Part shown: one piece after another, positions 1 to 32,000 of the stretch | How the letters are laid out: each line of letters opens with the position of its first letter | How positions within the stretch are numbered: the stretch's first letter is position 1 | From: Thermococcus kodakarensis KOD1 | Lineage (GTDB): Archaea; Methanobacteriota_B; Thermococci; Thermococcales; Thermococcaceae | Length of the DNA stretch: 32,000 bases | Assembly: GCF_000009965.1 (NCBI RefSeq) | Contig: NC_006624.1 | Coordinates: forward strand, 1,770,001-1,802,000 | Direction: 5' to 3' | The notes under the pieces: model-generated | What the model was told of the DNA's origin: nothing | Databases searched by the model: none | Seen by the model: the letters and a program-made list of their open reading frames with translations, nothing else | Made by a program: the position numbers and the translations under genes

Positions 1-12
1 AAAGGGCTGATG

Positions 13-90
13 TGGTGGACCGGGCGGGATTTGAACCCGCGGCCTCCGCCTTGCGAGGGCGGCGCTCATACCAGGCTGAGCTACCGGCCC
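13..90 (-). tRNA. tRNA-Ala (anticodon CGC) with genomically encoded CCA
   Basis: The reverse complement folds as GGGCCGG-UA-GCUC-AGCCUGGUAU-GAGC-G-CCGCC-CUCGCAA-GGCGG-AGGCC-GCGGG-UUCAAAU-CCCGC-CCGGUCC-A-CCA. This is a complete cloverleaf with anticodon loop CU-CGC-AA and the G3:U70 alanine identity pair. Confidence 0.9.
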
Positions 91-118
91 ACACCCGGTA
101 TTAGTGAACCCTCCCCTG

Positions 119-132
119 CTTTAAAAAGTTTT
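119..132 (-). promoter_or_regulatory. putative BRE/TATA promoter for tRNA-Ala
   Basis: The minus strand reads AAAACTTTTTAAAG about 30 nt upstream of the tRNA 5' end, which is typical archaeal TATA composition and spacing. Confidence 0.45.
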
Positions 133-255
133 GGTCATGAAATCTAGGGCGTCCAGTGAGCACGGGGAGGTACGTTGTTACACAAAAATGAGTTTATTTT
201 CCAGTGGAAGGGGTGAGTTTTTAACATCTGGGGGGTCACTACCTCAGGTGGTGGC

Positions 256-1533
256 ATGAATCCCCTCGAATTCCATAGGGACAACTTTCCTGGAAATGGG
301 AAGATAGAGGTCATACCGAAGGTACCAGTTAACAGGGAGACCCTGAGCCTCGCCTACACTCCCGGCGTTGCCGAGCCCTCGAAGGCGATAGCCAACGGAG
401 CCGATCCAGACGAGTACACCGTCATACCGAACACCGTGGCGGTTGTTACCGATGGTTCAGCAATTCTGGGCCTCGGGGACATAGGGCCGGTCGCCGGAAT
501 GCCCGTCATGGAGGGAAAAGCTGTTCTCTTCAAGGCGCTCGCGGGCGTGGACGCTTTCCCAATCCTCATTAACACGAAGGACGTTGACGAAATCGTCAGG
601 ACGGTTGAGCTGATAAGCCCCGGCTTCGGCGGGATAAACCTGGAAGACATCTCAGCACCCAGATGCTTTGAGATAGAGGAGAGGCTGAGGGAGAGGCTCG
701 ACATACCAGTTTTTCACGACGACCAGCACGGGACGGCCGTTGTAACCCTCGCCGGGCTGATAAACGCCCTGAAGCTCGTTGGCAAAAAGTTCAGCGAGAT
801 AAAGGTCGCGATCAGCGGCGCGGGGGCGGCTGGGATAGCTATAGCGAAGATCCTCCACAGCGTTGGTGTCAAGGAGATAGTCACCGTTGACAGGAAGGGG
901 ATAATACACGAGGGCAGGGAGGACCTCAACCCGTACAAGCGCGAAGTCGCGGAATACAACGTCCACGGGATAGAGGGCGGCCTGAAGGAGGCGATGGAAG
1001 GGGCCGATGTTTTTATCGGAGTCAGCGCTGGCGGGATAGTAACCCCGGATATGGTTAGGGCTATGGCCGACGATGCAATAGTCTTCGCGATGGCCAATCC
1101 GATTCCTGAAATAATGCCGGAAGAAGCGAAGAGGGCGGGAGCAAGGATCGTTGCCACGGGAAGGAGCGACTTCCCGAACCAGATAAACAACGTGCTCGGC
1201 TTTCCCGGAATCTTCAGGGGCGCCCTCGACGTTAAAGCAGAAGACATAACGCCAAGCATGAAGCTGGCGGCCGCTGAGGCTATAGCCTCGGTCGTGAGCG
1301 ATGACGAGCTGGGCGAAGATTACATAATCCCCTCTCCGCTCCATCCTGACGTTTTCCCGAAGGAAGCGAGGGCAGTCGCGGAAGTGGCCATGAAAGAGGG
1401 CGTTGCGGGGAGAAAGGTAAGCGGTGAGTGGGTCGAGGAGCACACGAGGAGGCTCAGGGAGTTCTACTCGGCTTTCATCGAACCATTGAACGAAAAAAGA
1501 AAGACCTTCAGCGGTAGAGGGAGTTCCCCCTAG
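256..1533 (+). CDS. NAD(P)-dependent malic enzyme (decarboxylating malate dehydrogenase)
   Basis: 425-aa ORF with a GGTGGTGG RBS before the ATG. It carries the small prokaryotic malic-enzyme pattern ([41 protein letters not shown] dinucleotide fold). Confidence 0.9.
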
Positions 1534-2020
1534 AGTCTATCGCGACGAGAAGTGGGAAGTCCTCCACCTCAAGCACCCAAACTGCCTCCGGAATTCCGAG
1601 CTCGTCGAGCCAGTAAACGTCAACTACCCTCTTCACGCTCTCCGCCGCAAGAGAGCCAGCCCCTCCAGTGAAGGCGAAGTAGACGGCCCTCCCAACGAAA
1701 GGCCCGACCTCCATGCCGCCCTTTCCTATTATTCCCCTGACGCCGAGGGACAGAATTTCGTCGAGGTATCGGTTCATCCTCGCGCTCGTCGTTGGGCCCG
1801 CTGAGACGACTTTCCATCCGTCCTCCTTTCTTCTGACCACCGGGCCGCAGTGGTAGATTACTGCGCCTTCAAGCTCGAAGGGAAGCTTCCCCTTCTTCGA
1901 GAGCTCCAGAATCTTCCTGTGGGCCGCGTCTCGTGCAGTATAAATCCTTCCCGAAAGGTAAACGACGTCGCCCGCTCTAAGCTCCAGGACTTCCTCGCCC
2001 AGGGGCGTCTTCAGCTTCAC
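1508..2020 (-). CDS. class I (Fe-S) fumarate hydratase, beta / C-terminal-domain subunit
   Basis: Sequence pattern [15 protein letters not shown]..., [12 protein letters not shown]. The ORF runs up to 2083, but a GTG at 2020 overlaps the alpha-subunit stop (CAGTGA), which suggests translational coupling. The start is uncertain (2020 or 2083). Confidence 0.8.
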
Positions 2021-2877
2021 TGCCAAACCTCGACCCTCCCGTCGGCCTTTATCCTGAGGAAGGCCCTCCTGTTCGCCCAGCACTGGACAACCAAACCAAC
2101 TGGAAAGCTCGCAGGGTGCCTGTGCGCAATCTCAATCTTAACATCGAGGGTTGTGGTCTTCCCTCCCATGCCCATAGGGCCAACCCCGAGGGAGTTAACC
2201 TCGGTGAGCAGCTCTTCTTCAAGCTCCGCTATCCTCTCGTCCGGGTTTCTCTCGCCGACCTTTCTCAGAAGGGCCTTCTTGGCTAGGGTTAGGGAGTAGT
2301 CGGCCCCACCACCGACGCCGATCCCGAGAATTATGGGCGGACAGGGCTTTCCGCCGCACTCCGTTACCCGCTCAAGGACGAAGCGCTTAACGCCCTCCCA
2401 GCCTTGAGCTGGAGTCAGCATCGCCAGGGCGGAGCAGTTCTCGCTCCCGCCGCCCTTGGGGAGAACGGCTATCTCAACGTCGCTTCCCTCAACCAGCTCC
2501 CAGCGGATCACCGGTACGCCCTTCCCCGTGTTGTCGCCCGAGTTTCTGCCAGTGAGCACGTCAACGGCGTTGGGCCTCAGCGGAATCTCAAGGGTCGCCC
2601 TCCTCGTTGCCTCTATGATCGCCCTCTCAATCTCGCCCAGGTAAGGACTTCCAATGCCAGCCTTCACGAAGAATGTCAGTGTCCCCGTGTCCTGGCAGAC
2701 AGGAACTATCCTGGATTTTCCAATCTCAATCGCCCTCAGAATGTTGCCGAGGTTGAATCTCGCTATTTCACTCTCCTCGCTCTCGTAGGCCTGCTTGAGT
2801 GCTTTAACAGTGTCCCCTGGAATTGTCGTGACCGCGAGTTTGATGGCATCAACAATAGGGTCAACGAGGTCTTTCAA
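2017..2877 (-). CDS. class I (Fe-S) fumarate hydratase, alpha / N-terminal-domain subunit
   Basis: Carries the CQDTGT motif and the LPKGGGSEN motif of Fe-S hydro-lyases. The ORF extends to 2895, but a TTG at 2877 preceded by GGTGGGTG is the more likely start. Confidence 0.85.
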
Positions 2878-2934
2878 TAGACACCCACCGATCAAAAATG
2901 AGAAAGGATACTTAAAAAGTTTGACAAAATAGAG

Positions 2935-3849
2935 TCAGCCCTTGAGGGCTTCCACTATCTTCTCGGCGACCTCGACGCCTGCCCTCATCTGGGCCTCAAC
3001 AGTCGAGGCGCCGATGTGCGGCGTTAGAACAACGTTGTCAAGCTTTGTGAGCGGGTGGTCTGCTGGAAGGGGCTCCTCCTCGAAGACATCAAGGCCTGCT
3101 CCCGCGATCCAGCCCTCCTGAAGGGCCTTGACGAGGGCATCGGTGTCAACTACCGCACCCCTTGCGGCGTTGATGAGTATGGCGGTCGGCTTCATGAGCT
3201 TGAGCCTCTCCTCGTTTATGAGGTGGTAGGTTGCATCAACCAGCGGGACGTGGAGCGTAACGACGTCGCTCTCCTTCAGGAGCGTCTCAAGGTCAGCAAA
3301 CTTTCCTCCGACCTCCTTTGCCCTTTCCTCGTTTGGATACGGGTCGTAGAAGAGAACCTTCATGCCGAGGGCGTTCGCTATCTTTGCAACCTGGTAGCCT
3401 ATTCTTCCGAAGCCGACGACTCCAATGGTCTTGCCCTCAAGCTCTATTCCCATGCACTGCTTCTTGGCCCAGACGCCTTCCCTCATCTTCCTGTCGGCGA
3501 AGGCTATCTTCCTCGCGACGGCGAAGATAAGGCCGATGGCCAGTTCGGCGACGCTCCTGGAGCTAGCCCCAGGACTGTTTACGACCTTAATTCCCCTCTC
3601 CTCGGCGGCCTTGAGGTCAATGTTGTCGAGGCCAACGCCAGCCCTTCCTATGACCTTGAGCTTGGGAGCGGCCTCGATGACCTTCCTGGTTACCTTCGGC
3701 TTGCTCCTAACGATTATCGCATCGACGTCTTTAACGAGTTCAACGAGCCTGTCCTCATCGGGATACTCCTCGTAAACGACCTCAAAGCCGGCGTTCTTCA
3801 AAACCTCTATCGCCTTCTCGTGAAGCGGAGCGGCAACGAGAACCTTCAT
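2935..3849 (-). CDS. D-3-phosphoglycerate dehydrogenase / D-isomer-specific 2-hydroxyacid dehydrogenase (short form)
   Basis: 304 aa with the NAD fold GVVGFGRIGYQVA, the RGAVVD motif, and the catalytic TPHIGAST histidine region. Confidence 0.85.
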   Translation of the reverse strand: MKVLVAAPLHEKAIEVLKNAGFEVVYEEYPDEDRLVELVKDVDAIIVRSKPKVTRKVIEAAPKLKVIGRAGVGLDNIDLKAAEERGIKVVNSPGASSRSVAELAIGLIFAVARKIAFADRKMREGVWAKKQCMGIELEGKTIGVVGFGRIGYQVAKIANALGMKVLFYDPYPNEERAKEVGGKFADLETLLKESDVVTLHVPLVDATYHLINEERLKLMKPTAILINAARGAVVDTDALVKALQEGWIAGAGLDVFEEEPLPADHPLTKLDNVVLTPHIGASTVEAQMRAGVEVAEKIVEALKG

Positions 3850-3852
3850 CCT

Positions 3853-4500
3853 TCATCCCCTCCTCTTTATTGCCATCAGCATGACCTGATCCGAGGCATC
3901 CTCGGCGCGGTCGGCTATGTCGCCGATTTTCGTCAGAACTTGATTCCATATTAACTTTGCGTAGGTAGTTATGGTCTCGCTCTCAAAGACCTTTTCTTTC
4001 ACGTCGTACTCTATTTTATCGGCGCTTTCCTCGGCGTCCTCTGTCTTTTTAGCCAGCTCAAGGGCTTTGTCCACATCCTCGTTGAGGGCTTTGACGGCCT
4101 CCTTTAGGATTTTAAACGTCTCTATGGCGGAATCTACGAGGCCGAGTATGTCCCCTTTAACTTCCGTCGGGACTTTGGGCTTGGCCAGGATGAGTGTGTG
4201 TGACGCGCTCTCGGCGGCATCGGCCACCTGATCTATCAGCTCGCTAAGCCTCACGTAGTCCCCCCTGCTGACCGGGAGAAAGGCCCCCTCGTAGAGCATC
4301 AGCTCGATGCTCCTCCTAAGTCCGTCCGCTTCGGTCTCAAATCTTGAGACCTCTTCCTCCAGCTCCTTCGCCCGGTTAAAGTCCCCATCAAGGTAAGCCC
4401 CAACCAGCTCCCTGAACGCCCTTAGAGCGTTCTCCACGACATCAAGGTGCTTGTCAATTGCCTCAAAGACGTCAGTCTCTTTTCCACCGAACAGTGACAT
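3853..4500 (-). CDS. DUF47 / PhoU-like protein (putative phosphate-transport regulator family)
   Basis: All-helical acidic protein (…FEAIDKHLDVVENA…EADGLRR…) typical of the DUF47 partners of PiT transporters. The ATG at 4500 follows GAGGGGTG and lies 2 nt after the upstream stop. The ORF track's GTG at 4509 is probably an over-extension. Confidence 0.75.
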   Translation of the reverse strand: MSLFGGKETDVFEAIDKHLDVVENALRAFRELVGAYLDGDFNRAKELEEEVSRFETEADGLRRSIELMLYEGAFLPVSRGDYVRLSELIDQVADAAESASHTLILAKPKVPTEVKGDILGLVDSAIETFKILKEAVKALNEDVDKALELAKKTEDAEESADKIEYDVKEKVFESETITTYAKLIWNQVLTKIGDIADRAEDASDQVMLMAIKRRG

Positions 4501-4502
4501 TC

Positions 4503-5432
4503 TCAACACCCCTCGCTAATATTTCTGGTCTTACCCCTATTTATCCTTTCCTTTGCCTTGACGAGCACCCAGAGAAGTTCGTTCCTCGGCGCCTCCATAC
4601 CCACGGAGCGGGCGTACTCGACTATTTTGCCGTGTATGTAGTCAACCTCGGTCTCCCGTCCCCGCCAGATGTCCTGGAGCGTCGAGTTGTAGTTTTCCCG
4701 GGTTCTCTCTATGGTGTCCCAGAGGAGTTCAAGCGGATGAATCTCGAACTCAATCCCCAACTGCTGGGCGACCATACAGCCCTCCCTGGCTATGTCAACG
4801 GAAATCCCCTCGAGATGAGGATCGTCCTTAAGGTGGCCGTTCTTGACCTCAAGAACGGTGCCGAGACCGTTTATCACGGAGTTTACTATCGCCTTCGCCC
4901 ATTTCCACCCGATCGCGTTTTCCGTTACGCTCGTATCTATTCCAGCCTCGTTGAAGACTGAAGCAACTTCATCAACAAAGTCGTCTCTTCCGGTGGGATA
5001 CCTTCCGATCACAGTTATTCCTTTCCCTGCCCAGAGAACTTTTCCCCATTCAACCAGCATCGCCCCGTTGGTAGTCACTCCCCCCATCACGTTAGGAGTG
5101 TACTTAAGCGCAAGCTCTTCGTTCCCGAGGCCGTTCTGTATGCTTAGAACCCACGTGTTCCTCCCTATGCACTGCCTTGCACATTCAAGGGCTGTCTTCG
5201 TGGAGTATGACTTGACGGCCAGGATGAGCAGGTCGGGCGGCTCCTCTGGAGCATAGATTGTGGCCTTTGGCTTCACGGTAAACTCCTCGGCACCAAAAAC
5301 GTGAAGCCCGTTCTTGTTTATGGCATCAACCTGCTCCCTCCGTCCGATTAGTGTAACGTCGTTCCCGGCCCTCGCCAGAAGAGCGCCGAAGAGGGACCCG
5401 ATACTGCCCGCACCGAGAACGTATATCCTCAT
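4503..5432 (-). CDS. 2-dehydropantoate 2-reductase (ketopantoate reductase, ApbA/PanE family)
   Basis: 309 aa with the N-terminal Rossmann motif [20 protein letters not shown] and ApbA-family length and layout. A GAGGTGAT RBS precedes the start. Confidence 0.85.
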
Positions 5433-5436
5433 TCTA

Positions 5437-5904
5437 TCACCTCGCGAGCTTCCTAAGATGGTGGAGTGAATAGACCAGCGTAATCACCCAGAGTGCCAGC
5501 TTTAGGTTCTCAGGAACGGCGTAGCTTCCTATGAGGTAGAGGGCTGACGCTGGTAAAAGCCCCGCAGAGGCGAGAACCCTGTTTTTCAGTATGAGCAGCA
5601 AAACGGGTATTCCAAGCAGTGCAAAGTCCTCGCCCGTCTGGTAAGCACCCACCGCTATTGCCAGAGCGGTGCCGCCGATGACCGCGTTCACGAACCTCTC
5701 CCAGAACTTCACGGGCTGTCTCTCAAAGGGCCAGCCGAGGAGGAACAGAACTAACCCGAGCAGTGAGAGGATATACCTCAGGTCGTCCTGGAGCGGATAA
5801 GTCCACGCAAAGGCAACTACGCTTCCTCCAACGAAGGGACGGGCCCGCTTTTTCACGACCGCGAGCGAGAGCGGGAGGTAAACAAGCCCAAATTCAGGCC
5901 TCAT
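5437..5904 (-). CDS. small integral membrane protein, unknown function
   Basis: 155 aa with four or five hydrophobic segments and a GGTGGTTGG RBS. Its stop lies 4 nt before the KPR start, so it is the first gene of the operon. Confidence 0.6.
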
Positions 5905-5949
5905 CCAACCACCACAACCGTTTAAAGCATCTCCCTTAAAGACCTACCG

Positions 5950-6657
5950 ATGATATCGGTCGTTCTGGTCGAGCCCGAGGGGCCGGCGAACATCGGCATG
6001 ATAGCGAGGACGATGAAGAACTTCGGCTTCTCAAGGTTAGTGCTCATCAACCCGAACCTGACCGAAGAGAGCTACGCCTACGCCGTCCACGCGCGGGACG
6101 TCCTTGAAAACGCCCTGATTCTGGACTCATTTGAAAAGGCCCTTGAACTCTTCGACTTCACAGTTGGGACGACTGGAAAGCCCGGAAAGCGCTTTATCCC
6201 GCATAGAGCCCCGCTGATGCCCTGGGAGCTGGTTGGGCTTATCAAGGACTACCCTGGAGAGGTAGGAATATTCTTTGGGCGTGAGAGCATCGGCCTGAAG
6301 AACGAGGAGCTTGATGCAATGGACGTCACCCTCACGATACCCACGAGCGAGGAGTACCCCGTTATGAACCTCGCACAGGCCGCAGCGGTAGTCTTGTACG
6401 AGCTGTCGAAGAAGAGGCCAGAGCCATACGTTGAGGCATTAAAGCCAGCTACCAGGGAGGAGAAGGAAGCGCTTGTAAGAACCTGGGAAAAACTTCTCAA
6501 TACTCTCGACTATCCAAAAGATGCTGAGAGAAGGGACGTCTTTGTTAAGGTCTTTCAGAGGGCCGTTGGCAGGGCGTTCCTCTACGGGAGGGAAGTCCAC
6601 ACGCTCATCGGGCCTCTAAGAAAGGCCCTTAAAAGGCTGGAGGAATGCCGATGCTGA
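5950..6657 (+). CDS. SPOUT (SpoU/TrmH class) RNA 2'-O-methyltransferase, TrmJ-like
   Basis: 235 aa with EPEGPANIGMIARTMKNFG, FGRESIGL and NLAQAAAVVLYEL, the three SpoU motifs. Confidence 0.8.
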   Translation: MISVVLVEPEGPANIGMIARTMKNFGFSRLVLINPNLTEESYAYAVHARDVLENALILDSFEKALELFDFTVGTTGKPGKRFIPHRAPLMPWELVGLIKDYPGEVGIFFGRESIGLKNEELDAMDVTLTIPTSEEYPVMNLAQAAAVVLYELSKKRPEPYVEALKPATREEKEALVRTWEKLLNTLDYPKDAERRDVFVKVFQRAVGRAFLYGREVHTLIGPLRKALKRLEECRC

Positions 6658-7175
6658 GCGTGGAGAAGTTTAGAGTCGGGGAGAGAGTGGTTTGGATCGG
6701 TGTAATCTTCTCTGGGAGGGTGCAGGGGATAGCCTTCGCCTTCGACAGGGGCACGCTGATGAAAAGAATCCACGACCTTGCCGAGCACCTGGGGAAGAGA
6801 GGAGTCAGCATATCACTCGACGTCCAGCCGAGCGATTACCCTGAGAAGGTCTTCAAAGTCCTGATTGGGGAGCTCGACAATGCCAGCTTTCTCCGGGAAC
6901 TTTCCTTTGAGGGCGTTACACCCTTTGAGAAGAAGGTTTACGAGTGGCTCACAAAAAACGTTAAAAGAGGGAGCGTTATAACCTACGGTGACCTTGCAAA
7001 GGCGCTCAACACGTCCCCGCGGGCAGTTGGTGGGGCAATGAAGAGAAACCCGTATCCAATCGTTGTTCCCTGTCACAGGGTCGTTGCACACGATGGTATT
7101 GGTTACTACAGCTCCGGGATTGAGGAAAAGAAGTTCCTGCTGGAAATTGAGGGGGTGAAAGAATGGACAAGCTGA
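6651..7175 (+). CDS. ogt: methylated-DNA--protein-cysteine methyltransferase (O6-alkylguanine-DNA alkyltransferase)
   Basis: Carries the PCHRVV active site and the YGDLAKALNTSPRAVGGAMKRNP helix-turn-helix. The start MLSVEKF gives 174 aa and overlaps the upstream stop by 7 nt. The sequence matches my recollection of the T. kodakarensis MGMT. Confidence 0.9.
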   Translation: MLSVEKFRVGERVVWIGVIFSGRVQGIAFAFDRGTLMKRIHDLAEHLGKRGVSISLDVQPSDYPEKVFKVLIGELDNASFLRELSFEGVTPFEKKVYEWLTKNVKRGSVITYGDLAKALNTSPRAVGGAMKRNPYPIVVPCHRVVAHDGIGYYSSGIEEKKFLLEIEGVKEWTS

Positions 7176-8194
7176 AAGCTTACCTGATAGGGTTTCTTAT
7201 TGCAGTCATAGCTATAGCGGCCGGGATAGTCTGGTACGGCGGCTGGAAGCTTCTGCTCCAGGTGATACTCGTTCTTGGTTTCCTCGGCCTCACGCTCGGC
7301 CTCGGCTTCTTCACTGCGCTGACCCTCTACGCCGAGAGCTGGAAGTATGGAACCATACTGGCTGTTTTCACGGCCATCAGCGCCTACGGCCTCTACCTCA
7401 GCTGGACTTGGAAGAACCTCGAAGTGGTCGCAGGTATAATAGTCTTCTTCATAGCGGTGGTTGCCTTCGGAATCTGGTACATCAGCGAGCCTGACCTTGG
7501 ACTTGTTGACCGCTTCAAGAGCGCGGAAAGCCTCGAAAGAGCTGGAAAGTACAAGCAGGCAGCCAGAAAGTACGAGAAGGCAGGCAACTACCTGAAGGCA
7601 GCGGAGATGTACATAAAGCTCGGCTGGCTTGAGAGCGCGGCCTGGGCCTACGAGAAGGCAGGAGAGTACGCAAAGGCAGCTGAAATATACGAGCAGCTCT
7701 ATGGAAAGGAGAAGGACACCTACTACCTCAAGGAGGCCCACGAGTACTGGAAGAAGGCCGGAGACATGGAGAGGGCAGCGAAGGCCCTGGAGCGCTACGC
7801 CGAGGAGGAGCCCTGGTTCTGGGAGGATGTTGCTAAACTCTACGAGGAGCTTGGAAACGAGGAGAAGGCCAGGGAAGCCTGGGAAAAGGCCCTTGAGTAT
7901 TACAAGGGCGAAGCCCAGGAAGAAGGAGTATTCTGGGAGGACGTCGGGAACATCGCAAGGAAGCTCGGCATGGAAGACCTTGCCAGGGAAGCCTACGGGA
8001 AGTTCCTCGAGTACTGCCTGAAGGAAGCTGAGGAGGACCCGATGTGGTGGAAGCACGTGGCAGAGGCCTACGAGTACCTCGGCGAGACAGAGAAGGCCGA
8101 AGAGGCCAGGGAGAAGTACGAGGAGTACAGGCAGAAGATCATGAAGGCGAACGAAGAAACTTCAAAGTTCCCTGAAGACGAGAAGAGGGAGTGA
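7163..8194 (+). CDS. membrane-anchored TPR-like repeat protein
   Basis: 343 aa. There are four N-terminal hydrophobic helices, then repeated A..YEKAG.Y..AAE.Y units and Trp-rich acidic repeats. The ATG sits inside the ogt 3' end (13-nt overlap) after GGGGGTGA. Confidence 0.7.
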   Translation: MDKLKAYLIGFLIAVIAIAAGIVWYGGWKLLLQVILVLGFLGLTLGLGFFTALTLYAESWKYGTILAVFTAISAYGLYLSWTWKNLEVVAGIIVFFIAVVAFGIWYISEPDLGLVDRFKSAESLERAGKYKQAARKYEKAGNYLKAAEMYIKLGWLESAAWAYEKAGEYAKAAEIYEQLYGKEKDTYYLKEAHEYWKKAGDMERAAKALERYAEEEPWFWEDVAKLYEELGNEEKAREAWEKALEYYKGEAQEEGVFWEDVGNIARKLGMEDLAREAYGKFLEYCLKEAEEDPMWWKHVAEAYEYLGETEKAEEAREKYEEYRQKIMKANEETSKFPEDEKRE

Positions 8195-8542
8195 ATTTTC
8201 TCTTGTTTCTACCTTTACAATCCTTCAATTATTCTGTCAATTTCTTCAGCGTTTAGCTTCTCCCCCTTCACGATGCCCCAGTACTTTTCGATCTTTTTCC
8301 TGACTGGGATGATTCCAGTTTCTTCGGTCTTTTTGGCTTCTTCTTCCTCAAGCTCTCTCCTTCCTTTCCACGTATCCCTTTATCCACCGTGAGAGTGCCC
8401 AGTAGAGAACCGCCATCACTAGCAGTCCTAGAGTGGCCAAGACAATCCCTCTCTCAGTGGGCACGGATTGTGGAACGGCGGGCATCGTCTCACTGAGCTT
8501 GTTTATTCCAGAAAGATGCTTTAAGGGTTCTCATTTTCTCAA

Positions 8543-8556
8543 CCTTTTTAAAATCC
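8543..8556 (+). promoter_or_regulatory. putative TATA box for the NAC gene
   Basis: CCTTTTTAAAATCC lies about 30 nt upstream of ATG 8583, with GGTGGA as the RBS. Confidence 0.45.
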
Positions 8557-8582
8557 CCCGACAACTCTACCCGGTGGAAGCT

Positions 8583-8918
8583 ATGATGGGAATGAACCCG
8601 AGACAGATGAAGAAGCTCATGAAGCAGCTGGGCATTAAGATGGAGGAGCTTGAGGGCGTGGAAGAAGTAGTTCTGAGGATGAAGGGCAAGGAGATAATCT
8701 TAAAGGAGCCGGCCGTTACCGTGATGGTCGTCCAGGGAGAGAAGACCTACCAGATAATCCCTGGAAGTGAGGAAGTGAGAGAAGTCCTTGAAATTTCAGA
8801 GGATGACATAAAGCTCGTCATGGAGCAGGCGGGAGTTGACTACGATACCGCAAAAAAGGCGCTGGAAGAAGCGAAAGGAGACCTCGCGGAGGCTATCCTG
8901 AAGCTCACTGAGGGGTGA
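8583..8918 (+). CDS. nac: nascent polypeptide-associated complex protein (archaeal NAC; NAC + UBA domains)
   Basis: [29 protein letters not shown]… followed by a C-terminal UBA-like [20 protein letters not shown]. The 8433 start in the ORF track runs through the promoter, so it was rejected. Confidence 0.85.
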
Positions 8919-8921
8919 TCC

Positions 8922-9278
8922 TCACTCCCCATGCTCTTTTTGGAAGCTCTCTATGGCCTTAACGAGCGGGATGAGGTGCATCAACGCCGGGCCGCCGGCC
9001 ATCAGAACCGCCACGAGGCCAGCTTCAATAAGCTCCTCCGGCTTTGCACCGGCTTCGAGGGCCTTCTGGGTGTGGAGGTAGATGCACCACTCGCAGCCTG
9101 CAGCTATTCCAAGGGCTAGGGCTATGAGCTCCTTCTCCCTCGTTGTAAGGGCTTTGTTGTCAAGGGTCTCGCGGAGGAACCTTGAGAACGCCGCTATCTC
9201 TTTAGGGTGCTCTTTACCGAGCTTTTCGAGGAGCTCCTCAATCTCTTTCAACTTAACCATAACGTCGCCGTTCTCCAT
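8922..9278 (-). CDS. carboxymuconolactone decarboxylase / AhpD-like family protein
   Basis: About 118 aa, with the CxxC motif in GIAAGCEWCIYLH characteristic of the AhpD core. The start is ambiguous (9287, 9278 or 9260). Confidence 0.8.
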   Translation of the reverse strand: MENGDVMVKLKEIEELLEKLGKEHPKEIAAFSRFLRETLDNKALTTREKELIALALGIAAGCEWCIYLHTQKALEAGAKPEELIEAGLVAVLMAGGPALMHLIPLVKAIESFQKEHGE

Positions 9279-9342
9279 AAATATCACCGGTATAAGTTAG
9301 AACGGCAGATTTAAAGGGATTTCCAGAACAAAAGGTTGAAAA

Positions 9343-10881
9343 CTAAACGTTCGCCACGATTCCCTGCCTTCTCATCTTGAGTATGTCGTCGATAACGTCT
9401 ATCAGGCCCGCTATTATCTCGTCGTATTTACCCCCCTCCGAGCCGTAAAGCTCCTTGAGCTTGTCTTTTATGGTGAACAGCACTTCCGTATCAAGTTCAA
9501 GGAGTTTCTGGGCTTCCCTTGCTAGGAACTTGAGGGCTACTCCCCTAGCTTTCTCGTCGTCCAGAAGGCGGAGTATCAGCTTTGTTATTTTTTCGCGCAT
9601 GTCTTCGCTAGGAATCTTCTCTGACAGCCTGGCCATGAACTCAAGTGCCCCCTCAATGTCTCTTGGATTTCCCGATTTCAGGAGAGCGTCCAGGAGGGAG
9701 GCGAAGAATTTGGAAGTTCCTGGGTACAGGGCGTGGATATCCGCCAGGGTTTTTGCGGCGGTTTCCCTCGCCCAGGCGTTCTTTGACTTGAGGAACTCTC
9801 CGAGAATCGGCAGGATCCTGTAGGCGTCCGTGGGGGTAAGATGGGATGTTAACTTTGAGACGATCCAGAGGGCGTCCATCCTTCTCGTGTAGTCCTCACT
9901 CTCCAGCATTGAGAGGACTTTTTCCATGACTGCTGGATCCAGCTTGGCCATCTCTGCCACTATATCTGCTTTTCCAGCGTCGAGTAGCTTTTCAACGTCG
10001 TCAATCGAGTACTGGGAAACCTCAAGGGCCTTGGTAACGCCCTCGCTCTCGATGGTTTCTTCGGCAATGTTGGTGGCCTTTTCAAGCTTCTCCATGACCT
10101 GGGATGCAAGAAGGCCGAGCTTAACGTCGCCGCGAAGCTCTTTGATCTTGCTGACTGCCTTCAGCTTGTTTCTCGTGGAAAGCTCCTTCTCCCTTGTTAG
10201 GAGTCTGTCGATTGAGTAGAGCGCCCTCTCCACAACGTACGGGTCGGGGTGGGAGAGAAGATCAGTGATTCCGTCGAACACTCTGTTCAATATGTTCGAG
10301 TCTGTTGTCTTGCTTGCTATCTCTGTTAGGGCCGTGATTGCCGCACTCTGTACGTCGCGTTTTTTGCTCGAGCCAATGAGAGAGAACAGCCAGTTTATCA
10401 GCTTGTACGCTATGGCAACAACGTTTGCCCCCAGCTTTCCGAGGCCCTCCGCGGCGTATTCTCCAAGTATCGGCACTCCCGACTTGAGGACATCCTGAAG
10501 GGTCTCCATGACCCTCTCGTAATCTTCCTCACTTAGGTCTCCCGACTCGAGAAGGGTGTTTATTACCTCGATGGCTTTCAGTGCGACCCGCTCATCCTTA
10601 TCCCTGGCCAGCTCAAGGATTCTCGGAAGAACCCTCTGAAGGCGCGGCCTTGACATCTTGCCTTCGGATATCATATCTTTTATTATCTGGAGCACGTTTG
10701 CCCTTACGTGAGGGTTGTCGTCATACAAGAACTCGACGAGAACAGCGAACACTTTGTCATATTTTTCTGCCAGAGCTTTAACGTCCTTTAGCCTCCAGGC
10801 GAGAATATCTTCCTTTAGGCCCTCTTTATCGACTATGAGGTCACTACCTTTTATAACAGCCAAAAGCGCGAGGCTCAGCAT
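9343..10881 (-). CDS. HEAT/armadillo-type alpha-helical repeat protein
   Basis: 512 aa from the ATG at 10881 (GGGGGAG RBS). Recurrent units of about 35-40 aa carry D.(N/D)P.VR-type HEAT signatures (DDNPHVRANV, HPDPYVVERA, SKNAWARETA). The ORF-track extension to 10983 crosses the divergent promoter region. Confidence 0.7.
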   Translation of the reverse strand: MLSLALLAVIKGSDLIVDKEGLKEDILAWRLKDVKALAEKYDKVFAVLVEFLYDDNPHVRANVLQIIKDMISEGKMSRPRLQRVLPRILELARDKDERVALKAIEVINTLLESGDLSEEDYERVMETLQDVLKSGVPILGEYAAEGLGKLGANVVAIAYKLINWLFSLIGSSKKRDVQSAAITALTEIASKTTDSNILNRVFDGITDLLSHPDPYVVERALYSIDRLLTREKELSTRNKLKAVSKIKELRGDVKLGLLASQVMEKLEKATNIAEETIESEGVTKALEVSQYSIDDVEKLLDAGKADIVAEMAKLDPAVMEKVLSMLESEDYTRRMDALWIVSKLTSHLTPTDAYRILPILGEFLKSKNAWARETAAKTLADIHALYPGTSKFFASLLDALLKSGNPRDIEGALEFMARLSEKIPSEDMREKITKLILRLLDDEKARGVALKFLAREAQKLLELDTEVLFTIKDKLKELYGSEGGKYDEIIAGLIDVIDDILKMRRQGIVANV

Positions 10882-10963
10882 AGTCTCCCCCTTAATTATT
10901 ACGTTATGAACTATTTTAAGGTTAGCCCAAAGGTTATTAACCCGCCCAAACAACTCCAGTGTG

Positions 10964-12292
10964 ATGAGGGCAATAGGTGTCATCAGAAACTCCAGAAGGG
11001 AGCGCCTGAGCAGGGCGGAGTTCGAAGAACTGCTGAGGAGCGCTGGCTACGAGGTTCTGGCCATAGTAGAGCAGAACAGGGAGGAGCACCCACGCTACAA
11101 CATAGGGCCTGGCAAGCTCGAGGAGCTCAAGGAGCTTGTTAAAGAGCTCAAGCCCGACAAGGTCATCTTTGCGAATAGACTGACTCCGAGTCAGGCCTAC
11201 AATCTCTGGAAGGAGCTCAGGATTGAGATAATGGACCGCTGGCAGCTCGTCCTTGAGATATTCGAGAAGAGGGCACACTCAAAGGAAGCTAAGTTGCAAG
11301 TAGAACTCGCCTCGCTCCAGTACGAAATTCCTCTGGTCAAGGAGGCCATCAGGAGGATAAGGCTCGGCGACAGGGCCGGTTTTAAGGGCATGGGTGAGTA
11401 CCAGACCCAGCAGTACCTCAAGCACATCCGCTATAGGATGGGCAAAATACGGGACGAGCTTGAGAGGGTTAAGGCAGACAGAGAGGTTAAGAGAAAGAAG
11501 AGGGAGAACGCCGGCTTCGTCCTCGTTGCCCTCGCTGGGTACACCAACGCGGGAAAATCAACCCTTCTCAACGCTTTAGCGGATGAGAACGTTGAAGCGA
11601 AGAATCAAATGTTCACGACACTCGACACTACAACGAGGCGCTTCAGACTCGGCACGAAGAGGATTCTCGCAACCGACACTGTTGGGTTCATCGACGGTCT
11701 GCCCCCCTTCATAGTTGAGGCCTTCCACTCCACGCTTGAAGAGATAGTGAAGGCCGACATAGTTCTCCTCGTTCTGGACTCAAGCGAGCCTTGGGGGGAG
11801 ATACGGAGGAAGTTCCTGGCCTCTCTTCAGGTGCTCAGGGAGCTGAAGGCCCTTGAAAAGCCGATCATAGTTGCCCTCAACAAGATAGACCTGATAGAGG
11901 AAGCTGACGCCGAGGAGAAGGTCAGGCTGATATGGGAACTCGCCCGCGAAAGGGGAATAAGCCTTGAGGACGTGGTGAAAATCTCGGCGAGGGAGGGCCG
12001 CCTCGAGGAACTCATGGATGCATTAAACAGGGTCGTCCTTAAACTGCCCAAGTACGGTGCTTTCAGGATAATCGTGAAAGAGCCTGAGAAAGTCCCTGCA
12101 GTGATGGCACTCATAAACTCCGTTGGAGAAGTTCTGTCAGTCGAGTACGGTGAAAAGACGAGGATAGACGCTTACGTCCAGACTGGAATGGTCGGCGAGA
12201 TCAAGAAAATGGGGGCCGAGATAGAGAGGTTAAACCATTCCGGCGAGGGCGAAGAGCTTGAGCAGGACGAAGGATATTCCGATGGCGGTTAG
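10964..12292 (+). CDS. hflX: GTPase HflX
   Basis: HflX N-terminal domain plus G-domain motifs GYTNAGKSTLLNAL (G1), DTVGF (G3) and NKID (G4). Confidence 0.85.
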   Translation: MRAIGVIRNSRRERLSRAEFEELLRSAGYEVLAIVEQNREEHPRYNIGPGKLEELKELVKELKPDKVIFANRLTPSQAYNLWKELRIEIMDRWQLVLEIFEKRAHSKEAKLQVELASLQYEIPLVKEAIRRIRLGDRAGFKGMGEYQTQQYLKHIRYRMGKIRDELERVKADREVKRKKRENAGFVLVALAGYTNAGKSTLLNALADENVEAKNQMFTTLDTTTRRFRLGTKRILATDTVGFIDGLPPFIVEAFHSTLEEIVKADIVLLVLDSSEPWGEIRRKFLASLQVLRELKALEKPIIVALNKIDLIEEADAEEKVRLIWELARERGISLEDVVKISAREGRLEELMDALNRVVLKLPKYGAFRIIVKEPEKVPAVMALINSVGEVLSVEYGEKTRIDAYVQTGMVGEIKKMGAEIERLNHSGEGEELEQDEGYSDGG

Positions 12293-13192
12293 CGGCGTCG
12301 CCACCCATCCGAAGACTATATCGACGATTACCTTTCTGTCCACTCCCCTACCAGCTAAGAGGCCGACGCCGACAACGCCGCCGACTATCGACTGACTGGA
12401 GCTGACTGGAAGGCCGAAAACGTTTGCTATGCTGACCGCCATTGCGGAGCCGAACTGGGCAGCGAAGGCCGAAACAGGGCCGAGGGCCGTTATCTTCTTC
12501 CCAACCGTGTGCATAACTGCGTAGCTGAACGTCAGTGCCCCAACGGCCAGGCTTAACGCCACGAGGACTCCGGCAGTTTTTGGCGCCATAAAGCCAGCAC
12601 CGACGATTGGCCCGGAGGCGTTGGCCACTTCGTTCGTTCCAAAGTTGAAGGCCATATAAGAACCGCCGAGAATGGCAAGCGCCTTGTAGAGGGCCTCAAT
12701 TGTCGAGACGCTCTTAATCTTTGAGATTACGTAGGAGTAGAACTTGTAGAGGATTATCGCAAGGATTCCCGAGAGGACGGGAGATGCGACCCATGCAGCG
12801 GCTATCTTCGTCAGCGTCCACCAGTTTACGGGCGCGCTCGTAGCCAGACCGACACCAATGACACCGCCCACTATTGCCTGAGTAGTTGATACTGGGAGTC
12901 CTTTGATTGTCGCTATCGTCACCCACACTCCAGCGGAAAGAAGTGCTATGAGGGCCATTTCCATTGTGAGGTATCCCTCGGGCACTATCCCCTTACCGAC
13001 CGTCTTCATGACCTTGTAGCCTTTGAGGTAGGCGCCGAGAAGGGTGAATATCGCTATTGTCAGTGTTGCCTGCCTGAAGCTTAGTATTCCCGCACCAACG
13101 GCCGTTCCCATTGCGTTGGCCGAGTCGTTCGAGCCTATGTTCCAGGCGATGTAGAACGCAACTGCCACGATGGCTATAGCCAGTGCGTCCAT
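12230..13192 (-). CDS. inorganic phosphate transporter, PiT (PHO4) family
   Basis: 320 aa and polytopic, with a duplicated PiT signature GSNDSANAMGT / GTNEVANASGP. Confidence 0.85.
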   Translation of the reverse strand: MDALAIAIVAVAFYIAWNIGSNDSANAMGTAVGAGILSFRQATLTIAIFTLLGAYLKGYKVMKTVGKGIVPEGYLTMEMALIALLSAGVWVTIATIKGLPVSTTQAIVGGVIGVGLATSAPVNWWTLTKIAAAWVASPVLSGILAIILYKFYSYVISKIKSVSTIEALYKALAILGGSYMAFNFGTNEVANASGPIVGAGFMAPKTAGVLVALSLAVGALTFSYAVMHTVGKKITALGPVSAFAAQFGSAMAVSIANVFGLPVSSSQSIVGGVVGVGLLAGRGVDRKVIVDIVFGWVATPLTAIGISFVLLKLFALAGMV

Positions 13193-13338
13193 GTTCCCTC
13201 CCCCGATTTGAGTTGATATATAGACTATATAGTTTCCGTTAAAAAGTTTTCGAGAAACAATGACCGTAAAACACCATCGGCGAGCTTAAGGGTTCACACT
13301 TACCCAAAGACGCCTGTCGAGAAGGTCTTAGGGAGATA

Positions 13339-13362
13339 CCGAAACCTAAATAAATGTTTCGG
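13339..13362 (+). promoter_or_regulatory. putative porG promoter: BRE/TATA flanked by an inverted repeat
   Basis: CCGAAAC-CTAAATAAAT-GTTTCGG. The TATA-like core is centred about 50 nt upstream of ATG 13401, with a GGAGG RBS between them. Confidence 0.45.
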
Positions 13363-13400
13363 ACTAACCCAAAGTGAAAACCTTTAAGGAGGCAGGAAGG

Positions 13401-13958
13401 ATGATCGAGATTCGTTTTCACGGTAGAGGTGGACAGGGCGCAGTTACGGCAGCCAACATTCTAGCTTCAGCGGCCTTTAAGGAGGGCAAGTACGTCCAGG
13501 CCTTCCCGTTCTTCGGTGTTGAAAGGCGTGGAGCACCGGTTACCGCCTTCACCAGGATCGACGACAAGCCGATCAGGATAAAGACCCAGATCTACGAGCC
13601 TGACGTCGTTGTCGTCCTCGACCCGAGCCTTCTCGACACCGTTGACGTCACCGCTGGCCTCAAGGACGGCGGAATAGTCATCGTCAACACCGAGAAGAGC
13701 AAGGAGGAAGTCCTTGAGAAGCTCAAGAAGAAGCCGGGCAAGCTTGCCCTAGTTGACGCTACCGGCATAGCCCTTGAAATACTTGGACTCCCGATTACCA
13801 ACACGGCCATCCTCGGTGCAGTTGCAAAGGCCACAGGCCTCGTCAAGCTTGAGAGCGTCCAGGAGGCCATTAAGGAGACCTTCTCTGGGGCCCTCGGCGA
13901 GAAGAACGCCAAGGCCGCCGAAGAGGCCTTCAACAAGACCGTTGTCTACGAGCTCTGA
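13401..13958 (+). CDS. porG: 2-oxoacid:ferredoxin oxidoreductase gamma subunit (shared POR/VOR gamma)
   Basis: [22 protein letters not shown]…, 185 aa. Its position ahead of vorDAB-porDAB matches the published Pyrococcus/Thermococcus arrangement. Confidence 0.9.
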
Positions 13959-13999
13959 TTTTCCTTTGCTTTCCTTAACCTTAGGAGGAGGGGAGGAGT

Positions 14000-14317
14000 T
14001 TGAACACGCTGTTTGGGGAGAAAAAGGCGGAGGCAAAGAAGATAGTCCTTACCTCCGTCGACCAGTACCCCGAGGCGCCAATAAGCCTTGGGACTACCCT
14101 TAGCAATTTCACAGGTGACTGGAGGACTTTCATCCCTGTGGTCAATGAGGACAAGTGCGTCAAGTGCTATATCTGCTGGAAGTTCTGCCCGGAGCCAGCA
14201 ATATACATCAAGCCCGACGGCTACGTGGCAATCGACTACGACTACTGCAAGGGCTGTGGAATCTGTGCCAACGAGTGCCCGACCAAGGCCATAACCATGG
14301 AGAAGGAGGAGAAGTGA
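14000..14317 (+). CDS. vorD: 2-ketoisovalerate:ferredoxin oxidoreductase delta subunit (2x[4Fe-4S])
   Basis: Two ferredoxin motifs, CVKCYICWKFCP and CKGCGICANECP. TTG start after AGGAGGAGGGGAGG. Confidence 0.85.
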   Translation: MNTLFGEKKAEAKKIVLTSVDQYPEAPISLGTTLSNFTGDWRTFIPVVNEDKCVKCYICWKFCPEPAIYIKPDGYVAIDYDYCKGCGICANECPTKAITMEKEEK

Positions 14318-14327
14318 GGTGGTGGAG

Positions 14328-15515
14328 ATGGAGTACAAGCCGATCAGAAAGGTCGTGAGCGGAAACTACGCGGCTGCCTATGCCGCTTTACACGCGAGAG
14401 TCCAGGTCGTTGCCGCTTACCCGATCACCCCGCAGACGAGCATCATCGAGAAGATAGCCGAGTTCATAGCCAACGGAGAGGCAGACATCCAGTACGTTCC
14501 CGTTGAGAGCGAGCACTCCGCTATGGCCGCATGTATCGGCGCCTCGGCTGCTGGAGCAAGGGCCTTCACCGCTACCTCTGCCCAGGGTCTAGCTTTAATG
14601 CACGAGATGCTCCACTGGGCGAGCGGTGCAAGGCTGCCGATAGTTATGGTGGACGTTAACAGGGCTATGGCTCCGCCGTGGAGCGTTTGGGACGATCAGA
14701 CCGATTCACTCGCGCAGAGAGATACCGGCTGGATGCAGTTCTACGCCGAGAACAACCAGGAGGTTTACGATGGCGTCCTTATGGCCTTCAAGGTGGCCGA
14801 GACGGTAAACCTCCCCGCTATGGTCGTCGAGAGCGCCTTCATCCTGAGCCACACCTACGACGTCGTTGAGATGATTCCGCAGGAGCTCGTTGACGAGTTC
14901 CTTCCACCGAGGAAGCCACTCTACGACCTGGCCGACTTCGAGAGGGAGCCGTTCTCGGTAGGTTCTCTCGCGACTCCAGCAGATTACTACGAGTTCCGCT
15001 ACAAGATACAGAAGGCCATGGAGGAGGCCAAGAAGGTCATCAAGGAAGTGGGTAGGGAGTTCGGCGAGCGCTTTGGAAGGGACTACAGCCAGATGATAGA
15101 GACCTACAGGACTGACGATGCCGACTTCGTCTTCATGGGTATGGGTTCGCTCATGGGCACCGTCAAGGAGGCAGTTGACATCCTCAGGCAGGAGGGCTAC
15201 AAGGTCGGAGCGGCAAAGGTGCGCTGGTTCAGGCCGTTCCCGAAGGAGGAGCTCTACGAGCTTGCAAAGAACGTTGACGGCATAGCAGTCCTCGACAGGA
15301 ACTACTCCTTCGGCATGGAGGGCATACTCTTCACGGAGGCAAAGGGTGCGCTCTACAACACCGACGCGAAGCCGCTCATGAAGAACTACATCGTCGGCCT
15401 CGGCGGCAGGGACTTCACGGTGAACGACGTTAGGAAGATAGCCGAGAACATGAAGGCAGTCATAGAGAAGGGCGAGCTTGACGTAGAGGTGGACTGGTAC
15501 CACCTTAAGAGGTGA
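14328..15515 (+). CDS. vorA: 2-ketoisovalerate:ferredoxin oxidoreductase alpha subunit
   Basis: 395 aa from ATG 14328, with AAYPITPQT and the VESEHSAMAACIGASAAGARAFTATSAQGL pattern of OFOR alpha subunits. It is assigned to VOR by its position in the conserved cluster. Confidence 0.85.
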   Translation: MEYKPIRKVVSGNYAAAYAALHARVQVVAAYPITPQTSIIEKIAEFIANGEADIQYVPVESEHSAMAACIGASAAGARAFTATSAQGLALMHEMLHWASGARLPIVMVDVNRAMAPPWSVWDDQTDSLAQRDTGWMQFYAENNQEVYDGVLMAFKVAETVNLPAMVVESAFILSHTYDVVEMIPQELVDEFLPPRKPLYDLADFEREPFSVGSLATPADYYEFRYKIQKAMEEAKKVIKEVGREFGERFGRDYSQMIETYRTDDADFVFMGMGSLMGTVKEAVDILRQEGYKVGAAKVRWFRPFPKEELYELAKNVDGIAVLDRNYSFGMEGILFTEAKGALYNTDAKPLMKNYIVGLGGRDFTVNDVRKIAENMKAVIEKGELDVEVDWYHLKR

Positions 15516-15520
15516 GAAAG

Positions 15521-16456
15521 ATGGAGATTCCCGAGCAGATTAAGAAAAAGCTCACGCTCCCGGCGGAGGAGCACTTCTATGCCGGTCACACGGCCTGCCA
15601 GGGCTGTGGGGCTGCACTCGGGCTGAGGTACGTCCTCAAGGCCTACGGCAGGAAGACGATATTCGCAATCCCGGCCTGCTGTTCAACAATTATAGCCGGT
15701 GCTTGGCCCTACAACACCCTGGGTGCCAACCTGTTCCAGACGGCCTTTGAGACGACTGGTGCCGTCCTGGGCGGCATCGAGGCCGCTTTGAAGGCCAGGG
15801 GCATAAAGGTCAAGGGCGAAGACGGCGTCATGATCGTCGGCTGGGCCGGCGACGGTGGAACCGCTGACATTGGCCTTCAGGCACTCTCGGGCTTCCTTGA
15901 GAGGGGCCACGATGCTCTCTACATCATGTACGACAACGAGGCCTACATGAACACTGGAATCCAGAGGTCAAGTTCAACCCCCTACGGAGCATGGACGACC
16001 AACACCCCCGGAGGAAAGAGGCACTTCCTCGAGAAGAGGCACAAGAAGAAGGTCATAGACATCGTCATAGCCCACGAGATTCCCTACGCGGCAACTGCAA
16101 GCGTTGCCTACCCTGAGGACTTCATAAGGAAGCTCAAAACAGCTCAGAAGACTCCAGGCCCGAGCTTCATCCAGCTCTTCGCCCCGTGCCCGACCGGCTG
16201 GCGCTCACCCACCGACAAGAGCATTGAGATAGCCAGACTTGCCGTTCAGACGGCCTACTTCCCGCTCTTCGAGTACAAGGAGGGCAAGTACAGGATTAAC
16301 ATGCCAAACCCGAAGAAGGAGCCAAAGCCGATCGAGGAGTTCCTCAAGCTCCAGGGTCGCTTTAAGTATATGACCAAGGAGGACATCCAAGTTCTCCAGG
16401 AGTGGGTGCTCCGCGAGTGGGAGAAGCTCAAGAAGCTCGCCGAGGTCTTCGGCTGA
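15521..16456 (+). CDS. vorB: 2-ketoisovalerate:ferredoxin oxidoreductase beta subunit (TPP-binding)
   Basis: 311 aa from ATG 15521 (AGGTGA RBS), with cluster Cys ligands CQGCG and the TPP motif GDGGTADIG…[10 protein letters not shown]. Confidence 0.85.
   Translation: MEIPEQIKKKLTLPAEEHFYAGHTACQGCGAALGLRYVLKAYGRKTIFAIPACCSTIIAGAWPYNTLGANLFQTAFETTGAVLGGIEAALKARGIKVKGEDGVMIVGWAGDGGTADIGLQALSGFLERGHDALYIMYDNEAYMNTGIQRSSSTPYGAWTTNTPGGKRHFLEKRHKKKVIDIVIAHEIPYAATASVAYPEDFIRKLKTAQKTPGPSFIQLFAPCPTGWRSPTDKSIEIARLAVQTAYFPLFEYKEGKYRINMPNPKKEPKPIEEFLKLQGRFKYMTKEDIQVLQEWVLREWEKLKKLAEVFG
15924..15987 (+). repeat. 64-nt tract perfectly identical to 18444-18507 (vorB copy)
   Basis: Base-by-base comparison: tcatgtacgacaacgaggcctacatgaacactggaatccagaggtcaagttcaaccccctacgg occurs in both genes, offset by exactly 2520 nt. 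Confidence 0.95.
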
Positions 16457-16488
16457 GCTTTCGTTTTCCCTTTGGAAAAAGTTTAAAG
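16457..16488 (+). promoter_or_regulatory. oligo-T terminator-like tract followed by an internal BRE/TATA for porDAB
   Basis: GCTTTCGTTTTCCCTTT is followed by GAAAAAGTTTAAAG about 35 nt upstream of ATG 16520. Confidence 0.45.
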
Positions 16489-16519
16489 TCCACATGATAA
16501 CTCACTCGAGGTGATACAT

Positions 16520-16837
16520 ATGGCTGAGAGTCCGTTTAAGGCCGATATTGAGAGGGTTCAGAAGGAGTACAGCGAAAAGATGACGCCCGGAGCGATAGCT
16601 TACATCCCGGGAAGCAGCGTTATCAACAAGACAGGTTCCTGGAGAGTTTTTATGCCTGAATTCAACCGCGACAAGTGCACTCGCTGCTACCTCTGCTATA
16701 TCTACTGCCCGGAGCCGGCTATCTACCTCGATGAGGAAGGCTACCCGGTCTTTGACTACGACTACTGTAAGGGCTGTGGCATCTGCGCCAACGAATGCCC
16801 TGTTGATGCCATAGTTATGGTTAGGGAGACCAAGTGA
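16520..16837 (+). CDS. porD: pyruvate:ferredoxin oxidoreductase delta subunit (2x[4Fe-4S])
   Basis: MAESPFKADIERVQKEY…, 105 aa, with ferredoxin motifs CTRCYLCYIYCP and CKGCGICANECP. Confidence 0.85.
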   Translation: MAESPFKADIERVQKEYSEKMTPGAIAYIPGSSVINKTGSWRVFMPEFNRDKCTRCYLCYIYCPEPAIYLDEEGYPVFDYDYCKGCGICANECPVDAIVMVRETK

Positions 16838-16848
16838 GGTGGTGAAAG

Positions 16849-18033
16849 ATGCCGATAAGAACCGTTATGAAGGCAAACGAGGCTGCCGCCTGGGCGGCCA
16901 AGCTGGCCAAGCCCAAGGTTATCGCGGCCTTCCCCATTACCCCGTCAACGCTCGTTCCAGAGAAGATTAGTGAATTCGTCGCCAACGGGGAGCTCGACGC
17001 CGAGTTCATCAAGGTCGAGAGCGAGCACTCAGCTATCTCCGCCTGTGTTGGTGCCAGCGCCGCTGGGGTTAGAACATTCACAGCAACCGCTTCCCAGGGT
17101 CTCGCCCTGATGCACGAAATACTCTTCATCGCCGCTGGAATGCGCCTTCCGATAGTCATCGCCGTTGGAAACCGTGCCCTTTCAGCCCCGATCAACATCT
17201 GGAACGACTGGCAGGACACGATAAGCGAGCGCGATACTGGATGGCTCCAGTTCTACGCCGAGAACAACCAGGAAGCTCTGGACCTCATACTCATAGCCTT
17301 CAAGGTAGCCGAGGACGAAAGGGTTCTCCTTCCGGCAATGGTTGGCTTCGACGCGTTCATCCTGACCCACACAGTTGAGCCAGTTGAGATTCCCGACCAG
17401 GAGGTCGTCGACGAGTTCCTCGGTGAGTACGAGCCGAAGCACGCCTACCTCGATCCGGAGAGACCGATAACCCAGGGCACCCTCGCCTTCCCGGCCCACT
17501 ACATGGAGGCCAGATACACCGTCTGGGAGGCCAACGAGAATGCAAAGAAGGTCATCGACGAGGTCTTCGCCGAGTTCGAGAAGAAGTTCGGTAGAAAATA
17601 CCAGAAGGTCGAGGAGTACAGGACTGAGGACGCAGAGATAATCTTCGTCACCATGGGTTCACTCGCCGGAACCCTCAAGGAGTACGTTGACCACCTCAGG
17701 GAGAAGGGCCTCAAGGTCGGCGCTGCGAAGCTCACCGTTTACAGGCCGTTCCCGACCGAAGAAGTCAGGGAGCTCGCCAAGAAGGCCAAGGTTCTCGCGC
17801 TCCTTGAGAAGAACGTCACCTTCAGCGTTGGTGGAGCACTCTTCCAGGACTTCAGCAGGGCCCTCGTCAACCTTGACGAGAGGCCGAAGATCGTCGACTT
17901 CATCCTCGGCCTCGGTGGCAGGGACGTCACATTCAAGGACCTCGACGAGGCACTGGCCATAGCCCAGAAGGCCCTCAACGGTGAGGAGTTTGATGAGGTC
18001 AACTGGATCGGCCTGAGGAAGGAGATACTGTGA
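16849..18033 (+). CDS. porA: pyruvate:ferredoxin oxidoreductase alpha subunit
   Basis: 394 aa, [34 protein letters not shown]…[18 protein letters not shown], the OFOR alpha pattern. Confidence 0.88.
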
Positions 18034-18043
18034 GGTGAGGAAA

Positions 18044-19039
18044 ATGGCCGTTAGGAAACCCCCGATTACCACTCGCGAGTACTGGGCGCCTGGTCACGCC
18101 GCCTGTGCCGGCTGTGGCTGTGCCACCGCTCTCAAGCTCGCCACCAAGGCCTTCAGCGAGGCCATGGAGGAGAAATACGGTGATCCCAATGCATTCGCCA
18201 TAGCCCAGGCCACAGGCTGTATGGAGGTCGTTTCGGCAGTCTTCCCGTACACCGCTTGGAAGGTCCCCTGGGTGCACGTCGCTTTCGAGAACGCCGCGGC
18301 CGCTGCCAGCGGTGTTGAAGCGGCCTGGAAGAAGATCGGCAGAAAGGGTAAGATACTTGCCATCGGTGGAGACGGTGGAACAGCCGACATCGGTCTCCAG
18401 GCCCTCTCGGGAATGCTCGAGAGGAGGCACAACGTCGTCTACCTCATGTACGACAACGAGGCCTACATGAACACTGGAATCCAGAGGTCAAGTTCAACCC
18501 CCTACGGTGCTTGGACCACCACCTCACCGCCCGGAAAGTACTCAATCGGTGAGGACAAGCCCAAGAAGTGGGTCGCCCTCATCGCTGCTGCCCACCAGGT
18601 TCCGTACGTTGCCACCGCGAGCATCGGCAACCCCTTCGACTTCGTCAGGAAGATGAAGAAGGCCGCTAAGGTCGATGGTCCGGCTTTCGTCCAGGTTCAC
18701 TGCACCTGCCCGACCGGATGGAAGAGCCCGCTCGAGAAGGGTGTCGAGATAGCTCGCCTTGCCATCGAGACCGGCGTCTGGCCGCTCTTCGAGATCGAGA
18801 ACGGCGACTTCTTCAACATCAAGATCCAGCCGCCCGGAGGAGGCGCCAAGGTCACCCGCGAGGGCGGCAGGATAGTCGCCATAGAGTTCAAGAAGCCCAT
18901 CGAGGAGTACCTCAAGCTCCAGGGCAGGTTCAAGCACCTCTTCAAGAGGCCTGAGGCAATCGATGAGCTGCGCGAGCAGATCAAGGCCATGTGGAAGACC
19001 CTCGGCGTTGATGTCACCCTCCCGAAGCTGGAGGAGTGA
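18044..19039 (+). CDS. porB: pyruvate:ferredoxin oxidoreductase beta subunit (TPP-binding)
   Basis: 331 aa from ATG 18044, with [24 protein letters not shown] and CTCPTGW. Confidence 0.88.
18444..18507 (+). repeat. 64-nt tract perfectly identical to 15924-15987 (porB copy)
   Basis: See the partner entry. The flanking codons of the two paralogs differ at many synonymous sites. Confidence 0.95.
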
Positions 19040-19040
19040 T

Positions 19041-19064
19041 TTTCAGTTTCTTTTTCTTTTAAAA
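19041..19064 (+). promoter_or_regulatory. oligo-T terminator-like tract after porB, abutting a TTTTAAAA box
   Basis: TTTCAGTTTCTTTTTCTTTTAAAA lies immediately after the porB stop. The TTTTAAAA at 19057-19064 could be the TATA box for the downstream operon. Confidence 0.4.
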
Positions 19065-19077
19065 TTCTTGATACCGT

Positions 19078-20061
19078 GTGGCTTCTTGGGTTTCGTGGAA
19101 GAAAATTCTTTCCATGCTCTTCGGGTTTTTGATTTTGGGATTGGCGTTCAGCGGTGCGAGTGCAACGGCGAACCTCGTCAACAGCACAGTGAACGGCACC
19201 GTAACGGTTCCGTCAGAGTTAACTCCTGAGAAGAAACCCGGAGACGAGGTACGGCCGCAGTTTGGAGGGGCTACAGTTGTTGTGGAGCCCTTCATAGAGG
19301 CTTTTGTCCCCGGTGTAGGATGGGTAGTGGCGGTTGGAAGCCTCGTGGCGTTAATTGCCAAATACTTGTACTCAAAGCCTGTCAGCGAGTTCACTGAGGG
19401 GTTTGTAAGTGAAATTCCAGATAGGATTACTTACAATGGGCAGGAGCTCGCAAAGGGCGTTAAGACTAACTTCTGGGGAACGGAAGTAGAGATTGGCTAT
19501 GGGTACGTTAAGAAAAAATGGGGCGGTCTAAAGAAGGAAACCGTCATAGTGAAGTCGGTCATAACAATAACCAGGGATGAAGTCAAGGCTGTAGAAGACT
19601 TATTCAGCCCAAAGGAGTACGGCAAACTCTTGGCACAAGCGTACTTAAACGGCTGGGATGCCAACGATGCTAAAAAGCTTGCAGAGGATTTTGACAGGGA
19701 GTACAGGGGTTTCAGGGCACACTTCAATGGGGCAAACCTCGATTGTGGAGTATTCGAAGGAGGAGATGTTATCATTGATGCAAAAGGGGCAAAACATATT
19801 ATTTTCAACCACATCATGAAAAAGCCTGGAAAGGATCAGTTCACTCACATTTCCGCCGTGGATCTTTTAAACGAAATGGGCAAGGTTATAGAAAACCCAG
19901 ACAAAATTAAATGCGGAGACATTATCAGTGGAAAACAGAGAATAGTACTTGTTAAATATTCCCCAAAGCTGGGAAAGAAAGTGGTGGTAGTGATTGAGAG
20001 AATCAAGTGGGGGATGTACCGGATAGTTACGGCATTCCCACCATCTTCAAGGAGATATTGA
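19078..20061 (+). CDS. membrane-anchored protein of unknown function with a DUF4258/BECR-like (RelE-fold toxin-like) C-terminal module (gene A)
   Basis: 327-aa ORF with a GTG start (an alternative ATG is at 19114). It has an N-terminal signal/TM segment (KKILSMLFGFLILGLAFSGASA), a loop with NST and NGT sequons, and a second TM (FVPGVGWVVAVGSLVALIAKYLY). The C-terminus KHIIFNHIMKK…VIENPDKI…GKQRIVLVKY…KKVVVVIER…YRIVTAFPP resembles the H…/…enP..i…/…vvVv…/…ivTay pattern of DUF4258-type toxins, judged from memory. Confidence 0.6.
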   Translation: MASWVSWKKILSMLFGFLILGLAFSGASATANLVNSTVNGTVTVPSELTPEKKPGDEVRPQFGGATVVVEPFIEAFVPGVGWVVAVGSLVALIAKYLYSKPVSEFTEGFVSEIPDRITYNGQELAKGVKTNFWGTEVEIGYGYVKKKWGGLKKETVIVKSVITITRDEVKAVEDLFSPKEYGKLLAQAYLNGWDANDAKKLAEDFDREYRGFRAHFNGANLDCGVFEGGDVIIDAKGAKHIIFNHIMKKPGKDQFTHISAVDLLNEMGKVIENPDKIKCGDIISGKQRIVLVKYSPKLGKKVVVVIERIKWGMYRIVTAFPPSSRRY

Positions 20062-20068
20062 CAGGGAG

Positions 20069-20932
20069 GTGATTTCAATCTTTGCTTTTTCATTCTTCCT
20101 ACAGGAGGGAGATAGGGGATTTCCAGTGCTGGTGCTCGAAGAGGGGCCAGTTTTCATCAGTGAAGACCCAGTGACGCTGGATGAATTCATAAGCTCCCTA
20201 AAGGCACTCCACTCGATGGATGCTCTCCCGAAAAAGCTCTGGGACCTCAAGATAATGGCTGAGGGTGGATGGGTTCACCTGACCCTTCGGGATGGTGGGG
20301 AAGTACAGCTCACCCGTGACAACTTCATCGAGGCAATCCGAACTTCCATCCAGAACCTGAAAGCGGTTCTCAATAATAAACCCGTGAGGATGGGGTGGCT
20401 CAGGTTCAAACTAAAGCCGCCTTCGCATGAAGTTCTTGAGATGTTCGGTGAACCTGAGGATATCATGGACGAGTACGAAGTTCAAGTTTACGGGAGCACG
20501 TACGTACTGGAGGCGTTTGTTAATCTCGAAGGGTACGTTGAGGAGCTTAAACTTCTCAAGGCGTTTGTGGCGGATGGCAAACTGCCTGCGGAGGAGTGGC
20601 GGGTAAAGTGGAACGTTGATGGTGAAATCAAGAGGCTGTCTTCCAAAGGGGCAAAAAAGCCGGAGGATAGGGGCCTTCTCCGCGAACTGGCGGGCCTTAA
20701 AAAGCTCTCAGCAGGAGCAGCTCCTCCTTTCGTTCGCTTTACCCTTTCAACCTATGACCCCTTTGAAGTTCTCTACGCGGCAGACTCTGGAAAGGGAGAA
20801 TTTTTGCTGGCATTCGTCCTGTATTCTGGCATGGCCGTCAAAGTCCCAAAGAACGTCTTCCTGAGGGCCATCGATGAGGCCATCAAAGATGCAGAAAAGG
20901 AACTTAAAAGGGTAAAGCTATCTGGGAGGTGA
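20069..20932 (+). CDS. hypothetical soluble protein (gene B)
   Basis: 287-aa ORF beginning 7 nt after the gene A stop, with its GTG inside GGGAGGTGA. An alternative GTG lies about 60 nt downstream. No recognisable family. Confidence 0.55.
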   Translation: MISIFAFSFFLQEGDRGFPVLVLEEGPVFISEDPVTLDEFISSLKALHSMDALPKKLWDLKIMAEGGWVHLTLRDGGEVQLTRDNFIEAIRTSIQNLKAVLNNKPVRMGWLRFKLKPPSHEVLEMFGEPEDIMDEYEVQVYGSTYVLEAFVNLEGYVEELKLLKAFVADGKLPAEEWRVKWNVDGEIKRLSSKGAKKPEDRGLLRELAGLKKLSAGAAPPFVRFTLSTYDPFEVLYAADSGKGEFLLAFVLYSGMAVKVPKNVFLRAIDEAIKDAEKELKRVKLSGR

Positions 20933-20936
20933 GCTC

Positions 20937-21323
20937 ATGTCTTTCCCCTTTATCTTCTTTGGCTTCGAGGAGGCTCTCAGGGGCGAGGTGCCTGCGGATG
21001 CTCTAACCATTGCCATCAAACACGGGATGAAAACAGAAATTGGCATAATTGCCAGGAAGGGTTCTGAGAGAGTGGTGATAGGGTGCAAGAGAAACGCACA
21101 TAAAATAAGCGGGAACAGCTTGCAAAGTACGCTGAGTACGCCATCAATAAGGGAATCAGAAAAGATTGAGGTGTACTATGCTGGAGGCATTGAGAACATA
21201 AGGGGCTACTATTACTACACCCAGTACCTGCCAAAGGAGATAAAGTCCAGGTTTGGTGTGGACGTTGAAGTGCGTTACCTAGCTTCAGAATTCGACCGAA
21301 CCTGTTTCTTTATTTTTCATTAA
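20937..21323 (+). CDS. hypothetical protein (gene C)
   Basis: 128-aa ORF whose ATG lies 5 nt after GGGAGGTGA and 4 nt after the gene B stop. No recognisable family. Confidence 0.55.
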   Translation: MSFPFIFFGFEEALRGEVPADALTIAIKHGMKTEIGIIARKGSERVVIGCKRNAHKISGNSLQSTLSTPSIRESEKIEVYYAGGIENIRGYYYYTQYLPKEIKSRFGVDVEVRYLASEFDRTCFFIFH

Positions 21324-21347
21324 TGAATGAACCATGGGGGGAGTGGT

Positions 21348-22133
21348 ATGGGAACCACGTATTATGTTGTCGCCGTGTTTGATAGGCCTTGGGGAGAAGT
21401 GCTTGAGAAGCTCTCGCGCGAGTTCAAGTACACTCGCGAACTCGCGTACCAGCGGGAAAGACGAGAAGAGCACCTGAAGTTCATCTTTGATATGAGGGGA
21501 TTTAGGCTGGTTGCAGTGGGAGAACTGCACTACGAGCTGAAAACCACCGAGGAAGATTCCTTTGACTGGCTTGAGGTCGAAACGTACTCAAAGGAGAACA
21601 TGACGCTCCTCCAGATTGGAGTCTCCACCGGCAGGTGGCTGTTCGTCCTAAGCCCCGAACTTATGAAGTTTCTCGGAAAGCTGATGAGGGTTGGGGCGGT
21701 CCTCATCTGTGGTTACACAGACGACCACGACCTCAGAGATGCAGGCTTTGAAGAAAACAACCAGTTCCTTTTCTACGAATGGTTGGTTGAGACTGTGAAA
21801 AGAAAAAAGCTTGAAATCGTTCCTTCGGACGTTACCATAGTGAAGAAAGAACTCTTAGACTTGGAGGACGGTCTCTACGAGCTGATTGAAAGACCTGGAA
21901 GGGAGGATGAAGAGTATGTCCTAATCAAGAGATTGGATAGTTATAAAATACTTGTTTCAGTAAGAGAAAGCGATTTAACCGATGAAGAGAGCTACCGAGA
22001 GCTAATTGAAGACAAAACATGGTTCAGCTCTCATATAATTGTGGTGGTCTTTAGGCGAATTGGAAAAAAGGTCGAGAACGAGCTTCTCATTAAGAGGGTA
22101 GAAGAATACTTCAAAGCGCAAACAGAAGAGTGA
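21348..22133 (+). CDS. hypothetical acidic protein (gene D)
   Basis: The ORF is open from 21327, but the ATG at 21348 follows GGGGGGAG and is preferred (261 aa). The gene is AT-rich. No recognisable family. Confidence 0.55.
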   Translation: MGTTYYVVAVFDRPWGEVLEKLSREFKYTRELAYQRERREEHLKFIFDMRGFRLVAVGELHYELKTTEEDSFDWLEVETYSKENMTLLQIGVSTGRWLFVLSPELMKFLGKLMRVGAVLICGYTDDHDLRDAGFEENNQFLFYEWLVETVKRKKLEIVPSDVTIVKKELLDLEDGLYELIERPGREDEEYVLIKRLDSYKILVSVRESDLTDEESYRELIEDKTWFSSHIIVVVFRRIGKKVENELLIKRVEEYFKAQTEE

Positions 22134-22155
22134 CAGCGCTTGAAACTTTTCTGAA

Positions 22156-22692
22156 ATGTCAGCATCAGGCAATCCGATGAAAAATCTCCCTCCTTTTCCC
22201 ACACCGGAAGCCTCTGAAGTAATAGCCGAGAGCTACAGCGCCATAGACCAGCTCCTCTACTCCGGTGACGTCCCCGAGCTTGGGAAAAATGTCCTAGTGA
22301 ACTTCGGCAACGCGCACAGCATAACCCTCGTCGGGACAGCTTTCCTCGTGCTCGCGGCGGCCCTTGAAAAGAGGAGGAAAACAATGGTGGGCCTTAACGA
22401 CGCGGCCGTGTTAAGCTACACCTCTGCAGGCGGCGCTGGGCTCCCACTGCTCACAAAACCGATGCTGAGAAGAGTAACCGTGGTTGCAAGCGAGTACGCC
22501 CTCGATTCGCTCCTCAACCTGGCCGGTCCCGTTTTGCTCCTCTACCACGACCCCGACGTCCAGAGCTTCGTTTACGAGACCAGCGGCGTACCGCCGGGGC
22601 CGAGCAGGAAGCACGTCCACAAGGGGGAGGGGGCCTTCATCTACCGCACCCCTGAAACGGTAAACGTGGAGTGGGGCAGGATGCCCCTTTAA
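22156..22692 (+). CDS. hypothetical protein (gene E), genome-typical GC
   Basis: 178-aa ORF (an alternative ATG is at 22177). Its stop overlaps the csd stop in a TTAA. No family recognised. Confidence 0.5.
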   Translation: MSASGNPMKNLPPFPTPEASEVIAESYSAIDQLLYSGDVPELGKNVLVNFGNAHSITLVGTAFLVLAAALEKRRKTMVGLNDAAVLSYTSAGGAGLPLLTKPMLRRVTVVASEYALDSLLNLAGPVLLLYHDPDVQSFVYETSGVPPGPSRKHVHKGEGAFIYRTPETVNVEWGRMPL

Positions 22693-23888
22693 CCTCTCAA
22701 ACCTCTTATCAGATTCTCCATAACGCTCAGAAACGTCTCGACCTCCTCAACGCTGTTGTAGACGTGGAATGAAGCCCTAACAGTTCCCTCCACTCCGAGC
22801 TTCTTCATCGCGGGCAGGGCGCAGTGGTGACCGGAGCGAACCATGATGTTGTGCTCGTCGAGTATAGCGGCAACGTCGTGAGGATGTAGCGGCGGGACGT
22901 TGAAACTGACGACGCCAGCGTGCTTTTTCAGGTTCCGCGGCCCGTACCATGGAACCTCAAGCTCGTCAAGGCCTTCTGTTGTGCGCTTCACCAGCTTGTG
23001 CTCCTGTTTTTCGATCTTCTCTATTCCAATCCTCTCGATGTAGCGGATCCCAGCGGCGAGGCCTATGGCCCCTCCAATGTTCGGCGTTCCCGCCTCAAAG
23101 CGCTCCGGCGGCTCTGCCAGCTTGTAAGAGTCAAGGTCAACGTCCTCGATTGTTCCCCCTCCTATGAGTGGCGGCTCGAAGACGTCGAAGAACTCGCTGT
23201 TGATGTAGAGGACACCAATCCCAGTCGGTCCCATCGGTCCCTTGTGGCCAGAAAAGCCCAGAAAGTCAGCGTAGAGCTTTTTCACATCAACCTCCATATG
23301 GCCAGCACTCTGGGCCGCATCAACAACGAATATCGCGCCCTCCTCCTTCGCCATCTTTCCAAGCTCCTCGACCTCGTGGATTACTCCAAGGGCGTTCGAG
23401 ACATGCTGAACTGCCACGAGCTTCGCTCCCTTGATCTTCTTCTCGGCATCGGCGAGGTCGAGGTTCCCCTCCAGGTCGCCCTCTATGAACTCCAGCCTGA
23501 GGCCCTTCTTCTTCGCGAGCCTCTGCCAGGGGAGTAGGTCTGAGTGGTGCTCGTACGGTGTGGTCACTATCTTGTCTCCCTTCTCAAAGATGTGCTCCAG
23601 CCCGAGGGCGACGAGGTTGAGGCTCTCGCTCGTGTTCTTGGTGAAGACTATCTCCTCGAACTTCGCGTTGATGAAGTCCGCCACGACCTTTCTGCTCTCC
23701 TCGTACTTGTGAGTCGCTATCTGCGAGAGCCTGTGGACGCCCCTGTGGACGTTGGCGCGGTACTTCAGGTAGTACTCATCCATTGCCTCGATGACTGGCT
23801 TTGGTGTGAGTGATGTGGCGGTGTTGTCAAAGTAAATGACCTCGCTCGTGAGCGGTATGTCCTTTCTAATATCGTCCGGTATCTTCAT
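22689..23888 (-). CDS. csd: cysteine desulfurase (class V aminotransferase, SufS/Csd type)
   Basis: 399 aa with the PLP-lysine motif SGHKGPMGPTGIGVLY and the catalytic-cysteine loop RSGHHCA. Confidence 0.9.
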   Translation of the reverse strand: MKIPDDIRKDIPLTSEVIYFDNTATSLTPKPVIEAMDEYYLKYRANVHRGVHRLSQIATHKYEESRKVVADFINAKFEEIVFTKNTSESLNLVALGLEHIFEKGDKIVTTPYEHHSDLLPWQRLAKKKGLRLEFIEGDLEGNLDLADAEKKIKGAKLVAVQHVSNALGVIHEVEELGKMAKEEGAIFVVDAAQSAGHMEVDVKKLYADFLGFSGHKGPMGPTGIGVLYINSEFFDVFEPPLIGGGTIEDVDLDSYKLAEPPERFEAGTPNIGGAIGLAAGIRYIERIGIEKIEKQEHKLVKRTTEGLDELEVPWYGPRNLKKHAGVVSFNVPPLHPHDVAAILDEHNIMVRSGHHCALPAMKKLGVEGTVRASFHVYNSVEEVETFLSVMENLIRGLRG

Positions 23889-24187
23889 GCGACCACCTCC
23901 AGGATTCCCGCGCAGTCATAGATCGTCTCGGCGATCTTTCTTCCAAGCTCGGCATCATCGAGGAGCTTGACTATTATCTTCCCGCTTGGATAAACACTGA
24001 CTTCATAGCCCTCCATTTCGAGAATGAGCATCATTCCTGGAAGGAGCTTCTTCACGCTGTGCCCTCTCTCGCGGAGACACTGGGCTGTCTTTGTGAGGTC
24101 TATCTTTATCGGCTTCTCCCAGGAGTAGCCCGAGATCACGATCCCCTTCATCGTAGTGCATGGTTTGGCGATTATCACTCCCACCAC
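23885..24187 (-). CDS. small alpha/beta protein translationally coupled to csd, unknown function
   Basis: 88-100 aa depending on the start (GTG 24187 or ATG 24151). Its stop overlaps the csd ATG (ATGA). Confidence 0.6.
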   Translation of the reverse strand: MVGVIIAKPCTTMKGIVISGYSWEKPIKIDLTKTAQCLRERGHSVKKLLPGMMLILEMEGYEVSVYPSGKIIVKLLDDAELGRKIAETIYDCAGILEVVA

Positions 24188-24327
24188 CGAAGTGGATGTT
24201 GGATTTTGGGCTTATACGGATTTCCTGAACCCAAGGTTAAGGACAGAAATGTGAAATGGGAGAGTATTTTAATTTGGGCTCTTAACGTTTCGACAAGCTT
24301 ATAAAGGCCCAGTCGAGCTGGAGGTTG

Positions 24328-25488
24328 ATGAGGACTTATCTGTCTTTCAGCCGCGACGCCTATCTGGTGGTCATCTACTCCTTCTTCGGCTGGTTAGGGG
24401 GCAATATAGCCTGGTTCATAGTCCCGTTCTACTTCAAGTCCCTCGGAATGGACTATTCGAGTATGGGCGTGCTTTTCTCACTCTCAACTATAGCCCAGGC
24501 CGCTCTGCTTCTCTTCACAGGGCCCCTTGCGGTAAAAATTGGGTATAAAAGAAGTATAATCCTAGCACTCATATTTTTCATGTCTGGAAGGCTGGTGCAG
24601 GTCTTTCTGCCCGAGTTTCACTTCCTGGCCATAGCTTCAGTACTCCTAGGGATTGGCATGGCACTAGAGGGGCCTGCTTTGATGTCCCTCCTCAGCGAGG
24701 AGGCGAGCGATGAGAACAGACACTACCTCTTTTCCATGAACTCCGCCATGGGAACTTTTGGTGCAGCCTTTGGGACTCTACTTGGGGGTTTTCTCCCCGG
24801 GGTTCTGGACGGGAAGAACCCGTACAGGGATACGCTTGTGGTCTCAATAGTCTTTGTTCTTATTCAGCTGGTTGTTATTTCCCTAGTGCACCCAATACTT
24901 GACAGAAAGGGTCGGGAGATAAAATTTGAGCGCGAGACCGTGGTAAAAATCCTCAAGTTCTCCCTTCCCAGCGCCCTTATCGGTCTAGGGGCTGGAGTGA
25001 CTATTCCATACATGGGCCTGTGGTTCAACAGGAAGTTCGGCACTAGCTTGGAAAGCATAGGCGGCCTCTTCGCGATCCAGCAGTTCATAATGGGCCTCGG
25101 CACCTTTCTCCTTCCGGCTTTGGCTGATAGGGCCGGGAGCGTTAGGACGATAGTTGCATTCAACGGCAGTGCCACGCTTCTCATCGCTGGAATGCCGTTC
25201 CTGCCGAGTTTTCCGCTCGCCGCACTCGTCTACATCATCAGGACGATCCTGATGAACATCGTGAACCCTATATGGGACGCGTTCATGATGCGCTTCTTCT
25301 CAACGGAGGAGCGCTCGACGGCTTTAGCACTCAGAAACCTTTCGTGGACGGCAACCTTCGGGATGGGTCAGTACATTGGAGGGGTGATATTCGACCGCTC
25401 CCTCACGATGCCTTTCCTGATAACGGGCTTCCTGTACGGGGCTTCAATGGCGACCTTCTGGGCCCTCTTCTCAAAGGAAGAAGAGTAG
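24328..25488 (+). CDS. MFS transporter
   Basis: About 386 aa with roughly 12 hydrophobic spans and an MFS loop motif LLPALADRAGSVRT. Confidence 0.8.
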   Translation: MRTYLSFSRDAYLVVIYSFFGWLGGNIAWFIVPFYFKSLGMDYSSMGVLFSLSTIAQAALLLFTGPLAVKIGYKRSIILALIFFMSGRLVQVFLPEFHFLAIASVLLGIGMALEGPALMSLLSEEASDENRHYLFSMNSAMGTFGAAFGTLLGGFLPGVLDGKNPYRDTLVVSIVFVLIQLVVISLVHPILDRKGREIKFERETVVKILKFSLPSALIGLGAGVTIPYMGLWFNRKFGTSLESIGGLFAIQQFIMGLGTFLLPALADRAGSVRTIVAFNGSATLLIAGMPFLPSFPLAALVYIIRTILMNIVNPIWDAFMMRFFSTEERSTALALRNLSWTATFGMGQYIGGVIFDRSLTMPFLITGFLYGASMATFWALFSKEEE

Positions 25489-25492
25489 AAAA

Positions 25493-26509
25493 TCAGCATA
25501 TCCTCGGAACGGGGTCTCCCTCGGGAGGCTCCATGAACCTCTTTCCACCTATTCCCGTTTCGAGGAGAACCTTGCCACGGTAGTCAGCTATTACCTCACC
25601 GATTATCGCCGCGTTCCTGCCCTTCTCCGTTTTTCTCATTGCCTCAAGGGCCTCTTCCGCGTACTCCCTCGCGACTACCATGACCACTTTACCCTCGTTT
25701 GCGACGTCGTAAGGGCTTATTCCCAGCATCTCGCTGGCAGCCCTAACCTCTGGCCTTATCGGGATGTCAGCTTCCCTCACGAGGATTCCAACGTTGCTCT
25801 TGCGAGCGATCTCGTTGAGGGCGTTGCTCAGTCCGGCCCTCGTCGGGTCTTTCATCGCGTGGATGTTCTCCCAGCCGATTGTCTCGGCGACAGCTTTGAC
25901 AACGTCCCATATCGGTGCGACGTCGCTCTTGAGCTCGGTCTCGAAGGCTATACCTTCCCTGTGGCTCATCAGGGCTATGCCGTGGTCGCCTATAGTCCCG
26001 CTGACAAGCACGGCGTCGCCGACCTTTGCCCCGGCGTCGCTTACCGGGTGCTCCGCTATTCCTATTCCAGCGGTTATGACGAACATCTCTATTTTGTCCT
26101 CGACGACCTTGGTGTCGCCCGTGACTATTGGAACGGGGACTTCCCTTGCCGTCTCGTCCATGGACTTGAGAACCCTCTTCAAGACTTCCATATCAAGGCC
26201 TTCGCCGATTATCATCGAGTTTGCAAGTGCTATCGGTTCAGCACCCATAACGGCCAGATCGTTCACGGTTCCACTGACCGCTAAGCGGCCTATGTCTCCT
26301 CCAGGGAAGAAGAGGGGCTTTACCGTGTGTCCATCTATCGTGAAGACGATGTGCTTGTCTCCAAAGGGTATTGTGGCACCATCGTCGAGTGCATCCAACC
26401 CTATGCCTCCGGCGGATTTCAGCGTCAGGGTTTTTAGGATAACGTCCCTCAAAAGCTCCTCCATTATTTCTCCACCGGCTCCGTGTTCGAGCTTTATCTT
26501 TTCACCCAT
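25493..26509 (-). CDS. hypE: [NiFe]-hydrogenase maturation protein HypE
   Basis: PurM-like fold pattern (LEHGAGG…, TGDTKVV) and the diagnostic C-terminal PRIC. ATG 26509 after GGGTGAT gives 338 aa. Confidence 0.92.
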   Translation of the reverse strand: MGEKIKLEHGAGGEIMEELLRDVILKTLTLKSAGGIGLDALDDGATIPFGDKHIVFTIDGHTVKPLFFPGGDIGRLAVSGTVNDLAVMGAEPIALANSMIIGEGLDMEVLKRVLKSMDETAREVPVPIVTGDTKVVEDKIEMFVITAGIGIAEHPVSDAGAKVGDAVLVSGTIGDHGIALMSHREGIAFETELKSDVAPIWDVVKAVAETIGWENIHAMKDPTRAGLSNALNEIARKSNVGILVREADIPIRPEVRAASEMLGISPYDVANEGKVVMVVAREYAEEALEAMRKTEKGRNAAIIGEVIADYRGKVLLETGIGGKRFMEPPEGDPVPRIC

Positions 26510-26598
26510 TTTAATCACCCAGCAGACCTTTTTCCTTCAGGTATGAGCGTGTGAAGTCCAAAAACTCCTCGCCTTGCGTATTATGGCAGGGTAATTGA

Positions 26599-26925
26599 TC
26601 ATACTTTTATGCCCTCCCGCATCACGTTGAGGATCAGTGGGTCCGAGCTCATGTCCGGTTTCTCGATGTAGGGTATGAGCGATATCGCCACTCCTTTTTC
26701 GATGGCATACTTATTGGTCGCCTCTGCCATTCTGTCGAGCTCCTCAAGCGTCGGCCACCGCTTCACAACGACGAGTACATCCACGTCGCTCCACTCTTCA
26801 GCCTCTCCCCTCGCGTAGGAGCCGAAGAGGATGATCTCGACTAGGTTCTCTCCGAGGATTTCTTGGAGCCTTGCCTTCACGTCCCGCAGAATTTTGAGGA
26901 GCTCTTCTTTTGGAATAACGGGCAT
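26599..26925 (-). CDS. minimal nucleotidyltransferase (MNT-type, Pol-beta superfamily)
   Basis: 108 aa with the signature LFGSYARGEAEEWSDVDVLVVV (GS…RG…SD.D). Its ATG overlaps the PIN stop (TAATG). Confidence 0.8.
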   Translation of the reverse strand: MPVIPKEELLKILRDVKARLQEILGENLVEIILFGSYARGEAEEWSDVDVLVVVKRWPTLEELDRMAEATNKYAIEKGVAISLIPYIEKPDMSSDPLILNVMREGIKV

Positions 26926-27251
26926 TATACGACCTCCACATCCAGTTCCGAGACCTCTCTGATGTCTTTGAAGTCAGAATCGTGGGTTATGAGTTTTTCA
27001 CCATTGGTTATGCATATTGCCGCAATCATAATGTCCGCAAACTGTTTTGGTCTTCCAATTTTTCTGAGCCTTCTTTGAAGTTCTACAGCCGTTGCAATAC
27101 TTCTTCGGGTTATCAGAAGTACCTCTCCATGAAATTTCCGATAGGTTATGACAGGGGGATATTCAACCACGGTAACCTCTGTGATGTTCTCTCTTATTTC
27201 CTCTCCCGCCTTAACTCGTCTTATGACTATGTTTGTGTCAATAACTACCAT
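26925..27251 (-). CDS. PIN-domain protein (VapC-like ribonuclease)
   Basis: 108 aa, with MVVIDTNIV (first acidic residue), …FADIMIAAI… and ITHDSDF (C-terminal acidic residues). Confidence 0.75.
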   Translation of the reverse strand: MVVIDTNIVIRRVKAGEEIRENITEVTVVEYPPVITYRKFHGEVLLITRRSIATAVELQRRLRKIGRPKQFADIMIAAICITNGEKLITHDSDFKDIREVSELDVEVV

Positions 27252-27480
27252 TTATCCTCGCCTTCTCCTTTTTTCTCATCTCTGAGAGCATTTCTTCATC
27301 GTTTTCAAGAAGAACGTCATCCGTGGTACTGTACGTCTCGATAAAGCGGAGATAGGTTTCCCTATCCACCCTCCCAGAGGCGAAAGCCCTCTCTATCTCC
27401 TCCTCAACTAGTCGTTCTACCCTCCTCACGAAATCCTCACTTACCCAGTCGGGTACCCTAATGGTGATCACCTTTCCCAT
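27238..27480 (-). CDS. putative antitoxin (RHH-like N-terminus), VapB-like
   Basis: 80 aa from ATG 27480 (GGGGTGA RBS). An N-terminal beta-strand KVITIRVPDWV is followed by helices. Its 3' end overlaps the PIN start by 14 nt. Confidence 0.5.
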   Translation of the reverse strand: MGKVITIRVPDWVSEDFVRRVERLVEEEIERAFASGRVDRETYLRFIETYSTTDDVLLENDEEMLSEMRKKEKARINGSY

Positions 27481-27521
27481 GCTTTCACCCCAAAGAACTT
27501 TGTCCCTTCTCAACTTAAATC

Positions 27522-29840
27522 TTACAGCATCAGATCCTCCTTCGTTAGGTAGCCCTCGAGGTAGAGCCCACCGAGGAATGCCTGACCGACGTTTACCCCG
27601 TTGTCCCCTCTCGGCACCTCGGTCGTCACGTGGAAGTTCAGCCCGTTCGCCTCCACGACCTTTCTTATCATCTTGGTTATGAGCTCGTTGTACGCAACTC
27701 CTCCGCTCAGGGCAACGTTCTTCACTCCGAACTCTCTGGCCCTTTCGACGGCAGTGTGGGCAAAGGCCCTCGCGAGGGCGAGGTGGGCGGAGTAGGCTAT
27801 GTCCGCGGGTGATGCCCCCTCAATTGCCTCAAGGATACTCTGGAACAGCTCTTCAACCCTTATCAATTCTCCTTCAACTGGAACCTCGAACTTCAGGTCG
27901 TTCTTGCCCTTGAAGGCGAAGCTCTCAAGCTTCATTGCCGGTTCTCCCTCGTAGTGCCTCCTGTAGGCGACGTTGAGGAGGACGGCAATGGCATCGAGGA
28001 CTCTTCCCGTTGAAGAAGCGTAGGCCGTGTTTATCCCCTTGGCGAGCTGGTTGAGGACGACGTTGAACTCGACCTTTCCGTACTTGAGGCTCTCGACGGC
28101 CTTCGGGCAGCAGCGGTTTATAACACCTTCAAGCTCGTCAATCGAATAGACCTTGCTCAGTATCCCCATCAGAGCCCTCAATGGATAGTAGCTCGCCAAA
28201 TCCCCGCCCGGGAGAGGGTAGTAGTCGATGTGGGCCAACCTTTCAACGTCCTCATAGCCCAGATAAAGGACTTCCCCGCCCCAAGTGTTTCCGTCTGTCC
28301 CGTAGCCAACGCCGTCGAGCGCTATCCCAATGACAGAATCGAGGTTTTTCTCGGCCATGACGCTCGCTATGTGGGCGTAGTGGTGCTGAACCTGAAGGAG
28401 TTCCACGTCCAGCTCGTTGGCCATCTCCATTGCAAGCTTCGTCGTGTTGTAAGCCGGATGGAGGTCGGCTATGATGAGATCAAGGTTTTTCACCCTGAGA
28501 ATCTTCCTGAAGTGTGCTATTGCCTCCCTCATGAACTCGAGGACTTCAACCTTCCCGGTGTTGCCTATATACTGGCTCGGGTAGACCTTTCCGTTCTTTG
28601 CCACGCCGAAGGCGTTCATGAGTTCAGCGCCAACTGCCAGGCCGTTGTATTCGAAAGGTATCTCTATTGGAAGTGGCACGAAGCCGCGGGAGCGCCTTAT
28701 CACGGCCCTCTTCCCATCAACGAACCTTATCACGCTGTCGTCTGCCCTGTTCAGTATCTTCCTGTTGTGGAGGAGGAAGTAGTCGGCTACATCCTTAAGT
28801 TCCTCAAAAGCCCTCTCGTTGTCCTTGACCATCGGCATTCCTGGGTAATTGGCCGAAGTCATTACATAAACCGGAGTTTTGCTCCAGTGGAAGAGGATGT
28901 AGTGGGTTCCAGCGTAGGGAAGCATGACTCCAATGGTGTGAAGCCCCGGCGCGAGGTTCTCGGGGAGCGGGAAGGGCTCCTTCTTGCGGAGCGTTATTAT
29001 CGGCCGTCTGTAGGATGTCAGCTCCTCCTCTTCCTCTGGGCTCACATAGGCGAAGCTCTTGACGGTTTCGATGTCTTTGGCCATTATCGCGAAGGGCTTC
29101 TGTGGCCTGAAGGTTCTCCTCCTCAGTTCAGCAACTACTTCCTCGTTGGCTGCGTCGCACGCTAAATGGATTCCTCCTATTCCCTTGATGGCCACTATGT
29201 AGCCCTTGTCTATGAGCTCGGCCGCCTTCCTGAGCGGATCGCCGTATATCTCCTGCCCGTCGCTGGTGTAGAGCCTGTATGAAGGCCCACAGACGGGACA
29301 GGCCGTCGGCTCGGCGTGGTAGCGCCTGTTGAGAGGATCCTCGTACTCGCTCCGGCAGAAGTCGCACATCGGGAACTCCTTCATCGTCGTGTTCTCGCGG
29401 TCGTAGGGGAGGTCCTCAATTATCGTGAACCTAGGGCCGCAGTTTGTACAGACGATGAAGGGATACATGTAGCGCTTGTTGGTGGGGTCAAAAAGCTCCC
29501 TCAGACAGTCGTCACAGATGGCTATGTCAGGTGGGATTATGGAATCCCCGCCCTTTCCCCCTTTGGAACTTTTCTCAATGTAAAAGCGGTCGAAACCCTG
29601 CGGCGGGATTTCCTTCTTTTCAATCCGGTCAATTCTCGCCAGAGGAGGCTTCTTTTTGTAGAGGTCTTCGATGAAGGCTTCGATGTCCTCTTCCCTGCCC
29701 TCAACGACTATCTCAACGCCCGCATCGCCGAGGTTTTTGACGTAGCCCCGCAGGTTGTGCTCGTGGGCTATTCTGTAGACGAACGGCCTGAATCCGACCG
29801 CCTGAACGATGCCTTGAACGTGAATGTGATAGGCCTTCAT
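27522..29840 (-). CDS. hypF: [NiFe]-hydrogenase maturation carbamoyltransferase HypF
   Basis: Acylphosphatase domain (VQGIVQAVGFRPFVYRIA…), two Zn-finger pairs (CDDC…CTNCGPRF and CDFC…CPVCGP), and YrdC-like and Kae1-like domains. ATG 29840 after GGTGAGAGG gives 772 aa. The upstream extension to 29909 contains the TATA box. Confidence 0.92.
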   Translation of the reverse strand: MKAYHIHVQGIVQAVGFRPFVYRIAHEHNLRGYVKNLGDAGVEIVVEGREEDIEAFIEDLYKKKPPLARIDRIEKKEIPPQGFDRFYIEKSSKGGKGGDSIIPPDIAICDDCLRELFDPTNKRYMYPFIVCTNCGPRFTIIEDLPYDRENTTMKEFPMCDFCRSEYEDPLNRRYHAEPTACPVCGPSYRLYTSDGQEIYGDPLRKAAELIDKGYIVAIKGIGGIHLACDAANEEVVAELRRRTFRPQKPFAIMAKDIETVKSFAYVSPEEEEELTSYRRPIITLRKKEPFPLPENLAPGLHTIGVMLPYAGTHYILFHWSKTPVYVMTSANYPGMPMVKDNERAFEELKDVADYFLLHNRKILNRADDSVIRFVDGKRAVIRRSRGFVPLPIEIPFEYNGLAVGAELMNAFGVAKNGKVYPSQYIGNTGKVEVLEFMREAIAHFRKILRVKNLDLIIADLHPAYNTTKLAMEMANELDVELLQVQHHYAHIASVMAEKNLDSVIGIALDGVGYGTDGNTWGGEVLYLGYEDVERLAHIDYYPLPGGDLASYYPLRALMGILSKVYSIDELEGVINRCCPKAVESLKYGKVEFNVVLNQLAKGINTAYASSTGRVLDAIAVLLNVAYRRHYEGEPAMKLESFAFKGKNDLKFEVPVEGELIRVEELFQSILEAIEGASPADIAYSAHLALARAFAHTAVERAREFGVKNVALSGGVAYNELITKMIRKVVEANGLNFHVTTEVPRGDNGVNVGQAFLGGLYLEGYLTKEDLML

Positions 29841-29872
29841 TCCTCTCACCGGTTTTGTTTTGACCTTCTGAG

Positions 29873-29882
29873 CCTTTATACC
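29873..29882 (-). promoter_or_regulatory. putative hypF TATA box
   Basis: The minus strand reads GGTATAAAGG about 35-40 nt upstream of ATG 29840. Confidence 0.5.
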
Positions 29883-30049
29883 TTTCCAAAACCAAAAGTT
29901 GAAAACCATAATGGAGTTCTGAACCTTTGGTGCCCACTGTCATCCTTCTGGACCAACTACGAAACGAGAGCCTCCATTATGGGAAACAGAATTCGGAAAA
30001 GAGTTCCTTCAAGAGATAGGCTAGAAATGGAAAAAGCGGAATAGCGCCA

Positions 30050-30661
30050 TCAGGCAAATGTAACGCTCCTGTCCTTGAGGGAGCGATTGAGCAGGTCGGC
30101 GTGCTCGAGGGTGACCTGGTACTCCGCTATCTTCTCGAGCTTGATCTCCTCGCCGTCGAGGAGTATCTTGTTGACGTAGACCTTGCCCTCATCGAAGCCG
30201 ACGGTGTAGACGAAGAGATCCTTCTTACCGAGGTACTCCCTGATCTTCTCGTCCTTAAGGGCCTCGGCGAGTCCTCCTGCCGCGAATATCCTGACGTGGA
30301 CGACGAATGCTCCAGGAACGTCCTGCTCGGCGAACTGTCTGAGGGTCTCTACGAATATCTTCTTGGTCTCCTCGATCGGGGTCTCACCACCGAACTGGAG
30401 GACTGTAACCTGCGGGGCGAACTCCTTGACGCGCTTCGCGATGTCCGCCTCCTTGCCTGCCTCTGCAAGGAAGTGGTAGGTCACTCCTCCGCTGAGGGTT
30501 ATGTATGTAGCCTCGGTTGCGGTGGCTATGCTGGAGCAGATTATGTTCCTGCTGGCAACGACGGCAACCTTGTTGAGCCCGAGGTCTGCGAGGGCCTTTC
30601 CAACCAGCCTTCCAGTGAGGGCCCTAAGGTAGATTTCCTCCTCAAAGGTCGTCTTCGCCAT
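30050..30661 (-). CDS. uncharacterised soluble protein
   Basis: 203 aa from ATG 30661 (GGAGGTGGTG RBS), with genome-typical codon usage. An oligo-T tract (CCGCTTTTTCC) follows the stop. No family recognised. Confidence 0.65.
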   Translation of the reverse strand: MAKTTFEEEIYLRALTGRLVGKALADLGLNKVAVVASRNIICSSIATATEATYITLSGGVTYHFLAEAGKEADIAKRVKEFAPQVTVLQFGGETPIEETKKIFVETLRQFAEQDVPGAFVVHVRIFAAGGLAEALKDEKIREYLGKKDLFVYTVGFDEGKVYVNKILLDGEEIKLEKIAEYQVTLEHADLLNRSLKDRSVTFA

Positions 30662-30909
30662 TGGCACCACCTCCAATACCCAGCTATGGGTGTTTGTTCT
30701 CGTTATTGTCCAATGCAGTTAAGGAATATAACCTTTTTGGTTCTCCTAATGAACTTTTGTTATCCTAATCACACTTCTTTTTGAACAGATGACAAAATCG
30801 AGTCAAAAAATAGCCAAATATTTGACATTTAGACACCACAAATGTGTGGAATCATCACAGTGTCAATCACTCGGGGTGGTACTGCTCTCCTGCTAGAGCT
30901 CCGATGGTA

Positions 30910-30937
30910 GTTCGATAGATAAACTTATAACGTTCGA
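30910..30937 (+). promoter_or_regulatory. putative ferritin promoter: TATA-like core bracketed by a GTTCGA direct repeat
   Basis: GTTCGA-TAGATAAACTTATAAC-GTTCGA, centred about 40 nt upstream of ATG 30965, with a GAGGTGAT RBS. Confidence 0.45.
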
Positions 30938-30964
30938 AAACAACAGAGAAGTGAGGTGATGGAA

Positions 30965-31489
30965 ATGCTGAGCGAGAGAATGCTGAAGGCCCTGAACGAA
31001 CAGCTTAACAAGGAGCTGTTTTCTGCATACTTCTACTTGGGCATAGCGGCCTACTTCAAGGACATGGGCTTTGACGGCTTCGCCACCTGGATGGAGGCCC
31101 AGGCCGAGGAGGAGCTTGGACACGCCATGAGGTTCTACGACTACATCTTCGACAGGGGCGGCAAGGTAGAGCTTGAGAAGATTGAGAAGCCCAAGCAGAC
31201 CTTCGAGAGCCCGCTGAAGGCCTTCGAGGCTGTGTACCTCCACGAGGTTGGGGTTACTCAGTCGATATTCAAGCTCGTCGAACTTGCCCAGGAGGAGAAA
31301 GACCACGCTACCTACCAGTTCCTCCAGTGGTTCGTCGAGGAGCAGGTCGAGGAGGAGGCCAGCACGAAGGCGATAGTCGACAAGCTCAAGATAATCGGCG
31401 ACAACCCCCAGGGCCTCTTCATGCTCGACAGGGAGCTTGGAGCCAGGGCGCCGAAGCTCAGGGCACTGCTCACTCAGAAGGGTGAGTGA
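30965..31489 (+). CDS. ferritin (non-heme, ferritin-like diiron family)
   Basis: [25 protein letters not shown]…[14 protein letters not shown]…[13 protein letters not shown], 174 aa. It is very similar to my recollection of Pyrococcus ferritin. Confidence 0.9.
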
Positions 31490-31516
31490 TTCTTGTTTTC
31501 TCTTCCTAGTTTTTTG
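31490..31516 (+). terminator. oligo-T terminator-like tract after ferritin
   Basis: TTCTTGTTTTCTCTTCCTAGTTTTTTG lies directly after the stop. Confidence 0.4.
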
Positions 31517-31608
31517 AGGAAGAACTTCCAGAGAAGGAAGATGATGAGGTAGTTCTCTTATGAAACCGTTAGAATGAGGCCCAAAATGTACAACAAAAAA
31601 TAAGGAAG

Positions 31609-32000
31609 TCAGAACAGCACGCCGTACTTGTAGAATATCTGGCATGTTCCTTCGTAGGACACCATGCACGGCCCGACCGGGTGTCTCGGCGTGCAGGTCT
31701 TTCCGAAGAGGGGGCAGTCAGTAGGTAAAGCCAGTCCCCTCAGCACGGCGCCGCAGCGGCAGCCCTTTTCGAGGTCGGGCAGGTTCTTGGGAACCTCTAC
31801 TTTGTAGAAGCTCCTTATCTCGAAATCCTTCCACTCCTTCCTCAGCTCGAGGCCGCTCTTCGGGAAAACGCCGAGGGCACGCCACTTGGCATCGACGACC
31901 TCGAAGAACTTGTCTATCATCTTCTGGGCGACCACGTTGCCTTCGTACTTGACAGCCCGCTCGTACTCGTTGATTATCCTCGCCTCGCCTTCCTTGTACA
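31609..32000 (-). CDS. hypD: [NiFe]-hydrogenase maturation protein HypD (C-terminal part; the gene continues beyond the window)
   Basis: C-terminal HypD motifs GCRCGAVLRG, PTDCPLFGKTCTPRHPVGPCMVSYEGTC. The frame stays open to position 32000. Confidence 0.88.
   Translation of the reverse strand, partial: YKEGEARIINEYERAVKYEGNVVAQKMIDKFFEVVDAKWRALGVFPKSGLELRKEWKDFEIRSFYKVEVPKNLPDLEKGCRCGAVLRGLALPTDCPLFGKTCTPRHPVGPCMVSYEGTCQIFYKYGVLF

What the first reader, a model, noticed from the sequence alone, without database searches (positions are those of the whole stretch)
19041..22133. Candidate undescribed conflict cassette: four tightly coupled unknown genes between porB and the csd locus
Four same-strand ORFs (A 19078-20061, B 20069-20932, C 20937-21323, D 21327/21348-22133) are separated by only 4-25 nt. 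Each is preceded by a strong GGAGGTGA-type RBS. They sit right after the oligo-T tract that ends the POR operon and have their own TTTTAAAA box. I recognise no family for B, C or D. A combines a membrane anchor with a C-terminal module that looks like a RelE-fold/BECR toxin. Parts of the cassette are markedly AT-rich. By hand count, GC per 60-nt line is 26/60 at 19801, 22/60 at 19861, 25/60 at 21121 and 21/60 at 21901, against 36/60 at 18781 in porB and 33/60 at 22441 in gene E. Gene B is near genome-typical, so the composition is mosaic. Both flanks are conserved core metabolism. A toxin-like membrane protein followed by several small soluble partners is the layout of polymorphic toxin-immunity or abortive-infection modules, which are poorly charted in Thermococcales.
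Basis: partly seen in the sequence, partly recalled or inferred. Interest (0 to 1): 0.78.

Follow-up and report, generated by a model that had tools for sequence, protein, structure and literature searches.

The report
Polymorphic nuclease toxin–immunity island in Thermococcus
The genes between porB and csd of Thermococcus kodakarensis (TK1985-TK1989) are a strain-variable inserted island that encodes a membrane-targeted RNase-type toxin, its likely immunity protein and leftovers of a second toxin-immunity pair; this gives a genetically tractable archaeon in which archaeal polymorphic toxins could be tested, although toxicity and delivery have not been shown.

Summary
The ORFs and the AT-rich mosaic composition are real. 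The window is T. kodakarensis KOD1, and the genes are TK1985-TK1989.

The whole block A-E (about 19044-22700) is an insertion. In four close relatives porB is followed directly by csd.

Gene A belongs to a Thermococcales-only family with four parts:
- a conserved Sec-type leader with two invariant N-glycosylation sequons;
- a hydrophobic segment plus a swappable stem;
- a conserved helical handle;
- a swappable C-terminal toxin domain.

Twenty homologs fall into 9 PBECR/BECR-like RNase C-terminal classes, shuffled against 5 stem classes. Other family members carry a PD-(D/E)xK nuclease instead.

Each C-terminal class is followed by its own downstream gene family in 19 of 19 pairs. B follows A-type C-termini and D follows the REase C-termini.

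C is a truncated orphan REase C-terminus with both catalytic acids changed to Gly. E is the 3' remnant of a 299-aa gene.

Caveats:
- KOD1's gene A has lost the family's promoter, SD and ATG.
- The predicted topology places the nuclease on the cytoplasmic side, and the delivery route is unknown.
- Nothing has been tested experimentally.
- Makarova et al. 2019 could not be read, so an earlier computational description cannot be excluded.

The parts
19044..22700 (+). Whole inserted island (TK1985-TK1989) between the porB stop and the csd stop
   Evidence: In L003, L005, L007 and L021 (porB 93-97% aa identity), DNA homology to the window stops at 19039-19043 and resumes at 22702-22717. In those loci csd follows porB within about 20-120 bp. 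There is no tRNA, integrase or flanking direct repeat.
19040..19077 (+). Oligo-T tract after porB plus TTTTAAAA box (19057-19064). This sequence replaces the family's conserved promoter/operator/SD block.
   Evidence: Nine other toxin genes share a block of about 110 bp (TTGTTAAA..TTTTTAAAG..TGGATTTrTTATCCA..GGAGGTG..ATG) that KOD1 lacks. Homology to other leaders starts at 19095/19096, where KOD1 has TCG in place of the family's ATG.
19078..20061 (+). Gene A (TK1985): polymorphic toxin. The start is either GTG 19078 or ATG 19114.
   Evidence: A is 100% identical to the KOD1 'hypothetical membrane protein' P0001, which is annotated from 19114.
19096..19263 (+). A, leader: Sec-type signal peptide (hydrophobic residues 10-28, ASATA), invariant sequons N35-S-T and N39-G-T, and invariant P54-G-D..P60
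   Evidence: The leader is shared at 71-79% identity with P0030-P0032, whose bodies are different.
19264..19593 (+). A, hydrophobic segment (residues 75-97) plus type I stem domain (beta-rich)
   Evidence: In the roughly 98%-identical genome of Thermococcus sp. JCM 11816, window 19199-19590 is replaced by a type II stem.
19594..19710 (+). A, conserved helical handle (DLFSPKEYGKLLAQAYLNGWDANDAKKLAEDF). This is the boundary after which C-termini diverge, and orphan modules keep it.
19711..20061 (+). A, C-terminal toxin domain (class CT1): PBECR/BECR-like predicted RNase with H240, H245 and T318
   Evidence: pI is 9.8.
20069..20932 (+). Gene B (TK1986): candidate cognate immunity protein for CT1 (ImmB family). 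It is acidic and has no signal peptide or TM segment.
   Evidence: B-like genes follow CT1 in KOD1, L081 and L086. A divergent B-like gene follows CT7 in L083 and in an L082 orphan. Homologs occur only in Thermococcales. The AF2 model has pLDDT 82 and no PDB match. An alternative start is GTG 20126.
20937..21323 (+). Gene C (TK1987): chimeric ORF. The first 28 codons come from sequence that follows ImmB elsewhere. The rest (21021-21296) is an N-terminally truncated PD-(D/E)xK toxin C-terminus with the catalytic D and E both changed to G.
   Evidence: C is 39% identical over 92 aa to the Mrr_cat C-terminus of P0032 (E 7e-18). EIDII becomes EIGII and IECKR becomes IGCKR. The junction is seen.
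21348..22133 (+). Gene D (TK1988): candidate immunity protein for the REase-type toxin (ImmD family)
   Evidence: D is 42-48% identical to the genes directly after the REase toxins in L001, L085 and L089. The family is small, with 23 representatives in 1.84 billion proteins. pI is 4.95.
22156..22692 (+). ORF E (TK1989): 5'-truncated remnant. Residues 20-178 correspond to residues 141-299 of a 299-aa gene of unknown function.
   Evidence: E is 98% identical to L085:6404-7303. KOD1 lacks about 458 nt that are present in L085.

Best explanation
TK1985-TK1989 is a polymorphic toxin-immunity island of a type found only in Thermococcales.

Shown by comparison:
- Gene A is modular. It has a conserved Sec-type leader with a glycosylatable spacer, a hydrophobic segment plus an exchangeable stem, a conserved helical handle, and an exchangeable C-terminal nuclease domain.
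- Each C-terminal class travels with its own downstream gene.
- Displaced ('orphan') C-terminus/immunity pairs accumulate behind the main pair.
- The island sits in hot spots that are empty or differently filled in related genomes.

Inferred:
- The KOD1 C-terminus (CT1) is a metal-independent BECR-fold endoRNase that uses H240 (possibly with H245) and T318.
- B binds and neutralises CT1 in the producer's cytoplasm.
- C is a dead relic of a DNase-type (PD-(D/E)xK) C-terminus.
- D is kept because it protects against REase-type toxins made by neighbouring strains.
- E is debris.
- New toxin alleles arise by homologous recombination at the handle, and also on either side of the stem.

Speculative:
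- The toxin acts on neighbouring Thermococcales cells.
- The predicted topology is N-out/C-in, so the toxin may reach its targets through membrane vesicles, nanotubes or membrane fusion rather than through a dedicated secretion machine.

In KOD1 the toxin gene has lost the family's own promoter, SD and ATG. The immunity genes may therefore be the main selected function in this strain.
For: Insertion:
- Four close relatives have porB followed directly by csd.
- The same junction in MAG DJKA121 (L010 + L085) holds a different allele: a REase toxin, a D-like gene and five more ORFs.
- T. eurythermalis and T. thermotolerans carry different alleles at a second shared site.

Modularity:
- Among 20 full-length homologs there are 9 C-terminal classes and 5 stem classes, and the two are discordant. 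P0008 is 24% identical to A in the stem but 96% in the C-terminus; P0006 is 90% in the stem but 36% in the C-terminus.
- P0031, P0032 and L089 share only the leader and end in Mrr_cat-type nucleases with an intact D..ExK motif.

Pairing:
- In 19 of 19 main or orphan pairs, the C-terminal class predicts the next gene family. The pairings are CT1 with ImmB, CT7 with a divergent ImmB, CT2 with I220, CT6 with I170, CT9 with I213, REase with ImmD, and CT5/8 with the 215/352 family.

Orphans:
- Orphan modules keep the handle.
- L001 shows the reciprocal arrangement: a REase main toxin with an A-type orphan.

Signs of horizontal transfer:
- B shares 91% nt identity with Palaeococcus ferrophilus over 989 nt.
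- There is a stem swap of about 400 bp between genomes that are 98% identical.

Toxin fold:
- PBECR3 is hit by 9 of 20 members and PBECR2 by 6 of 20. P0012 reaches the gathering score.
- In the AF2 model (pLDDT about 90 over residues 100-327), the C-terminal domain has helices followed by four strands. H240 and H245 lie in helix 235-247 and T318 lies in the last strand. This matches the PBECR active-site description.
- The top-probability Foldseek hits are RelE-fold toxins (7vd7_A, BrnT, HigB2) and phage polyvalent 'Nuclease' proteins.

Charge and localisation:
- The C-terminal domain has pI 9.8, B 5.5 and D 4.95. B and D have no signal peptide or TM segment.
Against: - No experiment shows toxicity, RNase activity, neutralisation or competition.
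- KOD1's own C-terminus scores below the Pfam thresholds (20.6 against 30, and 17.8 against 27.1).
- The Foldseek E-values are not significant; the best is 2e-3.
- B and D match no known immunity family or solved fold.
- KOD1's gene A lacks the family's promoter, operator, SD and ATG, so it may be weakly expressed or silent.
- The predicted topology (signal peptide, invariant sequons, then a hydrophobic segment) leaves the nuclease on the producer's cytoplasmic side.
- None of the 11 loci encodes a secretion apparatus.
- AF2 draws the hydrophobic segment as beta strands, so the topology itself is uncertain.
- The sample is small. Several loci are MAGs or an error-rich draft (L086), and KOD1 and L086 are not independent.
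Confidence: 0.78

Rival explanations
1. The island is an intracellular toxin-antitoxin or abortive-infection module. The membrane-anchored nuclease stays in the producing cell and is held in check by B. It is released or activated when a virus or envelope damage perturbs the glycosylated ecto-loop. Diversity would then reflect an arms race with viruses rather than with neighbouring cells.
For: - The predicted N-out/C-in topology keeps the nuclease in the producer's cytoplasm.
- No secretion genes are found in any locus.
- BECR/RelE-fold RNases are common TA toxins. The Foldseek hits include 7vd7, BrnT and HigB2.
- TA genes lie near some loci: HicAB in L001 and PIN in L081.
Against: - There are no PADLOC hits.
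- Arrays of 5'-truncated orphan C-termini that keep a recombination handle, each with its own downstream gene, and orphan immunity genes kept without a toxin (L084, L087), are hallmarks of inter-strain polymorphic toxins rather than of TA or Abi modules.
- The conserved Sec leader with invariant N-glycosylation sequons points to surface exposure.
- B and D lack the DNA-binding domains typical of type II antitoxins.
Confidence: 0.12
2. In KOD1 the island is an inert, decaying relic of such a system. A is not expressed, C and E are debris, and B and D persist only by drift.
For: - The family's promoter, SD and ATG are lost.
- C is truncated and both catalytic acids are replaced.
- E is truncated.
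- Leader-only fragments and frameshifted B-like genes occur in other genomes, so decay is common.
Against: - A, B and D are full-length and intact, and every family-invariant residue is present.
- The same alleles are intact in the JCM 11816 lineage.
- A lies 38 nt after the strongly expressed POR operon and has a TATA-like box, so transcription is plausible.
Confidence: 0.08
3. The genes are conserved housekeeping or POR/csd-associated accessory genes of Thermococcales.
For: The only support is their position between core metabolic genes.
Against: - The block is absent from the four closest relatives with sequence across the junction and from all other porB loci examined.
- A homologs lie at different chromosomal sites in different genomes.
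- The phyletic distribution is patchy.
Confidence: 0.01

Closest known systems
Bacterial polymorphic toxin systems with orphan modules (CdiA-CT/CdiI, Rhs-CT/RhsI, MafB), as defined by Zhang et al. 2012 (PMC3482391)
   Same: - A conserved N-terminal part is followed by a sharply variable C-terminal nuclease after a conserved junction motif (compare VENN in CdiA).
- The cognate immunity gene lies directly downstream and co-varies with the C-terminus.
- Downstream arrays hold 5'-truncated orphan C-terminus/immunity pairs.
- Orphan immunity genes occur.
- Alleles are exchanged horizontally.
   Different: - There is no T5SS/T6SS/T7SS, Rhs/YD, filamentous haemagglutinin, PAAR, LXG or MafB-N module.
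- The whole toxin is only about 320-360 aa.
- The leader, stems, handle and all the immunity families are restricted to Thermococcales.
- The stem is itself exchangeable.
- The predicted topology leaves the C-terminus on the cytoplasmic side.
PBECR domains of phage and conjugative-element polyvalent proteins and MuF toxins (Iyer et al. 2017, PMC5512222; Pfam PF18809/PF18810/PF18812)
   Same: - The HMMs give their best hits to the A-family C-termini.
- The core is a helix followed by four strands.
[quoted passage not shown]
- The top BFVD structural hits are phage 'Nuclease'/LPD polyvalent proteins.
   Different: - Here the domain is the C-terminus of a small chromosomal protein with a Sec leader, not part of a virion-packaged polyvalent protein.
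- No hits were found in the phage, plasmid or IMG/VR collections.
- KOD1's own score is below the Pfam threshold.
Nuclease colicins/bacteriocins (colicin D, E5) with acidic immunity proteins
   Same: - Small modular toxins in which N-terminal targeting modules precede a basic BECR RNase domain.
- An adjacent acidic immunity gene.
- Domain shuffling between alleles.
   Different: - No plasmid or lysis gene is present.
- The toxin has a Sec leader plus a hydrophobic anchor.
- Orphan arrays are present.
- B (287 aa) is much larger than colicin immunity proteins and is unrelated to them.
VARTIG hypervariable module of Thermococcales (Makarova et al. 2021, PMC8416519)
   Same: - Specific to Thermococcales.
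- Patchy distribution.
- Inter-species recombination of the C-terminal part of the first gene.
- Variable co-directed downstream genes.
   Different: - VARTIG is built around a large Ig-domain protein, and no toxin domain could be identified in it.
- The island described here has recognisable nuclease C-termini and no Ig domains.
Archaeal PTS predicted by Makarova et al. 2019 (mBio 10:e00715-19), and sulfolobicins
   Same: - Archaeal inter-microbial conflict systems.
- Nucleases are the commonest archaeal PTS toxins (as summarised in PMC8416519).
- Sulfolobicins are vesicle-associated archaeal protein toxins (PMC10117752).
   Different: - The 2019 paper could not be read here, so it is unknown whether it lists this family.
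- Sulfolobicins (SulA/SulB) are unrelated in sequence and are not modular nuclease toxins.

Membership tests
Polymorphic toxin system (sensu Zhang et al. 2012) | Homologs share the N-terminal region but carry alternative, unrelated or highly diverged C-terminal toxin domains | tested here: met
   There are 9 PBECR-like C-terminal classes plus a PD-(D/E)xK C-terminus behind one leader. Stem and C-terminus identities are discordant.
Polymorphic toxin system (sensu Zhang et al. 2012) | A specific immunity gene lies immediately downstream of each toxin type | tested here: met
   The C-terminal class predicts the downstream gene family in 19 of 19 main or orphan pairs across 11 loci. Physical neutralisation was not tested.
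Polymorphic toxin system (sensu Zhang et al. 2012) | Downstream orphan C-terminus/immunity cassettes share a junction sequence with the main gene | tested here: met
   KOD1 has C+D. L081, L082, L084, L001 and L085 have orphans that retain the handle and part of the stem.
Polymorphic toxin system (sensu Zhang et al. 2012) | A recognised trafficking module or secretion system (T5SS, T6SS, T7SS, TcdB/TcaC, MuF, PVC, MafB-N and so on) | tested here: not met
   Only a Sec-type signal peptide is present. There are no Pfam hits in the N-terminal 210 residues and no secretion genes in any locus.
Polymorphic toxin system (sensu Zhang et al. 2012) | The toxin inhibits the growth of non-immune neighbours, and immunity protects against it | not testable with these tools
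   This needs expression and competition experiments.
PBECR / BECR-fold endoRNase (Pfam PF18810, PF18812) | HMM score at or above the gathering threshold | tested here: not met
   KOD1 A scores 20.6 on PBECR3 (threshold 30) and 17.8 on PBECR2 (threshold 27.1). Homolog P0012 reaches 27.1 on PBECR2, which equals the threshold. PBECR3 is hit by 9 of 20 members and PBECR2 by 6 of 20 at E<=0.05.
PBECR / BECR-fold endoRNase (Pfam PF18810, PF18812) | [quoted passage not shown] | tested here: met
   The AF2 model has H235-247, H260-272, E276-283, E286-295, E300-310 and E313-320 at pLDDT about 90. The top-probability Foldseek hits are RelE-fold toxins and phage polyvalent nucleases, but their E-values are not significant.
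PBECR / BECR-fold endoRNase (Pfam PF18810, PF18812) | [quoted passage not shown] 2017) | tested here: met
   H240 and H245 are invariant and lie in helix 235-247. T318 is conserved in at least 90% of members and lies in strand 313-320.
PD-(D/E)xK restriction-endonuclease fold (Mrr_cat PF04471), tested for gene C | Homology to a domain that scores as Mrr_cat | tested here: met
   C is 39% identical over 92 aa to the C-terminus of P0032 (E 7e-18). P0032 scores 24.2 on Mrr_cat, above the threshold of 21.
PD-(D/E)xK restriction-endonuclease fold (Mrr_cat PF04471), tested for gene C | The catalytic D ... (D/E)xK residues and the complete domain | tested here: not met
   C has EIGII and IGCKR where the toxins have EIDII and IECKR. 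It also lacks the first 39 or so residues of the domain. C is not an active member.
Type II toxin-antitoxin (RelE/ParE-type) | A small cytosolic toxin paired with an antitoxin that carries a DNA-binding domain, forming a two-gene operon | tested here: not met
   A has a signal peptide, a hydrophobic segment and a 200-aa N-terminal part. B has no HTH, RHH or AbrB hit.
Known anti-phage defence systems (PADLOC-DB 2.0) | A match to any defence protein model | tested here: not met
   A-E give no hit at E<=1.

The most novel reading that the evidence does not exclude
The toxin is a type I membrane protein. Only a short glycosylated N-terminal stub is outside the cell, and the nuclease faces the cytoplasm. 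It is passed to neighbouring Thermococcales cells inside membrane vesicles or nanotubes, or by transient membrane fusion. The nuclease then ends up facing the recipient's cytoplasm, with no dedicated secretion machine involved. The exchangeable stem and hydrophobic module would set the specificity of sorting or fusion. This would be a new delivery mode for polymorphic toxins, and a native archaeal invention rather than a bacterial import.
Probability: 0.2. Interest if true: 0.85.

Novelty: new variant of a known kind. Interest (0 to 1): 0.6.

Why it matters
Archaeal polymorphic toxin systems have been predicted but, as of the 2021 statement in PMC8416519, not characterised experimentally. Zhang et al. 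2012 regarded the few archaeal cases as imports from bacteria.

This finding differs in three ways:
- It is a compact system limited to Thermococcales. The leader, stems, junction motif and at least seven candidate immunity families are all its own, which suggests a native archaeal system.
- It lies in T. kodakarensis, the main genetic model for hyperthermophilic archaea. Toxicity, immunity, RNA targets at 85 °C, topology and delivery can therefore all be tested with existing tools.
- TK1985-TK1989 are annotated only as hypothetical proteins. This analysis explains them and defines hot spots of strain-level variation (porB/csd and AsnC/radical-SAM).

If delivery turns out to be vesicle- or fusion-mediated, it would link the abundant vesicle production of Thermococcales to inter-strain conflict.

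Tried and rejected
Searches that gave nothing useful:
- NCBIfam, PADLOC and PHROGs scans of A-E gave no meaningful hit.
- B's weak FtsQ_DivIB_C hit (20.5 bits against a threshold of 21) is not backed by structure. A Foldseek search of a good B model (pLDDT 82) returned only meaningless matches, with TM about 0.15 and rmsd about 20 Å.
- A profile of the A family against PDB sequences found nothing.
- tblastn of A against the plasmid and phage collections, and a scan of IMG/VR contigs, gave no match. The island is therefore not obviously viral or plasmid cargo.
- There is no tRNA, integrase or flanking repeat at the island ends.
- Papers: TK1985-TK1989 appear in no held paper (the only hit for 'TK1988' is a bat-genome paper in which the term is not this gene). 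Makarova et al. 2019 could not be retrieved. Zhang 2012, the VARTIG paper, the 2022 variability paper and the 2026 bacteriocin preprint do not describe this family.

Searches limited by the tools:
- The leader-only profile search returned only 45-111-aa leader fragments, which are decayed copies, and no new C-terminal types.
It gave only two loci, both of which fit the pairing rules.
Named Thermococcus genomes are therefore under-sampled at the junction.
- Two look-ups (P0015, P0022) found no contig on record.

The housekeeping explanation was rejected on the basis.

Full report
**1. The observation.**
- A best hit of 100% identity identifies the window as Thermococcus kodakarensis KOD1.
- porB is TK1984. 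By position, A-E are therefore TK1985-TK1989, and csd is TK1990 (from memory).
- The gaps between the ORFs are 7, 4 and 3 or 24 nt.
- GC falls to 0.41-0.46 in the 3' part of A, in C and at the 3' end of D. B is 0.51-0.52 and the flanks are 0.57-0.60.
- The RBS claim holds only in part. GGAGGTGA occurs exactly twice, before or overlapping B's start and before C. D (true start 21348) has GGGGGGAGTGG. A has no SD.
- Pfam gives A's C-terminus sub-threshold PBECR3 and PBECR2 hits. NCBIfam, PADLOC and PHROGs give nothing.

**2. The block is an insertion and includes E.**
- A scan of species-representative genomes with porB gave about 25 Thermococcaceae loci.
- In the four close relatives that have sequence past porB (L003, L005, L007, L021), csd follows porB within about 20-120 bp.
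- In those loci, DNA homology to the window stops at 19039-19043 and resumes at 22702-22717. All of A-E, about 3.66 kb, is therefore extra.
- No other porB locus carries any module of the system. There are two exceptions.
 - In MAG DJKA121, contig L010 ends 74 nt into an A-like leader after porB, and contig L085 of the same assembly runs from that leader to csd.
 - Thermococcus sp. JCM 11816 (L086) is the same lineage as KOD1.

**3. Gene A is a modular, polymorphic protein.**
- Homologs exist only in a patchy set of Thermococcus, Pyrococcus and Palaeococcus genomes and in vent metagenomes.
- Three proteins (P0030-P0032) share only the first 60 or so residues with A, at 71-79% identity. Their bodies are different. 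P0031 and P0032 end in a PD-(D/E)xK (Mrr_cat) nuclease.
- In an alignment of 20 full-length A-type proteins, identity collapses right after a conserved helical 'handle', DLFSPKEYGKLLAQAYLNGWDANDAKKLAEEF.
- At 65% identity or more there are 9 C-terminal classes and 5 stem classes, and the two are discordant. P0008 is 24% identical to A in the stem but 96% in the C-terminus. P0006 is 90% identical in the stem but 36% in the C-terminus.
- JCM 11816 is about 98% identical to the window over 13 kb on both sides. The exception is 19199-19590, inside gene A, where it carries a type II stem like that of Palaeococcus ferrophilus. This is either a very recent intragenic replacement or, less likely, an assembly chimera.

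**4. Toxin domains.**
- PBECR3 is hit by 9 of 20 A-type members, PBECR2 by 6 of 20 (P0012 at the gathering score), and PBECR1, EndoU_bacteria and DUF4258 by a few.
- The AF2 model of A is confident over residues 100-327. Its C-terminal domain is two helices followed by four strands.
- The invariant H240 and H245 lie in the first helix, and the nearly invariant T318 lies in the last strand. [quoted passage not shown]
- Foldseek E-values are not significant. Even so, the highest-probability PDB hits are RelE-fold RNase toxins (7vd7_A, BrnT, HigB2). The top viral hits are phage 'Nuclease'/LPD polyvalent proteins, the context in which PBECR was defined.
- I therefore read CT1 as a BECR-fold endoRNase. 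Membership of the Pfam PBECR families is not formally met for the KOD1 protein.

**5. Pairing with downstream genes.** I collected 11 loci and mapped all the modules by tblastn. The C-terminal class predicts the next gene family in every case:

| C-terminal class | Next gene family | Loci |
|---|---|---|
| CT1 | ImmB | KOD1, T. thioreducens, JCM 11816 |
| CT7 | divergent ImmB | LS1 main pair; T. eurythermalis orphan |
| CT2 | I220 | T. thermotolerans and L088 main pairs; T. thioreducens and P. ferrophilus orphans |
| CT6 | I170 | T. eurythermalis (L082) main pair |
| CT9 | I213 | P. ferrophilus (L084) main pair |
| REase | ImmD | L001, L085 and L089 main pairs; KOD1, JCM 11816 and L085 orphans |
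| CT5/8 | 215/352 family | two orphans |

- That makes 19 pairs with no exception, although KOD1 and JCM 11816 are not independent.
- Orphan C-termini are 5'-truncated but keep the handle and part of the stem.
- L001 is the mirror image of KOD1: the main toxin is REase-type and the orphan is A-type.
- Orphan ImmB genes with no toxin sit at the ends of the arrays in P. ferrophilus and T. thermotolerans (89% and 83% aa identity). B plus its flanks shares 91% nt identity with Palaeococcus over 989 nt, which indicates recent transfer.
- B and D are acidic (pI 5.5 and 4.95) and have no signal peptide or TM segment. CT1 is basic (pI 9.8).
- Both families are tiny and confined to this group.
- B gives a good AF2 model with no match in the PDB.

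**6. What C, D and E are.**
- The first 28 codons of C correspond to sequence that follows ImmB in Palaeococcus and in L085. The remainder (21021-21296) is 39% identical to residues 265-355 of P0032.
- C lacks the first part of the nuclease domain. Both catalytic acids are changed to Gly: EIDII becomes EIGII and IECKR becomes IGCKR.
- C is therefore a displaced, dead REase C-terminus, and D is the immunity candidate that belongs with it (42-48% identical to the genes after the intact REase toxins).
- Residues 20-178 of E are 98% identical to residues 141-299 of a 299-aa ORF next to csd in L085. KOD1 lacks about 458 nt of that gene. E is a remnant of unknown original function.

**7. Topology and expression.**
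- The leader has a Sec-type signal peptide (hydrophobic residues 10-28, ASATA), two invariant N-X-T sequons (N35, N39) and an invariant PGD..P motif.
- A hydrophobic segment follows (residues 75-97). It is present in all three unrelated stem types.
- This predicts an N-out/C-in orientation, with the nuclease on the cytoplasmic side. AF2, however, draws this segment as beta strands at moderate confidence.
- No locus encodes a secretion apparatus.
- Nine other toxin genes share an upstream block of about 110 bp with a TATA-like box, a palindrome (TGGATTTrTTATCCA), GGAGGTG and ATG.
- KOD1 and JCM 11816 lack that block. Homology to the other leaders begins exactly after the position of the family's ATG, where KOD1 has TCG.
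- Translation must therefore start at GTG 19078 or ATG 19114, and transcription must depend on the TTTTAAAA box or on read-through from POR.

**8. Mechanism.**
- Shown: the locus has the comparative-genomic signature of a polymorphic toxin system.
- Inferred:
 - CT1 is an RNase that B neutralises.
 - D is kept as protection against REase-type toxins from neighbours.
 - New alleles arise by recombination at the handle and around the stem.
- Speculative: delivery. T. kodakarensis vesicles mirror the protein content of the cell membrane and can transfer plasmid DNA, and sulfolobicins are vesicle-associated archaeal toxins (PMC10117752). A C-in anchored toxin could therefore travel in vesicles or through membrane fusion.
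- Rivals: an intracellular TA/Abi-like module (0.12), an inert relic in KOD1 (0.08), or housekeeping genes (rejected).

**9. Comparison with known systems, and novelty.**
- The locus works like CDI/Rhs/MafB-type polymorphic toxin loci and like nuclease colicins. It has none of their trafficking modules.
- Its leader, stems, handle and immunity families have no Pfam match and occur only in Thermococcales.
- It is distinct from VARTIG, which lacks any toxin domain.
- Zhang et al. 2012 do not mention Thermococcus.
- No held paper names TK1985-TK1989.
- Makarova et al. 2019 could not be read, so an earlier computational listing cannot be excluded.

**Verdict:** a new variant of a known kind. Interest is moderate to high, because it puts archaeal polymorphic toxins into a tractable model organism.

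Noticed in passing
L001:7880-8012, L081/L082/L083/L084:6880-7012, L087:6880-7030, L088:3480-3630, L089:4880-5020, L010:11150-11290; absent at window 19040-19095: Nine toxin genes at unrelated chromosomal sites share an upstream block of about 110 bp. It holds a TATA-like TTTTTAAAG, a palindrome TGGATTTrTTATCCA between the TATA box and the SD (a possible operator), GGAGGTG and ATG. KOD1 has lost the entire block.
   Followed up: partly
window 19199-19590 compared with L086:6074-6477: Thermococcus sp. JCM 11816 is about 98% identical to the window over 13 kb. The exception is a segment of about 400 bp inside gene A, where a type II stem (85% identical to that of P. ferrophilus) replaces KOD1's type I stem. 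This is either a very recent recombination or an assembly chimera in an error-rich draft.
   Followed up: partly
L082:7001-11300 and L087:7001-10740: T. eurythermalis and T. thermotolerans carry different toxin alleles (stem I/CT6 and stem II/CT2) at the same site, between an AsnC-type regulator and a radical-SAM gene. This is a second hot spot besides porB/csd.
   Followed up: partly
window 19678-19701 and 20045-20068: A 24-nt direct repeat (79% identity; core GAT(T/A)TTGACAGGGAG) lies at the end of the handle and again at the end of gene A. It brackets the CT1 module exactly. It may be chance.
   Followed up: no
window 19273-19335 (A residues 66-86): AF2 models the hydrophobic segment as beta strands packed on the stem (pLDDT 64-81) rather than as a TM helix. 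The membrane topology is therefore uncertain.
   Followed up: no
L085:2195-5481 and L085:6404-7303: The DJKA121 allele of the porB/csd island holds three further ORFs with no Pfam hit (352, 282 and 383 aa) and the full-length 299-aa version of E. Their roles are unknown.
   Followed up: partly
P0055 (Pyrococcus yayanosii, 261 aa); P0033-P0042: P0055 is a read-through ORF that joins the last residues of a CT1-type toxin (..YRIVTAFPPSSGRY) to an ImmB N-terminus. Leader-only fragments of 45-111 aa occur in T. litoralis, T. celericrescens, T. sp. 21S7 and T. eurythermalis. Decay of these loci is common.
   Followed up: no
window 20069-20125: Several databases annotate B homologs from the equivalent of GTG 20126 (264-269 aa). 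However, the first 19 residues are conserved even in a 44%-identical homolog and form a confident beta strand in the AF2 model. The longer form is therefore plausible.
   Followed up: partly
window 15512-19039: The VOR and POR operons lie in tandem, with paralogous beta subunits about 50% identical. The many long antisense ORFs listed there look like by-products of the high GC content, not genes.
   Followed up: no

Follow-up and report, generated by a model that had tools for sequence, protein, structure and literature searches.

A predicted Thermococcales-specific polymorphic toxin/immunity locus with an exchangeable BECR-fold end in Thermococcus kodakarensis KOD1

We found that genes A to D of the window, the whole 32,000-nucleotide stretch of Thermococcus kodakarensis KOD1 DNA that was analyzed, probably constitute a polymorphic toxin/immunity locus specific to Thermococcales and working by the mechanism proposed below. 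This reading is built on the modular anatomy of the genes, the fold and conserved residues of the toxin end, the co-variation of neighboring genes, the orphan cassettes, and the recombination breakpoints; we infer an RNase activity for the toxin, protection by gene B, and use between cells. The genes are arranged as follows.

19078–20061, plus strand: gene A, predicted full-length polymorphic toxin (open reading frame list, homologues, modular alignment)
20069–20932, plus strand: gene B, predicted cognate immunity protein of the toxin end CT1 (co-variation, orphan pair, stand-alone copies)
20937–21323, plus strand: gene C, putative orphan and decayed C-terminal end of a sister toxin family (homology to P0032)
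21327–22133, plus strand: gene D, putative immunity protein matching the nuclease-type toxin (homology to the genes downstream of P0032 and P0031)

These genes presumably belong to the locus tags TK1985–TK1989; a literature search on these tags returned nothing relevant.

According to structural modeling, the C-terminal ~105 residues of the gene A product adopt the fold of a BECR/RelE nuclease, with the PBECR clade as the nearest relative, and the domain is a predicted RNase.

19741–20058, plus strand: variable C-terminal toxin domain (CT), type CT1 (aa 222–327), G+C 0.40 (Pfam, AF2, Foldseek)
19795–19797 and 19810–19812, plus strand: codons of His240 and His245 in helix 1 of the toxin domain, predicted catalytic
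20029–20031, plus strand: codon of Thr318 (strand 4 of the CT), the predicted alcohol residue of the active site

The sole Pfam matches of the gene A product were PBECR3 (PF18812; 20.6 bits, cutoff 30) and PBECR2 (PF18810; 17.8 bits, cutoff 27.1), both under the gathering threshold. Sub-threshold PBECR3 matches were present in nine of 21 family members, and the paralogue P0012, whose CT is 54% identical to CT1, scored 27.1 against PBECR2, which equals the gathering score of 27.1. The original prediction had described this end as DUF4258/BECR-like and had proposed a profile search with PF14076 and the PBECR families. The BECR/RelE assignment was upheld by the fold and by the sub-threshold PBECR matches; the DUF4258 assignment was not, given that PF14076 did not match the gene A product at E ≤ 1, and its only match in the family was a faint one to a single paralogous type (P0005, CT3 type; 15.1 bits, cutoff 25).

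Because the several domains of the full-length query diluted the fold search, the CT was refolded alone. The resulting AF2 model (pLDDT 87, pTM 0.84) contains two helices (14–26 and 39–51) followed by four strands (55–62, 65–74, 79–87, and 93–99), and this predicted structure agrees with the description of the BECR core as an N-terminal helix plus four strands. The best PDB fold matches of this model in Foldseek were RNase toxins, led by 7vd7_A (E = 1.5e-3, probability 1.0, TM 0.55/0.60) and including BrnT (probability 0.98, TMt 0.62), HigB2 (probability 0.91), and CdiA-CT Kp342 (probability 0.91, TM 0.51/0.50). The structure prediction and Foldseek search suggested earlier thus linked this end to RelE-type, BrnT, HigB, and CdiA-CT toxins. 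The full-length model, compared with BFVD, matched polyvalent proteins at probability 1.0. Searches of PDB by sequence gave chance matches only: the single sequence retrieved malate dehydrogenase (E = 0.26), and the CT profile retrieved triosephosphate isomerase (E ~1). The Foldseek E-values obtained with the CT model were modest, 7vd7_A having the best one.

His240, His245, and Thr318 were invariant in 13 CT representatives and three bacterial relatives. Their placement fits the BECR active site, in which a His in the helix is combined with a Ser or Thr in strand 4 (PMC5512222). The spacing His...His...vvVI...ivTaf was kept in all C-terminal types, and the motif string quoted for this region in the original prediction was correct.

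The gene A family is confined to Thermococcales and unannotated; its 32 homologues all come from this order or from hydrothermal metagenomes. We compared 15 related loci; a scan of the genome collection gave only five. About seven CT types were distributed over three body types, and CT3 was 97%–100% identical on all three. The gene adjacent to the toxin gene varied with the toxin end: for CT1, toxin-end identities of 87%, 99%, and 54% were accompanied by adjacent-gene identities of 77%, 99%, and 40%; the CT3 ends were 99% identical and their adjacent genes 77%; and for CT7 the values were 58%–79% and 30%–70%, respectively. The exception to this co-variation was the comparison of L007 with L002, whose CTs are 60% identical and whose downstream genes are unrelated. 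Orphan CTs, truncated at the 5′ side and starting in the pre-toxin junction, were found six times (L001, L002, L004, L006, L007, and L011), and an orphan CT was followed by an immunity homologue of the best-matching full-length toxin in seven of seven cases, including genes C and D of the window. Outside the archaeal family, distant relatives of the CT occur in two bacterial proteins, behind an Rhs_assc_core domain in P0063 (64.5 bits with TIGR03696) and behind PT-HINT in P0062 (49 bits); these relatives had E-values between 5e-4 and 7e-4 in a search of 1.84 billion proteins. This exhaustive profile search yielded no more than 17 proteins, among which P0057 (3,822 aa, with Ser/Glu-rich repeats) was rejected as an additive false positive composed of nine stretches of ~7 bits each. 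Because the CTs are shuffled, the immunity genes co-vary with them, orphan cassettes and stand-alone immunity genes exist, and relatives occur on Rhs and PT-HINT toxins, the locus reads as a polymorphic toxin.

Gene B is predicted from its sequence and context to be the immunity gene for gene A, with a cytoplasmic product that would neutralize the CT1 type of RNase. Its open reading frame encodes 287 aa from GTG 20069 or 268 aa from GTG 20126, the latter being the more likely start, as annotated in several homologues. The product is devoid of signal or transmembrane (TM) segments (maximal Kyte-Doolittle value, KD, 1.26). In L001, the orphan CT1 is followed by a gene B homologue at 96% identity, and stand-alone copies of gene B with 80%–91% nucleotide identity were found in other species and genera (91% for the Palaeococcus copy), in genomes that carry a toxin of another type. 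Pfam contained no HTH, RHH, or antitoxin match for gene B and no antitoxin-like DNA-binding domain.

The homologous part of gene C (aa 29–120; 21021–21296) is 39% identical to aa 265–355 of P0032 (E = 7e-18), a full-length toxin of the sister family in which Mrr_cat was matched with 24.2 bits (cutoff 21). The end of this sister family is thus a predicted PD-(D/E)xK, Mrr-like nuclease, and gene C has other residues in place of the catalytic D and E (EIG..., IGCK). In L001 and L011, the cassette-1 homology stopped at 21022–21030, inside gene C. The product of gene D, which probably starts at ATG 21348, is 42% identical to that of the gene directly 3′ of P0032 (E = 2e-61) and 48% identical to that of the gene directly 3′ of P0031, a full-length toxin (E = 1e-77). 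By this homology, gene D is the putative immunity gene for the gene C type of nuclease toxin.

Upstream of the CT, gene A comprises a body that is itself exchangeable and a conserved junction.

19199–19590, plus strand: exchangeable body block (aa 41–171; comparison with L013, AF2)
19573–19722, plus strand: three-helix pre-toxin junction (aa 166–215, EVKAVEDLFSPKEYGKLLAQAYLNGWDANDAKKLAEDF), conserved (alignment and orphan ends)

Hydrophobic segment 2 is part of the body block, which also has a PEKKPGDEVRPQF motif and a sheet of four strands; the body (~115 aa) had no match in Pfam. The L013 locus carries a body block of a different type and is otherwise 98% identical to the locus in the window; the homology breaks at 19198, the 3′ edge of the leader. 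All orphan toxin ends begin in the three-helix junction, which argues that it is a site of homologous recombination. The G+C content decreased from the flanking POR genes (0.59) to the 5′ half of gene A (0.50) and further to its last 320 nucleotides (0.40), as anticipated by the original prediction of an AT-rich 3′ part; the accompanying proposal that the 3′ module had been swapped in was borne out by a recombination junction that mapped to about 19591–19636. The gene A locus had no match in plasmid and phage collections, no Rfam family was detected at the locus, and neither an adjoining tRNA nor convincing flanking repeats were found beside the island, so its origin from an integrated virus or plasmid was rejected. 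Searches of PHROGs and NCBIfam with genes A to E yielded no meaningful match.

The N-terminal part of gene A carries two hydrophobic elements.

19078–19198, plus strand: leader (aa 1–40), Sec-type signal-like segment with two sequons (alignment, hydrophobicity)
19300–19371, plus strand: hydrophobic segment 2 (aa 75–98, AFVPGVGWVVAVGSLVALIAKYLY), candidate stop-transfer TM or membrane-active element

The leader includes the KK pair, a hydrophobic core, a conserved SGASATA, and the conserved sequons N35-S-T and N39-G-T. Over 19 residues, the mean KD of segment 1 (aa 10–28), which terminates in AFSGASA, is 2.0; for the aa 75–94 stretch of segment 2 (FVPGVGWVVAVGSLVALI), the mean KD is 2.16 and the crude Hessa sum +2.0. 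The open reading frame, the two hydrophobic segments, and the two sequons had been described in this form before, the reading frame exactly. These features are not due to chance, since they are kept across 20 homologues, in which the loop contains 37 sequons per 1000 residues; the stalk after the leader is probably N-glycosylated. The leader is common to the gene A family and to the sister family with the PD-(D/E)xK nuclease end, and it is a 5′ recombination handle; a search with the leader only retrieved five short leader fragments and nothing else.

We propose that the gene A product would be a toxin in which a Sec-type leader and a short sequon-rich stalk are followed by a hydrophobic segment, a conserved beta/alpha body that closes in the three-helix junction, and the exchangeable CT, a BECR-fold endoribonuclease probably acting through His240, His245, and Thr318. 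The gene B product would remain in the cytoplasm and specifically neutralize RNases of the CT1 type. The junction, together with the leader, would provide the homology handles through which cassettes from other strains replace the resident toxin-end/immunity pair, and the displaced cassettes would accumulate downstream; genes C and D may represent one of these, derived from the sister family with the same leader as gene A and a PD-(D/E)xK end. The most likely target would be neighboring Thermococcales cells that do not have the matching immunity gene.

How the toxin would reach such a target depends on its topology. Segment 2 is hydrophobic enough for a TM and could keep the toxin domain inside; segments 1 and 2 together predict a C-in topology, with the toxin domain in the cytoplasm of the producer, which is atypical of exported polymorphic toxins. 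No secretion or delivery apparatus was linked to any of the 15 loci. Both observations would suit an alternative that we consider unlikely, namely that the gene A product is a type I membrane toxin with a cytoplasmic RNase that is passed on by vesicle fusion, nanotubes, or cell–cell bridges, with no translocation. According to Marguet 2013 (as cited in PMC8416519), thermococci shed both vesicles and tubes filled with vesicles, with protein and DNA as their cargo. If this were the case, the RNase would arrive in the cytoplasm of a rival never having crossed a membrane, a mode of delivery that has not been described among polymorphic toxins, and sorting would be signaled by the leader together with the stalk and the hydrophobic segment. 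This proposal is purely inferential, however, and three results oppose it: AlphaFold built segment 2 as beta strands and a short helix and not as a membrane helix (pLDDT 66–83), the equivalent segment of the sister family has a KD of 1.23–1.55, under the TM threshold, and sequons are rarer than expected in the toxin bodies (one observed versus 5.25 expected, P = 0.03). The latter depletion hints that the body meets the glycosylation machinery outside the cell.

Quite unlikely as well is a membrane-tethered toxin–antitoxin or abortive-infection system acting within the cell, in which the RNase would face the cytoplasm under the restraint of gene B until a signal perceived by the glycosylated loop caused growth arrest of the cell itself. 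The original prediction had favored such an Abi-like sensor-effector over a secreted toxin, and the C-in topology, the type II toxins that are the nearest solved structures, and the cytoplasmic partner encoded directly 3′ of the toxin gene are consistent with it. However, PADLOC-DB gave no match to genes A to E at E ≤ 1, nor was there a defense-family match; the signatures that we found were those of polymorphic toxins instead. The extracellular loop, of ~35–45 residues, is a low-complexity stalk with no recognizable sensor domain, and the orphan cassettes, stand-alone immunity genes, and Rhs/PT-HINT relatives mark inter-cellular toxins. The partner shows no antitoxin-like DNA-binding domain in Pfam, and the A/B pair departs from the type II arrangement of a small cytosolic toxin with a small DNA-binding antitoxin. 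As for a non-toxic surface or envelope protein with a C-terminus that varies for recognition or adhesion and functionally unrelated downstream genes, the signal-like leader and the glycosylation sequons would fit, but the nuclease-toxin fold with invariant catalytic-type residues, the Mrr-type nuclease of the sister family, and downstream proteins without signal or TM segments make it highly improbable.

The preferred reading, a polymorphic toxin/immunity locus, places genes A to D beside the bacterial CdiA-CT/CdiI and Rhs-CT/RhsI loci (Zhang et al. 2012, as cited in PMC8416519). As in these, a conserved N-terminal part is joined to an exchangeable C-terminal nuclease with the immunity gene directly downstream, a conserved pre-toxin junction takes a role comparable to VENN or the Rhs core, and 5′-truncated orphan CT/immunity arrays occur; moreover, relatives of the gene A CT are carried by Rhs and PT-HINT toxins, and CdiA-CT Kp342 is among the fold matches of this CT. 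In contrast, gene A is not associated with T5SS, T6SS, or T7SS, filamentous repeats, an Rhs shell, or a HINT domain, its toxin measures only ~320 aa, with a leader, a short stalk, and a hydrophobic segment besides a ~115-aa body that is novel, and it resides in an archaeon, whose envelope consists of one membrane and an S-layer. Compared with RelE-superfamily toxins, HigB, BrnT, and 7vd7 chain A are the closest solved folds (TM 0.4–0.62), and the order of a toxin gene followed by a predicted protective gene is that of RelE-type toxin–antitoxin pairs; however, gene A (315–327 aa in total) is extended by ~220 residues at the N-terminus, leader included, its partner of 268–287 aa has no DNA-binding domain, and CTs are polymorphic and present as orphan cassettes. 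The typical site residues of RelE are Arg, Lys, and Tyr, unlike the His/His/Thr of CT1. PBECR2 and PBECR3 occur in polyvalent proteins of phages (Iyer et al. 2017, PMC5512222), and the CT shares with these domains a predicted core of a helix and four strands, the His in the helix, and the Thr in strand 4. Unlike them, the gene A locus is chromosomal and without phage or plasmid match, its product scores under the gathering threshold, and its CT is fused to an export leader rather than to MuF, portal, or LPD domains.

Among archaea, polymorphic toxins were predicted by Makarova et al. (2019, mBio, as cited in PMC8416519 and PMC6393860); as far as these citing papers describe them, these systems resemble ours in their C-terminal DNase or RNase toxins, downstream immunity genes, and C-terminal fragments. 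The DUF4157 Zn-protease, the signature given in PMC6393860, is absent from the gene A locus, and it is possible that the Thermococcales family was already listed in the 2019 catalogue. The VARTIG module of Thermococcales, which encodes large Ig-domain proteins that lack an identifiable toxin domain (PMC8416519), is similar in its hypervariable first gene, co-varying downstream genes, and C-terminal recombination between species, whereas gene A has a nuclease end and no Ig domain. Archaeal polymorphic toxins were experimentally uncharacterized as of 2021 (PMC8416519). The gene A locus displays all their comparative-genomic hallmarks in a compact format (~320 aa) and with no dedicated secretion machine. 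T. kodakarensis KOD1 is a hyperthermophile with routine genetics, and in such a tractable host the use of toxins between archaeal cells becomes directly testable, as do the passage of a nuclease over an S-layer and a single membrane and the exchange of cassettes. Functions can be proposed for five "hypothetical" families (the gene A toxin, its sister with the PD-(D/E)xK end, and no fewer than three kinds of immunity protein), and the leader/junction architecture could be reused to find further archaeal toxins.

Finally, the sequence around the genes contains the following candidate signals.

19057–19066, plus strand: TATA-box-like TTTTAAAATT, 5′ of gene A (direct reading of the sequence)
20065–20072, plus strand: Shine-Dalgarno-like GGAGGTGA, directly 3′ of the gene A stop
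20925–20932, plus strand: GGAGGTGA site overlapping the gene B stop, 4 nucleotides before the gene C ATG

The start of gene A is ambiguous, GTG 19078 giving 327 aa and ATG 19114 the 315 aa of the database version, in which the KK is missing. The ATG with which its homologues start (MxWKK) is TCG in the window. Given that TTTTAAAATT, a candidate TATA box, is located only 12–21 nucleotides 5′ of GTG 19078, this start is doubtful. A scan for sigma-70 promoters and terminators, models that do not apply to archaea, remained at background level. Gene B also showed a weak match to FtsQ_DivIB_C, with 20.5 bits for a cutoff of 21.

Comparison of the gene A locus with related loci, a set of 15 of which was assembled, suggests that its behaviour is that of a polymorphic toxin system rather than an Abi or TA module. 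We confirmed that the reading frame is present and that its translation is exactly the one given in the earlier note:

19078-20061, forward strand, gene A (predicted toxin gene)

The 32 homologues of gene A all come from Thermococcus, Pyrococcus, Palaeococcus or hydrothermal metagenomes, and their alignment resolves four modules:

aa 1-60, leader, conserved, with S25, A27, A31, P54, G55 and P60 nearly invariant
aa 41-171, body, of three types
aa 166-215, three-helix stretch EVKAVEDLFSPKEYGKLLAQAYLNGWDANDAKKLAEDF, very conserved
C-terminal ~105 aa, toxin domain (CT), about seven types with 25-55% mutual identity

Residues G229, V231, H240, H245, I271, V304 and T318 are invariant across the CT types, and the AlphaFold model of the product is confident over aa 100-325 (pLDDT about 90). 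Cysteines at aa 223 (19744-19746, at the CT start) and aa 278 (19909-19911, after helix 2) are kept in most CT types; they may form a disulfide, with a possible bearing on export of the CT. Five short proteins (P0033-P0037; 71-127 aa), from Thermococcus sp. 2319x1, P. yayanosii, T. litoralis and others, consist of the leader alone or with the hydrophobic segment, and probably represent what is left of toxin genes that have decayed.

The modules are combined as a mosaic. CT3 is found, 97-100% identical, on all of the body types a, b and c, and CT1, CT2, CT4 and CT7 occur on two body types each. Locus L013, which lies in the same POR|csd context as the window, is ~98% identical on both sides but has no DNA match for 19198-19591; this internal block was exchanged between the two. 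L013 (7001-10600, Thermococcus sp. JCM 11816) is apparently a low-quality assembly, in which apparent frameshifts interrupt genes B and E as well as a number of flanking genes and the toxin carries GG/PP insertions; the swapped block is too large for a sequencing artefact. The directly downstream gene follows the CT type, with the exception of one pair (L007 versus L002):

Pairwise identities between loci, by CT type
CT1 (the type in the window): CT 87 / 99 / 54%; downstream gene 77 / 99 / 40%
CT3: CT 99%; downstream gene 77%
CT7: CT 58-79%; downstream gene 30-70%

Using tblastn, we detected six 5'-truncated orphan CTs located 3' of full-length toxins, which begin inside the conserved junction (aa 162-206; one fragment is shorter). 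The gene after each orphan is homologous (33-96% identity, E <= 1e-25) to the immunity gene of the full-length toxin that the orphan matches best. One of them, in L001 (1720-3115), reproduces the CT of the window together with gene B at 96% nucleotide identity, and stand-alone gene B homologues (80-91% nucleotide identity) lie at the ends of arrays in genomes with a toxin of another type, Palaeococcus among them. A sister family (P0030-P0032) has only the leader in common with gene A; the C-terminus of both P0031 and P0032 is a PD-(D/E)xK nuclease (for P0032, Mrr_cat at 24.2 bits, cutoff 21). An exhaustive profile search with the CT retrieved only 17 proteins; in the non-archaeal ones the domain follows either an Rhs core (TIGR03696, 64.5 bits) or PT-HINT (49 bits), the classical carriers of polymorphic toxins. 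The original prediction of an Abi-like sensor-effector was thus not borne out, given the mosaic CTs, co-varying neighbours and orphans, and PADLOC gave no match for the locus.

The C-terminal domain is predicted to be a BECR-fold nuclease. Folded alone (pLDDT 87), the CT forms two helices followed by four strands, and its top specific fold matches were all RNase toxins: 7vd7_A (PDB; prob 1.0, TM 0.55/0.60), BrnT (prob 0.98), HigB2 (0.91) and the CdiA-CT of K. pneumoniae 342 (0.91, TM 0.51). The full-length model matched phage polyvalent proteins at probability 1.0. The BECR core comprises an N-terminal helix and four or five strands; a His in this helix and an S/T in strand 4 are common (Iyer et al. 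2017, PMC5512222). In the CT model, H240 and H245 lie within helix 1 and T318 within strand 4. In Pfam, the window protein matched only PBECR3, at 20.6 bits against a cutoff of 30, and PBECR2, at 17.8 bits against 27.1; PBECR3 was matched by 9 of 21 family members, P0012 (CT 54% identical to the window's) falls exactly at the PBECR2 cutoff, and DUF4258 appeared as a faint match in one paralogue. Taken together, the Pfam, fold and active-site evidence upholds the earlier structural guess of a BECR-like C-terminus as far as fold and clade are concerned, even though the curated Pfam threshold is not reached by the window protein itself.

Downstream of gene A lies gene B (start at 20069 or 20126, end at 20932), the predicted CT1 immunity gene, and it is followed by gene C:

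20937-21323, gene C; aa 29-120 match P0032 over its nuclease end (39% identity, E 7e-18)

Because its catalytic D and E positions are lost, we consider gene C a decayed orphan nuclease end. From this assignment, gene D was expected to resemble the genes located 3' of P0032 and P0031, and this held true at 42% and 48% identity, with E 2e-61 and 1e-77, respectively. The homology with L001 and L011 ends at ~21022-21030, which marks the cassette boundary, and GGAGGTGA sites precede genes B and C. Codons 1-28 of gene C (20937-21020), together with its Shine-Dalgarno site and ATG, belong to the gene-B cassette as its conserved 3' flank, which is present also in L001 (~3020-3115) and L011 (~11580-11666); a short coupled ORF at this end may belong to that cassette.

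22156-22692, forward strand, gene E; 178 aa, G+C 0.588, GC3 0.715, host-like unlike genes A-D

Gene E probably does not belong to the island. It shares 4 nt with the convergent cysteine desulfurase gene, at the 3' end of the latter, and the sole match of gene E, in L013, is frameshift-split; it may be a native gene or no gene at all. The island revealed no integrase, flanking tRNA, Rfam element or match in plasmid and phage collections, and homologous loci occupy several different chromosomal sites. A tRNA-Ala (CGC) at the window edge (13-90, reverse strand) is unrelated to it.

Regarding the N-terminus of gene A, hydrophobic segment 1 (aa 10-28, Kyte-Doolittle mean 2.0) has AFSGASA at its end and is followed by the sequons N35-S-T and N39-G-T, and segment 2 spans aa 75-94 (mean 2.16). 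The upstream 2-oxoacid:ferredoxin oxidoreductase genes have a G+C of 0.59, whereas gene A has 0.50 in its 5' half and 0.40 over the final 320 nt. Translation may start at GTG 19078 or at ATG 19114. The identical database protein (P0001, 100%) begins at ATG 19114, and therefore lacks the KK n-region; a TATA-like TTTTAAAATT lies only 12-21 nt 5' of GTG 19078, and the ATG of the homologues (MxWKK) is TCG in gene A. The leader may be impaired in KOD1, or an unusual start may be in use.

In the most likely mechanism, the leader would direct Sec export and N-glycosylation of a short stalk, the CT RNase would be the killing module, blocked in the producer by the gene B product, and the junction and leader would serve as homology handles for cassette exchange. 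Segment 2 has the hydrophobicity needed to act as an anchor that keeps the RNase inside. Its sister-family equivalent (Kyte-Doolittle 1.23-1.55) is under the TM threshold, sequons are depleted in de-duplicated toxin bodies (1 observed versus 5.25 expected, Poisson P = 0.03; 19 versus 19.7 in control genes of the window), and AlphaFold places strands there and no TM helix, all of which point weakly against such anchoring. Should the C-in topology be real, the reading of greatest interest would be transfer by vesicle or nanotube fusion; Thermococci are known to make vesicles and tubes, according to work cited in PMC8416519.

The system is a compact, Thermococcales-restricted form of a known system type. 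Every gene of it is annotated as 'hypothetical', and it is not mentioned in the literature searched; a 2019 survey of archaeal polymorphic toxins, outside that search, may list it.

Four loci from different species (L007 12307-13362, L008 10735-11768, L010 2722-3558 and L004 15633-16702) share an insertion site, their arrays ending beside the same radical-SAM gene, and this site looks like a recombination hot spot. L007 and L008 share the upstream ThiS/ThiF/MoaE context and differ in toxin type and array. L005 is a 3.4-kb contig that was assigned by binning to a Thermotogota bacterium; at 10-3063 a Thermococcales-type toxin (CT7-like) precedes three genes of immunity family F2, which reflects either mis-binning or transfer into a bacterium. 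Some of the toxin loci have classical TA modules nearby, no more than a few kb away: HicA/HicB in L014 (12594-12940), PIN plus DUF2281 in L006 (2116-2692) and, in L013 (14556-14960), a nucleotidyltransferase gene that adjoins a PIN gene.
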